Positions 1 through 64,000 are shown, counted from the first letter of the stretch. The stretch is DNA of 64,000 nucleotides from Planctomycetota bacterium (GCA_038227875.1 JBBRPR010000015.1:1-64000), one strand, 5' to 3'. Translations and numbers: made by a program. The notes: a model not told the origin generated them from the letters alone.

Positions 1-111
1 GCCACCCGCGGGCTGCTCTTCTACCGGCTTATGCAGCAGGCGGCGTCTACGCCCTCGACATACTACCGGAATCTCCTCGGCGGAACGGAGGCGACAGCTA
101 TGGCAAAGTAG
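1..111 (+). CDS. C-terminal end of IS1595-family (ISXO2-like) transposase, partial (runs off window start)
   Basis: Frame 1 reads ATRGLLFYRLMQQAASTPSTYYRNLLGG...AK*; RGLLFYRLxQQA is the characteristic C-terminal motif of IS1595-family transposases. Confidence 0.75.
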   Translation, partial: ATRGLLFYRLMQQAASTPSTYYRNLLGGTEATAMAK

Positions 112-138
112 GATTACTTGCTCGAAATGGATACCCCC
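1..138 (+). mobile_element. Right end of IS1595-like insertion sequence, terminal inverted repeat ending ...GAAATGGATACCCC
   Basis: Transposase stop at 109-111 followed within ~25 nt by GGATACCCC, as recalled for the ends of this IS group; left end is outside the window, so the TIR pair and TSD cannot be verified. Confidence 0.6.
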
Positions 139-869
139 CTTGGTTCGATAACAGCTCTTCCTCACGTAACCTGCTTGGCTATGTGTGGCGCGGTGGCACT
201 GAAATTCATCTCTGCAAGCTAGCCACTCACATCAGCCTGACCTGCGCTTCTACTCGCTATGCCAGTGGACCCGAAACCTTTGGCGCGTTACGTGGTAGCC
301 AGTGGCCCTTTCTGGCCGTTCGCCGCTACATGCTCTATGATGTACTGCTGCACGAGCTCGGACACTTGCAGATCATCAACCCACGGATGAAAGACCTCCG
401 CCGAAAATTTGCGCGAGAACCGCGCGCCATTGATTTTGCCCATCACTGGCGTGAGACGTTATGGTCGACACCATTCGAACATCACGATCCCGCGCACACA
501 CCCCCACCACCCGAAGAATTCGAGGCGACACGGGCCTACTGGCCGCAAGCACAAGCCGAACACAAGCGTGGTCTGAAGTTCTCGCGCGATCAGAAATTCA
601 AAGAGGCATTCGCTTGCTTCACGCGGGCGGCAGAGGCGTATCCCTATCATTCCATGGCGTTTGAACAATTGGGCATCGCTTACATCACAGGGCGCGGCAC
701 TAATCCATCTGAAGAGCGCGCAATTGAATTCTGCCGGCGCGCGCTGGCGATCGATCCGAACCTCTACTATGCACGGTACATTCTGTATTGGTGGAAAGGC
801 GAGGAACGCCGACGTGCTCGTGCTCGAACAGACAAGGAGACTTACTTTACGGAACCAATTGGGCTTTGA
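139..869 (+). pseudogene. 5'-truncated HExxH (zincin-like) + TPR/Sel1-like protein
   Basis: LLHELGH motif; C-terminal TPR-like helices (AFACFTRAAEAYP, AIEFCRRALAIDPN); frame stays open upstream of GTG183 (WFDNSSSSRNLLGYV) up to the IS end, with no clear RBS/ATG. Confidence 0.55.
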
Positions 870-880
870 TCAGGTGGAGC

Positions 881-1711
881 TCACTTTTCTTCCAGCGTGA
901 GCTCCACTTCGTTCGACGCCACGGTTCCCAGCCAATACGCGGCGTCCGGTTTCGCGGGTTTGTCCTGCTCGGACTTGCGGTCTTCGGGAGTGCATTCGGC
1001 GAAGAAGCGCAGGCGAATCTTGTTCGACTGCTTGTCCTTCAGCGCAAGCACGCTGTTGTTGGAGAGCATCAGGCAGGGCGTGTCCACGGTGGTGCCGAGC
1101 AGCGCGAAGGAATCGGCGTACCTGATTGTTCCTTTAACGCGCGAGCCGGAATGCGGGGCGAGCGTTTTGAAGGTCGGGCCGTCTGCGGCGCCGCGCTCGG
1201 GACCCTGGCCGGTGTAAACGCGACTGGTGATTGTGCGGTTTTTGCCTTCGCCGCTGACGACCACGAGCATATCGGGCGGCTCGGCGGTGACGCCGAAATT
1301 CGGCGACTTCCAGCCCCAGTACATATTCACGTCCTTGTCGCTGGTGTTCCAGAGCGTCAGGTTGAACTTCACGGTTTCGCCCAGCTTGATCGTTTTCTTC
1401 TCCAGTGAAAACGAGACCGCGACGCCGCCGATCGCCGGCCCGACGACGCGCAGCAAGACTGCTTTCGCTTTATCGCGCAGCACGGGGTTGAGTGACGTCT
1501 CGGCCTTGCGCAGCGCGTTGAGCGCCGCTTCGCCCGCGTCGGCCAGATCATCGGCGGCGCGCTTGCTCTCGTCGGCGTTGGTGGACGCCAACTGCGCGAT
1601 CAGTTTTTCGAAATCGACTTTGGCGGCGGGCGCAGGTGTTGCCGGCGCGGGCTCCGCGGCGAACGCCGCACACATTGCGCACGACAGCATCATCAGTGAG
1701 ACACGTTTCAT
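881..1711 (-). CDS. Secreted hypothetical protein (signal peptide, HEAT-like helices, beta-rich C-terminus)
   Basis: ATG1711 with GGAGG RBS; MKRVSLMMLSCAMCAAFAA signal; EKLIAQL...AADDLADAGEAALNAL HEAT-like segment. Confidence 0.7.
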   Translation of the reverse strand: MKRVSLMMLSCAMCAAFAAEPAPATPAPAAKVDFEKLIAQLASTNADESKRAADDLADAGEAALNALRKAETSLNPVLRDKAKAVLLRVVGPAIGGVAVSFSLEKKTIKLGETVKFNLTLWNTSDKDVNMYWGWKSPNFGVTAEPPDMLVVVSGEGKNRTITSRVYTGQGPERGAADGPTFKTLAPHSGSRVKGTIRYADSFALLGTTVDTPCLMLSNNSVLALKDKQSNKIRLRFFAECTPEDRKSEQDKPAKPDAAYWLGTVASNEVELTLEEK

Positions 1712-1831
1712 AAAAATCCTCCACATATAGGTAGACAGAATAGAGTCGAATGAGGAGACGTTAGCGCAACATGAATTCTACAGCATGTGCATGAGCTCCT
1801 GCAAATTTGCCAGGTAGTTAAAACCCAGCAC

Positions 1832-1847
1832 ATGACCAATTGGTCAT
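1832..1847. promoter_or_regulatory. Perfect 16-bp palindrome ATGACCAATTGGTCAT, candidate repressor operator
   Basis: Exact inverted symmetry in a divergent intergenic region 85 bp upstream of the glycoside hydrolase. Confidence 0.5.
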
Positions 1848-1931
1848 AAGGTAGATGGCGAGGACTAGTAACTAAGTGCCGAAGATTTCTGTTCGGCGGC
1901 GACTACTTAAGTAACTCGCATTCGAGGCCGC

Positions 1932-3995
1932 ATGCTTAAAGCTGAAGTCCGTCCACACCGCGGTGCACCGACACTTTTCGTCAACGGCGAACCGCATGCC
2001 GGCGCGATGTACACGACATTGCGCGTGGAATCGGAATTCCTGGATGAGTTCACCGCCGCCGGCGTGCGGCTCTTCGCCATCGATACGACGTGCGGGCAAC
2101 ATTATTACCGCTTCTGCGCGCAGGTCTGGAAGGGGCCGGACCACTTTGACTTTTCCGATCTCGACCGGCGCATCGAGCTGATTCTGATGTCGTGTCCGAC
2201 GGCGCATATCGTGCTGCGCGTCTACATCGGTTCGCCGACGTGGTGGGACGAACTGTATCCCGAAGAATTGATGCGCGACGCCAGTGGACAGCCGGTGCGC
2301 GAGACGCTGAACTTCTCGTTCCTCGGCGGCATCGATCCGGGCCTGGGTCCGGCGAAGGAAACAGTTCCCTCATTTTCGTCGAAGCGCTGGCGTCGCGATG
2401 CGCTCCGCGCTCTTTCGGAGTACATCCGCCATGTCGAGTCACGCTACGGCGATGCGGTGATCGGCTATCTGCTCGAATCCGGCGGCACAGAAGAGTGGTA
2501 TTACTGGAACGTTTTTTCCGGTGGTTCGGCGGACTATTCCCAACCGCAGCGCGAACGTTTTGCGGAGTTCGCCGCGCGCGCGGGCGTCTCTTTGGAGATT
2601 CCGGCGCTGGCGGCCCGGCGGTCGACCACGACGGGCGGATTCTTCCGCGACCCGAAAGTCGAGCGCGCGGCCATCGCTTACGGAGAATTCCACAACGCGA
2701 TTGTCGCCGAGATGCTGCTGGAATGTGCGCGGACCGTGAAAGCGGAGACCGGCGGCCGGAAGCTCTGTGGCGCATTTTACGGTTACGCATTCGACCTGTC
2801 GCGCGCGCCGCATGTCTGGCCGGAGAGCGGGCATCTGGCGTTGAGCACCGTGCTGAAAGCGCCGGAGATCGATTTTCTCGTTGGGCCGTCGTCGTATCTT
2901 GACCGGCGTCCGGGCGATGGTGTCGCGTTGCTGGGCGGACCGGCGGCGTCGGTGGCGCTGCACGGAAAAATCTGGTGGAACGAGAACGATCAGTACACGC
3001 ATCTCACACCGCAGACCGGCAGCACGTTTTATGTGCGCGCAGCGAACAAGAGCGAATCGATCCAGATGCACCGTCGCGAAATTGCGGCGTCGATCTGTCA
3101 GGGCGTGCCGCAATGGTGGTTCGACATGCACGGCGGCTGGTTCAGCAGTCCGACGCTCCTCAAGGAGATTGCGCGCGAACGGGCGCTGCTCGAAGCTGCC
3201 GTCAATAGCGATCGCACGCCAACCGCGCAGGTTGCGCTGGTGATCGACTACCGCAGCCCGCTCTATACCGAGTCGGACAATCGGCTCTACCAGTCGCTGA
3301 TCCGCGATCTAGCCGCGCAGCTCGCGAAAACCGGCGCGCCGTTCGATGTACTGTTGCTCGAGGATCTCGCCGCTGCACGTGGATACGAGTTCTACATCTT
3401 TCCGAATGCGTTCTGCCTCAACGCGGATCAACGAACGATGATTCGCGATGTCATCGCGGGCCGCACAACATTGTGGATGTACGGTCCAGGTTATCTGGAT
3501 GAACATCACTGCGCGGGAGCTACGGGAATTGCAGAATTGACGGGATTTGACGTGAAGCATCGCGCCGAATCGAAAAAGCTCTTCGCGCGATCCCGTGAGG
3601 GTATTGCATACGGTCCAGGCTTGGAGCTTACGCCGCAGTTCACCGCAACAGGCAATGCCGACGAAGTCCTGGCCGTCTACGTCGATTCGCTGGAACCTGC
3701 GCTGCTGAGGCGCGGCCATGCAATCTTCGCTCCAGTGCCCGGGCTGCCAGCGTCGCAGCTTCGCCGATTGATCCGCGAGGCCGGCGTCTCGATTTTTTCC
3801 AATGGCCCCGATCAGGCTTGGGCGTGCGCCGATTGGTTCGCCATTTCGCTTGGCGCCGTCGGACCGCGAACACTTTCCGTCTCAGCAGACTCGATCTGGA
3901 CCGAAGCCTTCTCACAAAAACAATTCACCGCCAACGCGCGCGGTGAATTTCAAATCGAAGGAAAATTCGGAGATGTACTTCTGTTCCGGAAGTAA
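1932..3995 (+). CDS. Glycoside hydrolase, beta-galactosidase (GH42-like) TIM barrel + trimerisation-like domain
   Basis: 687-aa ORF; WKGPDHFDFSDLD, PTWW, GGTEEWYYW, WWNEND, AQVALVID...GAPFDV motifs; no signal peptide. Confidence 0.7.
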   Translation: MLKAEVRPHRGAPTLFVNGEPHAGAMYTTLRVESEFLDEFTAAGVRLFAIDTTCGQHYYRFCAQVWKGPDHFDFSDLDRRIELILMSCPTAHIVLRVYIGSPTWWDELYPEELMRDASGQPVRETLNFSFLGGIDPGLGPAKETVPSFSSKRWRRDALRALSEYIRHVESRYGDAVIGYLLESGGTEEWYYWNVFSGGSADYSQPQRERFAEFAARAGVSLEIPALAARRSTTTGGFFRDPKVERAAIAYGEFHNAIVAEMLLECARTVKAETGGRKLCGAFYGYAFDLSRAPHVWPESGHLALSTVLKAPEIDFLVGPSSYLDRRPGDGVALLGGPAASVALHGKIWWNENDQYTHLTPQTGSTFYVRAANKSESIQMHRREIAASICQGVPQWWFDMHGGWFSSPTLLKEIARERALLEAAVNSDRTPTAQVALVIDYRSPLYTESDNRLYQSLIRDLAAQLAKTGAPFDVLLLEDLAAARGYEFYIFPNAFCLNADQRTMIRDVIAGRTTLWMYGPGYLDEHHCAGATGIAELTGFDVKHRAESKKLFARSREGIAYGPGLELTPQFTATGNADEVLAVYVDSLEPALLRRGHAIFAPVPGLPASQLRRLIREAGVSIFSNGPDQAWACADWFAISLGAVGPRTLSVSADSIWTEAFSQKQFTANARGEFQIEGKFGDVLLFRK

Positions 3996-4057
3996 GTCGA
4001 AGCATAGGGATCGTTGCCGCCCGACAGGACTCAAGAGCAAAGAGCCATGAGCCGTCC

Positions 4058-6034
4058 CTACTTCTCGCCGATGCAATAGAGCTCATCGCCGACGCGCCAG
4101 TAGATCCGCCCGCCGTCGAAGACCGGCGTGCTGTTGGTCGACGCCATCGTTGGGAAATTCGCGTGGCCGTCCCAGCCGTTGATTTGCTGGCGGTGGAGTA
4201 CGTTGCGGCCGAGCTGTTTGAATTCCGGTCCGGGCTGCAGAATCACGGTGTCGCCGGAGTCGTCCATCACGAAGATGTTCTTCCCCGCCAGCGACGGGCT
4301 GGCCGTGATTCCCGCGCGGCCGTCCCAGCAGGCGCGCAGGTCGAGCTGCCGCCAGTACGCGACCTTCTTCGCCTTCACGTCGAAGACCACCAGCGTGCCG
4401 CCCATCGTCACGAGGTAAACGTAGCCATCATGATAGACCGGCGAAGCGATCGCGCCGTCGGCGTACAAGCCGCCGCACATTGCCGCTTCGGCGAAGCCGA
4501 TCTTGGAATACGCGGGTTTGCCGGCCTTCAGCGCGGCGAGATCAACGAGGAACAAATTCGTGCCGATGTTGAAGCACGCTGTAAATTCATCGATCGCGAT
4601 CGGCGATGGGCAGGTGTTGATCGCTTTATCTTTGCTGCCCTTGTCGTTCATGAACATGGTGCCGTCTTTGGTGGTGTGGAAGATGCCGTCCTGTTCCATC
4701 ACGATGCTCTCGTCACCCACGTTGGCGCGGACCAGCGAGCCATAGGAGAAATTGGCCGGAACCTGCCACGCCACGTCACCGGTCTTCAGGTCGAAGCCGA
4801 AGACCTGGTACTGCTTGGTGACGAATTTTCCGCCCGCGATCACCGGCGACGAGGCGAAGCCGTGGTGCGTATCGCCGGCGAAGTCGACGCTCTTGATCCA
4901 CTGCTTCTTGCCCTGCAGATCGAAGCAACCCGCGAAGGCCTGCTGCGTCCATGCGTAGACATTCTTGCCATCGCTGCACGGCGTCGTCGCCCAACCGGGT
5001 TCGCCCTGTTGCCACGCGCCTTTCAGCAGGCGCTGGCGCTTTTCGTCGATGGTGTCCTGGACGGGCGTTGGCCCCCAGAGCAATTTTCCGTCCTGTTTAT
5101 TCAATGCCGCAACCCACGCGTCGCCGGTGACGAAGATTTTGTCTCCAACGATGATCGGCGACATCACGCTCGGTCCGGGCAGCTTGGTGGTCCACTGAAT
5201 GTTCTTCTCTTCGTACTGCCACGGCGTCGGCGGGAGCTGGCGGACCCAGGCGCTGAACGACCACGTTTCGTTGTAGCCGAAAGTTTTGAGCAGGATGTGA
5301 TTCCAGCCCTTCTTCGCGCTCAGGCGCTGCAGGCCGGGCTTGTCCGTGTAGTCCTTGTCGCGATTGGCAACCATCGTTCCATTGACCCAGAGCTGCGCGG
5401 GCCAGTTGCAGGTCAGGTACATGCCGATCTCGCCGCCGGTTTCGGAATAAAGGTACGTGTGCGCGTAAACAATGTGCTTCTCTTTGGCGTTCCAGATGGT
5501 TTCGCCGGCAACATGCTGCGGCGGCAGACCGAAGACCGCGGCCAGGTTGCAGGCGTGCTCCGACATTTTCAGTTTCTTCCAGACCTTGTCGCCAAGCTTC
5601 TCCCCGTCGTCGGGTTCCAGCGCGGCTTCCGTGGTGATTTTGGTGTCGTTGATCCACGGCCCGGCGGCCAGCCAATCGGTCAGCGCGATATCAGTGTTGT
5701 AAGTCAGCGTCTTGGGCACGTCCGTAGCAGCGGGCTTCTTTGATTGCGTCGCGAGACCCGGCGCATTCTTCAAGCGTCGATACCATTCGAGCGGCGGCGT
5801 CGCGCCGGGATAGCGGCCGGTGCCATCTCCGCGCCAGCCGACAGGATGTTCCGGTGACGGCACGAAATCCGGCGCGCCCAGTTCTGCTGTGGCGCCGCGC
5901 TTCCCGCCTCCGCTCATTTCCTTCGCCGGAGTTTTCGCGTCGGCGACGGTCTTGATGCTCTCGGCGGTGCGACCGTTGAGGCAGACGACGCCAACGATCA
6001 GTACGAGGACTGCAATCACGCGATGAATTCTCAT
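4058..6034 (-). CDS. Secreted PQQ-like (BamB-type) beta-propeller protein with inserted beta-sandwich domain
   Basis: Signal peptide; GWRGDGTG, SPIIVGDKIFV, ASSPVIAGG, STPVFDGGRIYWRVGDELYCIG propeller motifs; AAGGAG RBS. Confidence 0.8.
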   Translation of the reverse strand: MRIHRVIAVLVLIVGVVCLNGRTAESIKTVADAKTPAKEMSGGGKRGATAELGAPDFVPSPEHPVGWRGDGTGRYPGATPPLEWYRRLKNAPGLATQSKKPAATDVPKTLTYNTDIALTDWLAAGPWINDTKITTEAALEPDDGEKLGDKVWKKLKMSEHACNLAAVFGLPPQHVAGETIWNAKEKHIVYAHTYLYSETGGEIGMYLTCNWPAQLWVNGTMVANRDKDYTDKPGLQRLSAKKGWNHILLKTFGYNETWSFSAWVRQLPPTPWQYEEKNIQWTTKLPGPSVMSPIIVGDKIFVTGDAWVAALNKQDGKLLWGPTPVQDTIDEKRQRLLKGAWQQGEPGWATTPCSDGKNVYAWTQQAFAGCFDLQGKKQWIKSVDFAGDTHHGFASSPVIAGGKFVTKQYQVFGFDLKTGDVAWQVPANFSYGSLVRANVGDESIVMEQDGIFHTTKDGTMFMNDKGSKDKAINTCPSPIAIDEFTACFNIGTNLFLVDLAALKAGKPAYSKIGFAEAAMCGGLYADGAIASPVYHDGYVYLVTMGGTLVVFDVKAKKVAYWRQLDLRACWDGRAGITASPSLAGKNIFVMDDSGDTVILQPGPEFKQLGRNVLHRQQINGWDGHANFPTMASTNSTPVFDGGRIYWRVGDELYCIGEK

Positions 6035-6066
6035 CGTTCTGCGCTCCTTAAAAAGTGGGTCCGCGG

Positions 6067-7866
6067 TTACTGCTTTTCCGCCGGAGTCGTGCCGAGATCG
6101 AAAGTCGTCAGCGCAGAGCCGTTGACGACGAAAAGTGTGGAACCGTCTACGACAAGGCTCCGCGTGTTGCTGGATCCCAGATCGATCGTGTGCAAAAAAA
6201 CAGGCGACGAAGGACTGGCGAGATCGAACGTCTGCAACTGGTCGTTGCCGCTCGTAGGCCGGTCGGCCACCCAGAGCAGCCGGCCACTCGACACGCTCGC
6301 GCGGGGTCCGTTAAAGCCGGGGCCGACTCCGTTGATCAAGGTGGGCGTAGCGGGCTTCGAAAGATCGACGACGATCAGTTTGTGATTGCCGCTGGGCCAG
6401 TAACCGTAATTTCCGCAGGGCAGGAAGTGATTGGGATACTGCCAGCCCGTAGACGAGCCAGCGAGAGACGGCTTGCCGTCATCCGCGAGCTCAAAAACCG
6501 CGAGATAGCCGGCATTGCTCTTCAATCCGGAGACGTAAACGAAGTTGCCCTGCACCCGCAGCGACGTGACGGGACTATCGATGCGTGCAGAGCCGACTGC
6601 TTTCGGCGCCGAGCGGTCGGCAAGGTCGTAGACACCAAGCTCCGCGCCATCGTCCTGGAGCACCAGCGCGCGGTTGCCCTGCACGGCAAGCGCGAGCGGT
6701 GCGCCGCTGGAAAGTGCCATCGAACTGACGCTGACCGGCGCATCGGGATTGGCGACATCGAGGACTTCCAGGCGCCCACCGTTGCCACGTTCTGTAACGT
6801 AGATGAAGCGGTTTTCGATTTGAATGGCGTTGGGTTCGGCAAATTTCGTCGCGAGTATGGCTCGAATGCGCGGCGATTTCGGATCGGCGACATCAATCGC
6901 GTAGATTTTATTTTCCGTCGCGGAGATGCAAAACGCGACGTGGTTCTGGATCACCAGGCCATTCGCGGCGAGGGGAAGCGAGGCGAGCTTCACCGGCTGC
7001 GGAACGGCGGAATTCGTCGCGATTGGTAGCGTCGACTTCTGATTTTGATGCGTGAACCAGAGCACACCACCACCGGCCGCAAGAATCGTGAGACTCGCCG
7101 CACCGAAGACCAGCGCGGTTTTCGAGAGTGCGGCTTTGGCGAAGTGCGGCGCCGCAGTTGTCGCCAGCGAGGGCAACGGCGTCTGTGCGACGAGCGTGGA
7201 GATAACCTGCGCGAGGGCGGGCGGCGGCGCTTCGAGCGCGATCGTGGCGAGCATTGTTGGCAGGACCATGCCAGCCGTCGTGATTCCCGCAAGCGTCAGC
7301 GAACGCTGCAACTGCGCGATTCCGCGCTCGATCTGGCTGTAAACGGTTTTCTCGTTGACCAAGAGTGTCATGGCGACTTCCTTCGTCGACATGCCTTCCA
7401 TGTAGCGCAGATAAATGGGCAGGCGGTAGTGGTCAGGAAGTTGCGCGAGGTGTTCGCGGACGACGGCGTGTTCGGCGGATTTGTCGGACGCGGTTTCGAT
7501 CGGGCGCTGCGCCAGCGCTGTCTGCTCGCGCTGCTTGCGGCGGGACTCTTCTCGAAGTCGCGAGATGCTTTTGTTGGCGATCATCTGCAGGATCCAGGTT
7601 TTGACCGAGGCGTCACCGCGGTACGACGGCGCGGTACGCAGGACATCGAGAAACACGTTTTGTACAATCTCTTCGGCGTCGGCTGGATTTTTGGCGATGT
7701 ACTTCGCCAGCCGATACGCCGCGGCGGTGTGGCGGCGGAAGAGCGCATCCATGGCGGCGCGGTCGCCGGAAGCGGCGTACCGTTTCAAGAGCGCCGCGTC
7801 GTCTTCGGCGTTCAGCGCATCCACCATAGGTGTCGGTGTCGGCATCGGTTCACTGCCAGCCTGCAT
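6067..7866 (-). CDS. ECF sigma-70 factor fused via TM helix to LVIVD-repeat beta-propeller
   Basis: DAALL..GDRAAMDALFRRH, DAEEIVQNVF, VKTWI (sigma2); LPDHYRLPIYLRYMEGMSTKEVA (sigma4); TM ALVFGAASLTILAAGGGVLWF; repeats IYAIDVADP/LEVLDVANP/LIVVDLSKP; start codon uncertain. Confidence 0.85.
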   Translation of the reverse strand: MQAGSEPMPTPTPMVDALNAEDDAALLKRYAASGDRAAMDALFRRHTAAAYRLAKYIAKNPADAEEIVQNVFLDVLRTAPSYRGDASVKTWILQMIANKSISRLREESRRKQREQTALAQRPIETASDKSAEHAVVREHLAQLPDHYRLPIYLRYMEGMSTKEVAMTLLVNEKTVYSQIERGIAQLQRSLTLAGITTAGMVLPTMLATIALEAPPPALAQVISTLVAQTPLPSLATTAAPHFAKAALSKTALVFGAASLTILAAGGGVLWFTHQNQKSTLPIATNSAVPQPVKLASLPLAANGLVIQNHVAFCISATENKIYAIDVADPKSPRIRAILATKFAEPNAIQIENRFIYVTERGNGGRLEVLDVANPDAPVSVSSMALSSGAPLALAVQGNRALVLQDDGAELGVYDLADRSAPKAVGSARIDSPVTSLRVQGNFVYVSGLKSNAGYLAVFELADDGKPSLAGSSTGWQYPNHFLPCGNYGYWPSGNHKLIVVDLSKPATPTLINGVGPGFNGPRASVSSGRLLWVADRPTSGNDQLQTFDLASPSSPVFLHTIDLGSSNTRSLVVDGSTLFVVNGSALTTFDLGTTPAEKQ

Positions 7867-8111
7867 CTCCGCATCCTTCAAAGTGCTGCTTCCGAAAGGT
7901 TGGGCTCCACCACGCGTGGAAATTCTGCAACAATATCGAACTATTTTTAAAATTGTGGAACGGTGGATTATAGCTGAGAGAAGCATCGATTTTTCATAGG
8001 AAGCGGAAGGAAATGTGCACGTGAGCAGGGGCGGCTCTTAGCTCTCAGACCTTGCGGTTATTCGTGAATCTCTCAGGAGAACAATTTTCCCGACAGAGCT
8101 AAGAGCCAAAC

Positions 8112-9542
8112 TCACCGCGGAAATTGCAGCGTCACGTCCCAGTATTCGTATTTCGGGAAAAAGAGGCGGCTGAGGTGTGCGCTTTTGCCGTCGCGGCTCC
8201 AGTCGGCACACGCGGCGATGCCGCCTTTGTCGGAGAAGCCGAGTTGCCCGCGTTCGCAGAAATGGGTGAGCTGCGTCAGGCCGGTGCCGTCTTTGTTGCT
8301 AAGCATGAATTCGGTTTTGATCGAGAGCACTTTCGACGAATCCGGATTGGCGCGGTAGGGATAGGCGCTCATGAAGATGATCTTTTCGCCGTCCGGTGAG
8401 AAGCAGCCATGCTCGTCCCAGACGGTCGGCGAGTTGGTCAGGTTTTTCAGCGCGCCGGTGTTGATGTTAAGTATGTACTGATCCTGCCCCTGCGCGTCTT
8501 TTTCGGTCGAACCGCTGAGCAGCACCGATTCGTTGTCGGGACTGAAGTTTCCGGGCTCGTTCCAGTACATTCCTTTGGGCGTGATGTTTTTTGGATTCAC
8601 GAACTTCGGTACGCCGTCGCGGTCGTCGAAGTCAGCGAGGATCAGGTCCCATTTTCCAAACGGATAGTACGCAAAAATGTTTCCGTCGACGACCTGTGAC
8701 CAGACGGCGCGTTTGCCGTCGGGCGTGAGCGCCGGGCCGGTATAGCCGTCGGCGTGTCCGCCGCCGCCGGATTTGAAATCGGTCAGCCGGTGCCACTGAC
8801 GGCCGTCTGGCGAGACGGCATACATGTTGGTCCAGATGCCGCACTGCAGTTGGCCTTCCACGAAATCCCGATTGGAGCCGAGAATCGGCGGCGTCGTATA
8901 CTCGTCGCGTTCGACCGCTAGAAAAATCCATTTTCCGGACGGATGCCAGTGCGGCTGCATTTTCATGCGGTCGGGTTTCGGTCCGCCGGGCTGCTGCGTG
9001 TTGGTGATGCAGACCATCGCATCGGAGCCGGCCTTGCCGAGATAAATCTGTGCGATGCCCTTTTCATCGTCTTTGTTGACGAGATAGAGACTGCCATCCG
9101 GCGACGGAACCCGCAGTCCCTGCATCTCGCTCTTTTTCAAATTCACAACCACGCCGGCCGGCTTTTCGTTTTGTGCAGCAGCCGGCGCTCTTTCAGTTTC
9201 GACCGGAGCCGGCGCGGCGGGCTTTTCGTTCATCACTCCGTGGCCGGATAGTGCGGACCAGTTAATGTTGAGGTGCGCGAGTTCATCGGCCCGCGTCAGC
9301 AGCGCGATCGCGCCGGTGGAGTCGCCCTTGCGGGTGCGTTCGATGGCGTCAGCGCGGAGGCGTTCGATCAACGTTTTCCGCGCGGCCTGTTCGCGCGATT
9401 CAAAATCCTTCTGCGCTTTTTTGACCTCGTCGTCGTAATTCTTCTCGGCCAGTTCGGCGCCGTCCGCTGCAAGAGCCGGGCGCAATGCCGTAGTCAGTAC
9501 CACACAGAAGCACACGATCTTCACCGTTCCCAGCCAGCTCAT
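8112..9542 (-). CDS. Secreted protein, N-terminal coiled coil + TolB-like (PD40) beta-propeller
   Basis: Signal peptide MSWLGTVKIVCFCVVLTTALRPALA; repeated PSPDG/WHPSG/FSPDG/WSRDG motifs. Confidence 0.75.
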   Translation of the reverse strand: MSWLGTVKIVCFCVVLTTALRPALAADGAELAEKNYDDEVKKAQKDFESREQAARKTLIERLRADAIERTRKGDSTGAIALLTRADELAHLNINWSALSGHGVMNEKPAAPAPVETERAPAAAQNEKPAGVVVNLKKSEMQGLRVPSPDGSLYLVNKDDEKGIAQIYLGKAGSDAMVCITNTQQPGGPKPDRMKMQPHWHPSGKWIFLAVERDEYTTPPILGSNRDFVEGQLQCGIWTNMYAVSPDGRQWHRLTDFKSGGGGHADGYTGPALTPDGKRAVWSQVVDGNIFAYYPFGKWDLILADFDDRDGVPKFVNPKNITPKGMYWNEPGNFSPDNESVLLSGSTEKDAQGQDQYILNINTGALKNLTNSPTVWDEHGCFSPDGEKIIFMSAYPYRANPDSSKVLSIKTEFMLSNKDGTGLTQLTHFCERGQLGFSDKGGIAACADWSRDGKSAHLSRLFFPKYEYWDVTLQFPR

Positions 9543-9684
9543 AGCGCAGTCCCCGTTTCGAAATTCCACAGCCTTGTACGATTCCGCCACACGTACGGGT
9601 GTGAAAGGTATTGAACCTCCACACCTTACACGCAAGTGTTGGAATTGATGCGATGGGCGTGCCAAAGCACGCATGAAACAGAGC

Positions 9685-9712
9685 GACCCTGGAGACAATT
9701 GTCTCCAGGGTC
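9685..9712. terminator. Perfect 28-bp palindrome GACCCTGGAGACAATTGTCTCCAGGGTC (terminator- or REP-like hairpin)
   Basis: Exact palindrome 30 bp downstream of the sulfatase operon; no clear U-tract. Confidence 0.4.
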
Positions 9713-9742
9713 CTGGGTCACGGTCGCGTATTTGGTCAGGAG

Positions 9743-11176
9743 TTACGACTTCAGATTGCTACCGTCCCAGTGTTGGACAAAGTTGTGGATGCCCGGCGCG
9801 CGGTTGGGGCGGACCTGGTGGGCGTACTTAGCGGGCAGCGGTGCGCCGAGCAGCTTCTCCAGTTTTCCGCGCAGCTCCGCGACGATCTTTGGCTGCGAGG
9901 CAGCAATGTTCTCATTCTCACGCGGATCAACTTTGACGTTGTAAAGCTCCACTTTCTTCTCCGGATCGAGCGTGTTGATCAAGAGGTAGTGATCGTCGGT
10001 GCGGACGTAAGCCCACTCCGTCCACGCTCCGATGACGTGATCGCGGTTGCTCGACGACTTGCCCTCGATCACCGGCATGAGGTCGAAGCCGTCGTAGGGT
10101 TCGGCGGATTCGATGTTCATCAACTTGCAGATGGTCGGGGCGAGGTCGGTGTTCTGTGCGAACGCGGAGCTCACTTTGCCCTGCGTGGACTTTTCGGGAT
10201 GGCGCACGATCAGATTCAAGCGCGAGTTGTAGGGATGCATCTTGTAGCTCTTACCGAACATGGTTTTGTCGCGCAGTTCGGTGCCATGATCGGAAGTCAG
10301 GATCACGACGGTGTCGTCCCAAAGTTTGTGCTCGTCGAGTTTCTGCAGGAGATGGCCGATCCATTTGTCGACGAATGTACAGTAGCCGTAGTAAAGCGCC
10401 TTGGTGCGGCGGATTTCGTCGGCGTTGAACTGAAACCGATTCTGGAAAAATTGCGGGTAGGTGTAATCGACCACACCGTCTTTTTTGAAGTAGGCGTCGG
10501 CAAAACTCTTGGGTGGATCCCAGAATTCATGCGGCGTGAACGATTCGACCCAGAGGAAAAACGGTTTCTGCCCGGCGTTGTCATCGATCCAACGCGCAGC
10601 GCTGCGGAAAACACGGGGTGCGAAATATTCCTCCTCGGATTTGCGGTCGGCGACATTGAGCAGGTATTGCGTGAGGCCGGTGTGGCGCTTGGTATCGGTC
10701 TCTTGCGGATGGAGATGCGGCTTGAGATCGATGCCCGCCAACGGTCCGCTGCGGACGCGGTCCATTTCCTGGCCGCGGATGTAGTCGTAGGAAACAAAAC
10801 CGCGCGTGAAGTTCATGGTCGGCTTGAAGAGATGGTAGAGGTCGGCGACGAGGCCGGTCATCACGCCTTTCTCGCAGAGCGTCTCGGCCAGCGTTTTGTA
10901 CTCCGACGGAATCGCGTGCCAGCCCAGCATGTTGGGCTGCGAGCCGACGTCTTCGAGGTCGTGCTTCCACGGATACGAGCGGCGTCCGGTGTAAAAGCCG
11001 CGGCGCATCGGTACGGTCGGCAGCGCTTCGGCGTACGCACGGGAAAAGCTGGTGCTCTGCGCGCGCAACCGGTCGAGGTTGGGCATGTGGACTTGATCTT
11101 CCCACGTGTGATCGACGACGTCCGCGCGCAACGTGTCGCAGCAAATGACGATGACGTTCAATCCGCATTTTGCCAT
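9743..11176 (-). CDS. Sulfatase-like hydrolase (alkaline phosphatase superfamily), Thr at the nucleophile position
   Basis: NVIVICCDTLRAD, PTVPMRRGFYTGR, PHEFWDPP, TSDHG motifs; AAGGAG RBS before ATG11176. Confidence 0.85.
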   Translation of the reverse strand: MAKCGLNVIVICCDTLRADVVDHTWEDQVHMPNLDRLRAQSTSFSRAYAEALPTVPMRRGFYTGRRSYPWKHDLEDVGSQPNMLGWHAIPSEYKTLAETLCEKGVMTGLVADLYHLFKPTMNFTRGFVSYDYIRGQEMDRVRSGPLAGIDLKPHLHPQETDTKRHTGLTQYLLNVADRKSEEEYFAPRVFRSAARWIDDNAGQKPFFLWVESFTPHEFWDPPKSFADAYFKKDGVVDYTYPQFFQNRFQFNADEIRRTKALYYGYCTFVDKWIGHLLQKLDEHKLWDDTVVILTSDHGTELRDKTMFGKSYKMHPYNSRLNLIVRHPEKSTQGKVSSAFAQNTDLAPTICKLMNIESAEPYDGFDLMPVIEGKSSSNRDHVIGAWTEWAYVRTDDHYLLINTLDPEKKVELYNVKVDPRENENIAASQPKIVAELRGKLEKLLGAPLPAKYAHQVRPNRAPGIHNFVQHWDGSNLKS

Positions 11177-11207
11177 TTCATCTCCTTTTTGTATTGCAGC
11201 GGCCGAA

Positions 11208-12683
11208 TCAAAGTCCGAGCCGCTGAAGTTGTTCCTGCGGTGCATCAATTTCTGACATGAAATTCCGAATGCCTTGCGCCAGTCGCCCTGCTTCGGCTGG
11301 ACGTTCGGCAATGAGGTTGTGATCCTGGCCGGGATCTTCCGGCAGGAAGAACAGCGCGTCGCTCATCGGACCGCGAACGTGGTCGATCGAGAAGCGCATC
11401 TGCTCACGCTCAAATTCACCGACGTCGCGCGGTTTGATGAAATCTGGCGGCGAGGCCGAGTACCAGTGGAGCGGCGCGTTGACGTCGGGATTCGGCGGCC
11501 ACTTCACGTACGTCCACGCGCCGTCGGTGATGTGGACGCCTTCGCCAAACTTTCCGAAACATGCGGTCTCGCGGATTTTTGCGGTGGGTGATTGCATCAG
11601 GGGGAAGAGCGACTTGCCGTGGAGTCGCTCGGCTGGAGCCGCAACTCCGGCGGCTTCCATCACGGTCGGAAAGTAATCGACGGGTTGGACGAGCGCACTG
11701 CGGCGCGCGCCGCCCTGCGTACGGAAATCCGGATGGTAAACAAGGAGGGGAATGTGCGCCATCGGCTGGTAAAGCGTCGAGTCGCCATGCCCGGTGCCGG
11801 GCTTGCCGATCATGCCGTGCTCGCCGAAGAGGTGGCCGTGATCGGTCGTGACGATAATCATCGTGTCGTCGAGTCGGCCGAGTTCAGTGAGGTGTTTGAC
11901 GAACGCGCCGAACCAGTGGTCCACCAGCGAGACTTTGCCGGCGTAGAGTGCTCGGATGTCTGCGAGTTCGGCGGGCGTGTAGCGGTCGGCCTTGCCGTAG
12001 ATCGGCCAGCGCACGCGCTCCCGCGGCGGCGGGCCGTCACAGTACATCGTGTCGTAGGGCGGGGGAGGGTCGAAGGGTTCGTGCGGATCGAAGTGATCGA
12101 TGACCAGCAGGAAATCCCTCTGCGCGTGATTCTCTTCCAGCCACGTCGCGGCCCGTGAAAAGGTTTGCGCGCAGAACGTGTGCCGTTCGTCCGACCAACG
12201 GCCTTCAGCGTCGCGCCACTGCGCGGTGTTGCGCATGTACTGCGCCCAGGCGAAGTGGCACTTGGTCCGTTCCGGAGCCGGAAAGCGCGGCGGAATCGAC
12301 GGGTTGGTGATCCAGTGATCGTTCTCCTGCCCACGGATGAAATCCCAGCCGCTGAAATGAAAATGATAGTTGCCCGAGCCATGTTCGAAGAGATGGTAGT
12401 GATCGGTGATCAGCATCGACGGCTTCTTCGATTGCCCGAGCGCTTCTGCCAGATCGAGATCGGTGTGCTCCAACGGTCCCCAGCCGCGGAATGGAAATTC
12501 GTAGCGCCCCGTCATGATCTCCCGCCGCGCCGGCATACACGGCGACGAGGCCAGGTACGCGTTGTCGAACACCACCGACCGTTCCGCGAACGCATCGAGA
12601 TGCGGCGTCTTGCAGACGCGCGAACCGTAGCACCCGAGATGATCGCGGCGCAGCGTGTCGATGACGATCAGGATGGTGTTCAT
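11208..12683 (-). CDS. Sulfatase (Cys-type formylglycine motif)
   Basis: IVIDTLRRDHLG, SPCMPARREIMTGR (CxPxR), FDPHEPFDPP, TTDHG; ATGA overlap with the upstream regulator. Confidence 0.9.
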   Translation of the reverse strand: MNTILIVIDTLRRDHLGCYGSRVCKTPHLDAFAERSVVFDNAYLASSPCMPARREIMTGRYEFPFRGWGPLEHTDLDLAEALGQSKKPSMLITDHYHLFEHGSGNYHFHFSGWDFIRGQENDHWITNPSIPPRFPAPERTKCHFAWAQYMRNTAQWRDAEGRWSDERHTFCAQTFSRAATWLEENHAQRDFLLVIDHFDPHEPFDPPPPYDTMYCDGPPPRERVRWPIYGKADRYTPAELADIRALYAGKVSLVDHWFGAFVKHLTELGRLDDTMIIVTTDHGHLFGEHGMIGKPGTGHGDSTLYQPMAHIPLLVYHPDFRTQGGARRSALVQPVDYFPTVMEAAGVAAPAERLHGKSLFPLMQSPTAKIRETACFGKFGEGVHITDGAWTYVKWPPNPDVNAPLHWYSASPPDFIKPRDVGEFEREQMRFSIDHVRGPMSDALFFLPEDPGQDHNLIAERPAEAGRLAQGIRNFMSEIDAPQEQLQRLGL

Positions 12684-13345
12684 GTTCCTAACAACTCCAA
12701 AATTCGTACGCGAACTTGCTCAAGGTGTTGCTCTGCAGCGGCGCGGGCCTTGTGCGGGCTGCCTGAGGCCAGCGCCTTGATGAGGTCGTAGTGCGTGACG
12801 GCTTTTTCGGACGGCGTGGCGCCGAGTTGCTTTTCGAACGGATGCCGAGCCATTTCGCTGCGGACGATCAGGCGCATGCGGGTGATCGTGTCGATCAGCG
12901 CCTGGCAGCCGCTGGCTTCGACGATGGCGCGGTGAAATTTGCAATTGGCCTGGCGCGTCTCGTAGTAACGACCGGCGAGACGGTGTTCCTTGTAGATGTC
13001 GGCCAGGGCGCGGAGTTCCCGGGCTAGTTCCGGCGTCCAGCGTTTGCAGACCAGTTCCGCGGCGAGCCCCTCGAGCTCGCGGCGCACCAGGAAGAGGCCG
13101 GCGCCTTCCGCAGGCGTGATCTCGGCGACGAACGAGCCGACATTGGGAATCGTGCGGATCCAGCCGCGTTCGGCGAGAATCGCCAGCGCGTTGCGCAAGG
13201 GCGTGCGGCTGACGCCCAGCCGCGCCGCGAGAGCGACTTCGCCCAGATGGGTGCCGGGCGGCAGCGTGCCGGAGACGATCTCGTCTTCAAGCTGCTCCAG
13301 CAGCGCGCTGTCGGTGCTTTTGGCTTCGGTAGTCAAGGTGCTCAT
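12680..13345 (-). CDS. GntR-family (FadR/FCD) transcriptional regulator
   Basis: LPPGTHLGEVALAARLGVSRTPLRNAL wHTH; NCKFHRAIVEASG FCD motif. Confidence 0.9.
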   Translation of the reverse strand: MSTLTTEAKSTDSALLEQLEDEIVSGTLPPGTHLGEVALAARLGVSRTPLRNALAILAERGWIRTIPNVGSFVAEITPAEGAGLFLVRRELEGLAAELVCKRWTPELARELRALADIYKEHRLAGRYYETRQANCKFHRAIVEASGCQALIDTITRMRLIVRSEMARHPFEKQLGATPSEKAVTHYDLIKALASGSPHKARAAAEQHLEQVRVRILELLGT

Positions 13346-13356
13346 AATTGCATTCT

Positions 13357-13370
13357 TATTGTATACAATA
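13357..13370. promoter_or_regulatory. GntR-type operator TATTGTATACAATA
   Basis: Perfect 14-bp palindrome 12 bp upstream of the GntR start; TGTATACA core matches GntR-family operators. Confidence 0.7.
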
Positions 13371-13480
13371 TGTGTACGCAATGACAATCTGTCAGATTTT
13401 AAAGAAAAGTCTGGACGGGGAGCGGCTTGGCGTCTATATATCCGTGACAGATGTATCGGGTGCGGAGGCAAGGACGACGC

Positions 13481-13840
13481 GTGGCCAAGACTTTAAAGAC
13501 CGATGATTTTCTCCCACTTACACCGGCGGTGTTTCACATACTCCTGGCGCTGACAGACCGCGAGCGGCATGGGTACGCGATCATGACCGACGTCGCGGCG
13601 CAGACCAGCGGGCAATTGCGCATGGGGCCGGGGACGTTGTACGGTTCGATCAAGCGCATGATCGCTTCAGGACTGATCGAAGAGGCCGACGAGCGGCCAG
13701 CACCGGATTTGGACGACGAACGCCGTCGCTATTATCGGCTCACGGCGCAAGGGCGCACGGTGGCATCGGCGGAATCGCGGCGTCTGGCGAATCTTTTGAA
13801 TGTGGCGCGCGACAAGGGACTGCGGCCATCGCTGGCCTGA
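13481..13840 (+). CDS. PadR-family transcriptional regulator
   Basis: FHILLAL..RERHGYAI, GPGTLYGSIKRM, RRRYYRLTAQGR; GTG start inferred. Confidence 0.9.
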   Translation: MAKTLKTDDFLPLTPAVFHILLALTDRERHGYAIMTDVAAQTSGQLRMGPGTLYGSIKRMIASGLIEEADERPAPDLDDERRRYYRLTAQGRTVASAESRRLANLLNVARDKGLRPSLA

Positions 13841-13852
13841 AAGAGGCGTCGC

Positions 13853-14377
13853 ATGCACATCGAACGCACCACTATTGCTTCACTGACGCGGCTGTACGGC
13901 TGGATGCTTGCGGCCTATCCGCGCACGCACCTGCGCCGGTATCGCGAAGATATGCTGCAGGTGTTTTCAGACGGTTGCCGCGAGGCGTTGCGCCGGCGCG
14001 GCGTGTGGGGTGTGCCGATCATCTTGATGCAGATGTTGCTCGATACCGGATCGAATGCGGTGGCCGAACATCTGGCCGAAAGGGGCGCTTACATGAGCAT
14101 GCTTCAGGCGTGGTACCAGCGAAAAGTATTGAACACGGAGAAGTTCGATCCGTTCTGGGGCGGGTTCTTCATGGGGATCGTCTCCTGCGCCAACGTCGCC
14201 ACGGGGGTGCTTCTGATTGTTTACTCCGACGGCGTCGAAGCCCTTTTCTGGATGGGCTGCTTCCTGCTGGCCGGGGCCGCGTTCGCGTTTGGCGTGCAGA
14301 TGCTGCAGCTGCGGGAATACAACAAGCGGCTGCGTGCCGGGGTCATGCCGATTACTTCTGAGTTTCGGTTGCGCTGA
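13853..14377 (+). CDS. Small membrane protein with PadR-partner-type N-terminal helix domain
   Basis: LYGWMLAAYPRTHLRRYREDMLQVFSD N-terminus typical of genes following this PadR subtype; 2 predicted TM segments. Confidence 0.7.
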   Translation: MHIERTTIASLTRLYGWMLAAYPRTHLRRYREDMLQVFSDGCREALRRRGVWGVPIILMQMLLDTGSNAVAEHLAERGAYMSMLQAWYQRKVLNTEKFDPFWGGFFMGIVSCANVATGVLLIVYSDGVEALFWMGCFLLAGAAFAFGVQMLQLREYNKRLRAGVMPITSEFRLR

Positions 14378-15406
14378 ACGGCCGGTCTGAGACTTCCACG
14401 TCGTCGACAAAGACCGTGCAGTCCTGCTGCGCGGCGGAGATGCCGACTTCAACGTGATTGTAGATCGTGTCCGGCAGCGGCAGGTTGCGGCCTGTAGCCT
14501 TAATGATCTGCTTACCGTCCAGCCACAGTTCGTTCAGGCCGTCGTCCTCGTCTGACAACTTCAGATGGATCACCACGTGGACCCAGCGCTTCACCGGAAA
14601 GGCCACAGGCGCCGTGGCGCTCTGAGTGTAGAAGGGCTTGTCGGCCCATTTGAATTCGAACTGCGGGATGCCTGCTTCCAATCGCAAGCGCAATCCCGGC
14701 GTGCCTTCGATCCAGCCGGACTTGATGTCTGAAATCGTGTACGGCATTCCTTCGGCGATGTAATACCAGCCGGAGAACCAGTAGTCGTCGCCCTTCACAA
14801 AATGAAGCATCTCGCTTTCGATGTGCGCCTTCGCGCATTGCATGCCCCACGACGGCGCGACGGAGTGCGCACGCAGCGACTGTTTGCCCGCATGCGCCTG
14901 CGCATTGGATGGTTCCACGCGATTGTCGATGAACTGCGCGCTGCCGCTCAGGATGCCGGTGCGCAGTTTGACGTAGTCGGCGACCTTCGGCGCACTGGGC
15001 GATTGCAGCACAAACGAGGTGAAGCCGTGTTTTTCGCCGATGAGATCGTTGAGCGTCGCGACGTCTTCGAAGTCCGCCTTGAAGTGCTTGGACATCGCGT
15101 AACGCTTGCCGCTGCCGGGATCGATACGGTACGTGACATTGTTCTCGACGACGTAATTCTTTTGAAAGAGATCCTCGTCATAAACGTGCATGTAGTAACC
15201 CCAGGTCTTCGAGTCGGGGTCGCGGATCCAGGCGTCGCCGCCGACGATCGAGCAGGTCTGGCCGTCGATCTGTTTGGCGTGGGATTCAAGCAAGGCCAGC
15301 GGCGGAAGCGGCTTGGGCGGGCCGGCGCGTGTTTGATGAACGCCGCCAGCGCGACCAGCGCCACGGGCGCAGCCAGGGCCAGGAGATAAGACTTCCGGAA
15401 TTTCAA
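14352..15406 (-). pseudogene. Polysaccharide-lyase-like (heparin lyase I/jelly-roll) exported protein, split by a 1-nt frameshift near 15333
   Basis: AGGGAGG RBS + TTG15406 gives signal-like MKFRKSYLLALAAPVALVALAAFIK; the body (GDDYWFSGWYYI, KRWVHVVIHLKLSD..DGLNELWLDGKQI) is in another frame; one extra A in the AAA at 15332-15334 would fuse them. Confidence 0.7.
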
Positions 15407-15478
15407 TGCGCCTCCCTAAATGGAACTGGCGATCCGATGAAGGATCGCCAGTTCTTTTGAGCGGGAATCGTTCCGTAA

Positions 15479-16792
15479 TTACGCCAGCAGCGCGTCGATG
15501 GGCTTGCCTTTGTCGACGACGCGGATGGGGCGGCCCTGCGGGGTCATGTTTTCCTTCGTGTAGTCGATGCCCAGCGCCGCGCAGATGGTCGCGTGCAGGT
15601 CGCCGATCTGGACGGGGTTGTCTTTGACTTCCGAGCCTGTCGCGTCGGTCGCGCCGTGGACCATGCCCGACTTGATGCCGCCGCCGGCGATCAGGCCCGA
15701 CCAGCAGCGCGGATAGTGATCGCGGCCGTCGTTGGCGTTGATCTTCGGCGTACGTCCGAATTCGCCGGTGCAGACGACCATCGTGCGCTGCAGCATGCCG
15801 CGCGCGTTGAGGTCTTCGATCAGATTGCCCAGCGCCGGATCCAGCGAGTTGAGGTTCTTCTCGATCGCGGTGAAGCCGTTGGCGTGGGTGTCCCATCCAC
15901 CCATCGAACATTCGACGAAGCGCACGCCGGATTCCACGAGGCGGCGGGCCATCAGCAGCGAACGGCCGAGCTGGTTGTCGCCGTAGTTCTTGATGTACAT
16001 CGTCTCTTTCTTATCGCCGTCGATGTTGAAGGCGGAGAGCGACTTGGAGTACATCATCTTGATCGCGTCTTTGTAGTAAGTGCCGTATTCCTTGACCGAA
16101 TCGTCGCGGTTCTGGTCGTGGAATTCCTTGTCAATGCCGCGGAGGATGTCGATGCGGCGGCGGAAGCGGTCGTCGTCGACGCCCTGTGCCAGCACCAGGT
16201 TGCGGTCCGGATTGTTAATGTCGCCGATGTAGAACGGCGCGAACTGGCTGCCCAGGAATCCCGCCCCGAAGCTCACGTTGCCGATCGAGACATACGCGGG
16301 GATCTCTTCGTTGCGCTTGCCCTTCTGCTGCACGATCACTGAACCGAAGCTGGGATGTGCGATGCTGCCCAGCGGCTTGTAGCCGGTGTGCATCTCGTAC
16401 GTTGCGCGTTCGTGCGCGCCTTCCTTGCTGGTCAGCGAGCGGATCAGCGAGGCGTTCTTCATGTTGCGCGCCACGGTCGGGAAATGCTCGCAGAGCTGGA
16501 TGCCGGTCGCGGCCGTGCTGATGGGCTTGTACGGGCCGTTGGTGTTCTGACCCGGCTTCGGGTCAAAGGTATCGATGTGGCTGGGACCGCCAGCCAACCA
16601 GATCAGGATCACCGAGTCGCACTTGGAGACGTCGCTGCCTCCGGCGAGCACCTTGGCGCGGAGCATGTCGATCAGGTTCATGCCCATGAACCCGAGCGCA
16701 CCGGCCTTAAAGAACGAGCGGCGGCTCCATCCGGCCTTGCCGTCGCAATCGATAGTACCGCGCTGAATTCCGGTCGGCAGGATCTTTGGCAT
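15479..16792 (-). CDS. DUF1501 domain protein (Tat-like signal)
   Basis: SRRSFFK; ILIWLAGGPSHIDTFDPKP; LMARRLVESGVRFV; GWDTH; GEFGRTPKIN..GRDHYP. Confidence 0.92.
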   Translation of the reverse strand: MPKILPTGIQRGTIDCDGKAGWSRRSFFKAGALGFMGMNLIDMLRAKVLAGGSDVSKCDSVILIWLAGGPSHIDTFDPKPGQNTNGPYKPISTAATGIQLCEHFPTVARNMKNASLIRSLTSKEGAHERATYEMHTGYKPLGSIAHPSFGSVIVQQKGKRNEEIPAYVSIGNVSFGAGFLGSQFAPFYIGDINNPDRNLVLAQGVDDDRFRRRIDILRGIDKEFHDQNRDDSVKEYGTYYKDAIKMMYSKSLSAFNIDGDKKETMYIKNYGDNQLGRSLLMARRLVESGVRFVECSMGGWDTHANGFTAIEKNLNSLDPALGNLIEDLNARGMLQRTMVVCTGEFGRTPKINANDGRDHYPRCWSGLIAGGGIKSGMVHGATDATGSEVKDNPVQIGDLHATICAALGIDYTKENMTPQGRPIRVVDKGKPIDALLA

Positions 16793-16866
16793 GTTCCGTC
16801 TCCTTTGTCTTCCCAACTTTAACAAACCGCTAAGTATTAAATTCGTTTAACTTTTTCCAGTACGCC

Positions 16867-16906
16867 CTGAGTCATGCGTCGATCTCAGTCCTCAGTCCTC
16901 AGTCCT
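16867..16906. repeat. Heptamer tandem repeat (CTCAGTC)x3 with a partial inverted copy
   Basis: CTCAGTC at 16884, 16891, 16898; CTGAGTC at 16868. Confidence 0.7.
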
Positions 16907-16912
16907 GCTCTG

Positions 16913-18892
16913 TCACTTGATGAACGTAAACTCTCGCGAATTCAGCAGCGACCAGTAGGTGTCGTCGATCCATTCGCGAGTGACGGTGCCATTTTTGATC
17001 GTGGCGCCGAGGAAGTTCAACTCCCGCACCGACGGCTGGCGCGACAACGCGGACAGGTACAGTTCCGTGATCACCTGCTGCGGGCTGGCTTTTTCGGAAA
17101 TCAGCGAAGCGGCCAGTGGGCTGTTGCGCACCGCGTCGTTGATTGTGCGACCGTTCATCAGCTCCAGCGCCTGCGAGATCGAGCCAGCGTCGTCGCGCTT
17201 GACGGTGGTCTGTTCGCGGTTGGGCTGGTTGAAGAGATTCATGAACGAGCCGGTGCGCGCGGGCGTCGGCAAGTCGGCGGCCCACAGCATCTCCTGCTTC
17301 TTGTCCGTGTAGCGGGCTTTCTGCGCCAGCGACTTGATGTCCAGTGTCATGCCTTCCAGCCCGTTATCGTGGCCGGTGGCAACCAGGATCGAATCGAACA
17401 TCTCTTCGGCGCTCATGCGGCGCAGCTTCATGTGCGAATACAGGGTGGCATCGCTGCGGTTGTTGGTGGTCGGAATCGTTGAGCGCTGATACGTGCTGGA
17501 GTTGAAGATCAGCCGCAACACGTGCTGGTTGTCGAACTTCGACTGGATGAATTCGTCGGTCAGATAATCGAGCAGCTCGGGATGGCTCGGCGCGTTCTTT
17601 TCGCGGAAGTCATCGATCGGATCGACGATGCCGTGGCCCATGACCTGGAACCACAGGCGATTGACTTCCACCGCCGCGAACTGCCGGCTGCCGGTCACGA
17701 ATTCAGCCAGCGCCTTGCGCCGCGAGCCCGGACCTTCGGCCTTCTTGGTCGGATCCCACGGGAAGATCGCCGGCACCACGTCGCCGCCGTTCTGGCCCTT
17801 CTTCTTGGCGCCGTCGCCTTCAGCCGGCATGTGGTAGTCGCCATTCGGACGTTCGATCACAATGCGGCTCTGGTGCTGCTGGAATGCTTTCTTCAGCGCT
17901 TGCGCCGTTTCCTTCGATGCGGTCTTGTCGATTTCGGCGAGCACATTCTTGCGGCTGCCGAGCATCGGCATTTCCATGCCCATGTCCTTGCCGCCCATTC
18001 CCATTTCCTTGCCCATGCCGCCACCCATCGCAGCATTGTTCTCCGCGCCGGGCGCGGCGAGCGTCTGAGCCTTCAGCTTTACCTTGTCTTGCGCTTCGTG
18101 GGCTTCCTTAAAATACGGTTCGAGCAGCTTGCGGCCTTCTTCGGGCAGGCGCTTTTCGTTGGCTTCGATTTTCAGCAGTGTGGCGACCGGATCGGGCTGC
18201 ACGTTTACGCGTCCGAAGAACGCCATGACGCTGTGGAAATCCTGCTGCGTCCACTTGTCAAACGGATGATCGTGGCACTGCGCGCAGGCCATGCGCGTGC
18301 CCATGAAGACGGTGGACACCGTGTTGACCGTCTCGACGCGGTTGCCTTCATCGCGGAGGTAGAAGTTGGCGGCGGCGTTGACTTCTGCATTGCCGGTAGC
18401 TGTGATCAGTTCGCGCGCGAACTGGTCGTAGGGCATGTTCTTGGAGAGTGCTTCGCGCACCCATTCGCGGTACGAGCCGCGTTCGGTGCCTTCCTTCGGC
18501 TTGGAATTGCTGTGCTCGCGCAGCATGTCGCTCCAGACCACGGACCACGATTCGGCGTAGCGGGGCGACTTGAGCAGCGCGTCGATCAGCTTGGCGCGCT
18601 TGTCGGGAGTGCGGTCGGCCAGAAATCCCTTCACTTGTGAACTGGTCGGGACCACGCCGCAGACGTCGACGTAAATGCGGCGCACAAATTCTTCATCGGT
18701 GCAGAGCGGGGAAGGGGTGATCTTTTCGGCGTCCAAGCGCTGCAGAATGAACTTGTCGATCGGATTCTTGATGTCCGGGTTGCTGGCCTGTGGCTCGGCT
18801 TGGACGGCCGCGGGTTGGCAGAATTGGGCGCCCAACAGAGCCGCGCCGACCAGCAGAGCCGTGCCCAATAAGAGAGGTAGTTTTTGTTTCAT
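16913..18892 (-). CDS. DUF1549/DUF1553 (PSD1) domain protein
   Basis: NPIDKFI, DEEFVRRIYVDVCG, KRAKLIDALL, CAQCHDHPFDKW, GHGIVDPIDD, PSHPELLDYL, QALELMNG, LLNSREF. Confidence 0.92.
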   Translation of the reverse strand: MKQKLPLLLGTALLVGAALLGAQFCQPAAVQAEPQASNPDIKNPIDKFILQRLDAEKITPSPLCTDEEFVRRIYVDVCGVVPTSSQVKGFLADRTPDKRAKLIDALLKSPRYAESWSVVWSDMLREHSNSKPKEGTERGSYREWVREALSKNMPYDQFARELITATGNAEVNAAANFYLRDEGNRVETVNTVSTVFMGTRMACAQCHDHPFDKWTQQDFHSVMAFFGRVNVQPDPVATLLKIEANEKRLPEEGRKLLEPYFKEAHEAQDKVKLKAQTLAAPGAENNAAMGGGMGKEMGMGGKDMGMEMPMLGSRKNVLAEIDKTASKETAQALKKAFQQHQSRIVIERPNGDYHMPAEGDGAKKKGQNGGDVVPAIFPWDPTKKAEGPGSRRKALAEFVTGSRQFAAVEVNRLWFQVMGHGIVDPIDDFREKNAPSHPELLDYLTDEFIQSKFDNQHVLRLIFNSSTYQRSTIPTTNNRSDATLYSHMKLRRMSAEEMFDSILVATGHDNGLEGMTLDIKSLAQKARYTDKKQEMLWAADLPTPARTGSFMNLFNQPNREQTTVKRDDAGSISQALELMNGRTINDAVRNSPLAASLISEKASPQQVITELYLSALSRQPSVRELNFLGATIKNGTVTREWIDDTYWSLLNSREFTFIK

Positions 18893-19394
18893 CTTCAAGC
18901 TCCCTGCATTCCGTTCCGTTCGCCGTCACATTCCCGAAACTGAGTAGGTAAATCCGACACTTGCGCGAAATCCCTACAACGGATCTGCTGAGCTGTCGAA
19001 CTTCCCTGCAATTTTTCTGCAATCCCCTCGAACTCAAGCATTTATCAGCACGCGGAGGGCCATGTTGTGCAACGGAGGGACTGCCATAGTTAAGACGAGA
19101 ATCGCATTCAAGTCAATGCAGAACATTCGGCCAATGTTAGGAACATGTGCAGGCGGTTTCGCATCACAATTCATGAGCCTTTTGCGAACTGGGTTGCCTT
19201 TGCGCCAATCGCGAGTACAAGCGTTGTCATTCAAGAGAAAACGACGGGGCACGTCTATCGCCGCTGGCCACAACGCTAACAGCCCGTAGATCACGCTCTG
19301 GACGGCGCCGCGAAACGCCTTTAATGCCAGGCGTTTCATGGAGTGAGTCGCGGAATAGAACTTTCTAACGGGCTGCCAACCTGGGAATGCGTGT

Positions 19395-20864
19395 ATGACA
19401 TTTGATGTCGAAACACTGTCGCGCATCCAATTCGCCCTCACCGTCATGTTCCATTATCTGTTTCCGCCCCTGTCCATCGGGCTGGGCGCGATCATGGTCA
19501 TTATGGAAGGCGCCTACCTGCGCACTGGCAACCGGCAGTACGAAACAATGGCCCGGTTCTGGACGCGCATTTTCGCCGTCAACTTCGCGATGGGCGTGGC
19601 CACGGGCATCGTGATGGAATTCCAGTTCGGCACCAACTGGTCGTCGTACTCGCGCTTCGTTGGTGACGTTTTCGGCTCGGCCCTGGCTGCCGAAGGCATC
19701 TTCGCGTTCTTTCTGGAATCGGGCTTTCTGTCGGTGCTCGTTTTCGGCTGGGACCGCGTCGGCAAGCGCATGCATTTCTTCTCCACCTGCATGGTTTGTC
19801 TCGGCGCGATCTTCTCGTCGGTCTGGATCATCATCGCCAATTCCTGGCAGCAGACGCCGGCCGGTTCGCACGTCGAGACCGTGCTGGTCAACGGGCTGGA
19901 GTTCAAGCGCGCGGTGATCGACGACTTCTGGGCTATGGTCTTCAATCCATCGTCGATGGCACGGCTGGCGCACACAGTCGCCGCCGCGTTTGTGCTCGGC
20001 GCGTTTGTGGTGATGAGCATCTCTGCGTTCTATATCTTGAAGAACCGGCATCTCGAACTGGCCAAGAAAATGTTCCGCATCGCGCTGATCTTCGGCGGCG
20101 TGAGCACCCTGATGGCCGGCGCGCTGGGACATCATCAAGCGAAAGTCGTGGCCGAGACCCAGCCGGCGAAACTGGCCGCGTTCGAAGGCTACTTCCATGC
20201 TGAACCGGGCGGCGCGCCGCTGCTGTTGATGGGCTATCCCGATGAAGAGACCGAGACGATCAAGCATGGCGTCTTCTTTCCGGGCGGGTTGAGTTTCCTG
20301 GTTCACAACGATTTCCACACGCCGGTGACCGCGATGGAAGCGATCCCGAAGGAAGACCGGCCGCACGTGATGATTCCGTTTCTGGCGTTTCACGTCATGG
20401 TCGGGGTCGGGTCTGGCCTGATCGGACTGTCGGTGCTGGCGTTGTTCCTGCTCTGGCGCGGGAAGTTATTTCAAACGCGCTGGTTGCTCTGGGTTTTCGT
20501 CTTCGCCTCGGTCGGTCCGTACATCGCCAATCAAGCCGGCTGGGTGGCCTGTGAGGCCGGGCGGCAACCGTGGGTTGTCTACGGTCAGCTGCGGACCAGC
20601 GAGGCGTATTCCAAATCACTGACGTCGGGACAGGTGATGGCGTCCATCGTAATGTTCGGCGTGATTTACGCGCTCCTCTTCGCCGTCTGGGTCTATGTGT
20701 TGAACGATAAGATTCAGCACGGTCCGGAAGAGATCGATCCGAGCGAACAGGAGAATCCGATCAAAGACACTGGCGTAACCAATCTGGAGCAGGTGCTGGC
20801 GAAGGATCCGAAGCGGATGACGATGATCATGCGGAAAGGCGACAGCAAGAAGACGGATATTTAA
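19395..20864 (+). CDS. cydA: Cytochrome bd ubiquinol oxidase subunit I
   Basis: [61 protein letters not shown]. Confidence 0.97.
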
Positions 20865-21007
20865 AAATTCAAAATTAGAAAACGCACGCGGATGGGCTGA
20901 CGGCACGGTAAGGCAGATGATATCTTGGAGTTGGAGGACGAGGGTCGCAGCAGTTCCCGGAAGAATGTCTCTTCCGCAGCGTTTTTGATTTTTGAATTTT
21001 GAATTTC
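20862..21007. repeat. Inverted pair of degenerate AAAATTC/GAATTTT heptamer arrays between cydA and cydB
   Basis: AAAATTCAAAATTAGAAAAACGC ... GCGTTTTTGATTTTTGAATTTTGAATTT. Confidence 0.65.
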
Positions 21008-21019
21008 GCGGAGCGAGCG

Positions 21020-22054
21020 ATGGACTGGTCAACACTCTTCTCCCTTCCCGTCTTCTGGTTTGCGGCGCTGGGATTTTTGCTGACGGGGTACGCGATTCTC
21101 GACGGCTTTGACCTGGGCGTCGGCATCGTTCATCTCTTCGTCAAAGAAGACACCGAACGGCGCATTCTGATGAATTCCATTGGGCCGATCTGGGACGGCA
21201 ATGCCGTCTGGCTGGTCACCTTTGGCGGCGCGCTCTTCGCCGCGTTCCCGTTCGCCTATGCCACCGCCTTCTCTTCGTTTTATTTGCCCTTCATGGCGCT
21301 GTTGTTCGCACTGATTTTTCGCGCGGTCTCGATGGAATTCCGCTCCAAGCAGGCCTGGCCGTGGTGGCGGCAGTTCTGGGACTGCGCGTTCTGTTTCTCC
21401 TCGACGCTGGCCACGCTGCTCTTCGGCGTCGCGGTCGGGAATTCGATGATCGGTATGAAGATCGATCAAAGCCGCGAGTACATCGGTACCGTGTTTGACC
21501 TGGTGGGCTGGTATCCGATTCTCGTCGGCCTGTTCGCGGTCTCGATTTTTGCGATGCACGGCTCGATCTACCTTTACTTGAAGACCGAAGGCGAACTGCA
21601 GCAGCGCATCCGCGGTTGGATGTGGCGGACGTTCTTCGTCTTCGTCACGATGTACGCGATCACCTCGATTGCGACGCTGATCAAAGTCCCCGAAGCGACG
21701 CGCCATTTCAAAACCTGGCCGCTGGCGTGGGGCGTGGTGATCTTGAACATGCTGGCCATCGCCAATATTCCCCGAGCGATTCACCAGGGCCGGCCGGCGT
21801 ACGCATTCATCTCGAGCTGCTGCACGATTGCCGCGTTTAATTTCCTCTTCGGCATCGCGATCTTCCCGAACCTGATCGTCTGCAGCGGCCACCCCGAGTG
21901 GAACCTGACCATCTTCAATTGCTGCTCCACCGAAAAGACGCTGGGCCTGATGCGCATCATCGCGTTCATGGGCCTGCCCTTTGTGATGTCATACACGATC
22001 GTCATCTACTGGATCTTTAGAGGCAAAGTGCAGGTTGGAAAATTGTCGTACTGA
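21020..22054 (+). CDS. cydB: Cytochrome bd ubiquinol oxidase subunit II
   Basis: YAILDGFDLGVG, IGPIWDGNAVWL, GGALFAAFP, YWIFRGKV. Confidence 0.96.
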   Translation: MDWSTLFSLPVFWFAALGFLLTGYAILDGFDLGVGIVHLFVKEDTERRILMNSIGPIWDGNAVWLVTFGGALFAAFPFAYATAFSSFYLPFMALLFALIFRAVSMEFRSKQAWPWWRQFWDCAFCFSSTLATLLFGVAVGNSMIGMKIDQSREYIGTVFDLVGWYPILVGLFAVSIFAMHGSIYLYLKTEGELQQRIRGWMWRTFFVFVTMYAITSIATLIKVPEATRHFKTWPLAWGVVILNMLAIANIPRAIHQGRPAYAFISSCCTIAAFNFLFGIAIFPNLIVCSGHPEWNLTIFNCCSTEKTLGLMRIIAFMGLPFVMSYTIVIYWIFRGKVQVGKLSY

Positions 22055-22140
22055 CATTTTCCATTTTCCATTTCTCACGTTCCATTTTCCATTGCCGGAG
22101 GCGTAAAGCAGTGCGCCAGCTCCGATGGAATGGAAAATAT
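22055..22140. repeat. CATTTTC heptamer array with inverted GGAATGGAAAAT partner
   Basis: CATTTTCCATTTTCCATTTC...TTCCATTTTCCATT immediately after the cydB stop. Confidence 0.6.
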
Positions 22141-22256
22141 CCGTTCCCACCGCCCGCGCCCTGCCCAAGATTTAACAAATAATTCTCCCTATTTTTTGTG
22201 ACAGTCTCTTCTTCCGCTGCATTCCCGTGATGAAGTAACATGGGGAGGTGGTGTTT

Positions 22257-25200
22257 ATGACGTGTGCGGAGCCCTTTGAGATGGCGGCGGATTCCCGGCC
22301 TGAAACGCAAGCAAGTACTGCCGCCGAAAGCGATTGGGCGCTGCTGCGCCGTCATTTCCAGGCCGGCGACGCGGGCGCGATGGAGGAACTTTTTCGCCGC
22401 CACGCTGACGTGGCCTACCGCGTCGCGCTGGGCTTCGGGCTGAACTCCGTCGACGCCGAAGACGCGCTGCAGTCGGCGTTTCTGCAGGTCTTGCAGAACG
22501 GAGAGCGCTGTCTGAGCCAGGGCGCTGGCGAGTCCAACATCCGGGGATGGATCATGAGCATCGTCGTCAACACCTGCCGCATGGAATTGCGCTCCAAAGC
22601 CAGCCGCACCGAACGCGAGGCGAACGCCGAAATTCCGCGTGAAGCCCCCGCCGTCGACGCTCAGAAAGCCGAAGAGATTCGTGCGGCGGTGCGCCTGGCC
22701 AAGGGACTGCCCGAACGGTATCGCTTGCCAGTGTGGCTCCACTATCTGGAAGGCTACACGTTCAAGGAAGTCGCCGGCGCTCTGGCGCTACCCGAAGGAA
22801 CCGTGCGCATGCAGGCCAGCCGCGGTCTGGAGCAGCTCCGCGACGCGCTCACCACATCAGGTTTCGCGGTCACCACGGTTGCCTTGCCGGAGTTGCTCGC
22901 GTCGGCGTTGCTGCCCACTGCACCGGCAGCTGTGAGCGCTTCGGTGAAGGTGCTGATCGCCAAGAGTCTGCTAGCCAAGACGCAGGCCGGAATCGCCGCG
23001 AACGCCGGTACGAAAGCCGCCACCGGCGTAGCGAAGCTGACACTGTCCAAAGCGCTCATCGGCGTCGGCGTGCTGGTGTTGGCCGGTTCGGCGGCGCTGA
23101 CGATTCACAAACTGCGTTCCGGCGTTCCCTCTCCCTTTGAAACTGCCGGCGATGTTCCACCAGCGACGGCGCCGAAGCCTGCGCCCTATCCGCTCACCAC
23201 AATTTCCGGATGGATGCTCGACGACGACACCGGGAAGCCCGTCGCCAACATGAAACTGTTGGCCATGATCGGCCAGGACGGATTGATCCAGGCGGCTCCC
23301 GGCGAACCGGTCTTGCAAGGATTTCCGACAACGACCACCGACGCCGATGGCCATTACCGCATCTCGTTCATGCTGCCCACGACGCAGCGGCAAGCGATCA
23401 CGATCCAGCCCGACACGATTGAAGAGCGCTTCACGCCCGTGGCAGTGAATGTCTATCAAGGCGAAACGGTGAACGCGCCGGTGATCCTGCGAACTCCGTT
23501 TGCCAAGCTCCACGGCCACGTTGTCGACGCCGACGGCAAGCCGATCGCAGGCGCGCAGGTGATTCAGACCTACAACACCGGGCGAGCTACGACGACCGAT
23601 GCGACCGGCGCCTTCACCGACGAGAAGGGCGTTGCCAGTGGCGTGGATTGGACCGTTGCCGCACCGGGCTACGAGGTGACGCGCTTCTCCCATGAGGCCG
23701 GGGCCGCCGGCGACAAAGGCGCGGAACTGCGCGTCACCAAGAAATGCAAAGCCGTGACTGGGCGCGTGGTGGACGGTGAAGGCAAGCCCGCGGCGAAAGT
23801 GCAGATCTGCTGCACGCGCAGCGCCAACACCGTCCCTTACTGGTCGACGGTGAGCGACGCCGACGGCCGCTTCACCATGGCGACGATGCCGCAGCCAGGA
23901 TCGGCGGTTCTGTGGCCTAAACGCGATGGCCACGATGCCGGTTTGCCGGTGGATGTGAAACCGGGAGACACCGACGTCACTGTGAAGTTGTTTGCATCTG
24001 GCAGATTGGAAGTGGTAGTCAAAGACGCCGAAGGCAAACCGCAGGCGAGTGTGACGATCTGGGGCGGCCCGAAAGTAATGCAAACGGTCGACACCCGCGT
24101 CCACGGCACCACCAACGAGCAGGGAATTTTCGTCAGCGAAATAGTCCCCGTCGGCACCTATGGCATCTCCCCCAGTTCGCGAAATGTTCCGGGCGGCACG
24201 CTTTCAGCGGCGGCTAGCGAGTTCACGATCGAAGCGGGAAAGACGGCGAAGGTCGTGTTTACGATGCGCTTGGATCCAGCAGCCGCGGCGAAGAAGGCAG
24301 ACGGTATCAAAGCCAGCGGCGTGCTCGTGGACGCCGACGGAAATCCGATTCTCCATGCCTACGTCCATGTGTGCCTCAAACGCGCCGCCAAGGCGCCGGC
24401 GCAACAGGATGAACTCTACCTGGGCCAGGTGCTCACGGATGTGACAGGCCATTTCGAGACGGTACTTATTTTGCATAGCCTGGATCGAATAATGGAACAG
24501 CACCGGATGTTCGAAGAAAAAATCGAAGCGCCGGCGAAGGTCAATCAGGTGCGCTTCGTCGCTACGCTGGAGAGCGACATCAATGTGCTCCATCGTCAGT
24601 CGCCACGGGAATTCCAAGGCGGCACGAGCCGGGTGCTCGACCTCAGTGCCTCGTACCTGGTGGATTCAACCGTGGAGTGGCCTGAGAAGGACGCCAGCTG
24701 CGACGCTGGAAAACTGGCGTCGCCCGTGCCCGGCGAACGCGTGGTCCCACTGGCTTTTGCCGACGACACACCCGCCTGGCGCAACAGGAAGCCCTGCGTC
24801 GCAAGCACCTGTCTGGACGAAAGCGGCAAGGCCGTACCTTGCCGCGCGCTGCCGCCCCGCTCGCCCAAGGACTCGGGCTTTCCCGTCGCTGTGCGGAGCA
24901 AGAACGCCGTGCGGGTGACGCTGGTGAACCGTTTCGATGACAGCGCCGTCGCCGCGATTCCCGCCGACACCGGTCGCGAGGCATCGGTGACCGCCTCGTT
25001 CCCGTCCGCGCGCCATCTTGAATACACAATTGTCGACGAGAAGGACAACCCGGTCTCCGGCATGCAACTGTTTGCATACGGTGATCCGGACCCGTTCCGC
25101 AACACCTCAAGCGACTACACGCTGGTGAGCGGACCGGACGGCAAGATCACGATTGATCTCTCGGCTCGCGCCGCGGGGAAATTCAATCTGCTCTGTTTTG

Positions 25201-25622
25201 AGAAACTGAACTTTCAGCCGTTCCACGGCGTGCTCATCGCCGGCACGACGCCCTTGACGCAGACGATCCGGCTGAAGAACTCCGACGCCGAAATCTCCGG
25301 TCATGTGTTGGACGCGCAGGGCCATCCCGTCACCGCCGCCAATGTCTCGTTCCATGCGTCATTAGGCCTTGAAAATGTTTCGACGCTCAGGGAGTTGCCG
25401 CTGGATGAAAACGGATCTTTCCGCTTCAACGTTCCGGCGGGTCTGGATATTCAATTGAAAGCCAGCAGTGGCGGTCTGTCCGGAGAGTCCGAACAGTTGA
25501 AAATCACACCCGGGCAGAAGTTGACCGTCGACGTGAAAATCGGTGCTCCCAAGCCGCCGGTGCAGCGGCATCCTCAGCCCGCCAAACCGCCGGCGCCACC
25601 GCCGTCTTCGAGCGACTTCTGA
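22257..25622 (+). CDS. ECF sigma-70 factor fused via TM helix to multiple carboxypeptidase-regulatory-like (Ig-like) domains
   Basis: GDAGAMEELFRRH, DAEDALQSAF, LPERYRLPVWLHYLEGYTFKEVA; TM LIGVGVLVLAGSAALTI; repeated G.V.D.DGKP...TTD..G.F modules; GGGGAGG RBS. Confidence 0.88.
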   Translation: MTCAEPFEMAADSRPETQASTAAESDWALLRRHFQAGDAGAMEELFRRHADVAYRVALGFGLNSVDAEDALQSAFLQVLQNGERCLSQGAGESNIRGWIMSIVVNTCRMELRSKASRTEREANAEIPREAPAVDAQKAEEIRAAVRLAKGLPERYRLPVWLHYLEGYTFKEVAGALALPEGTVRMQASRGLEQLRDALTTSGFAVTTVALPELLASALLPTAPAAVSASVKVLIAKSLLAKTQAGIAANAGTKAATGVAKLTLSKALIGVGVLVLAGSAALTIHKLRSGVPSPFETAGDVPPATAPKPAPYPLTTISGWMLDDDTGKPVANMKLLAMIGQDGLIQAAPGEPVLQGFPTTTTDADGHYRISFMLPTTQRQAITIQPDTIEERFTPVAVNVYQGETVNAPVILRTPFAKLHGHVVDADGKPIAGAQVIQTYNTGRATTTDATGAFTDEKGVASGVDWTVAAPGYEVTRFSHEAGAAGDKGAELRVTKKCKAVTGRVVDGEGKPAAKVQICCTRSANTVPYWSTVSDADGRFTMATMPQPGSAVLWPKRDGHDAGLPVDVKPGDTDVTVKLFASGRLEVVVKDAEGKPQASVTIWGGPKVMQTVDTRVHGTTNEQGIFVSEIVPVGTYGISPSSRNVPGGTLSAAASEFTIEAGKTAKVVFTMRLDPAAAAKKADGIKASGVLVDADGNPILHAYVHVCLKRAAKAPAQQDELYLGQVLTDVTGHFETVLILHSLDRIMEQHRMFEEKIEAPAKVNQVRFVATLESDINVLHRQSPREFQGGTSRVLDLSASYLVDSTVEWPEKDASCDAGKLASPVPGERVVPLAFADDTPAWRNRKPCVASTCLDESGKAVPCRALPPRSPKDSGFPVAVRSKNAVRVTLVNRFDDSAVAAIPADTGREASVTASFPSARHLEYTIVDEKDNPVSGMQLFAYGDPDPFRNTSSDYTLVSGPDGKITIDLSARAAGKFNLLCFEKLNFQPFHGVLIAGTTPLTQTIRLKNSDAEISGHVLDAQGHPVTAANVSFHASLGLENVSTLRELPLDENGSFRFNVPAGLDIQLKASSGGLSGESEQLKITPGQKLTVDVKIGAPKPPVQRHPQPAKPPAPPPSSSDF

Positions 25623-25632
25623 CGCGGCGGCG

Positions 25633-26427
25633 TTACGGTTGCTTCTTGAACAGCTCCCACTCTTTCAGTGATTCGAGCCCCGGGGCATAGAGCAGGGAAA
25701 GTCCCAGCGGCGTGGCGCTGACCCAGCCTTCCTTGATCGCCACGGCGTCGATGTCGACGTCCGTGTCGCGGAAGAGCATGCTGCCTTCCAGGCGGAAGCG
25801 GCGGCGAGGGACGCCGGTTTCTTCCTCGATGTAGTATTCCTTGAAGCCGCTGCGCCCCTGCCGGGTGATGCGCGTGCCTTTGATCTCCGCCTGCGGGCGG
25901 TTGGGGATGTTGACGTTCAGCGCCGTCCACGGCGGCAGCCCGTTTTGGACCACCGCGTCGATCACTGGCACGGAAAGCTCCGACGCCAGCGCGAAATGCC
26001 AGAGTCCGCTGGCCGGAACATCCAGCGAGAGCGCCACCGCCGGCATCTCGTTGATCACCGCTTCCAATGCGCCGGCGACGGTGCCGGAATAGAGCACATT
26101 CATGCCGACGTTCGGGCCGCGGTTGATGCCGGAGACGACCAGGTCGGGTTTGAAATCGGGAAAGAGATTGGTGATCGCCAATTTCACGCAATCAGCGGGC
26201 GTCCCGGCGACCATGAAGGCTGGGACGTTGCTGACCGGGTCCGGCAGAATCGCTTTTTCCGCGTGGAGCGGCCAATGAATGGTGATGCAGTGGCCGACGC
26301 CCGATTGTTCCTTTTCAGGCGCCACGACCCGCAGCTCGTAGCGGCCGGTGCTCTGCAAGGCGTGTACAAGCGTGGTGAGTCCCGGCGACGTCAGGCCGTC
26401 ATCGTTGGTGAGCAGGATTCGTTTCAT
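25633..26427 (-). CDS. surE: 5'/3'-nucleotidase SurE
   Basis: RILLTNDDG, VVAPEKEQSG, GTPADCV, DLVVSGINRGPN, YSGTVAGA. Confidence 0.96.
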   Translation of the reverse strand: MKRILLTNDDGLTSPGLTTLVHALQSTGRYELRVVAPEKEQSGVGHCITIHWPLHAEKAILPDPVSNVPAFMVAGTPADCVKLAITNLFPDFKPDLVVSGINRGPNVGMNVLYSGTVAGALEAVINEMPAVALSLDVPASGLWHFALASELSVPVIDAVVQNGLPPWTALNVNIPNRPQAEIKGTRITRQGRSGFKEYYIEEETGVPRRRFRLEGSMLFRDTDVDIDAVAIKEGWVSATPLGLSLLYAPGLESLKEWELFKKQP

Positions 26428-26437
26428 GCGTTGCCGG

Positions 26438-26959
26438 TTATTCGCTGTCGTACTGGATGAGGCTGAAAACGTCATACGGCTTGAGCTTCTGACGCCCGCT
26501 GAGGAAACTCAGCTCGATGATGAACCCCGCGCCAACCACTTTCGCTCCGAGCTGTTCGCACAGCTGCGCGCTGGCGGCCATCGTGCCACCGGTGGCGAGC
26601 AGGTCGTCGACGAGCAGTACGTTGTCGCCCTTCTTCAGCGCGTCCTCGTGAATGGTCAGCGAGTCGGTGCCGTATTCGAGATCATAGGTGATCTGGCGGG
26701 TCTTGTGGGGCAGCTTGCCGGGCTTGCGCACCGCGACGAACCCCGCGCCCAGGTGGTAGGCGACCGCCGGTCCGAAGATGAAGCCGCGGGCTTCGGCGCT
26801 GACGACCTTGTCGATCTTCTTGCCGAAATAGTGGACGAACATGGCGTCGACCATGTAGCGCAACGCGTCCGGGTCGCCGAGCATCGGCATGATGTCGCGG
26901 AAGACAATCCCCTTCTTGGGGAAATCGGGGATATTGCGGACCAGTTCCTTCAGGTTCAT
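26438..26959 (-). CDS. apt: Adenine phosphoribosyltransferase
   Basis: IPDFPKKGIVFRDI, EARGFIFG, RKPGKLP, YDLEYG, VDDLLATGGT. Confidence 0.97.
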   Translation of the reverse strand: MNLKELVRNIPDFPKKGIVFRDIMPMLGDPDALRYMVDAMFVHYFGKKIDKVVSAEARGFIFGPAVAYHLGAGFVAVRKPGKLPHKTRQITYDLEYGTDSLTIHEDALKKGDNVLLVDDLLATGGTMAASAQLCEQLGAKVVGAGFIIELSFLSGRQKLKPYDVFSLIQYDSE

Positions 26960-27244
26960 GCGTACGCTCTCCAAAGTTGAGGGGCGTAGTCTAAAAGGAA
27001 AGATGCTGACTGCAAACGCCACGGCCTTTTGTATTCCGGGCGGCTCGCCCGGAGAATCTCAAGCCGTGTCAAAAATGGAAATCTTTCACCACTCGCGACC
27101 TGCGAACGACCACCTAACACCATCCAAAATCAGAATTCTTGAAAATTCGCCAACGTTTCTCGCGATGCCGGTCTCCCTTGTAATGAAACGCGCCGCGGAG
27201 CGCGGCTAACGAGTAAAAACAACGATGACTACGGAGGACGTGCG

Positions 27245-27634
27245 ATGCGAAACCTGGGATGGCTGGCTTTGGTTGCAGTGATGGCTCTGGCGGCGAGCCC
27301 GGCTCGGGCGGATGACGCCAAGAAGGCCAAACACGCCGAGAAGAAGTTCAAGAAAATGGATTCCAATGGCGACGGCTCGCTGAGCAGCGCCGAGTTCGTC
27401 GGCTTCACCCCCAAGCACCAGAAACACGAAGGCAAGAACCGCGCTACCCACCGCCAGAAGAAATTCGACAAGATCGATACGAATCACGATGGCAAGATCA
27501 CGCTCGATGAATTCGTCGCTTGGAAGCAGGCGCACGGCCATCACGGCAAGAAGGGCGCGGGCAAGCATGCTGGTAAGCACAAGGGCACGACCAACGGCGC
27601 CGCGCCAGCCCCGGCTCCGGCCCCGGGAAATTAA
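27245..27634 (+). CDS. Secreted EF-hand protein with His/Lys-rich tail
   Basis: Signal peptide; DSNGDGSLSSAEF and DTNHDGKITLDEF EF-hands; GGAGG RBS. Confidence 0.85.
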   Translation: MRNLGWLALVAVMALAASPARADDAKKAKHAEKKFKKMDSNGDGSLSSAEFVGFTPKHQKHEGKNRATHRQKKFDKIDTNHDGKITLDEFVAWKQAHGHHGKKGAGKHAGKHKGTTNGAAPAPAPAPGN

Positions 27635-27660
27635 GTTCCACGCCGATAGCAGTACTGCCT

Positions 27661-27704
27661 ACAAAACAATGCGGGACTCCAGAATGGAGTCCCGCTTTGT
27701 TTTT
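27661..27704. terminator. Bidirectional rho-independent terminator
   Basis: GCGGGACTCC-AGAAT-GGAGTCCCGC stem flanked by ACAAAACAA and TTTGTTTTT, between convergent genes. Confidence 0.85.
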
Positions 27705-27718
27705 GATCCGTGTGCTGC

Positions 27719-28204
27719 TCAGCGCGAGGCGGTGGCTTTTCCGGCGGGAATGTCGCAGATGCCCAGCTCGGTATAAATGCGCTCCTTGACTTCGCGAGTC
27801 ACTTCGAACGTGGCCAGCTTCTTTTCCAGGTCGCGTTTGCGCGCCAGCTCGGGGCCGCAATCGCCATGACACTGTTCGACCTGAATGCGCGCCTGAGCCA
27901 CCTGATTCTTCAACTGATCGAATTCCTGCTGGACGTCATTCTGAATTTTCTCGACGCGATCGCGCTGAGCCTGGGTCAGCTTGAGCTGCGTGACGTTGAC
28001 TTCCGACGCGTTCACAAACGCCGCGGGAACCGTCTGCACTTCCGGTGCTTTTGCTGCAGGTGCGGAAACGGTCGGGGCAGTCGTTGTTGTGGCCGCAGGA
28101 ATTTGTGTCACAACCGTCGGTTTCTTCCAGCCACCCCCGCCGCATGCGGCTTGAGCATGAGCGACGAGTCCGGTCAGGACGAGGATCAGAGCCAGGTTTC
28201 GCAT
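27719..28204 (-). CDS. Secreted coiled-coil protein with Spy/CpxP/ZraP-like LTxxQ motif
   Basis: Signal MRNLALILVLTGLVAHAQA; QLKLTQAQRDRVEKIQ; CHGDC. Confidence 0.65.
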   Translation of the reverse strand: MRNLALILVLTGLVAHAQAACGGGGWKKPTVVTQIPAATTTTAPTVSAPAAKAPEVQTVPAAFVNASEVNVTQLKLTQAQRDRVEKIQNDVQQEFDQLKNQVAQARIQVEQCHGDCGPELARKRDLEKKLATFEVTREVKERIYTELGICDIPAGKATASR

Positions 28205-28286
28205 GGTTTTCCTTCCGCGCTTGCGCGCCGGAACCCCACAGGTTCCCAAGTGAATTGCGACAATGGATTGAATCAGGAGATAGCAT

Positions 28287-28302
28287 TGCAAGGTCTGTGC
28301 CA
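28287..28302 (-). promoter_or_regulatory. Sigma-54 (-24/-12) promoter
   Basis: Minus strand TGGCACAGACCTTGCA matches TGGCAC-N5-TTGCW; divergent from a sigma54 activator gene. Confidence 0.85.
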
Positions 28303-28431
28303 TGCCGCCTGCAATGCCGGATACATGTCTTAAGATCAACGCCCAAAAAGCATTGCTAAAATCTATGGCGTTCGGCAGGGTGTCTTACTATAAAAGATTC
28401 TCAATACGGGACCGACGGGTCGAGACTGTTT

Positions 28432-29865
28432 ATGGCAAAACGCACCATTCTCATTATTGACGACGACATCACTGTGCAGATGCTGATTTCCGCGATCCTC
28501 ACGTCGGAAGGGTATGGCACCGTCATCGCATCGTCGGCCGAGGCTGGTATTGCACTGGCCAAGCAGCAGCCGTTTTGCCTGGCGCTGTTGGACATCGTCA
28601 TCCCCGAAATGGGCGGCGAAGCGGCGCTCTCGGAGCTGAATATCTCGGTGCCGGCTTTGCCGGTGATCATCTTGACGGGCAACCACGACACGGATCTGGC
28701 GATCCGCTGCATTCGCAACGGCGCGCGCGATTTCCTCACCAAGCCCTGCGAGAAAAATCGACTGCTCACCACGATCCAGAATGTCGTGCGTCTGCGCGAG
28801 CTCGAAGAGGAAGTCAGTCGCGTCGCGACGCAGGAGGAAGCCTTCGGCGTGATGTTCGGCCGCAGTGCGCCCATGCGACGGCTGTTCGAACAGCTCCGCA
28901 CCGCGGCGACGACGGACATCGGCGTGCTGCTGGAAGGCGCCAGCGGTACCGGCAAGGAATTGGCGGCGCGTGCGCTGCACTCCACCGGCGCGCGGGCGAA
29001 GGGGCCGTTCGTGGCGCTGAATTGCGGCGCGATCCCCGAATCGCTGTTGGAGAGCGAATTGTTCGGCCACGAAAAGGGTGCATTCACAGGCGCGGCCACG
29101 CTGCACCGCGGCGCCTTTGAGCAGGCTGACGGCGGGACACTCTTTCTCGATGAAATTGGCGAAATGCGGCCGGACATGCAGGTGCGCCTGCTCCGCGCGC
29201 TCGAAAATCGTGAAGTGCGGCGCGTGGGCGGAACCAGTTCGATTCAGCTCGACGTCCGCATCATCGCCGCGACGAACAAGAAATTGCAGGACACGGTGCG
29301 CGATGGAAAGTTCCGCGACGATCTCTATTACCGCCTGGCCGTCTTCCGCGTGACGCTGCCGTCGCTGGCCGAACGCGATGACGACATTCTGTGGCTGGCG
29401 CATCGCTTCATGCTGGAATTCAGCAGCAAGTTCCGCAAGCGCTGCAATCGCTTCGACAAGAAAGTCGAATCCGTGCTGCTGCACTATCCCTGGCCCGGCA
29501 ACGTGCGCCAGTTGCGCAACGCGATCGAACGCGCCACGCTCGTCTCCAGCGGCGAAGTCATCCTCCTCAACGATCTGCCGGAAGAAATTCAGGGTCATTC
29601 AGGAACGCCCGCGCCGGTGGTTCACGCGCCGGCGTCGGACGCAGCAACGGCCGGCACGGCAACTCCGGAATCCGTTTCATCCGCGGTCAGCGATGTACGC
29701 CCCGGACCGGTGCTGACGATGGCGTTGGAAGAAGAACGCATTTTCCGCAACGCGCTGCGCGTCACCGCCGGCGACGTGGCCCGCGCCGCCCAGATGCTGG
29801 ATATCGGCCGCGCAACGCTCTACCGCCGCATCAAGGAATTGAATATCAACACCGAACAAGCGTAG
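28432..29865 (+). CDS. NtrC/AtoC/ZraR-type sigma-54-dependent response regulator (REC-AAA+-Fis HTH)
   Basis: ILIIDDD..LLD..KP receiver; GASGTGKE; ESELFGHEKGAFTGA; GTLFLDEIGE; WPGNVRQL; IGRATLYRRI. Confidence 0.95.
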   Translation: MAKRTILIIDDDITVQMLISAILTSEGYGTVIASSAEAGIALAKQQPFCLALLDIVIPEMGGEAALSELNISVPALPVIILTGNHDTDLAIRCIRNGARDFLTKPCEKNRLLTTIQNVVRLRELEEEVSRVATQEEAFGVMFGRSAPMRRLFEQLRTAATTDIGVLLEGASGTGKELAARALHSTGARAKGPFVALNCGAIPESLLESELFGHEKGAFTGAATLHRGAFEQADGGTLFLDEIGEMRPDMQVRLLRALENREVRRVGGTSSIQLDVRIIAATNKKLQDTVRDGKFRDDLYYRLAVFRVTLPSLAERDDDILWLAHRFMLEFSSKFRKRCNRFDKKVESVLLHYPWPGNVRQLRNAIERATLVSSGEVILLNDLPEEIQGHSGTPAPVVHAPASDAATAGTATPESVSSAVSDVRPGPVLTMALEEERIFRNALRVTAGDVARAAQMLDIGRATLYRRIKELNINTEQA

Positions 29866-30250
29866 GAATGTCGAATGTCGAATGTCGAAGGTCGAATGGC
29901 GAAGGTCGAATCGACGATGAAAGAACTGAGGATAGAAGGCTGAGCGATCCTAAACCCGCATGGGGTGGCCCGGTCCCTCGGGCCGGGTTGCGTTAGCAAC
30001 AAGAAGCTCCAGGACGGAATCACCCATCTCTAAAAAATATTCGACTTCGAAACGCTCACGGACATGCGTTGCCACTCAACAAATTCAATCTCTGGCCTGG
30101 AGCTTCTTGTCGCTAGCGACCCGGCCCGAGGGGCCGGGCCACCCGTCGCATAATAGCGCCCCTCGATCACAACGCATTCGTTCTAATTCTAAATTCTCGC
30201 GCTCGTCACTTTTCGACATTCGACATTCGACATTCGACATTCGCCATTCG
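29866..30250. repeat. Inverted GAATGTC/GACATTC heptamer arrays enclosing a ~52-bp inverted repeat pair (MITE/REP-like)
   Basis: (GAATGTC)n at 29866-29911 and (TTCGACA)n at 30212-30250; inner arms 29962-30013 and 30094-30144 are near reverse complements. Confidence 0.85.
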
Positions 30251-30261
30251 GCACGTTTCGC

Positions 30262-31419
30262 TCACGTCTTCCGATTCGCCAACAGCCGCCGATACGTCGC
30301 TTCCACCTTCTTAAACACCGTCCGCTGGTCGAATTCCGCCAGCGCCTTGGCGCGAGCGGCGTGCCCCATGGCAATGCGCAGTTCATCGTCGTCGAGCAGC
30401 TGCTGCATGCGCGCCGCGAGCGCGGGAATGTCGCCGACGCCGACGCGGAATCCCGTCACGCAGTCCTCCACCGTCTGGCGGCAGCCGCGAATATCCGTGC
30501 AGACTTGCGCCAACCCCGTGGCCGCGCCCTCCATCAGCGCGCGCGGAAAACCTTCGCGGTGTGACGGCAGCACGTGAATGTCCATCGCCGCATACAGGTC
30601 CGGCATGTCGTCGCGGTTGGTCAGCAATGTCAGGTGCTTGGCCGTCGACTGCGGCGGTGTCCACGTCTCGCCGGCGCGTTCACTTTTTTGATGCAGCCCA
30701 ATGGCCAGCAGATGAATGCGCGGGTTGCGCGCAGCCAGCAGACCGCCGGCGGCGAGAAATTCCGGAAAGCCTTTTTCCGCGACGAAGCGCCCGGCCATGC
30801 CGATCACCAGCGCGTCGGGTGCCAGGCCCAATTGCGTGCGGATACGCTGGCGACGTTCGGCATCCGGCGGCGAGAAGGCCTGGAGGTCGATGCCGTTGCC
30901 GAGCAGCGAAATTTTCTCCTGTGGGCAGACGCCTTCGCCCACGGCCGTCTGCACGTCCTCCGGATTCTGGCAGAGGATATGGTCGGAGTGGCTGGCCGAG
31001 AAGCGTTCGATCGACAGCCACATGCGGCGCTTCCACCACGGCATGCGGTCGTGGAGGTAAAAGCCGTGGAGCGTCTGCAATACGATCGGCACGCCCGCGC
31101 GCCGCGCCGCCCATTGGCCGATCACGTTGCCCTTCGGCGTGTGCGTGTGGACGATGTCGAATTTCTGTTCGCGCAAAAAACGTTCGATCCAGTTGCGCGC
31201 GCGGCAATCAGCCAGCGGCGCAATCTCCCGCGTCAACGGCAGCGGCGTGAACGGATAACCGTCGAGCTGCTCCAGGCGCCGCGCGAGCGCGCCGTCGATG
31301 CAGGCGGTATGGATCTGAAACCCCGCCTGCGACAGATACTTCAATTGATCGCGCAGGATCGGAAAAAGCATGCTCTCAGCCGCCGAGAGATGCAGAACCT
31401 TAACGGAGTCATTGGTCAT
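30262..31419 (-). CDS. Glycosyltransferase family 4
   Basis: FDIVHTHTPKG, QTLHGFY, GNGIDL, GRFVAEKG, LPSHREGFPRALMEG, TDIRGCR. Confidence 0.92.
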   Translation of the reverse strand: MTNDSVKVLHLSAAESMLFPILRDQLKYLSQAGFQIHTACIDGALARRLEQLDGYPFTPLPLTREIAPLADCRARNWIERFLREQKFDIVHTHTPKGNVIGQWAARRAGVPIVLQTLHGFYLHDRMPWWKRRMWLSIERFSASHSDHILCQNPEDVQTAVGEGVCPQEKISLLGNGIDLQAFSPPDAERRQRIRTQLGLAPDALVIGMAGRFVAEKGFPEFLAAGGLLAARNPRIHLLAIGLHQKSERAGETWTPPQSTAKHLTLLTNRDDMPDLYAAMDIHVLPSHREGFPRALMEGAATGLAQVCTDIRGCRQTVEDCVTGFRVGVGDIPALAARMQQLLDDDELRIAMGHAARAKALAEFDQRTVFKKVEATYRRLLANRKT

Positions 31420-31544
31420 TGGGCATTGGTCATTTTTCATTGGTCATTTACGGAGAGCGGTAGACAGGCATCTTGGTCGCGACACTGCGCTCTCGTAAAT
31501 GAAAAATGACCAATGACCGATGCCCAATGACCATTGACTCCGTT
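31402..31544. repeat. 143-bp palindromic element built of CATTGGT/ACCAATG heptamers
   Basis: Arms AACGGAGTCATTGGTCATTGGGC... and ...GCCCAATGACCATTGACTCCGTT are near-perfect reverse complements. Confidence 0.85.
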
Positions 31545-31547
31545 CGT

Positions 31548-32477
31548 TCAGCCGGGTCTTGGAAAATTCCGTCCACCACTGTTCGAGCGTTCGGTCTTCA
31601 TCCGGGTGAACTTGTTGCCGTAGCGGGCTTTGCTGGTCGAGCGGGTCCAGAGGTAGATCAGAATTCCGGCGCCGACGAAGACAAAGATGCCGATGCCGAC
31701 GGGGCTGTTCATCGCGCCGGTCGCGACGTTGTCGTAATCGGTGACGCGCTCGACGCGGCGGCAGACGATCAACGGCGTCCAGGTGCCCTGCTCGCCCGGC
31801 GCTTCATTTTTGTAGACCCAGCGCTTCATGAAAATGCCGGTGACGTTGGTGCCGCGGCCGATCGCCAGATCCTTCGGCAGCGGCTCCATCGAGATGAAGG
31901 TCATGATCTTTTCCGAACCGACGGAAATCTGGCCGCGCCAGTATTTCGTCACGCCGGCCATCGGTGTTTTCAGATCGATGTCGGTGACGTAGCGCAACGT
32001 GCCGGAAACCTTGACCACGTCGCCGCGGCAGGTTTCGGGTTTGTTCATCATCGTCACGTAGTTGATCTTGGGGTTGACGTTCTTGGTCAGAAATTCCTGC
32101 GACGACGCGCGCACCGCTTTGAGGATGTCTTCCAGCGCATCGTGTTCGATGAATTCAGCTTCGCTGCCCGGCTTCTGTTCTTCGTCGATGTCGGCGAAGT
32201 TGTCGGACTTCAGCGGAAAGGTCGGCGGCGTCCCCGAGATGACCGTGGGCTCCAGCGCACCGGCCACGGGAGCAGCGGCTGGCGCGGTTTTGTCGTCGGT
32301 CTTCGTGCTGGTGTCTTTCTTCTCGGCCTCGGCAGCCGGTGCCGCTGGTTTTACATCAGGCGTCGCCGGGGCTGGAGCAGGCGCTGGAGCCGGCGGCGCA
32401 TCCTCCGCGCGAACGCGCAGCAGCAACCCCAGGAGCAGTACGGCACAGAGCGGAAGGAAGCGAAGTTTGCGAAGCAT
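31548..32477 (-). CDS. Hypothetical exported protein with signal peptide, Pro/Ala linker and C-terminal TM anchor
   Basis: Signal MLRKLRFLPLCAVLLLGLLLRVRA; RGDVVKVSGTLR OB-fold-like segment; TM VGIGIFVFVGAGILIYLW followed by basic tail. Confidence 0.75.
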   Translation of the reverse strand: MLRKLRFLPLCAVLLLGLLLRVRAEDAPPAPAPAPAPATPDVKPAAPAAEAEKKDTSTKTDDKTAPAAAPVAGALEPTVISGTPPTFPLKSDNFADIDEEQKPGSEAEFIEHDALEDILKAVRASSQEFLTKNVNPKINYVTMMNKPETCRGDVVKVSGTLRYVTDIDLKTPMAGVTKYWRGQISVGSEKIMTFISMEPLPKDLAIGRGTNVTGIFMKRWVYKNEAPGEQGTWTPLIVCRRVERVTDYDNVATGAMNSPVGIGIFVFVGAGILIYLWTRSTSKARYGNKFTRMKTERSNSGGRNFPRPG

Positions 32478-32563
32478 GAAGTGCCTTTCTTCGAGGCTTG
32501 GAACGTCGGTGTACAGCTTACTTCAGAATGAAATCTCCCACCAGAACAAAGGGCGGTTTCCAG

Positions 32564-33064
32564 TCAGTTGCTCAACGGCTCAGCGGGGTCGAGAGTCACC
32601 ATTTCTATGTGTTCTATCCTCAGCCGTTCGCACAAATTGATGACGTAAATGAACGCCTGCCAAGCGGCATTGGGGTCGTAGGAGATTCGAACTTGGACTG
32701 TTGTTCCGGGCTTGGCGATGGTGGTGAGTTCCTCCTCAAATTGATCGAACAGAATTGTCTTATTTCGAATGGTATAGAATGGTTTTCCGTAGTTCTCGTG
32801 CAGCTGAACATTAACAATTAATGGCGCGAAAGCTGTTTTATGACTTGGCCACAAGGCAGGGAATGTATTGAGTTGTACCTGCGGATGGATGAACATCGTA
32901 TCGGAACAGCGAAAATGAAAACCGCTTGGAATTAACATCATGCAAACACAGCCAAGGCTGGTCGCGATCCACAACTTCGCCGCTTTAAACGCGGCGAAGG
33001 GTGCTGGAAGTTTGATGCCACGCCTGGGTTTTCGCATCGGCCTGGTTCCCGGCCTGAATGTCAT
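32564..33064 (-). CDS. Degenerate ExbD/TolR-like protein (lacks TM Asp)
   Basis: C-terminus VRISYDPNAAWQAFIYVINLCERLRIEHI aligns with neighbouring ExbD paralogs; visibly AT-richer. Confidence 0.6.
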   Translation of the reverse strand: MTFRPGTRPMRKPRRGIKLPAPFAAFKAAKLWIATSLGCVCMMLIPSGFHFRCSDTMFIHPQVQLNTFPALWPSHKTAFAPLIVNVQLHENYGKPFYTIRNKTILFDQFEEELTTIAKPGTTVQVRISYDPNAAWQAFIYVINLCERLRIEHIEMVTLDPAEPLSN

Positions 33065-33083
33065 TGAGTTCTCGACGGTTGGC

Positions 33084-33560
33084 TCAGCGCGGAGCGGCTT
33101 GATCTGCGCGCAGCGGGATGAGGCTGCACTTCTCGATCTTTAGTTTGGAGCATTCGTTCATCACATCGATCACCTTCTGCCATTCCACATTTGCGTCGTA
33201 TGAAAGATTTACCTTGAAAGTATTACGACCCGAAGCGACGCGACGAAGTGACTCTGAAAAGTTTGCAAAGTCGGTAGTGTGGTTTTGGAAAAGCATCGTC
33301 ACTTGGCCGTTTTCCTGCGAAATATGAACGGGCAAAATTTCATCCGGTGAATGTATGGGTTCAACGGGATGTTTATTTGTGTTCCCTGGCGGGTTCGTCC
33401 GCTCCAGGGAATACGTCGCTCCCGTCTTCGCATGAAACGCGATCAGGAAAAACTGCGTGATCAGAAAAAAACAATCCACCATGAAGTACACCCACGGCTT
33501 GTCGCCGTGCGGGGCGTCGGATCCGGAACCGATTGAGAGGATGCGGCGACGTCGGGACAT
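33084..33560 (-). CDS. ExbD/TolR-family protein
   Basis: PWVYFMVDCFFLITQFF TM; LSYDANVEWQKVIDVMNECSKLKI; AAGGAG RBS. Confidence 0.8.
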   Translation of the reverse strand: MSRRRRILSIGSGSDAPHGDKPWVYFMVDCFFLITQFFLIAFHAKTGATYSLERTNPPGNTNKHPVEPIHSPDEILPVHISQENGQVTMLFQNHTTDFANFSESLRRVASGRNTFKVNLSYDANVEWQKVIDVMNECSKLKIEKCSLIPLRADQAAPR

Positions 33561-33804
33561 AGTTTCTCTCCTTTGAAAATGCGCGGCGCATGTCGCCTCG
33601 CGGTATACTGAGGTGATGGGGGTGGTCGAACGGTATACGTGGGTACGGCTACGGCTATTCTGGCACTGCAATTCAGATCGTTGCTCTTAACCTGCCCTCT
33701 CGCGTTGGATTGTTCGAGAGAGCGAGGTGAGGGGCCGTTGGCTGTTGCGAACGGCGCCTCACCTCAGCGACACTCCGTTGCCGGAATGTCGCGAGGGGTG
33801 TGAA

Positions 33805-34293
33805 TTACTGACGCATTGGAGCAGCCTTGTCGCCGCGCAGAGGAATCAAGCCGCACTCGGCGATCTTGACCTTCGTGCAGGCATTGAACACGGCCATCAC
33901 ATCGCGCCACGGCACTTCCGGTTCGTACGAGACGCGCACCGAGTAGCGGTCGCCGCCGGCAGTCGTCGAGTTGGCCAGCTTCTGCTGCAGTTCGGCCAAT
34001 CCCGCCTGGCTGTCGAGGAACTTGTAGACGGCCTGGCCGCCATTGTTGAACACGTGGATGTTCAACTGTTCCTTGTTCGTGTGCGTGTCCTGATTCTTGC
34101 TCGGCACCGTTCCGCCCGGCGGAAGCTTCTGCGGCAGCACCGATTCTTCATTCTTGAACTTGAACGTGATGACGAAGAATTCCGTGATCAGGAAGAAGCA
34201 GTCGACCATGAAGTACACCCACGGACGGTCACCGTGGCCCATGCCACCATCGCCGTGTCCGCCGCCTCCGATCGTTCGTCGCTTGTGTGCCAT
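33805..34293 (-). CDS. ExbD/TolR-family protein
   Basis: PWVYFMVDCFFLITEFFVIT TM with Asp; VSYEPEVPWRDVMAVFNACTKVKI. Confidence 0.82.
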   Translation of the reverse strand: MAHKRRTIGGGGHGDGGMGHGDRPWVYFMVDCFFLITEFFVITFKFKNEESVLPQKLPPGGTVPSKNQDTHTNKEQLNIHVFNNGGQAVYKFLDSQAGLAELQQKLANSTTAGGDRYSVRVSYEPEVPWRDVMAVFNACTKVKIAECGLIPLRGDKAAPMRQ

Positions 34294-34380
34294 GACTTTT
34301 GGTACTCCTGAAGGTTCGTTGTCGTCGTTGTCAGGACTGAAGCGTTGCTGTTACCCGTCTTTCTGTTGTGGATCGGTACT

Positions 34381-34863
34381 TCAGTTCTTGGGCGCTTCGA
34401 CTGCGTAGTGCACGTTCACCAGCTTGGCCTGCGCGAGAGTCATCATGACGCGTTCGGCTTCCCGCATCGGCGCGTCTTCGGGAATGCGCAGCTTGACGGG
34501 GAAGGGGACTTCGCCCTGCGGTCCGAGCGTCACGCCGCCACCAGCGGTGCGCTGCGTGATCTGTTCCTGCAGGTACTTGATCAGCGATGAATTGTTGCCG
34601 CCCTGCACCAACTCGTATTCGCGGTTTTCAACGATCGCCTTGTACTGTCCGGTCGCCGTCTTCTTCAGCTGCACGACGATGCGGTTCTTGGTGTTGACGT
34701 CCTTGTCGTTCTTGGCCTGGTCGGCGCGCGGCAGCTTCATCTGCACCGAGGAGGTGCTCTTGGCCATGTCGCCCACCATCACCAGGAACATCAGGAGCAG
34801 TGAGATGATGTCGATCAGCGGAACCATGTCGACTTCTACTGTGTTATCTTCTTTGGCACTCAT
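34381..34863 (-). CDS. ExbD/TolR-family protein (canonical)
   Basis: VDMVPLIDIISLLLMFLVM, MKLPRA, VKLRIPEDAP. Confidence 0.88.
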   Translation of the reverse strand: MSAKEDNTVEVDMVPLIDIISLLLMFLVMVGDMAKSTSSVQMKLPRADQAKNDKDVNTKNRIVVQLKKTATGQYKAIVENREYELVQGGNNSSLIKYLQEQITQRTAGGGVTLGPQGEVPFPVKLRIPEDAPMREAERVMMTLAQAKLVNVHYAVEAPKN

Positions 34864-34922
34864 GGTTGGGGCTCCAGTTTCAGTTCCAGTTTGTCTGCGG
34901 TTCGAACAACTCTTGTTTCAGC

Positions 34923-34959
34923 GCCGGGCTTTCAGGATATTCGCGTCTGAAAGCCCGGC
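34923..34959. repeat. 13-bp stem hairpin (REP-like/attenuator) between exbB and the first exbD
   Basis: GCCGGGCTTTCAG ... CTGAAAGCCCGGC. Confidence 0.6.
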
Positions 34960-34977
34960 ACTCAAAACTGCCCTTTA

Positions 34978-35685
34978 TTACTCCGCGGCCTGTTCGCCGG
35001 CGGTCACGAGGCGGATGAGTTCGTTGCAGTCATTGGAGACTTCCAGCACCGTCTGGGTGACGCGATTCTTGAGGAAGAACGACACCGACAGCAGCGGAAT
35101 GGCGACCATCAGTCCGGTGAAGGTACAGATCAAGGCGATGGCGATACCCTTGGCCATGTCGGACGCGGTCACGGCGTCGGCCTTTTCGGCGATGACGGCG
35201 AACGTCGCGATCATACCGACGGTCGTTCCGGTCAGTCCCAACATCGGGGCCACGGCGGCGATCAGCTGGAGGACGCCGACCTTGTGGAGCAGCTTGTTGG
35301 CTTCGACTTCGCCCGTGTCAGCCATCGCACCTTCCATGGCTTCCTTGCCGTACTGCGCATTCGAGAGCGTCGCGAACGCGATCGTGCCGAGGAACGAGCT
35401 GTCGCCCTGAGCGGCTTCGACGGCGCCGTCCAAGTTGCCTTCCTGTACGCAGTTGATCAGTTCATTGGCCAGCTCCGGCGGGCGGAGCAGATGCGCGCGC
35501 AGCGTGACCAGTGCCTGGAAGCACAGCGCGAAGCCCGTCACGGACGTCAACAGCAGCACGTATTCCATGAACCCGGCTTCTTTGGCCAAGTCCAGAAAGC
35601 TTGCATGAGCCTGACCGCTGACCAGGACCACGCCCATGGCCAACACGGCAGCCACCTTCAACTTGCTCTGAAACACGTTCCGCAT
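34978..35685 (-). CDS. MotA/TolQ/ExbB proton channel family protein
   Basis: IAAVAPMLGLTGTTVGMIATF, MAKGIAIALICTFTGLMVAIP; AAGGAG RBS. Confidence 0.92.
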   Translation of the reverse strand: MRNVFQSKLKVAAVLAMGVVLVSGQAHASFLDLAKEAGFMEYVLLLTSVTGFALCFQALVTLRAHLLRPPELANELINCVQEGNLDGAVEAAQGDSSFLGTIAFATLSNAQYGKEAMEGAMADTGEVEANKLLHKVGVLQLIAAVAPMLGLTGTTVGMIATFAVIAEKADAVTASDMAKGIAIALICTFTGLMVAIPLLSVSFFLKNRVTQTVLEVSNDCNELIRLVTAGEQAAE

Positions 35686-35990
35686 CGCGTTCTCCTTCCA
35701 CATGTATTCAGCCGACACCGGCTGATGGATTAATCTGTTTCTCGTTCTTCCCCGTCATCTCATCAAAGATGAAGCTGGGGATATAACGAGCCAATGCACC
35801 CGTTCTTGCACAAATTTCGTTACTGCTAATCTTTTCCTCGAAACAACTTAAGTAAAACCTGTAAATTTCTTTGAAGACTGTTCTTCTCGTTTTGCACTGT
35901 GCACATTGTGTTTTGGTCGGAGTTCCGTCGTTTTCTTGCGCTTCCAAAAATTCAACGAATCGCTCCCGCGATTCCTGCGCATTTTCTTGA

Positions 35991-38075
<2,085 letters not shown>

Positions 38076-38228
38076 GGTTGCTTCCGGATCATAATCATTG
38101 AAACGCTGGCCGTCGTGGGGAGTCCATTACTGGACACCCGCGATACGCTGTTTGCTTTAGCAGGTAAAAAGCCGCACACTGTGCCGCTTCGTGACGTTCA
38201 AGCTCCGTGCCGTGAGAAAGACGAGTAG

Positions 38229-40334
38229 ATGCGAATAATCTGGGGCATAGCGGCGTGTCTGGTGATTGCAGGTCTGGCGTTGCTGCTGGCCTACGTCGCC
38301 GCTCCCAAGACGGCGACGACGACAGACGTCTCCACAAATGTCGCAACCGGAACCGCGACCTCCACGGCCAGCGGCACTGACACGAAAACCGACGCGCGCA
38401 CGGGAATCAACACGCGCTTCACCGGTGGCAACCCGCCCAAGGTCGAAGCGCCGGGTGACAGCCGCCCCGCGCCGGACGCCCACGCCGATCCGGCCACCAC
38501 CGTTTACATCGGCCGCGATTACGACGCCGCGACGCCGCGCACCATTCAGACCGTGCTCACCACCCGCCGCCGCGATGCCACGTACCAGGCCCTGGTCCGT
38601 TACCAGCCGCAGGAAGTGCTGACGGCCGAAATTCCCGGAGTCGGGGACGTGCGCCAGGCGCTGGCCGCCGAAGGCAAGATGCTGCCCTCCGTGATCCGCC
38701 GCGTCGATCAGGAAACGGAGATGTTCGTCGACAACCTCGGCCAGCCGCTCCATTCGATCATGAGTTACACCGCTTATGTGAACATCGACGGCACGGTCGT
38801 CGCCTACGATTTGGCGCAGACCAGCGGCGGACAGGCCGAGCGGCTCGTCGGGCATCGCACCAAGAAAGGTGCGATCGTCGACATTTACCGTGGCAACCAG
38901 CGCGTCGACACCAACGAAGTCACGTTCCCCAATTCCAAGACGTTCATTCCCGTCGAGATGGAATTGATTCCGCAGTGGTTCCAGACTCACGCCGACGCCG
39001 CGATGAAAAAAGAGCCGGTGCTCTTTTCACTCTTCATGCCGGAAGTGATGGGCTTCATTCTGCTCAAGGCTCAACCGCTGGCCGATCAAGTCGTGCCCAT
39101 CGGCACCGCCAACTGGGATTGCCAGCGCTACGAAGTCTGGACCAGTTCGATGCAGTCCAACGAAGGACAGAAGGCGCACCAGATCATGTGGTTCGACAAG
39201 CAGCCGAACTCGGGCTTGCTGATGCGCGTCGAGGATATCGATCCGAGTCTGAAGCCGGGCGAAGGTCCGGTGACAGAGCGGCGCAACGCCGAAGAGCTCA
39301 CGCATCTGCGCCAGTCCGTCGAACCGGTGCCGCAACTGCCCAAGCACGATTTCCCATATCCGCTCAACGAAACGCTGCTCTACACCGTCCACACCGGCGA
39401 GCAGGACATCGGGCACGTTCACATCAAGTTCGAGCAAGTGAGCGCCGAGGCCAATCCGAAAGCCGCGTACAAGGCGACGGCGATCGTCGACATTGGCGCC
39501 GTCGGCAACCAGCGCCACGAAACCGCATCGACGCTCTTCAACAAGAATTGGGAAGCGATCGACTATACCGCCGTGGGCCGCGAGAGCAGCGACGTGCGCA
39601 CGGATTACTCCGTCGACGCCAAGGTCGCCGCCGGAATGATGACCATGGCGCTGCAGCGCCACACCATCGTGCCGCCGCCGATGGCCAAAAAGCCGGAGAC
39701 CACAAATCCCACCGGACCCGCTACGCCGGAGAAGGACAAAGCCGACAAGGAAAAGGAAGAACTTTGGCCGACCGGAAAAGACCCGATGCGTCGCGTGCCG
39801 ATCAGCGATGAAGACGCCAAGGCCGAAGAAGATGCCAACACCGTAGCCAAGGACACGCACCAGGAACTCACGCGCCCGCTGACGCCCGGCAGCTTTCTCT
39901 TCGATCACAATCGTCTCGAACAGCTCGCTGCGATGGCGCACCGTCTGCCGCTGCCCGACCTAACCAAGCCCGATGCGCCGCGCACGCTCTATCAGAAAGC
40001 CGGCCTCTGTTTCGTGCGCCAGAACCGCGCCGGCGTGGTTCTCTTCGACATTTCACCGGAACCGAAACCGCAGCTGACCGAACGCCAGAAGCAGCGCGAA
40101 GAAGCCGAACGTTCGCTGGAACCGCAGCTTTATATTGTGAACGCGACGAGCGCGATGATGCCCTGCCAGATGCTGCTGGCCCCCGACGGCCGCATCCTGG
40201 AACTCACGCTGAAATTCGGCGCGAAAGAAATTACCTACACGCTCGACGACCCGATCATGCGCCGCCGCGCCGAACGCGCGAGCCGCGAAAAAATGAAACA
40301 AGGCCCCCGCCTGCTGCGCCCGAATTGGTGGTAA
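38229..40334 (+). CDS. Hypothetical membrane-anchored exported protein (beta-rich)
   Basis: 701-aa ORF with host-like codon usage; N-terminal TM; Thr-rich linker; no recognised catalytic motif. Confidence 0.75.
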   Translation: MRIIWGIAACLVIAGLALLLAYVAAPKTATTTDVSTNVATGTATSTASGTDTKTDARTGINTRFTGGNPPKVEAPGDSRPAPDAHADPATTVYIGRDYDAATPRTIQTVLTTRRRDATYQALVRYQPQEVLTAEIPGVGDVRQALAAEGKMLPSVIRRVDQETEMFVDNLGQPLHSIMSYTAYVNIDGTVVAYDLAQTSGGQAERLVGHRTKKGAIVDIYRGNQRVDTNEVTFPNSKTFIPVEMELIPQWFQTHADAAMKKEPVLFSLFMPEVMGFILLKAQPLADQVVPIGTANWDCQRYEVWTSSMQSNEGQKAHQIMWFDKQPNSGLLMRVEDIDPSLKPGEGPVTERRNAEELTHLRQSVEPVPQLPKHDFPYPLNETLLYTVHTGEQDIGHVHIKFEQVSAEANPKAAYKATAIVDIGAVGNQRHETASTLFNKNWEAIDYTAVGRESSDVRTDYSVDAKVAAGMMTMALQRHTIVPPPMAKKPETTNPTGPATPEKDKADKEKEELWPTGKDPMRRVPISDEDAKAEEDANTVAKDTHQELTRPLTPGSFLFDHNRLEQLAAMAHRLPLPDLTKPDAPRTLYQKAGLCFVRQNRAGVVLFDISPEPKPQLTERQKQREEAERSLEPQLYIVNATSAMMPCQMLLAPDGRILELTLKFGAKEITYTLDDPIMRRRAERASREKMKQGPRLLRPNWW

Positions 40335-40520
40335 CGCGCGCTGCCGCGCAAGGGTGCCAGTGCCTTGGCCGGACAAATGACCAAGATGCCACTGCGGTCG
40401 CACCGGCAATGCCGGCTCTTCGCTTTGTTCAGAGCCGTCTGTGCCAGTGGCACATCGCACCGAGCGATGACGCCGTCGGCCGAGCGCTCGGCCTTCGGCG
40501 TTCATCACTCAGCTTCAGCA

Positions 40521-41645
40521 TTATTTTTCGGCGTCGTCGCTACGGAAGATGACGAAGCCGCGATCGAGCAACGTGGCGAAGCTCGTGATGCGTGTGAGCT
40601 CGCTCAGTTCACTGCGCCAGTTTTGGACGGAGAGCTTGAGGCACAGTCCCTCGTTGCGCCGTTTCAAACGGGCCGTACCACTGCGGATCTCCGCGATGAA
40701 CGTCTTATCGCGGGAATCTTCTTTGACGATAGCCAGCTTGGCCGCAGGCGCGGGTTGCCCCGGTTTGGCCGGCCGGAGCTTGGCGGCGAGTTCCCGGCGT
40801 GGAAGAGAAAGCAGACGCTGCTGCTCGTCGGGTGCAAGCCCGACAAGCTTCTCCGCCGTTGAGACCGCCAGCTTGCCCAAGTCCACACGAGCGACCAAGT
40901 CGGGTGTTCCGCGTTCAAGAATTCTGCACGCGGAGCTTACGCTTCTGCCGGAAACGCTCAACATTTCACCCACGAGGTCCGTGGTTTTTGGTGGTTGCAA
41001 ATTTGCAACCACGGTTTCGCGCACCTTGTAAGAATATTTCCGCTCCAATGCCTCCTCTTCGAAGAGCGGAATCATTCGAGCGGCCACCATGGCGCGCTGA
41101 TTCTCCTTCAAATGCCTCCGCCGCAGGTTCGCGGAGACAATGAATTCGAGCAGTGAACTCTGCCCGTCCCACTCGCGAGCCTTGGGCTTCAGCCCCAGTC
41201 TCTGGCACGCGAGCACGCGATGACGTCCGTCGATGACCTGGCCCTGCCAGGTCCAGATGGCCTCGAGTTGACCCTTTTCGCGAATGTCCGCGACAAGAGC
41301 TTCGAACTCCGCTTCCCGCATCGGCGGAAAGATTGCCGCTGAGGGATGGATGGTGAACCCCTCGACAGGCTCGGGGCAGGCTCCTTCGGCAGGCTCAGGG
41401 CAGGCTCCTTCGGCAGGCTCAGGGCAGGCTCCTTCGGCAGGCTCAGGGCAGGCTCCCTCGACAGGCTCGGGGCAGGCTCCTTCGACAGGCTGAGGGCTGG
41501 CCCCGTTAACAGGCACAGGGTTGGCTCCGTCGACAGGCGCGGGTCCGGAATCCGGAACCGACTGGGTCTGCGGGGCTGATACGGCGGGAGCCCCGGTCGT
41601 GCTGTTTGCCGCGGTCTGAGCCGCGGCGTCATGAAGGGGTTGCAT
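40521..41645 (-). CDS. ParB/Srx N-terminal-domain protein (phage-like) with N-terminal 8-aa repeats
   Basis: HPSAAIFPPM...LVADIREKGQLEAI...VIDGRHRVLAC...SANLRRRHL..QRAM; AGGAG RBS. Confidence 0.8.
   Translation of the reverse strand: MQPLHDAAAQTAANSTTGAPAVSAPQTQSVPDSGPAPVDGANPVPVNGASPQPVEGACPEPVEGACPEPAEGACPEPAEGACPEPAEGACPEPVEGFTIHPSAAIFPPMREAEFEALVADIREKGQLEAIWTWQGQVIDGRHRVLACQRLGLKPKAREWDGQSSLLEFIVSANLRRRHLKENQRAMVAARMIPLFEEEALERKYSYKVRETVVANLQPPKTTDLVGEMLSVSGRSVSSACRILERGTPDLVARVDLGKLAVSTAEKLVGLAPDEQQRLLSLPRRELAAKLRPAKPGQPAPAAKLAIVKEDSRDKTFIAEIRSGTARLKRRNEGLCLKLSVQNWRSELSELTRITSFATLLDRGFVIFRSDDAEK
41359..41550. repeat. 24-bp tandem repeat (5 near-perfect + 3 degenerate units), REP-like CCTTCGRCAGGCTCAGGGCAGGCT
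   Basis: Units start at 41359, 41383, 41407, 41431, 41455, 41479, 41503, 41527; encodes (GACPEPAE)n on the minus strand. Confidence 0.9.
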
Positions 41646-41873
41646 GGCAACCTACTCCTTATAAAATAGGTCCTCCGGTTGAGAACCTGATACTAAGAGC
41701 ATACGCCATGAATAGACCGAAGTTCAAGACAAAACCGAATATATTCCTAATATGGAGTTAATGTTGGTTCGTTAGTTATTGCAAATAATATGAGTTATGG
41801 CTGACAAAAAGTTGGGATTATTTTATTGGAATTGGATTTATCCGCGCGGTTGGACCGAGCTTGGAGCCATCGA

Positions 41874-41912
41874 GAACGGTCCCCAGTACTCCTGAAAGGG
41901 TGGGGACCGTTC
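41874..41912. terminator. 12-bp stem hairpin downstream of the large glycoside hydrolase gene
   Basis: GAACGGTCCCCA ... TGGGGACCGTTC. Confidence 0.45.
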
Positions 41913-41989
41913 AAACAAGGTTCACAATCACAGGCCTGATTTCAATCGCAACGAGTTGTTGATGAGTTACTGTCTTCCCGAGTAAGCGC

Positions 41990-44900
41990 TCACTTCGATA
42001 GCTCGCCGATAAACTGTGCCAGCTTGCGCTTGAACCCGTCCAGATCGGCGTTGCTGTAGGGAGAAATCTTCTTTTCCAGGTCGACGGGCTCCATCGTCGC
42101 GTCGATGAACGCCTTAGCCTCCGCCGCTTTCGCTTTGGCTTCGGCGGAATCTCCGGCTTCGGCTTTGGCGATCAGGTTCGACAGCGTCTGCAGGTAACGG
42201 TGATCGTTCATGCCTTCGCGGATCATTTCCCATTCGCGGCGCGCCCGCTGACCTTCAGACGCGGTGAACGAGCAGCCGCTGTCGCCTTCGCTGCCGTCCA
42301 GATCGTAGTAGATGTCGCCGGTGTTGGTCGAATAGCCCCACTGGAACAGCGCCTCGACTCCCATCTTGGCGTGCGCTTTCCACAGCAGCCAGCCAAAGGT
42401 CAGACGGTTGGTGCCGATATTGTTGAACCAGTATTTCGCCCCGGCCTTCTTCACCGCTTCGGCGACCTGGTAGCGCGGCGAATTGGCCGAAATAATGTCG
42501 ATCGCTGGAATCACCGACCAGTGCCCCGGATCGCCCATCGCGTCTTCGCTCACAAATTTCATCTGCGGCGCGGCTCGGCGGTGCGCTTCGAAAACCTTGA
42601 CCACGTTCGCGGCAGAGATCCCGTGAATCAACGGCTCGTCGGCCAGCGCCCAGGCCATCGGCAGCCAGTTCTTCTCCTTGGCGTGAGCGCCCAGTTCCTG
42701 GTACGCAAGCCGGATGGCCTCTTCCAGCGGCACGCCGTACTCGGTGCGGGCCTGCGCTTCGATGTCGCCTTCGCGCACGTTGAACATCTGGGCGTAGGTG
42801 AAACAGGGATGATGGTAGCCGAGCTTGCGCAGCAGTTCCATCTGCTGGTCGGCGGCGCTGAAATCGAATTCCGCCTTGCCGTTCTTGATGCCGCGAAATC
42901 CCGGTGCGATCGGCGTCACCGCCGTCATCCCGTGTTCCTTCTGGTCGCGCAGCACTTCTTCGATGCGTTCGTCGAGCTTGAAGGCCGCGTTCAAACTCCC
43001 GCCCCCGCCCGTGGGGCGCCCGCCGCCATACATGCCGATGGACATCGACGGTTCGTCGAGCTTGATGGCGTGGACTTCCAGCGTGATGGGAATGGTGCGC
43101 GGTCCCCCGGCGATCGTGACCGTGAGCTGCCCGGTGTATGTTCCCGCCGGCGTGCCGTCGGGAACTTTGCAGGTGACCCAGAAGCGCCGCGTCACGTTTG
43201 CGGCGACGGGCTGCGCGGTAAAGTCCGTCAGCAGCCAGGGACGGTAGTCGTAGGAGCTGGTGATGCGGCTGCCGATGCGCTTCATCTTGTAACGGATTAC
43301 GCGGGTGTGGAGCGCGGACGCGGGGATTTTTCCGGCGGGGCCGCTCAATTCACTCGCCGCGACGGTCACGGCGCCGCAGTCCTTCAGCGGATAGATCGCG
43401 AAATTCCCCGACGCGTATTCGCCCGGTGAGCAGAGCCAGTTCAGTTTTACGTCGCGGGAATCGGATTTTTCGGCGCCGGGCGCGGAGTTGTAGCTGATCT
43501 CCTTCTCCAGGTCGCGCGTGAAGAGCACATAACCGTTGCTCAGTTCGTCGGCGCTGAGCTCCGGCTTCGGGTCGGCCTTGCGCACGACTTCAACGTAGCT
43601 GTTGCTGAATTCCGCGCGGCGCCGTTTTTCCAGCTGCGAAAGCCACGCCTGGCCCGCGTCGGAAGACTTCTGCGGGAAGATCACCAGCGTCGAGAGCGTC
43701 AGGCCCCACGTGTCGCCCAGGAAGCGCAGCTTCAACTGGCCGTTGGTCACCGAGGCCTTCACCGTCTTGGGCTGAAAATGCGCGTCGATGTAGCGGCTCC
43801 AGATATCCGTCCCGGGCAGGTCTTCGTCGTCCTGGTGCAGGAAGAAATACTTCTGGAGGAACTGCTCCGGCGTCACCGTTTCGTGGATCACGCGTTCGCC
43901 CTGGGCTTCGACGCTGCGCGTGCTGAAATAGGAATATTCCCAGTACTGCGGCGCATCCATGATCAGGTAGATGACGTAGTCGCCGTTGGGCAGATCGACA
44001 GCGAACGTTTCGCCGCCGGCGCAGCGGACAAAGTGGCCCGTCAGCGTATCCGGATGCTCGTAGTCCCGTTCGTCCCGCGGATTGCCGCCCAGCCAGCCGT
44101 AGCCCAGTTTCTCGGAGTACGAGGTGTCCTTGTGCACCGCGGTGAAGCCGGGAAACGTCGCCGACTTCGCCGGGCCGAAATTGAATTTCTTGATGCCTTC
44201 CACCACGGTGTCGTTGGCGCCCTTCACCAGGCGCACGTGGTCGATGAACAGGGTGACGTCGTTGGTCGAAATGCAGAAGCCGACCATCTTGTGCGGGTCC
44301 AGGAACTGACCGCTCCCTTTTTCGCCGCGATACAGGCCGCCGATGGGAAAGCGCAAGGTCGATGCGCCGGCCGCCAGGTTGGTCCGGTAGTTGTGCCGCT
44401 TCCAGTAATCGTTGTCGGTCTTCTGCGCGTCGGCGTCGGCGAACCAGCCGCTGAGCGTGATGGACTTCGCGGAGGTGTTGAAGCAATCAATCTCCAGCGT
44501 GTCGAACTTGCTCCAATCCGGATCGGCGAAACTGCCGAAGTGAATCCCGCCGCCATTGGCGCGGATCTCCATCTTCAACGCTTTCTTGCCGTGAGTGGCA
44601 TGTTCTTCTGAAATCGACGCCGTGGATTTTCCCGGCTTGTCCTCCGGCCAGTCTTCCATGCTCCACTTTGCGGCCGGTTCAGCGTTGGCTTCGAAGTCCA
44701 GCAGCACTTCTGTCTTGGGCTGCTCGCCGGACGTGGCGGACTCGGCGTCCTTCGACAGGCGGAAGTTGTCGATAAAAAAGCTCTGCTTGCCGTCGCTGGG
44801 AAAGCTGAGCAGCAGCTGCACGATCTTTTTGTTGTCCAGAAACTGGCCGCTGCCCTTTTCACCGCGGAAGAGTCCGCCGACGGGAATCGTAATGGTATTC

Positions 44901-45295
44901 TGCCCCGCGCGCAGCGGCACGCGATTGTTGTGGCGCTTCCAATAGTCGTTGCCGGCGCCGTCGGTGATCCACAACGAGAGATTCGTGGTTTCGCCGGGAT
45001 TGAAGACGTCCAGTCGCAACTGGTCAAAGCCGCTCCAGTCTTTCGGCAGGCCCGTCCACTCACCGCAACTGAGTGAGAAACCCGGCGCGACCTTGCCCGC
45101 TTTCTTGCCCTGCGTGGCGTGCTCGGCGACCAATTCGACGCCGCCGCGGGATTCGATCACCTTCATGCCCTCAGGCGATTCAAAATCGCAGATCATCTGC
45201 TCGTCACTGGCGCCGGCCCCGGAGCAGACACAGGCGCACAGGCAGACCAGGGAGGCCAGCAGGATGGAAGTGGTGCGAAGCGTAGTCGGCTGCAT
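41990..45295 (-). CDS. Large secreted glycoside-hydrolase-like protein (tandem CBM-like domains + GH123/DUF4091-like C-terminus)
   Basis: Signal peptide; duplicated DFE...NDYWKRHN...GGLxRGEKGSGQFLD domains; ADEP and REWEMIREGMNDHRYL motifs; GAGGAG RBS. Confidence 0.7.
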   Translation of the reverse strand: MQPTTLRTTSILLASLVCLCACVCSGAGASDEQMICDFESPEGMKVIESRGGVELVAEHATQGKKAGKVAPGFSLSCGEWTGLPKDWSGFDQLRLDVFNPGETTNLSLWITDGAGNDYWKRHNNRVPLRAGQNTITIPVGGLFRGEKGSGQFLDNKKIVQLLLSFPSDGKQSFFIDNFRLSKDAESATSGEQPKTEVLLDFEANAEPAAKWSMEDWPEDKPGKSTASISEEHATHGKKALKMEIRANGGGIHFGSFADPDWSKFDTLEIDCFNTSAKSITLSGWFADADAQKTDNDYWKRHNYRTNLAAGASTLRFPIGGLYRGEKGSGQFLDPHKMVGFCISTNDVTLFIDHVRLVKGANDTVVEGIKKFNFGPAKSATFPGFTAVHKDTSYSEKLGYGWLGGNPRDERDYEHPDTLTGHFVRCAGGETFAVDLPNGDYVIYLIMDAPQYWEYSYFSTRSVEAQGERVIHETVTPEQFLQKYFFLHQDDEDLPGTDIWSRYIDAHFQPKTVKASVTNGQLKLRFLGDTWGLTLSTLVIFPQKSSDAGQAWLSQLEKRRRAEFSNSYVEVVRKADPKPELSADELSNGYVLFTRDLEKEISYNSAPGAEKSDSRDVKLNWLCSPGEYASGNFAIYPLKDCGAVTVAASELSGPAGKIPASALHTRVIRYKMKRIGSRITSSYDYRPWLLTDFTAQPVAANVTRRFWVTCKVPDGTPAGTYTGQLTVTIAGGPRTIPITLEVHAIKLDEPSMSIGMYGGGRPTGGGGSLNAAFKLDERIEEVLRDQKEHGMTAVTPIAPGFRGIKNGKAEFDFSAADQQMELLRKLGYHHPCFTYAQMFNVREGDIEAQARTEYGVPLEEAIRLAYQELGAHAKEKNWLPMAWALADEPLIHGISAANVVKVFEAHRRAAPQMKFVSEDAMGDPGHWSVIPAIDIISANSPRYQVAEAVKKAGAKYWFNNIGTNRLTFGWLLWKAHAKMGVEALFQWGYSTNTGDIYYDLDGSEGDSGCSFTASEGQRARREWEMIREGMNDHRYLQTLSNLIAKAEAGDSAEAKAKAAEAKAFIDATMEPVDLEKKISPYSNADLDGFKRKLAQFIGELSK

Positions 45296-45345
45296 ATTCA
45301 AGCTCCTCATTAGATGGGTCACCGCCCTGCTGCATACACCGATCT

Positions 45346-45370
45346 GAGTGATTTAGTGATTAAATCACTC
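45346..45370. promoter_or_regulatory. Operator-like palindrome GAGTGATTTA-GTGAT-TAAATCACTC (core GTGATTAAATCAC)
   Basis: Perfect 10-bp arms; the core recurs upstream of the adjacent regulator. Confidence 0.7.
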
Positions 45371-45401
45371 TCTTTTTCGAACCGCATTGCGCCCCATGGA
45401 C

Positions 45402-46568
45402 TTATGACGCCGAGGCCACGCTGCCCCGCACCACCAGCCGCCCCGCGTGGCGGCGGACCAGCCCGCGCGCCTTGCTTTTCCAGAGCGTGTAGGCCATGCG
45501 TCCCATCTCGATTTCATCAAACGCCAGCGTGTCGATCGCGCCCACGTCCTCCGTCGGACCGTTGCCGAAGCCCACGACGCTCACGTCTTCCGGCACGCGC
45601 AGACCGCAACTGCGCGCCGCGTCGGCTGCGAGTTTCGCGTACGCATCCATGAAGCCCACAAAGGCCGTCGGACGCTTCGCGGCGTTCTGCGCAAGCATTT
45701 TCTTCAAGGCCTCAAGGACCGCGTCGTAATCGCCGAGCACCACCGGCGCGCTCTGCGGATTCAACCCCGCCGCCTCCAGCGCCGCGCGAAAACCGGCGAG
45801 CCGTTCGTCGCCGGGCTGGCCCACGTTCCCCGCCGGGCCGATGTACGCCAGCCGCGTGTGGCCGTGAGCGATGCAGTGTCCGGCCGCCTCGCGCGTGCCG
45901 CCGAAATTGTCGAAGACCACCGAGTTGAGCCCGCGCTCCGGAGCCGCGAAATCGAACGCGACGACGCGCCGTCCTTCCTCGAGAAACCGCCACAGGCTGC
46001 GGTAGTCCGGCACACCGCACTCGACGAAAATCGCGCCTTCGATGCTGGGGCTGGCGAACGTGTTCTCGGCCAGCGCTTCGGTGCCGTCGGAGTTCAGTGC
46101 AAACGGCGTAGGCATCACTTCGTAGCCATCGGCACCCGCCGCTTCGCGCACCCCTTTATAGAACGACGCGAGGTAGTTGCGGCTGCCGGCCACGAGGATG
46201 CGTTCCGGATCGCGCGCAATGAAGCGGATCAACTTCAGTCCGCTCGGCGCCGCAAGCTGGATCGCCTTGCGTTCCGCGACAAACGTGCCCTGCCCGCGGC
46301 GCCGCTCGACGAGGCCCTCCGTCGCCAGCGTGGCGAGCACCTTGTTGACCGTGAGCAGGCTCAATCCCGATTCGCGGGCGAGCTCGCGTTCACTGGCCAC
46401 CCGCGCCCCCGGAGACAAATGCGCAAACTCGCGAACCAGGTGTTCCCGGAACTGTTCGCTCCGCAACTGCCCCTTAAACCGCTTGACCCCCAAAGCAGCC
46501 GGAGCCGCCGCAGGACGAGTCGCAGAGGCGAGAACGGGTTTCTTTTTCAAGTCGGACGTACGTGCCAT
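45402..46568 (-). CDS. GntR wHTH + LacI-type sugar-binding domain regulator (AraR-like)
   Basis: SERELA..SLLTVNKVLATLATEGLVERRRGQGTFV; GHTRLAYI, ERLAGF, GLRVPEDVSVVGF. Confidence 0.9.
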   Translation of the reverse strand: MARTSDLKKKPVLASATRPAAAPAALGVKRFKGQLRSEQFREHLVREFAHLSPGARVASERELARESGLSLLTVNKVLATLATEGLVERRRGQGTFVAERKAIQLAAPSGLKLIRFIARDPERILVAGSRNYLASFYKGVREAAGADGYEVMPTPFALNSDGTEALAENTFASPSIEGAIFVECGVPDYRSLWRFLEEGRRVVAFDFAAPERGLNSVVFDNFGGTREAAGHCIAHGHTRLAYIGPAGNVGQPGDERLAGFRAALEAAGLNPQSAPVVLGDYDAVLEALKKMLAQNAAKRPTAFVGFMDAYAKLAADAARSCGLRVPEDVSVVGFGNGPTEDVGAIDTLAFDEIEMGRMAYTLWKSKARGLVRRHAGRLVVRGSVASAS

Positions 46569-46587
46569 TGGCGAGGCCCCACCGGAT

Positions 46588-46602
46588 GAGTGATTTAATC
46601 AT
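46588..46602. promoter_or_regulatory. Second copy of operator, GAGTGATTTAATCAT
   Basis: Matches the 45346-45370 motif; 20 bp upstream of the regulator start. Confidence 0.65.
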
Positions 46603-46681
46603 AAGGGCACCGCCGCATTTTTCCATAACTATCGCCCACCCGGACTTTTCATGGCACCTGGGCTTTCGCATTGCAAATCTT

Positions 46682-49453
46682 CTACTTCGCCGGGGTCCCC
46701 GCCGGATCGATAAACACTCCGGCAACATAGATCCCCGAGGACTCCGGACTCTCGAGGTTCACGGCGTGAATGATCACGCTGCCCTTCAGATTCCACGAAA
46801 GATAGGTATAGGGACTCCTCCCAGCAACAGACTGCGTGTCCAAAACCGCCTTCGTGTCGGCATCCAGCACTTCAAGGGTCAGATTACGAATGGACGGAGC
46901 CATATAAACACTGACCTGGTGCTCCTTGCCGTCTGTCAATTCGAGGTCGATGAAAAGCTGATCGCCGGCATGCCATTCCTGAATGGACCGGGACTGGGTG
47001 TCGCCCGACTTCATCGGGTGCCCCGTATCTTTTTCCGTCGTCGCCCAGCGCGTGTGGACCTCGCAGTCCCGGAACTCGACGAGCGCGCACTTCGGTGCTT
47101 CCGACGTGTTCTTGTCACCGGCAACCATAGCGCCTTCCCTGCCGTATTTTCCCTTCCAGTCACCGGACGTGTTGGGGTCTTTCCCGACGAACTTCGCGGC
47201 GGCCCGCTGGGCCTCGACGACCGTGGCCGTCACGCTTTCAAACCGCGCCTCGCCCTGCGCCATGGGGAAACAAGGATACGTCACCTTGACCGTTTCACCC
47301 GCCTTCCACTTCTTGTCTGTAATCAGACGCATGCTCCTGCCCTTCGCGTCGACCTCCACCGCCGTGACCTTCGCTCCGGCAACGGCATAGGTCGACGTCT
47401 CCGCCCACGCGGGTGAGAAGAGAGGAGCCGAGGGAGTCAGTAGAATGGAATCCTCGAACGCATTGCGGTACTTCAGAACCCGCACCTCGTTCCAGCCGAA
47501 AGCCGGCAACGGCTTGCCGTTCTTTCCGGCGATCGAGTTGGCCGCCGCGCACGAGACTGCAAACGGCACCGCTTCATCCTTGATGTCCACGACAATATTT
47601 TCGCCGTTGATCTGCGCTTTTGCCGGTTTGTCCTTGCCGTCGGCAGTGGCGATCCGGATGGCCGTCAAGTCTCCCGACAGACCGCCGCCGGTTTGTTTGA
47701 ACGGGAAGGTGAGCGTATCTTTGGCGGCAATCACGCCGTCCACATACACACCGTGATCCTGCAGGTCGTAGCAGGCAATCGAGTCCATTGTGCGAATGAA
47801 CAGTTTGCCGCCGGCGATGGTTGGTCCACTGAGGGGACAGGCCTGTGGCGAGAAACGACCCAGTTCCACGTACTTCTCGGGCGTGGCCTTGAACATGCCA
47901 AACTCTTCGGGCTCCTGGTAGCCACCCGCCCCCACATGGCCATAGATTTTTCCATCCGCTGCGATCTGTGCATCAACCCCAGCGGTGTGGTTGTTTTCCA
48001 GCACCTTCCAGTGCACGGCGCCGTTCTTCAGGTTCACACAGAGTCCCCTTCCAAACGCCATGCCCTGGTAACGCAGACCGGGGCACTGAAAGCGCCCTTT
48101 CCAGAGTTCCTCCCTGCCGGTGGGTGTCACCTTGTAGGCGGTGGTGATCGGGATGTTCGGCGCCGCCCCGGAAAGCATGATGTCGCCGGAGATGCCGCCG
48201 CCGAACTTGTACTTCCAGACGACTTTTCCAGTTTCCAGTTCAAGGCCCACCTGAGACCAGTTGTCCTCAGCCCCACCATCATTGGCGAGGATGTATTTTT
48301 TGCCTCCCGACTTCCACAGGCCTGCGCCACAGTAGCGCGCCACCCACTCCATTTTCGAATGTTTTCCATCGTGAAGCATCCACTCGGGGTTCTTCCACAG
48401 GACTTTGCCGGTTTCAGCATCGTACGCGACCCCAAGCAGATAGAGGATGCCGTCCTCGACCAGCGGCGAGGCATGTTCAGGCCCACTCTTATGCTGCCAT
48501 ACAAGCGTTCCGTCCTTCGTTGAAAGGCAATAAAGGCCCGCCGAACCGACCATGTAGCATTTGCCATTCCAGACCGCGGGCGTGGCACAGGCACCGAGTC
48601 CCTCAAACACCCACCACTGAATCCCAGGATAAGGTGGGGACTTCAACGTGGCCTTATCCACCGGGAAAGATTTCCGCCACAGTTCTTTGCCCGTGGCCGC
48701 GTCCAGGCAGATCATGGTGTCGGACCAGACAAACGCACGCCGCCAGAGCGCTTCGAGATTCGGATTGATTCCAATGTGGTGCGCGATCGTAAATCCGCCG
48801 ACGCCGTTCAGGGCTTTCGCCCATTCCACTGTGTTCGGATGTCCTTCGTCCTTGAACTTGCTCAACTTGACCAGTTGATCCCAGGTGAAACCGTTGGTGC
48901 ACAGTCGCCGCTGGATATAGCTACCGTACTTCTTGGCGTCATCCGGGGGCAGGTCTGCTAGAAAGTCCTTGGTGTATTTGTCCATATCGGCGTTTTTGGA
49001 GAGGAAATCGTCCAGAGTTCCGCCTTCGCTTGACCACCTTGCCTTGGGCCGTTGGGCCGAGGTCCGTGCCTCTTCAATCTTCTTGACCAGCGGCTCGGGA
49101 ATATCCGGCAGCCAACCGAGATCAGCCAGGATTTCCGAAGTGACAAACTTCAAGGTGTCACCGCCGCTCACCGGCAGTTTGTTGGCGTAAACAAAGACCT
49201 TCCCATCCGCCACGATCGGATGGGCACAGCCACCATCGCGCCACGACGGAATAAACCCGCTCTTCCATACCAGAGGCGGACCATCCTTGGGCCAGGTGTC
49301 GAGCAGTTTCGGCGAATTCACCACCACGCCGTCGCGGTCGGGACCGCCCTGCTGCGACCCATCGCTGTTGGCGGACGAGGCCGTTTCGCCGGCCCAAACG
49401 GAACAGATGGAAAGCAACAGCAGCCCCGGAACAGCTCGACGCAAGCTAAACAT
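46682..49453 (-). CDS. Secreted PQQ-like beta-propeller protein with helical insertion and C-terminal beta domains
   Basis: Signal peptide; GGPDRDG..WPKDGPPLVWK, CLDAATGKELW, PTIAGGKLFIRTMDSIACYDL; AGGAG RBS. Confidence 0.8.
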   Translation of the reverse strand: MFSLRRAVPGLLLLSICSVWAGETASSANSDGSQQGGPDRDGVVVNSPKLLDTWPKDGPPLVWKSGFIPSWRDGGCAHPIVADGKVFVYANKLPVSGGDTLKFVTSEILADLGWLPDIPEPLVKKIEEARTSAQRPKARWSSEGGTLDDFLSKNADMDKYTKDFLADLPPDDAKKYGSYIQRRLCTNGFTWDQLVKLSKFKDEGHPNTVEWAKALNGVGGFTIAHHIGINPNLEALWRRAFVWSDTMICLDAATGKELWRKSFPVDKATLKSPPYPGIQWWVFEGLGACATPAVWNGKCYMVGSAGLYCLSTKDGTLVWQHKSGPEHASPLVEDGILYLLGVAYDAETGKVLWKNPEWMLHDGKHSKMEWVARYCGAGLWKSGGKKYILANDGGAEDNWSQVGLELETGKVVWKYKFGGGISGDIMLSGAAPNIPITTAYKVTPTGREELWKGRFQCPGLRYQGMAFGRGLCVNLKNGAVHWKVLENNHTAGVDAQIAADGKIYGHVGAGGYQEPEEFGMFKATPEKYVELGRFSPQACPLSGPTIAGGKLFIRTMDSIACYDLQDHGVYVDGVIAAKDTLTFPFKQTGGGLSGDLTAIRIATADGKDKPAKAQINGENIVVDIKDEAVPFAVSCAAANSIAGKNGKPLPAFGWNEVRVLKYRNAFEDSILLTPSAPLFSPAWAETSTYAVAGAKVTAVEVDAKGRSMRLITDKKWKAGETVKVTYPCFPMAQGEARFESVTATVVEAQRAAAKFVGKDPNTSGDWKGKYGREGAMVAGDKNTSEAPKCALVEFRDCEVHTRWATTEKDTGHPMKSGDTQSRSIQEWHAGDQLFIDLELTDGKEHQVSVYMAPSIRNLTLEVLDADTKAVLDTQSVAGRSPYTYLSWNLKGSVIIHAVNLESPESSGIYVAGVFIDPAGTPAK

Positions 49454-49688
49454 TCGTTGTATCTCCTGTAATCCGGCCTCACCGCCTCATGGGTATGTAC
49501 ACTAAAAGAGCGCATGGAGGGGACTGGATTTGGCGCGTGCGGGCAACTGATTCCGATCTGATACCAAAAAGAGCGGGTTCGTTTGAATTAAGTTTCGGCA
49601 GGAGAAGTCCTTAGATCAGAAAAAGGCCCTGTAGGCGTTGCCTACGCCAGTTGCGTTAGCGTCTCACAACGGCCACCAATGACAGCCA

Positions 49689-50750
49689 TTAACGGGGAGC
49701 GGAAGTCGTCTGTCCTTCGTGCCAGGTGCACGCCAAGCGGACCCGCTGAGGAGGAGAGACTGGAGCGTCCAGCAATGCCAGTCCACGCAGCGCCATCTCT
49801 CTAAAGTCGATACGTGGGCCAGAAATGTTATCTGTGTGTGTATGATCGCCGAATGACACCACGCTCAGATCACGAGGCACCCGCAGATCGGGTTCTTTAA
49901 GAAACCGCCAGGCATGACTGTGCCCGCTGCAGATTACGGCCGTGAATCGTGGGCGTACGGCGCACACTCCAGTGGCAACGGAACATTGCTCTTGGCTGTG
50001 GGTGAATACCCCGTAGTGATCTTCCCTGATTCCCGCTTGTCGACAGCCTTCAAGGAATCCTTCTGTGCGTTCGGCCGCATCAGGGTCAATGCCTTCAACC
50101 AGACGTCTGCCGTGAAAAGGACGGACAAAAGCAATTCGACGGTGCCCCAGCGCCGCCAGGTGCTTGACCGCCTCAATTGAGGCTTCGTACCCTGCAATTG
50201 AAACACTATGAATCTTTGAATGCTGGGCCGATTCGTCAAGCAGCACGACGGGCCGACCCAGTTCACCGTAGCGATTCAACAGCTGTGGCGCAAACTGACC
50301 GACCAGCACGATTCCGCGCACTGGCATAGCTGCCAGACCTGCTGGAAATTCCTGGGTCCAACGGACACCCTGCAGGATCACTCGAGAGTCGCCTAATGAG
50401 CGCAGAATGGTTTGGATCATTTCGTTGTAATAGTTGCGTCCTCGAAAATCGAAAAGATTGGCTGTGGAGACCAGTGCGATCGCAGTACTGAAAATCGATT
50501 GAATCGACACGTCCCGGCAAAGAAGTACGCGTGAGCGTGCACGAACCTGGACGATACCTCGATTTTTCAGGAGGTGAAGGGCCTTGACGATCGTGTGCGT
50601 GCTGACTTTGTAGACAGAGGCCAGTTCCCGCGTTGAAGGCATGTCTGCGCTGTCGGCGATCTTGCCGTCCGCAATCCTTTTGGAGAGACGCGATGCTATG
50701 GCTTTGTACTTTGCATGCCGATGACCGGTACGCCGGTTCATGCTACCCAT
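49689..50750 (-). CDS. GntR wHTH + LacI-type domain regulator
   Basis: MPSTRELASVYKVSTHTIVKAL; HLAALGHRRIAFV, ERTEGF, LRVPRDLSVVSF. Confidence 0.85.
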   Translation of the reverse strand: MGSMNRRTGHRHAKYKAIASRLSKRIADGKIADSADMPSTRELASVYKVSTHTIVKALHLLKNRGIVQVRARSRVLLCRDVSIQSIFSTAIALVSTANLFDFRGRNYYNEMIQTILRSLGDSRVILQGVRWTQEFPAGLAAMPVRGIVLVGQFAPQLLNRYGELGRPVVLLDESAQHSKIHSVSIAGYEASIEAVKHLAALGHRRIAFVRPFHGRRLVEGIDPDAAERTEGFLEGCRQAGIREDHYGVFTHSQEQCSVATGVCAVRPRFTAVICSGHSHAWRFLKEPDLRVPRDLSVVSFGDHTHTDNISGPRIDFREMALRGLALLDAPVSPPQRVRLACTWHEGQTTSAPR

Positions 50751-50939
50751 TGGCGGCTCCTATGGTCCCTGGGCTCGCGTGAGCGTCAACATATACCGCC
50801 AACCCGGGAAAAGCCATGCTCTCGCACGGTTCCGGGTTGGGATCGTTTTGCAAAGAAATCTCATTCACCGGGTCGCGGCCGCAGGATGTGTACTGCCACC
50901 GGAAAATGATTATTGAGGCGAGAGCTGGAATGTTGCTCG

Positions 50940-51004
50940 CGGGTTGGCCAGGCGCAGTGCGGGTGCGTCGCTTCGCTCCGTACCTGCACTGGCCGGCCAA
51001 CCCG
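50940..51004. repeat. Imperfect long hairpin (REP-like)
   Basis: CGGGTTGGCC..CAGTGCGGGTGCG / CGTACCTGCACTG..GGCCAACCCG arms. Confidence 0.55.
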
Positions 51005-51241
51005 GTGATGGGAACTTTCAGTGCTTTTCAGCTATCATTCTTTTGTGCTGCATCGAGTCTGCAACTAGGTCTAATTGGACGCAGGCGCTTCAGAAATTAA
51101 GTTCAGCCGAGTATTAACCTCTCGTGGATAATCGCCTCCCGTCAGGGATAAGATGCCCTCGATGTTCGCCCGGTAGTCTTCCACCAATTGGCTTTGGTAC
51201 GTAACCATTCCCTCTGGCCACATAACATCAATGGCCTAAGC

Positions 51242-51808
51242 TCAAATGCACGATGGCCGAGAAATGCTGTAAGGATCTACACCTTTTTCCATGAGCAGCT
51301 TTTCCAAATTCTTGGCGCCGTGGTCCGCAAAGTAATTGTGTTCTTGCCGAGTAAGTAGTATTGCCAGGAATATTCTTCCATATTGCTCGCGAAGTTTAAT
51401 GTCACCAAACTCTTCAGGTAGTCCGTATGTATGTGCAAGGTAGACAGCAGATTTGTTATATCTTGACGAAAATCCTAAATCGAACGATTCGATCCCGATG
51501 CTTGTGCCTTGGCCTACTGAAAATCTTTTCTGAACAAGATAAAATATTGTATTTGCAAGAATTTTAGGAATTACTTCCCAGCCATCGTCTGCCGGCATAT
51601 AGATCTCACAAATGTCGTGTATTTCATTCGAGAAGTGTGTCAGCCCCAAAGAAGCGAACACTCGACATCCCTTGAATACTTTGTCAAATCTCAATATCTG
51701 TATCGTTGGACTGTCGGTTCCCAAAGATACAAAACTTTGCGACTCGACAGGTGGCCGAAAGTACTTCTCGTAGTGGCTAAGGTATGCATCACCCCAATCT
51801 TCGTTCAT
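51242..51808 (-). CDS. Suppressor-of-fused (SUFU)-like putative immunity protein
   Basis: YLSHYEKYF, VFASLGLTHF, EIYM, LAILLTRQEHNYF..GAKNLEKLL..VDPYSISRPSCI; markedly AT-rich versus flanks. Confidence 0.75.
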   Translation of the reverse strand: MNEDWGDAYLSHYEKYFRPPVESQSFVSLGTDSPTIQILRFDKVFKGCRVFASLGLTHFSNEIHDICEIYMPADDGWEVIPKILANTIFYLVQKRFSVGQGTSIGIESFDLGFSSRYNKSAVYLAHTYGLPEEFGDIKLREQYGRIFLAILLTRQEHNYFADHGAKNLEKLLMEKGVDPYSISRPSCI

Positions 51809-52034
51809 CAGAAGTTAAATCCGCCTCGTAAACCCCTGCATTCTCGAAGCCATGTCCAGAATTGCAAGTGGGCACCGAAGGCGAACATCCTGCTCGTATA
51901 TCCGTGCCCTCTCGTCCCGGCACGTTCAACGCACATGTGGGCCGGGGATGCAAGAATGAGGGAATCGATTAGGCTTCGGAGTGCCCTAAAGCATGCTCTG
52001 TTCTTCGACTTCGGCACTCTACGCGGGGAAATAC

Positions 52035-53513
52035 ATGGCTCGATTCGATCTCCGGACCGCCTTCAAATTCAGCGTGATCGCCATTTTTGCATGTTTTACC
52101 TGTTGGACGCGCGCCGAAGACGCGGCGGTGGCGCCGCGGATCGTCGATGGCACGCCGCAGCCGGTTTCCGCGTTTCCGGCGGTGGGCGTGATTGAAGATG
52201 ACACGCATTCGTTCACCTGCACCGGCACGCTGATCGATCCGACTCACGTGCTCACGGCCGGACACTGCGCCACCGATGAAGCGACCGGCAAGCCTGTCGC
52301 CGATGGGGCGGGGCGCTTTACGATTGGCGGCACCACGTACAAGACCGCTCGCATTTTCGTTCATCCCAGCTACAGCGGCGCGGTGGTCGGCTCGGACAAT
52401 GTTTTCGACGTCGCCGTTTTTCAGCTCGAACGCGCTGTGCCCAACGTGACGCCTGTGCCGATCAACCGGACTCCGCCCACGGTTGGACAGACCGTGACGC
52501 TGGTCGGCTTTGGCCTCGTCGGCTCGGGCAAATCCGGCACGCTGAAAAAAGTGCCGCCGCCCGGCATCGTCTACAAGGGCACCAATACGATTCAGACCAT
52601 CACCAACAGCGAACTGATCTGGACCTTCACGCAAGGCACCAGCAGCAATGCGCCGGGCGATTCGGGCGGGCCGGCGTTCGTCGATGTCAACGGCACGATG
52701 GCGATCGCCGGCATTACGTCCCTGGGCGAAACGATCGGCGGAAACAAGATCCGCTTTGGCGCGAAGAACTTCGACACGCGCATCGACACGCTGGCGCCGT
52801 GGATCGACCGCATCCTCACCGGCACCTCGCTGGACGTGCCGCCGACGTTCGTTTCGCCGATCACGATTAATCCCAATCCGGCGACCGTGGGTGATTCCGT
52901 CCAATTCACCGCTGCCGCGACGGATCCGGACGACGCGAGCATTTTCTACCTCTGGAATTTTGGCGACGGCACCGCCTCGACCGGATCGACGGTGGCTCAT
53001 AACTACGTCTTTCCCGGCACGTACGCGGTCTCGGTCACGGCCAGCGATATTGTGACGGGCGTGACCTCCAATGCCAACGTGGTGGTGTTGCCGCAGAGCA
53101 CCGGCACGATCAGCGTCGACAAATTGCAGATCGGCGTCTCGTTCTCCGCCTCGAACAAGGATTCGGTCTCGCTGCAGGCGACGTTGCAGCCGCTTTCGAG
53201 CCTCACGGCGCTGCCGGCGGTCGGCGTGTTAAGCATCGGTGGCGCACAGATTCAATTCATGCTCGACCAGCGCGGGCAGGCCAAAATTCCCCTGGGCATC
53301 TTGAAGTTCAATTTGCTGAAGGGCACGTTCACCGCAAACCTGCGCAACACAAATCTATCGAGTCAGCTCGGCAGCACGGGCATCATCAACACCACCGTGA
53401 CTAATGCCAAAGTGACCGTGCCCATCGGATTGATTTTGAATGGCGTGGCATTTCAGGCGGACAAGTCGCTGCTCTATTCCGCCAAGGCCGACAAGAGCGG
53501 CAAAGCGAAGTGA
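52035..53513 (+). CDS. Secreted trypsin-like (S1) serine protease + PKD + unnamed C-terminal domain
   Basis: Signal peptide, RIVDG activation motif, CTGTLI, VLTAGHC, DVAV, GDSGGP; YLWNFGDG PKD. Confidence 0.9.
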   Translation: MARFDLRTAFKFSVIAIFACFTCWTRAEDAAVAPRIVDGTPQPVSAFPAVGVIEDDTHSFTCTGTLIDPTHVLTAGHCATDEATGKPVADGAGRFTIGGTTYKTARIFVHPSYSGAVVGSDNVFDVAVFQLERAVPNVTPVPINRTPPTVGQTVTLVGFGLVGSGKSGTLKKVPPPGIVYKGTNTIQTITNSELIWTFTQGTSSNAPGDSGGPAFVDVNGTMAIAGITSLGETIGGNKIRFGAKNFDTRIDTLAPWIDRILTGTSLDVPPTFVSPITINPNPATVGDSVQFTAAATDPDDASIFYLWNFGDGTASTGSTVAHNYVFPGTYAVSVTASDIVTGVTSNANVVVLPQSTGTISVDKLQIGVSFSASNKDSVSLQATLQPLSSLTALPAVGVLSIGGAQIQFMLDQRGQAKIPLGILKFNLLKGTFTANLRNTNLSSQLGSTGIINTTVTNAKVTVPIGLILNGVAFQADKSLLYSAKADKSGKAK

Positions 53514-53586
53514 TTGCGGATTGCGGATTGCGGATTGCGGATTGCGGATTGCGGATTGCGGATTGCGGATTGCGGATTGCGGATTG
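53512..53586 (+). repeat. Perfect heptamer tandem repeat (GATTGCG)x10 + partial
   Basis: Counted directly; first unit overlaps the TGA stop of the protease. Confidence 0.95.
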
Positions 53587-53698
53587 GATGTCGATGCGCC
53601 GCGGATCGAAAGCGCGCGCTGTGAGGCGCGAGATTCACGCGCAAGCGGATTGATTATTATAATTGAGAAGGTGCTCAGCCCGAATGCGGTGCGCTGAG

Positions 53699-53730
53699 CA
53701 GGGAGCAAGCAAACGGCCACTTGCTCCCTG
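53699..53730. repeat. GGAGCAAG...CTTGCTCC hairpin (REP-like; possible terminator between convergent genes)
   Basis: CAGGGAGCAAG-CAAACGGCCA-CTTGCTCCCTG; same stem as the elements at 61308-61446. Confidence 0.65.
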
Positions 53731-53751
53731 ACACACGTTCGGGTCTGTGCG

Positions 53752-55524
53752 TCAGTTGGCGCTTCCGGAAATTCCCTTCCGTACGGTGTAGTTCACGGTG
53801 CGTGTGGTCTGGTAGGTCGTGGCGTTGACGATCAGGGTGATCATCATCCCCAGTTGCTGATTCTTTACCGTCGCGTCGCTCGTGAATCCCGACGACGCCA
53901 GAGTGGCGGCTAAGTCAGCTTTGTTCAACTTTAGTGTGAAAGCGGTCGAACCGGCGTGCGGTTTGGCGACGGTAAGTTCGCGGCTGCGGCCCCGGGCGTC
54001 CAGCTGGATCGCCAGCGAAATGCCGCTGGCATTCACGATCACCGAGGTGCTCCGCAAGGGTGTTTCATTCGGCAATGTGCCGCGGAGCAGGAATTGATCG
54101 TGCTGCGCGCGCTGGAAGTCGAGCTTTAACTTCAACGCTTTAATTTTCAGCGGCTGGATCAGCGGCGGCGGCGGAAACGGATCGACCGAACTTCCCGTCC
54201 CCACGACCACGGAGACCCATGCGGTGGTGACCTTTCCGCGTTCGTCACTCACGACCAGCAGCACCGCGTACGTCCCGTCCGCTGCGAAGGCATGCGTGAC
54301 GGAACTTCCCGGCGCGGTCGTGCCGTCGCCGAAATTCCACAGATAGCTGATCGTGTCGCCTTCGGCGTCGAACGCCGCAGCTGTAAACACGACATCCTGC
54401 AACACGGCCGCGTTGGACGGCGTCGCCAGCGGCGCGGAAATCAGCGTGGGCGCGCTGTTCGCACCGGTGTACCAGAAGCGCAGGACCTTCGCGGCGAGTT
54501 TTCCGCGCGCGGTATAGTCTCGATCGTCGGAAGCCGGAACGGGCGCTTTCCAGCCCCACCAGAACATGCCTTTCAGCCACGGTTCCTGCGCGAAAACTTC
54601 GAACGCGGCTTCGTAGCAATTGGCCTGCTCCTGCTGATCGGGCACCGCCGTCGCCACGTTCACGTAATAGGGCGTGATGTTCGTCCCCTGCGCGCTCTGG
54701 TAGCCGATCTCGGTGAACATCACGGGCTGGTTGAGCGAGGCCTGCCAGGTCCGGTACGCGAGCACCATGTCCTGCCCGAAGAAATCGTGGCGCCACGCGG
54801 CGGTCAGTTCGGACACGGTCGGATCGTTTTTCGATGTCAGCGGGCAGTAGACGTCGAGGCCCGCGATGTCCAGCAGTGGCCAGAACGAACACGTCAGGTA
54901 CTCATCGCCGATTTGAAACGCATTCGCCGCGTAGGTCAGCGGACCGGTATAGACGGCACGGATGTTCTGAATAATGGTCGCCCAGCGTGCCGCGTTGGCT
55001 GAAGGGGTCATTGTTTTCAACTCGCAGCCAATGCAGAACAGGTCCACGTGCTGCGCCTGCGCCAGCGCCGCGAAATGCATGATGAACGTGTTGTAGCTGG
55101 CAAACCAGGCGTCGATATCCGCGGGCGCAATCGTGCCGCGAAAAGTTCCATCGTAGATGTCCACCTGCGGTTTGAGCATCACGCGCAGACCGCGGGCGTG
55201 CATGTCCGAAATGGCCTGCACCAACGCGGCGTCCGTGGGCGTGACGCCCGTGTCCACATGGATCGTCGAAGCCGTCTTCGAATCCATGAACCATGTCGAC
55301 AGCAGCGACGCCCAGTTCGCTCCGGTGGCGCGCAGATCGGTCAGCGAAGCTCCGGAATCCGGCAGTTGGTACTCGCTGGTCTGATACGAAATGTAGGCCA
55401 CGCCGCGGTACGTGAATGCCGTCGCGTCGGTCGCTGCGAAAATTGAACGCGACCCCGCCGCAAGACACGCGATGCCCGCTGCAATCAAAATCAGATTTTG
55501 CCATCGCAATCGCACGCCACTCAC
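53752..55524 (-). CDS. Secreted GH113-like glycoside hydrolase + PKD + unnamed C-terminal domain
   Basis: GLRVMLKPQV, FCIGCEL, YTGPLTYAAN, GLDVYCPL, PVMFTEIGY, GMFWWGW; YLWNFGDG PKD. Confidence 0.85.
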   Translation of the reverse strand: MSGVRLRWQNLILIAAGIACLAAGSRSIFAATDATAFTYRGVAYISYQTSEYQLPDSGASLTDLRATGANWASLLSTWFMDSKTASTIHVDTGVTPTDAALVQAISDMHARGLRVMLKPQVDIYDGTFRGTIAPADIDAWFASYNTFIMHFAALAQAQHVDLFCIGCELKTMTPSANAARWATIIQNIRAVYTGPLTYAANAFQIGDEYLTCSFWPLLDIAGLDVYCPLTSKNDPTVSELTAAWRHDFFGQDMVLAYRTWQASLNQPVMFTEIGYQSAQGTNITPYYVNVATAVPDQQEQANCYEAAFEVFAQEPWLKGMFWWGWKAPVPASDDRDYTARGKLAAKVLRFWYTGANSAPTLISAPLATPSNAAVLQDVVFTAAAFDAEGDTISYLWNFGDGTTAPGSSVTHAFAADGTYAVLLVVSDERGKVTTAWVSVVVGTGSSVDPFPPPPLIQPLKIKALKLKLDFQRAQHDQFLLRGTLPNETPLRSTSVIVNASGISLAIQLDARGRSRELTVAKPHAGSTAFTLKLNKADLAATLASSGFTSDATVKNQQLGMMITLIVNATTYQTTRTVNYTVRKGISGSAN

Positions 55525-55788
55525 CTCGACACATCTCTTAAACTCAAGATGTACTAATTGTTGTGGTTTCTTCAGCGCACTTCAAGTTTTAGTGTGGAAT
55601 TCGGGTGAAATAGGTTAACGCGCGCCGTCGAAACCCGCTCAAAAATATTTTGTCGATTTCCTTGGTGAAACCGCGACCGTGCGGGTGTGGAGGGTTGAAG
55701 TGCAGCGTGCGGAGCGGAACGGATGCATTCAGTTGTCAATAGTGTAGACTGCCAGCACACACGCACCGCACCTTCGGGGCAGGGCCTG

Positions 55789-57183
55789 ATGACGAGCGAA
55801 CGCGATGACGCTGCCTTGCTACTGGCGATCTCAAAAAATCGCGACCGTGAGGCCTTCGCCGAACTCTATCGTCGGCACGCCCAAGCCGGTTTGAATCTCG
55901 CACTCTACATCACCAACAACCGGGAATCGGCCGAAGAGGCACTTCAAGAGGCGTTGCTGCGCGTCTGGCGCTCGGCGACCCCGGTGACCGGCAACGGACG
56001 CGCGTGGGTACTCCGCATCGTGGTGCACGAGGCACTCCGCGCCATTCGCAAGAATCGCAAAGGAAAAGCAGTGCAGGCAACCTATGCAGAACCGGCCGCG
56101 CCGCGTGTGGATGCGCAGATCGAGCACAGTGAATTGCTCGCTGGCCTCAACTCCGTGCTGGAGAAGCTGCCGCAACTGGAACGCAAACTGGTGGTGATGA
56201 GTTTCGCGGGAGGATTGTCGCAGGACGAGATCGCCGATTCGCTTTCCATGCCGCAGCAGACGGTCTCCTACAAGCTGGCGGAAGCGCTCAAGCAACTCAA
56301 GCGGTCGCTGACGGAGCTGGGTTTTGCGGCGGCATTGCCGCTGGTCTCCGCAGAGGGCATCGTCGAAGCGTTGTCGGCCAAACCGGCGGCTGCTCCGCCC
56401 TTGAATCTGGCACTGCTTGATCGCATTCAATCCGACGCCCGGAAATCGATGCGTCGCGCCACGACCAAGTCGGGAAAATCCGCAATCGTCTGGAGCACGG
56501 GCGTGTTCGCCGTGGCCATCGCCGCGAGTGGTCTGTGGTACGCCACGGCGAAGCAACCGACCGCAACCGTTGCTCCACCGCCTGTCAGTAAAGCACCGGC
56601 CGACGACGGATGGCGAAACGTGGCCGTGTCGCCGATCGTGAAATTTCATTCCGAGATTCCCGCCAACGATATTGCGCTGAAGGCAATTCCGGATGGCGAT
56701 GGTGAGTGGAAAGTTTCACAGAATGCAGGCGGGACGCAGATTGAACAGGTCAATCCGCGCGTGACCGGCGCGCAATATATCACCGTCGGTGAATTGGTTT
56801 CGGGCGCCTGCGAATGGAGTGCGGACGTCGAAGAACCCGCCGCAGGCATCGCGGGCTACATGGCCCTACTGCCGCCCGTTGAAAACAAAATTATCGGCCT
56901 GCACCTGGCCCAGAACGGAACCGCGCCCCTGCGTATTGTTTCCTGGCCGATTCACAAAGGGGTTCGCGTGGTCTCGATCCGGAAGCTTCAAGACAAACTT
57001 TCGGTGGGCATGCAAACGCTCGTGACGCCCGACGGCACCTTCAACATTGGATTCTTCACCAGCTCGACGCTGACCATTCGGAATCTCCGCTGGAGATCGC
57101 TGCCGAAAGATTGGAAGCCCGAACTGGACCCGGAACTCAAGAAGCTCGGGCCCGCCGTATTCAAAACGGAAGCAGAGCGCTAA
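55789..57183 (+). CDS. ECF sigma-70 factor fused via TM helix to an unknown extracytoplasmic domain
   Basis: DAALL..DREAFAELYRRH, AEEALQEALLRVWR, LEKLPQLERKLVVM..GLSQDEIA; TM IVWSTGVFAVAIAASGLWYA. Confidence 0.85.
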   Translation: MTSERDDAALLLAISKNRDREAFAELYRRHAQAGLNLALYITNNRESAEEALQEALLRVWRSATPVTGNGRAWVLRIVVHEALRAIRKNRKGKAVQATYAEPAAPRVDAQIEHSELLAGLNSVLEKLPQLERKLVVMSFAGGLSQDEIADSLSMPQQTVSYKLAEALKQLKRSLTELGFAAALPLVSAEGIVEALSAKPAAAPPLNLALLDRIQSDARKSMRRATTKSGKSAIVWSTGVFAVAIAASGLWYATAKQPTATVAPPPVSKAPADDGWRNVAVSPIVKFHSEIPANDIALKAIPDGDGEWKVSQNAGGTQIEQVNPRVTGAQYITVGELVSGACEWSADVEEPAAGIAGYMALLPPVENKIIGLHLAQNGTAPLRIVSWPIHKGVRVVSIRKLQDKLSVGMQTLVTPDGTFNIGFFTSSTLTIRNLRWRSLPKDWKPELDPELKKLGPAVFKTEAER

Positions 57184-57294
57184 CCAGCAGATTTAAAGCT
57201 TTCAAACAGCAGCAGGCGATCCCGCAGAGCCGGGCGCGCAGGGTGGCGTGTTGCCCAACGACAATCGATGGCGTTTTGGAATGGAGCGCACCGC

Positions 57295-57606
57295 ATGAGT
57301 AACGCCGCCTCATCACGAGCTACTTTCGACACCACCGCGCGGCAATCCGCGCCGTGGAGCGTGGACCGCTGGGGCCGCTTGCTCTCCGGGACGTTGATCC
57401 TGACGTTCACGCTGCTGGGACTGTTCCATCATCCCGTCTGGCTCTACGTCACCGCCTGCGTTTCGGCCAGCCTGATCATGACGTCACTGACCGACCGCTG
57501 CCTGGTGCGGCGAGCGCTGCTGGCTCTGGGCGCCAAAGAACGTGAAGACTTGTTTCTCCCCGGTGGAGTGGTCCGCGGATCGAATGTGAAAGCTCTTCAG
57601 AAGTGA
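57295..57606 (+). CDS. DUF2892 (YgaP-like) small membrane protein
   Basis: SVDRWGRLLSG..two TM segments..LTDRCLV. Confidence 0.7.
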   Translation: MSNAASSRATFDTTARQSAPWSVDRWGRLLSGTLILTFTLLGLFHHPVWLYVTACVSASLIMTSLTDRCLVRRALLALGAKEREDLFLPGGVVRGSNVKALQK

Positions 57607-57634
57607 ACAGGCCACGCTGAGAAAAGGAGCGACC

Positions 57635-58339
57635 ATGCCAGAACTCAACGCTGTGGACACCGAAGTTCCGCGCCTCGACGAGAGACGCGTGCGCAGGGCG
57701 TCGAATATTTCCAGCGCACTGAGCGCCGTCGCGATGAACGACGAGCTTCAGGCAGACCTGTCGGAGATCGACGTGCGTCCGATCTGCAGTGACGCGGAAC
57801 TCGACGCCGTCTACCGCCTCACCCACGACGCCTACGTTGAACGGGGTTACTGCGCGCCGCAACCGGACGGCCGCTTGATTCACTACCCGCACCTGGACCG
57901 CATTCCTGAAACGACCATATTGGTGGCGTGTTCAGCTGGAGAGGTCATCGGAACGATTTCCTGGACCCGCGACAACGCGAACGGACTTCACGTCGATTCC
58001 GATTTCAAGACCGAGTGCGATCTCATTCGCGAGGAAGGGCGGGGCCTCGCGGCGTCGTGGCGAATCGCCACAAAGAACACCTGCCGCGCCGAGCGACGGT
58101 GTGTCATGGCCTTGATTCAGGCCGCGGTCAATCTCTGGTTCGAGTCCCGCGTGCCGACCTGCGTCTTTACCTTCAACCCGCGTCACGAACGCATTTACCA
58201 GCGCATGCTGAACATGACCACCGTCGCGCGCAGCGCCGGGACGCACGGCCTGAACGCCGCGCCGGCCGTGCTGATGCGCGCGGAGATTGAGAATCTTCCC
58301 GAGCGATTCGCGCGGGGTCTCACGTCGGTGAAGGCGTGA
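57635..58339 (+). CDS. FeeM-like N-acyl amino acid synthase / GNAT-fold acyltransferase
   Basis: DAVYRLTHDAYVERGY, IGTISWTRD..GL..D..F, FNPRHERIYQRML, APAVLM; AAGGAG RBS. Confidence 0.75.
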   Translation: MPELNAVDTEVPRLDERRVRRASNISSALSAVAMNDELQADLSEIDVRPICSDAELDAVYRLTHDAYVERGYCAPQPDGRLIHYPHLDRIPETTILVACSAGEVIGTISWTRDNANGLHVDSDFKTECDLIREEGRGLAASWRIATKNTCRAERRCVMALIQAAVNLWFESRVPTCVFTFNPRHERIYQRMLNMTTVARSAGTHGLNAAPAVLMRAEIENLPERFARGLTSVKA

Positions 58340-58351
58340 AACTTTTCGAAA

Positions 58352-61090
58352 TCAGCGGGCCATGCCGTTGCGCCCGGCTCGGGCCTTGTAGAGCAGTCCT
58401 TGAGAGGCCGAAAGTATCGAGCTGTTGAAGAGCACCTGGATCTTCAGGTTCACGGTGGTGGTCACGTCGTCGTTGACGAAACCCGCGGCGTTCAGCGATT
58501 TGACAAAATCGCCGCGGCTGAACTTCATCGTGAACTTCGCCGATTGCGCTGCGATCGAGCCTTGTTGTGCGCGCGCCTGTAACATGAATTGGCCCTTGGA
58601 GCCGATGCCCTTGCCGCGGGAGCTCAAGGTGAAGGAATCTTCCACGCCGCCGACATCCACGATCACTTTTTGACTGCCGAGTTGGATGTTGGCCGGCAGG
58701 TTAATCGTGCCCATCGCCATGATGCTGTCCGATCCACTGCGCAGGAAGTTCAGCTTGACCATCGCGCGCGTCACATTTAACGGCGTCGGTGCCGCGTTGG
58801 GATCGGTCACGGGACTGGAATTGGGATCATTCGGATTCGTTCCGGCGAGCAGTTCGATCGAATCGGAAACGCCGTCACCGTCGGAATCGTTCCCCGTGCC
58901 CAGCACCGGCGCTTTCACGGTAATGCTCGTGTTTGCACTGCTCGTGTCGCCGGCCGGATCGGAGACAGTCACTGTCGCGGTGTAGTCTCCGGCTGTGGCA
59001 TAGGAGTAGGTGACCGTCGGGCCCGAGCCGCTCCCGCCGTCTCCGAACGACCAGTCATAGGTGATCGACGGATCGCCCGTCGCCACCGCGGAGAACGTGA
59101 CCGTCTGTCCCTGGCTGGCGGGATTGGGCGTCGCGGTCGGCGGAGAAGTGAAGATCAACGTGCCCGGCCCGGCGGGAACCACCGTACCCAGGACCACGTA
59201 AGCCTGAGTCGCGTTGATCAACCCCGCGCCGGTGTAGGTGTCAGTGCCGCCCATCGGTTCACCTGGGTCCTCAGTAGGCGCCTGGGTGATGTCGGTTGCC
59301 GACGATTTAAACACGCCGAGCAATTGCGAGGGTGAGACGTGCGAGGCCTGCAGCAGCAGTGCGGCGACCGCCGCCGCGTTGGGCGCGGCGCAGGACGTGC
59401 CGGAGAAATTCGGGAAGCCGGAGTTGTCGGAATCGTTGCCGGTGCCGCCGGGGAACACCGTCGTGTCGATGTCATCGCACGCCGCGATGTCCGGCGTCTG
59501 GCGCATCACCACGCGCGGGTTGCCCTTGGTGTCGAAGTAATAGGGGACCGTACCGCCCTTGCTGGTGAAATTCTCCGGGATGGCTGGCTGTGCATAGTCG
59601 ATCGCGGCGACGCCGATGCAGGACGCTGCCGTGGGATGACCGTAGGAACTGATGGTGTTGCCGCCAACGGGATTGATCGTCGGCAGTGCTCCCGCGCCGT
59701 TGTCGTCGAAGACGATGCGCATGACGTTGCTGCCCGTTCCCGTGCTGCTGACGCGCGAGCCGGCGTGGTGATTGATCGCCAGGTACAGCGTCTTGGAATT
59801 GCTGGAGGTATTCTGGTAGTCGATCACTTCCATCGCATCGCCGGCGGGCGCGCCGACGGTGCCCTGGCGCTGTTCGCTCTTCATGATCACATTGGCGATG
59901 CTCGGGGCGCTGCAGAGATACAGATCGAGATCGCAATTCGATCCCGGTCCGAGATTGAAACTGCTCCACGGCTGATCCCATTGCAGGATCAGTGAAATCT
60001 GATCCTGGCCCGGAATGGCAATCGGTAAAAACGCACCGATGCCGTTGCCCCAGTCATGCAGACACGAACCACTTGGCGGAACGACGCCGTCGTCGCTCGT
60101 CACGCCGGGGTTGATGGGCTTGAATGTGGTCAGCACGCCCTGGTTGGCATCGTTGCCGAACGCGGAGAAGTGGGGGACACCCGCCACGCGATTGGCGGTG
60201 ATCGCCTGCGAGATGGGACCGTCCTGGAAGAAGGGTTCGTCTTCGAAGCCGATGTCATCGCAGGTGATCGTGCAGTGACCGGCGGTGCGCAGCAGGCCCA
60301 GGTTCATGCCCATCGCCGTCTGATCGTTGCCGCTCGACGCGAACGCCAGTGCCGCTCCCGGGGCGACATCGTGGATCACTTCCATCATGCCTTCGCCTTC
60401 GTCAGCTCCGCCGCCGGGTCCGAAGTCGACGACCTGAAACGAGGAGGGCAGATCGTGCGTGCCGCCGGGTCCGTTGGTCAGTTGCGGCTTGGTGCCGGTG
60501 ACGATCGCGTTGGGAGCGCTGCCGGTGACCGTGCCTTTGCCGACAGCGGTCGTATCCGTCACTGAATCGGAGACCACGCCGATGGTCTGGCCGGCGCCGG
60601 TCAGATTCTGCTGCGTGCGGAGCACATCCGACTTCATCACCGCGTCGCCTTGATTATTGGCGATGCCCTGTTGCCGCGCGCGCGGCCGGGGCTGCAGCTT
60701 GATCGACTTGATCACGCCCAGCGTGGAGAGCCCGTCGATCTGCGTCAACGTGGCGAGGACGCAGATGGTGTTCCACTGCGGAGCAGTGCTGGTGACCGTC
60801 GCGCCGGTGGCCTTGATCAGCGTCAGCAGATTTTCGGAGACTGGCGCATCGATCCGCACCGCGAACTGATTCACGTTGGCCGTGCTGCGCGAAACTGAGC
60901 GCGGGTGCGCGGCCTTGATGTCCGTGGCTGCCTGAGCATCGGTGGTGTTGTTGGCGTGCAAGGCGTCGAGCGCATCGAGCAGCCGCGCGTCGACTTTATG
61001 CGCGAGCGGGTGATCGGCCGCCAACGTCCCGGACATCGCGCAACTGAACAACAGACTTGAGATCAGAACGTTGAAAAACGTGCCTCGCAC
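58352..61090 (-). CDS. Secreted S8/S53-like serine peptidase + PKD + Ca-binding DxDxDG + unnamed C-terminal domain
   Basis: Signal peptide, propeptide; IGVVSDS, DEGEGMMEVIHDVAPGA, FSAFGN, FSGTSCAAPNAAAVAALL; WSFGDG; DSDGDGVSD. Confidence 0.88.
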   Translation of the reverse strand: MRGTFFNVLISSLLFSCAMSGTLAADHPLAHKVDARLLDALDALHANNTTDAQAATDIKAAHPRSVSRSTANVNQFAVRIDAPVSENLLTLIKATGATVTSTAPQWNTICVLATLTQIDGLSTLGVIKSIKLQPRPRARQQGIANNQGDAVMKSDVLRTQQNLTGAGQTIGVVSDSVTDTTAVGKGTVTGSAPNAIVTGTKPQLTNGPGGTHDLPSSFQVVDFGPGGGADEGEGMMEVIHDVAPGAALAFASSGNDQTAMGMNLGLLRTAGHCTITCDDIGFEDEPFFQDGPISQAITANRVAGVPHFSAFGNDANQGVLTTFKPINPGVTSDDGVVPPSGSCLHDWGNGIGAFLPIAIPGQDQISLILQWDQPWSSFNLGPGSNCDLDLYLCSAPSIANVIMKSEQRQGTVGAPAGDAMEVIDYQNTSSNSKTLYLAINHHAGSRVSSTGTGSNVMRIVFDDNGAGALPTINPVGGNTISSYGHPTAASCIGVAAIDYAQPAIPENFTSKGGTVPYYFDTKGNPRVVMRQTPDIAACDDIDTTVFPGGTGNDSDNSGFPNFSGTSCAAPNAAAVAALLLQASHVSPSQLLGVFKSSATDITQAPTEDPGEPMGGTDTYTGAGLINATQAYVVLGTVVPAGPGTLIFTSPPTATPNPASQGQTVTFSAVATGDPSITYDWSFGDGGSGSGPTVTYSYATAGDYTATVTVSDPAGDTSSANTSITVKAPVLGTGNDSDGDGVSDSIELLAGTNPNDPNSSPVTDPNAAPTPLNVTRAMVKLNFLRSGSDSIMAMGTINLPANIQLGSQKVIVDVGGVEDSFTLSSRGKGIGSKGQFMLQARAQQGSIAAQSAKFTMKFSRGDFVKSLNAAGFVNDDVTTTVNLKIQVLFNSSILSASQGLLYKARAGRNGMAR

Positions 61091-61300
61091 GAGGGACCTC
61101 CCGGATGGCGTTCATGGGCATTCAATTCACCTAGTGATGGCAATGGTATGCCAGCGTTTACCAGATTCATGGGTTTCTTAACCATATATGTGAAAATAGA
61201 CTTATGCCCTCGTGCAGAGCCGTAAAGATTGCTGGAATTGAGCGAATTGGTGTCCAAAAAGTGGCGTCGAGATGGCGCTGCGTGGCGACCAGAACGGTGG

Positions 61301-61454
61301 GTGTCACGGAGCAAGCGGCTGTATGCTTGCTCCGTGCTTAGCGCGCGTCTTTCTAAAAAGTAAGCTTAGTTCGTTACACCATTCCAACCGCTTGCGCGAA
61401 AGTCTCGAGCGTTACAGCAAGGAGCAAGCATACAGCCGCTTGCTCCTTGGCACA
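61301..61454. repeat. Inverted doublet of palindromic REPs (REPIN/MITE-like)
   Basis: GGAGCAAGCGGCTGTATGCTTGCTCC at 61308 and its exact reverse complement GGAGCAAGCATACAGCCGCTTGCTCC at 61421. Confidence 0.85.
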
Positions 61455-61491
61455 CACCCACGCCTTGCGAGATGGAAAATGAGGCGTTCGC

Positions 61492-63450
61492 TCACGCTTG
61501 CCGGATACGGTTGTGGCGGTAGGCCTCGACGACGCGTTCCAGCATGCGGATCTGCGCGCGGATCTGCGCGCCGCGCTCGGTGTCGCGGACGCGGTGTGGC
61601 GTCTCCCACGTTCGCACCACGGTTGTGGTGGGGATGATGTCCACACCGTCGCGAATCGCAGCTTCGACGGATTCGAAATGATAATGCGACGCGAGGAACG
61701 TCTTGTCCGCTTCCAGCACCAGCGTGTATCCGTGATCGCCGTACGCTTCCGAAAATGCACCGTCGATGGTGATTGCCTTGTTGCTGCGCTTGATCGGGTT
61801 CTCGCCCTTCTCGATTTTCACCGGCACGTGTCCGTTGACGATCAATCCCTGCTTCGCGTCGACGCCGAACTCGTTGAGCACTTTGTCGCAGAACGGAACT
61901 TCGTGGATCAGCGAGAAGTACGGATCCTTCTTCTCTTCATGCGTCGCCTTGTCGGCGATGAAGTAACTTTCCAGCGTCGCGATGCGGTCCTTCCCGAACA
62001 GCGGTGAGCGCGGACCGCTCCACAAATACCAAAGCATGTCGTTGCCCTTGTCCGTGGGCTTCTGCAGATTTCTGACAATCGCCTGCTCGATCGCTTCAAA
62101 CAGCGCGCGGCCGGAGTACGGCTTGCCATCGACGCTCATCGGCAGGAACGTGCCGTCGGAACTGCAGGGCACGCAGCCGTGGAAGATCAAATGGTTGTCG
62201 CGGCGCAGGTACATTGAGCCGTGGCTGACGATCGTGCGCATGTGGCGCGCCAGCTTTTCACTGCGCAGGAACGAGGTCCGGATGCGCTCCATGCACTTCT
62301 TTTCCTCGGCGGACAATTCGTACGGATTGGCCGGATCGATCGTGGGAAATTTGGTGTCCAGCAGCGGGTACGACTTGCCGTCGACTTCCACCGTGCCGGC
62401 CTTGTAATTGATCTTGTGCAGTAGGCGGCGGTGGTCGAGTTGCCATTCGGGATTGCGCGCGATCATCTGGCCTTCGAGCTTGAATTGGATGATGGCCGCC
62501 GCCTTCTGCATGCGCATCATCACGATCGCTTCGCGCAGGCCGGTGCCCTTGATCTTGAAGCAGTCGCACGGATCGTCCTCGTAGACTTCGCGTACGAGAA
62601 ATTCCAGCGGCTGCATGGTGATGCCGTAGCCTTCTTCCAACTGCGAGAGGCGGCGGTAGCGCATGGAGATGCGCAGCACGTGAGCGATCAGCGCGTCGTG
62701 GCCGAGCGCCGCACCAATCCACGCGACGTCATGGTTGCCGTAAACGAACGAGACATTGGGCTGCTGAAAGAGGTACTCAACGCAGTAGTCGCCGCGCGGG
62801 CCGCGGTCCCAGCAGTCGCCGTCGAGAATGATTTCGTTCACCGCGAGGTTGCGGATGGCGCGGCAGGTCAGGTGGATGAGATGGAGCACGCGGCCGCGGC
62901 GCGCGAGCTCGTCGATCATCGTGCGCGTGTATTCCGGCGACGGCGACAGCGGCTCCTGCAGAATTTCCGCCAGCAGGTTGCGGTAGTCGGACGGGAAAAT
63001 GCTGAGCGTGTGCCGCAGACTGTAGTTAGCCGCGACGACGCGGATGACCTTGAATAGATCATGGAGCACGCGCTGCGCGAAGACGCGAAGCTGTTCGGGA
63101 TCGGCGAGCTTCGCTTCCAGATGCTGGACCATCTCCGCCGGGTAGAAAATCAGCGTCAGAAACTCCTGGAACTGTTTCGGGTCCAGCTTGTCTTTGAACA
63201 ACCGCTCCACCAGCGGCCGGAGCGTGCCAGAGGCGTTGTTGATGATGTGACGGAGTTTTTTGTCTTCACCGTGGACGTCGCTGATGACGTGGATGGCACC
63301 CTTGGGCAGCGTGAGTTCCGCCGAGAGCCGCGCGATCTCGGCCATCGCCAGGTCCATGTTCGGAAAGTCGCGCGCCAGCGGCAGCAGCGCGGCGCGTTCG
63401 TCGGCCTGGCGTTCAATTTCGCTGGCGGTGGGTGTCGTCGGCGTGGCCAT
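61492..63450 (-). CDS. fbp: Fructose-1,6-bisphosphatase class III
   Basis: LPKGAIHVISDVHGE, NNASG, GDCWDRGP, GNHD, FKLEGQ, FPTIDP, FHGCVP, WYLWSG..SPLFGK, NGHVPVK, IDGAFSEAY. Confidence 0.92.
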   Translation of the reverse strand: MATPTTPTASEIERQADERAALLPLARDFPNMDLAMAEIARLSAELTLPKGAIHVISDVHGEDKKLRHIINNASGTLRPLVERLFKDKLDPKQFQEFLTLIFYPAEMVQHLEAKLADPEQLRVFAQRVLHDLFKVIRVVAANYSLRHTLSIFPSDYRNLLAEILQEPLSPSPEYTRTMIDELARRGRVLHLIHLTCRAIRNLAVNEIILDGDCWDRGPRGDYCVEYLFQQPNVSFVYGNHDVAWIGAALGHDALIAHVLRISMRYRRLSQLEEGYGITMQPLEFLVREVYEDDPCDCFKIKGTGLREAIVMMRMQKAAAIIQFKLEGQMIARNPEWQLDHRRLLHKINYKAGTVEVDGKSYPLLDTKFPTIDPANPYELSAEEKKCMERIRTSFLRSEKLARHMRTIVSHGSMYLRRDNHLIFHGCVPCSSDGTFLPMSVDGKPYSGRALFEAIEQAIVRNLQKPTDKGNDMLWYLWSGPRSPLFGKDRIATLESYFIADKATHEEKKDPYFSLIHEVPFCDKVLNEFGVDAKQGLIVNGHVPVKIEKGENPIKRSNKAITIDGAFSEAYGDHGYTLVLEADKTFLASHYHFESVEAAIRDGVDIIPTTTVVRTWETPHRVRDTERGAQIRAQIRMLERVVEAYRHNRIRQA

Positions 63451-63524
63451 GGAAGATCTCCCGCGGTCGTTGAGCGCTCGTCAATACATTGATGATCGAG
63501 TGGTAACCATAGTGCGCCGAAACG

Positions 63525-63824
63525 CTATTTGAAATCGTAAATCAGCACCTTCTGCCAATGCGCCTTATGCTTGGCGATGAATTCCAGATGCTTCTCGTGC
63601 TTCTGATAAACCTCGTGTCCCGCGTCGTCGTCGAGGATCACCGTCAATCCGACCGAGTACGAATTGTCCACCACTTCACGGGGCGTCATCGCCGGCTTGC
63701 CCGCCCAGAGCTGCTTGACCGATGGAATTCTCGTGAGCAAGTCATTGCAACTCGCAATCAGCGCCGCCTGCTCGGAAGCCGGCGTGCCTTCTTTCAGCCA
63801 GAAGTAAACGGAATGAATGAACAT
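63525..63824 (-). CDS. Dabb (stress-responsive A/B barrel) family protein
   Basis: MFIHSVYFWLK, IPSV, YQKHEKHLEF, VLIYDF; GGAGG RBS. Confidence 0.88.
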   Translation of the reverse strand: MFIHSVYFWLKEGTPASEQAALIASCNDLLTRIPSVKQLWAGKPAMTPREVVDNSYSVGLTVILDDDAGHEVYQKHEKHLEFIAKHKAHWQKVLIYDFK

Positions 63825-63936
63825 GTCGTGATGCCTCCAGGAATGGTTGAATGCCACGTCTTATCGCGGGCGCTGGGAATGTGAAATGCCGTTTTAAATC
63901 TCACGCAAAGCCGCAAAGAACGGCAACTGCAACGGC

Positions 63937-64000
63937 GGGAATGGGGATTCGGGAATCGGGAATCGTCGCACTCCGCATTCGGCGAATCCCGAGTCCCGAA
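63937..64000. repeat. GGGAATC heptamer array with inverted GAATCCC partner running off the window end
   Basis: GGGAATG GGGATTC GGGAATC GGGAATC ... GAATCCC GAGTCCC GAA. Confidence 0.75.

What the first reader, a model, noticed from the sequence alone, without database searches (positions are those of the whole stretch)
52035..61090. Shared unnamed C-terminal domain on three unrelated secreted hydrolases: candidate new protein-sorting/surface-anchoring signal
Seen: a trypsin-like protease (52035-53513), a GH113-like glycosidase (53752-55524) and an S8/S53-like peptidase (58352-61090) each have a signal peptide, a different catalytic domain, one PKD domain and then the same ~135-aa terminal domain (about 53105-53513, 53752-54155, 58352-58780). 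Four blocks align without gaps. Block 1: ISVDKLQIGVSFSASNKDSVSLQATL / LKIKALKLKLDFQRAQHDQFLLRGTL / LNVTRAMVKLNFLRSGSDSIMAMGTI (invariant F, D, T). Block 2: G-x6-L-x2-RG. Block 3: FT-x11-L-x3-G. Block 4, the last 12 residues: YSAKADKSGKAK / YTVRKGISGSAN / YKARAGRNGMAR (Y at -12, K/R at -9, G at -4, A at -2). Established: cargo-independent, strictly terminal domains preceded by an Ig-like spacer are how the T9SS CTD and similar sorting signals look. Inference: this is a lineage-specific secretion, sorting or cell-surface attachment tag. I recognise no named family, and it has neither the TM helix of PEP-CTERM/LPXTG nor the terminal aromatic residue of autotransporter barrels.
Basis: partly seen in the sequence, partly recalled or inferred. 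Interest (0 to 1): 0.9.

Follow-up and report, generated by a model that had tools for sequence, protein, structure and literature searches.

The report
Basic C-terminal tag on secreted proteins
About a hundred secreted proteins of very different function in this bacterium all end in the same uncatalogued, strongly positively charged domain, which looks like an address or anchor label for the cell surface and may point to an unknown sorting route.

Summary
The three window proteins (trypsin-like, GH113, S8-like) share a C-terminal domain of about 145-150 aa (pairwise BLASTP E 1e-9 to 1e-14). The same domain ends 106 ORFs of this 9.3-Mb genome. In 99 of the 106 it lies within 30 aa of the stop codon, and 92 of 106 have a signal-peptide-like start. 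Cargo is very diverse, and a PKD domain sits just upstream (median gap 28 aa). No Pfam, NCBIfam or PDB sequence match exists, and there is no profile similarity to T9SS type A or B CTDs. AlphaFold gives a confident all-beta sandwich (pLDDT 96) with only generic fold neighbours. Worldwide there are 2833 clusters among 1.84 billion representatives, and 158 of 160 examined carry it at the C-terminus. It is lineage-restricted: 14/16 genomes of the own family, 2/2 of a sister family, 0/21 in other families of the class, and 28/301 in the phylum sample. The domain is strongly basic (mean charge +10.8, pI about 10) on acidic passengers (pI about 4.8). PorV, SprA and exosortase gave no match in the own genome, and no conserved neighbouring gene was found. 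Best reading: a cargo-independent surface-targeting and retention tag. The mechanism is unproven. It is a new domain family and a new variant of a known kind.

The parts
52035..53513 (+). Trypsin-like secreted protein: signal peptide, Trypsin domain (about 52140-52805), PKD (about 52866-53087), basic CTD
   Evidence: ORF; Pfam Trypsin E 2.5e-25 and PKD E 2e-15; signal-peptide-like start at 52035
53091..53510 (+). CTD copy 1 (about 140 aa), ends at the stop codon
   Evidence: own-genome match E 7.9e-58 to the 3-sequence profile; no Pfam or NCBIfam hit
53752..55524 (-). GH113-like glycosidase: signal peptide, GH113 (about 54502-55383), PKD (about 54202-54429), basic CTD
   Evidence: Pfam GH113 E 1.8e-56 and PKD_4 E 2.8e-17
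53755..54180 (-). CTD copy 2 (about 142 aa), ends at the stop codon
58352..61090 (-). S8-like peptidase: signal peptide, weak Peptidase_S8 (about 59291-59662), PKD (about 58919-59140), TSP3 repeat linker (about 58823-58888), basic CTD
   Evidence: Pfam (Peptidase_S8 E 1.6e-6, PKD E 2.5e-17, TSP3_bac E 6.1e-7)
58355..58810 (-). CTD copy 3 (about 150 aa), ends at the stop codon; this copy was modelled
   Evidence: AlphaFold2 model pLDDT 96.1, pTM 0.88
55723..57183 (+). ECF-type sigma factor with a long C-terminal extension, between the CTD genes. Context only; it belongs to a paralog family enriched near CTD genes
   Evidence: Pfam Sigma70_r2/r4/ECF; 25 of 94 family members lie within 6 kb of a CTD gene, uncorrected hypergeometric p 1e-4

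Best explanation
The ~150-aa terminal domain is a cargo-independent surface-targeting and retention tag of a PVC-type lineage, probably Planctomycetota. Proposed steps follow. (1) The proteins are exported by Sec through ordinary N-terminal signal peptides (shown only by a heuristic). (2) The passenger is a protease, glycosidase, beta-propeller, beta-helix or adhesin-like repeat array. It is held on a stalk made of a PKD domain plus a flexible linker (TSP3 repeat, (GT)n or Gly-rich), which ends in the tag (shown). (3) The tag is a compact, soluble, strongly basic beta-sandwich. It brings the acidic passenger to the outer face of the envelope and keeps it there by binding an anionic envelope polymer such as LPS or an acidic polysaccharide (inferred from charge, position and cargo diversity). 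(4) It may also be the feature recognised for crossing the outer membrane (inferred by analogy with the T9SS CTD). The tag and PKD-bearing proteins expanded together in this lineage, to about 100 genes per genome.
For: Copy number and position: 92 own-genome matches to the 3-sequence profile. An iterated HMM finds 106 ORFs, and 99/106 end within 30 aa of the C-terminus. Of 160 database proteins, 158 have it within 15 aa of the end. All 17 hits in 20 loci from 15 other genomes of the phylum are terminal.

Signal peptides: 92/106 by heuristic.

Cargo diversity over all 106: Trypsin, S8, C10, GH113, GH44, GSDH, NHL and Kelch propellers, beta-helix, PATR, CBM6, LamG, invasin/Big_1, cadherin-like and others.

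Cassette: Pfam PKD on 80/106. With a local PKD HMM, 81 of 106 PKD genes carry the tag; the gap from the last PKD to the tag has a median of 28 aa and is <=60 aa in 61/80. Linkers are flexible and have no conserved motif.

Charge: tag mean net charge +10.8, median pI 10.15, 98% above 8.5. The upstream 600 aa have a median pI of 4.76. The same holds in 160 database members (+10.7, pI 10.05, upstream pI 4.19). Arg replaces Lys in some distant lineages, so charge rather than lysine is conserved. T9SS CTD controls are near neutral.

Stand-alone 'signal peptide + tag' proteins are rare (2/160).

Lineage restriction: own family 14/16, sister family 2/2, 0/21 in four other families of the class and 0/1 in f2; 28/301 in the phylum sample.

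Relatives without the tag have only 1-2 PKD matches each.

The fold is a confident soluble beta-sandwich.
Against: There is no experimental datum of any kind. No partner or machinery was identified. No family recurs next to the tag genes in 20 neighbourhoods of low-copy genomes; the largest non-tag cluster occurs in 3 genomes. In the own genome only a regulator family is enriched nearby. The domain is not strictly terminal: 7/106 own proteins carry a further ~170-aa domain after it, and 5/160 database proteins have two near-full copies. That is more typical of a binding module than of a secretion signal. A basic domain could equally bind external anionic substrates. The phyletic pattern rests on related genomes, so few independent events underlie it. 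Signal peptides were judged by a simple heuristic. Fold matches are generic (best Z 7.0), so structure neither supports nor contradicts the function.
Confidence: 0.55

Rival explanations
1. The tag is a true outer-membrane secretion signal of an undiscovered pathway, a functional analogue of the T9SS CTD. A dedicated translocon would recognise it, and it would then be cleaved or exchanged for a covalent anchor. The positive charge would serve recognition, not retention.
For: The architecture matches T9SS cargo: signal peptide, variable cargo, Ig-like/PKD domain, flexible linker, then a terminal beta-sandwich (T9SS described in PMC4804311, passages read). PKD proteins of Bacteroidota fetched here end in T9SS CTDs in 15 of 15 scanned. 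There are about 100 substrates per genome. The position is nearly always terminal. Stand-alone copies are rare. A second, fold-related terminal domain has the same distribution among relatives, recalling T9SS type A and B signals.
Against: No candidate machinery was found by neighbourhood analysis. No conserved cleavage motif is present in the linker. Tandem and internal copies occur. There is no sequence or profile similarity to T9SS CTDs: hhalign probability 0.15% and 3.7%. PorV and SprA gave no match in the own genome, although the SprA control was silent.
Confidence: 0.2
2. The domain is a ligand-binding or adhesion module, like a CBM or adhesin domain. It would attach enzymes and adhesins to external anionic material such as acidic or sulfated polysaccharides, DNA or mineral surfaces, not to the cell's own envelope.
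For: The domain is strongly basic. It is tethered by flexible linkers as CBMs are. Tandem copies occur in 5/160. Some cargo are glycosidases or carry CBM6.
Against: It sits on about 100 proteins per genome, most of which are not carbohydrate-active. It is almost never N-terminal or internal. No Pfam CBM model matches any of 60 copies at E<=1. Conserved positions are mostly Gly, Asp and hydrophobic core residues, with few conserved aromatics (composition W 0.4%, Y 1.4%).
Confidence: 0.15
3. The domain has no sorting or binding role. It would be a structural cap or folding aid of the PKD stalk that spread by duplication of a PKD+tail cassette.
For: PKD and the tail are tightly coupled: 81 of 106 PKD genes carry the tail, with a median gap of 28 aa. 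Both are nearly lacking in the same relatives.
Against: 26 of 106 tagged proteins have no Pfam PKD at the thresholds used. Linkers up to more than 100 disordered residues separate the two. The conserved extreme charge contrast with the passenger is not explained by this reading. PKD domains elsewhere do not need such a cap.
Confidence: 0.07

Closest known systems
T9SS type A C-terminal domain (Por_Secre_tail, PF18962 / TIGR04183)
   Same: Both are cargo-independent terminal beta-sandwiches on Sec-signal proteins. Both follow an Ig-like/PKD domain and an unstructured linker, occur in dozens to about 100 copies per genome, and are lineage-restricted (PMC4804311, abstract and passages read).
   Different: There is no sequence similarity: 0/60 copies hit PF18962 at E<=1, and hhalign probability is 0.15% against 5 verified type A CTDs. 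The domain is about 150 aa with about 11 strands, against 7 strands. It is strongly basic, against near neutral. PorV and SprA gave no match in the own genome. The phylum differs.
T9SS type B C-terminal domain (CHU_C, PF13585 / TIGR04131)
   Same: It is a terminal sorting domain on large multi-Ig/PKD surface proteins. A second tag type exists beside the main one, as may be the case here with the ~170-aa 'tail' domain.
   Different: hhalign probability is 3.7% against 10 verified CHU_C domains. No Pfam hit.
Basic non-covalent cell-envelope anchoring modules of Gram-positive surface proteins (SLH, GW modules, S-layer anchoring domains) - recalled, not tested
   Same: A basic module on an acidic passenger holds it on an anionic wall polymer by charge and shape. 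These modules are cargo-independent.
   Different: They are unrelated in sequence (no Pfam hit). They are usually tandem repeats, and may be N- or C-terminal. They occur in monoderm or atypical envelopes. Binding of the present domain has not been shown.
PEP-CTERM / exosortase and other short C-terminal sorting tags (LPXTG, GlyGly-CTERM)
   Same: These are lineage-specific C-terminal tags on many paralogous secreted proteins. They were found by the same kind of comparative genomics (PMC1569441 and PMC3237569, search listings only).
   Different: Those tags are about 25-40 aa: a motif, a transmembrane helix and a basic tail. Here there is a folded 150-aa soluble domain with no hydrophobic tail. 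No exosortase (PF09721) match in the own genome.
Basic beta-rich C-terminal tail on surface proteins of a CPR bacterium
   Same: It is an uncatalogued, positively charged, all-beta C-terminal domain shared by secreted proteins, also read as a surface-retention module.
   Different: It comes from another phylum and has a different (propeller-like) predicted fold. No sequence relation was tested here.

Membership tests
T9SS type A CTD (PF18962 / TIGR04183) | Match to the family profile | tested here: not met
   0 of 60 copies match PF18962 at E<=1, and none of the 60 matches any T9SS C-terminal sorting-domain model in NCBIfam; one copy gave a lone E 0.036 match to TIGR03519, a PorP/SprF membrane-protein model, not a CTD. 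hhalign of the 60-sequence profile against 5 PF18962-verified CTDs gives probability 0.15%.
T9SS type A CTD (PF18962 / TIGR04183) | Seven-stranded Ig-like beta-sandwich of about 70-90 aa | tested here: inconclusive
   The model is an all-beta sandwich of 150 aa with about 11 strands. No T9SS CTD is listed among the fold matches, but all matches are generic.
T9SS type A CTD (PF18962 / TIGR04183) | Strictly C-terminal on signal-peptide proteins of diverse function | tested here: met
   99/106 terminal, 92/106 with a signal-peptide-like start, and diverse Pfam cargo.
T9SS type A CTD (PF18962 / TIGR04183) | T9SS machinery in the genome (SprA, PorV) | tested here: inconclusive
   There was no match to TIGR04189 or NF033710 in the own genome, which is 88% complete. 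The SprA control rang in none of 14 genomes. The PorV control rang only below its cut-off in 1 genome.
T9SS type B CTD (PF13585 / TIGR04131) | Match to the family profile | tested here: not met
   0 of 60 at E<=1. hhalign against 10 PF13585-verified domains gives probability 3.7%.
PEP-CTERM / exosortase | Short tag with a transmembrane helix, and an exosortase gene | tested here: not met
   The tail is a folded, Lys-rich soluble domain whose last 12 residues are hydrophilic. PF09721 gave no match in the own genome (the control rang in 1 of 14).
Autotransporter / outer-membrane beta-barrel anchor | Amphipathic membrane barrel with a terminal aromatic residue | tested here: not met
   The last residue is K in 59/95 and F in 3/95. 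Composition is W 0.4%, Y 1.4% and K 9.5%.
Carbohydrate-binding modules (any Pfam CBM) | Match to a CBM profile or fold | tested here: inconclusive
   No CBM family appears among the Pfam hits of 60 copies at E<=1. Fold matches are generic sandwiches. Binding is not testable here.

The most novel reading that the evidence does not exclude
The basic terminal domain marks the substrates of an undiscovered outer-membrane secretion and surface-attachment pathway of Planctomycetota-like bacteria. This pathway would be a functional counterpart of the Bacteroidota T9SS that arose independently. It would have about 100 substrates per genome and two related tag types: the 150-aa domain and the ~170-aa 'tail' domain, which has the same distribution among close relatives. 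Its machinery would be encoded away from the substrates and is still unidentified.
Probability: 0.3. Interest if true: 0.9.

Novelty: new variant of a known kind. Interest (0 to 1): 0.78.

Why it matters
How PVC bacteria such as planctomycetes move proteins across the outer membrane and display them is poorly understood (my own knowledge, not checked in a call). A single recognisable tag on about 100 proteins per genome gives three things. First, it offers a ready-made prediction of the surface and secreted proteome of a whole lineage, including its proteases and glycosidases. Second, it gives a bait for finding the unknown binding partner or translocon. Third, it may provide a portable surface-display handle, as T9SS CTDs already do (PMC12860637, abstract read). 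It also fills a gap in the domain catalogues: 2833 clusters at 50% identity currently carry no annotation for this region.

Tried and rejected
Related loci: the search for related loci with the CTD alignments failed twice because no conserved 7-10 column stretch exists. The single-protein scan then matched only PKD domains in unrelated phyla and left out the own genome. The organism's name therefore stays unknown. Planctomycetota is inferred only from the ESM Atlas neighbour cluster and from the lack of an FtsZ match, with the control ringing in 13/14 genomes.

Machinery by neighbourhood: in 20 loci of up to 20 kb from 15 low-copy genomes, no non-tag family occurs in more than 3 genomes. In the own genome only an ECF sigma family (25/94, p 1e-4 uncorrected) and, weakly, a FeeM-like family (5/17, p 0.047 uncorrected) are enriched near tag genes. 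These are regulators or lipid enzymes, not obvious translocons.

Fold: Foldseek against the PDB gave no match at E<=1e-3, and the best TM was below 0.4. VIA wide gave a best Z of 7.0 (EBV gp350, rmsd 4.3, 120 aligned) with none at Z>=8. No outer-membrane barrel, T9SS CTD or CBM is listed, which is not evidence of absence.

Ideas dropped: the membrane-barrel anchor idea was dropped on composition. Lysine-specific chemistry (isopeptide or acylation) was dropped as a general requirement, because Arg replaces Lys in distant members.

Tail domain: hhalign of the CTD against the ~170-aa tail gave probability 3%. The two models nevertheless have a similar strand order and share many generic fold neighbours.

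Earlier findings and literature: the search of earlier findings held nothing for this genome or sequence. Five full-text literature searches listed no paper that describes such a domain. Only listings were seen, except for the two papers read.

Not used: complex prediction, sequencing-run tools and the viral fold library.


Full report
OBSERVATION. The three ORFs are present as described. Pfam assigns Trypsin+PKD to 51993/52035-53513 (+). It assigns GH113+PKD to 53752-55524 (-). It assigns a weak Peptidase_S8 match plus PKD and a TSP3 repeat to 58352-61090 (-). Neither Pfam nor NCBIfam covers the last ~145 residues of any of them. These tails are homologous: BLASTP E is 1e-9, 1e-14 and 2e-8 at 23-27% identity. 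The domain is about 145-150 aa rather than 135.

HOW BIG THE FAMILY IS. A profile of the three copies finds 92 matches at E<=0.01 in the window's own genome (9.34 Mb, 176 contigs, 88% complete). I laid the genome and extracted 53,153 stop-to-stop frames of at least 80 aa. The HMM was then iterated to convergence and found 106 ORFs. In 99 of the 106 the domain ends within 30 aa of the stop codon, and in 97 rows within 10 aa. The other 7 carry a further ~165-180 aa after it. Two proteins have a long insertion inside the domain. A hydrophobicity and charge heuristic finds a signal-peptide-like N-terminus in 92 of 106. Several of the rest are fragments at contig ends. Only 23 of 106 genes lie within 10 kb of another family member, so the window's trio is one of ten small clusters.

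CARGO AND ARCHITECTURE. All 106 were scanned against Pfam: 3 at E<=0.1, 39 at E<=1e-6, 38 at E<=1e-8 and 26 at E<=1e-5. Passengers include:
- peptidases: Trypsin, Peptidase_S8, Peptidase_C10;
- glycosidases and sugar enzymes: GH113, GH44, glucose/sorbosone dehydrogenase;
- propellers and helices: NHL and Kelch propellers, right-handed beta-helices;
- repeats and binding modules: PATR repeats, CBM6, LamG, BNR, invasin/Big_1, cadherin-like and He_PIG arrays;
- many proteins with no named domain.

PKD is found on 80 of 106 (33/39, 28/38, 16/26 and 3/3). A local PKD HMM built from 20 of these segments was run over 7,678 greedy gene calls. It found 106 genes with PKD, and 81 of them carry the tag. 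In 80 of these 81 a PKD lies upstream. The gap from the last PKD to the tag has a median of 28 aa, is <=60 aa in 61 and <=150 aa in 75. Of the 25 PKD genes without a tag call, 13 have weak CTD-like tails when searched alone. Those E-values refer to a tiny database and are only suggestive. Linkers are of three kinds: a TSP3 Ca-binding repeat, (GT)n runs, or Gly/Ser-rich stretches. There is no conserved motif that could mark a cleavage site.

IS IT KNOWN? A 60-copy alignment (A2) was scanned member by member. No Pfam family is hit by more than one copy at E<=1. No NCBIfam model is hit by more than four, and the best of those is a generic adhesin model at E 0.017. A profile search of PDB sequences finds nothing at E<=1. 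Source names of database homologs are only 'PKD repeat protein' or 'hypothetical protein'. The nearest ESM Atlas cluster is an unnamed 611-member cluster whose few labelled members are mostly Planctomycetota.

As a direct test against the closest known kind, I took the C-termini of Bacteroidota PKD proteins fetched. Of 18 ORFs with a stop in the locus, 15 were scanned. The three left out were one near-duplicate and two without an obvious CTD. All 15 are T9SS CTDs: 5 Por_Secre_tail and 10 CHU_C. Profile-profile comparison of A2 with these gives probabilities of 0.15% and 3.7%. Five full-text searches listed no description of such a domain.

STRUCTURE. AlphaFold2 on A2 gives a very confident model of the S8-protein copy (mean pLDDT 96.1, pTM 0.88). 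It is all-beta with about 11 strands, several of them 10-13 residues long, plus one short helix. Foldseek finds no PDB match at E<=1e-3. The exhaustive VIA search gives a best Z of 7.0 (EBV gp350 domain, rmsd 4.3, 120 aligned), 15 chains at Z>=5 and none at Z>=8. These are generic Ig-like or LEA14/TMEM106B-like sandwiches, within the range the tool calls common. The fold is therefore a soluble beta-sandwich with no informative relative.

DISTRIBUTION. A scan of 1.84 billion cluster representatives finds 2833 at E<=1e-3, 2205 at E<=1e-10 and 550 at E<=1e-30. I examined 160 proteins: the best 150 plus 10. In 158 of them the domain, or the last copy of it, ends within 15 aa of the C-terminus. Five have two near-full copies. 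Most short hits are gene fragments, and only 2 of 160 look like genuine 'signal peptide + tag' proteins.

It is found in 2/2 genomes of a sister family. It is not found in 1 genome of a third family of the order, nor in 21 genomes of four other families of the class. In an even sample of the phylum it is found in 28 of 301 genomes, including at least seven other families outside the class. Copy numbers there are low, and only 12 candidates per genome were scored. In 20 loci from 15 such genomes, 17 ORFs carry it, and all 17 within 15 aa of the end. The tag-free or tag-poor members of the own family (G007, G010, G002) have only 1-2 PKD_4 matches each at E<=1e-8. Apart from G002's single tagged protein, the PKD proteins examined there end in other domains. 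So the whole PKD+tag protein class expanded, or was lost, together.

THE MOST TELLING PROPERTY: CHARGE. In 95 own-genome copies the tag has a mean net charge of +10.8 (sd 3.7, range -1 to +22) and a median pI of 10.15, with 98% above 8.5. The 600 residues upstream have a median pI of 4.76. Lys is 9.5% of the tag against 1.8% of the passengers, while Arg is about 2% in both. The last residue is K in 59 and R in 8 of 95. The same contrast holds in 160 database members (+10.7, pI 10.05, upstream pI 4.19). In distant families the charge is mostly positive (-3 to +20), and Arg can replace Lys, so charge rather than lysine chemistry is conserved. The T9SS CTD controls are near neutral, with net charge -9 to +4. 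Cys is almost absent, and Trp and Tyr are rare. That composition argues against a membrane barrel.

MACHINERY. The own genome gave no match to PorV (NF033710), SprA (TIGR04189, control silent) or exosortase (PF09721). No family recurs next to tag genes in low-copy genomes. In the own genome an ECF sigma family with long C-terminal extensions is enriched within 6 kb of tag genes (25 of 94, uncorrected p 1e-4). The window's 55723-57183 gene is such a sigma factor. This points to regulation, not transport.

A SECOND TERMINAL DOMAIN. The ~170-aa tail that follows the tag in 7 proteins (A4) has no Pfam match, and hhalign against the tag is not significant (3%). Its model (pLDDT 84.4) has a similar order of long and short strands, and its generic fold neighbours overlap those of the tag. 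Among close relatives it occurs in 13/16 genomes of the own family. It is missing in exactly G002, G007 and G010. It is present in 2/2 of the sister family and 0/22 elsewhere. It gave only 1 weak match in 5 distant tag-bearing genomes. It may be a divergent second tag type.

INTERPRETATION. Several features are the classic signature of a sorting or anchoring tag:
- near-obligate terminal position;
- independence from cargo;
- signal peptides on the host proteins;
- flexible tethers;
- about 100 copies per genome;
- lineage restriction;
- rarity of stand-alone copies.

The architecture parallels T9SS cargo point by point (PMC4804311, abstract and passages). The domain fails every sequence test for T9SS membership, is twice as large, and differs sharply in charge. 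The conserved basic-tag and acidic-passenger dipole is what one expects of non-covalent retention on an anionic envelope polymer. This comparison with Gram-positive anchoring modules is recalled, not tested. I therefore favour a surface-targeting and retention tag (0.55). A cleaved secretion signal of an unknown pathway (0.2) and an external-ligand binding module (0.15) are the main rivals. A purely structural cap is unlikely (0.07). No step of the mechanism after 'it is a conserved terminal basic domain on secreted proteins' is shown.

VERDICT. The finding is real and not an artefact. The domain is not in Pfam (2025), NCBIfam 20.0 or the PDB, and I found no description in print. It is a new domain family that behaves like a known kind of element (C-terminal sorting and anchoring domains). 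I rate it a new variant of a known kind, with interest 0.78.

Noticed in passing
window 53512-53586: There is a perfect heptanucleotide tandem repeat (GATTGCG x 10.7, 100% matches). It starts at the last two bases of the trypsin-like gene's stop codon, in the gap between the two convergent tag genes.
   Followed up: no
window 55723-57183 (+): This is an ECF-type sigma factor with a ~290-aa C-terminal extension. It looks like one of a family of 94 ~490-aa paralogs in the genome, but its membership was not checked. 25 members of that family lie within 6 kb of a tag gene (uncorrected p 1e-4).
   Followed up: partly
window 57635-58339 (+); also own-genome contigs C102, C49, C13: This is a FeeM-like N-acyl amino acid synthase (Pfam E 5.4e-34). 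It belongs to a 17-member family, and 5 members lie near tag genes (p 0.047, uncorrected). On C102, C13 and in the window it sits beside the ~490-aa ECF-sigma-like gene; on C102 and C49 a ~565-aa protein follows it.
   Followed up: partly
own genome, e.g. L156:1-504:-, L160:2803-3306:+, L183:1273-1794:+: A second uncatalogued, basic, all-beta terminal domain of ~170 aa follows the tag in 7 proteins and also ends some ~600-aa proteins. Among close relatives it has the same presence/absence pattern as the tag (13/16, 2/2, 0/22). Its predicted strand order is similar.
   Followed up: partly
L097-L143 (Bacteroidota loci): PKD proteins of Bacteroidota picked up through the shared PKD motif end in T9SS signals. 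All 15 scanned do so: 5 type A and 10 type B. This is the same stalk-plus-terminal-tag layout with a different tag.
   Followed up: yes
own genome (whole): No FtsZ (TIGR00065) match was found, although the control rang in 13 of 14 genomes. Together with the Atlas taxa this suggests Planctomycetota. The genome is 88% complete.
   Followed up: no
G007, G010, G002 (same family as the window's genome): The relatives with no tag, or only one, also have only 1-2 PKD_4 matches, against 106 PKD genes in the window's genome. PKD proteins and the tag therefore expanded or vanished together.
   Followed up: partly
own genome, linkers upstream of the tag (e.g. L037, L042, L051): Long (GT)n and Gly-rich low-complexity linkers, up to 40 or more residues, join the PKD domain to the tag in many paralogs. 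Others use a TSP3 Ca-binding repeat.
   Followed up: no
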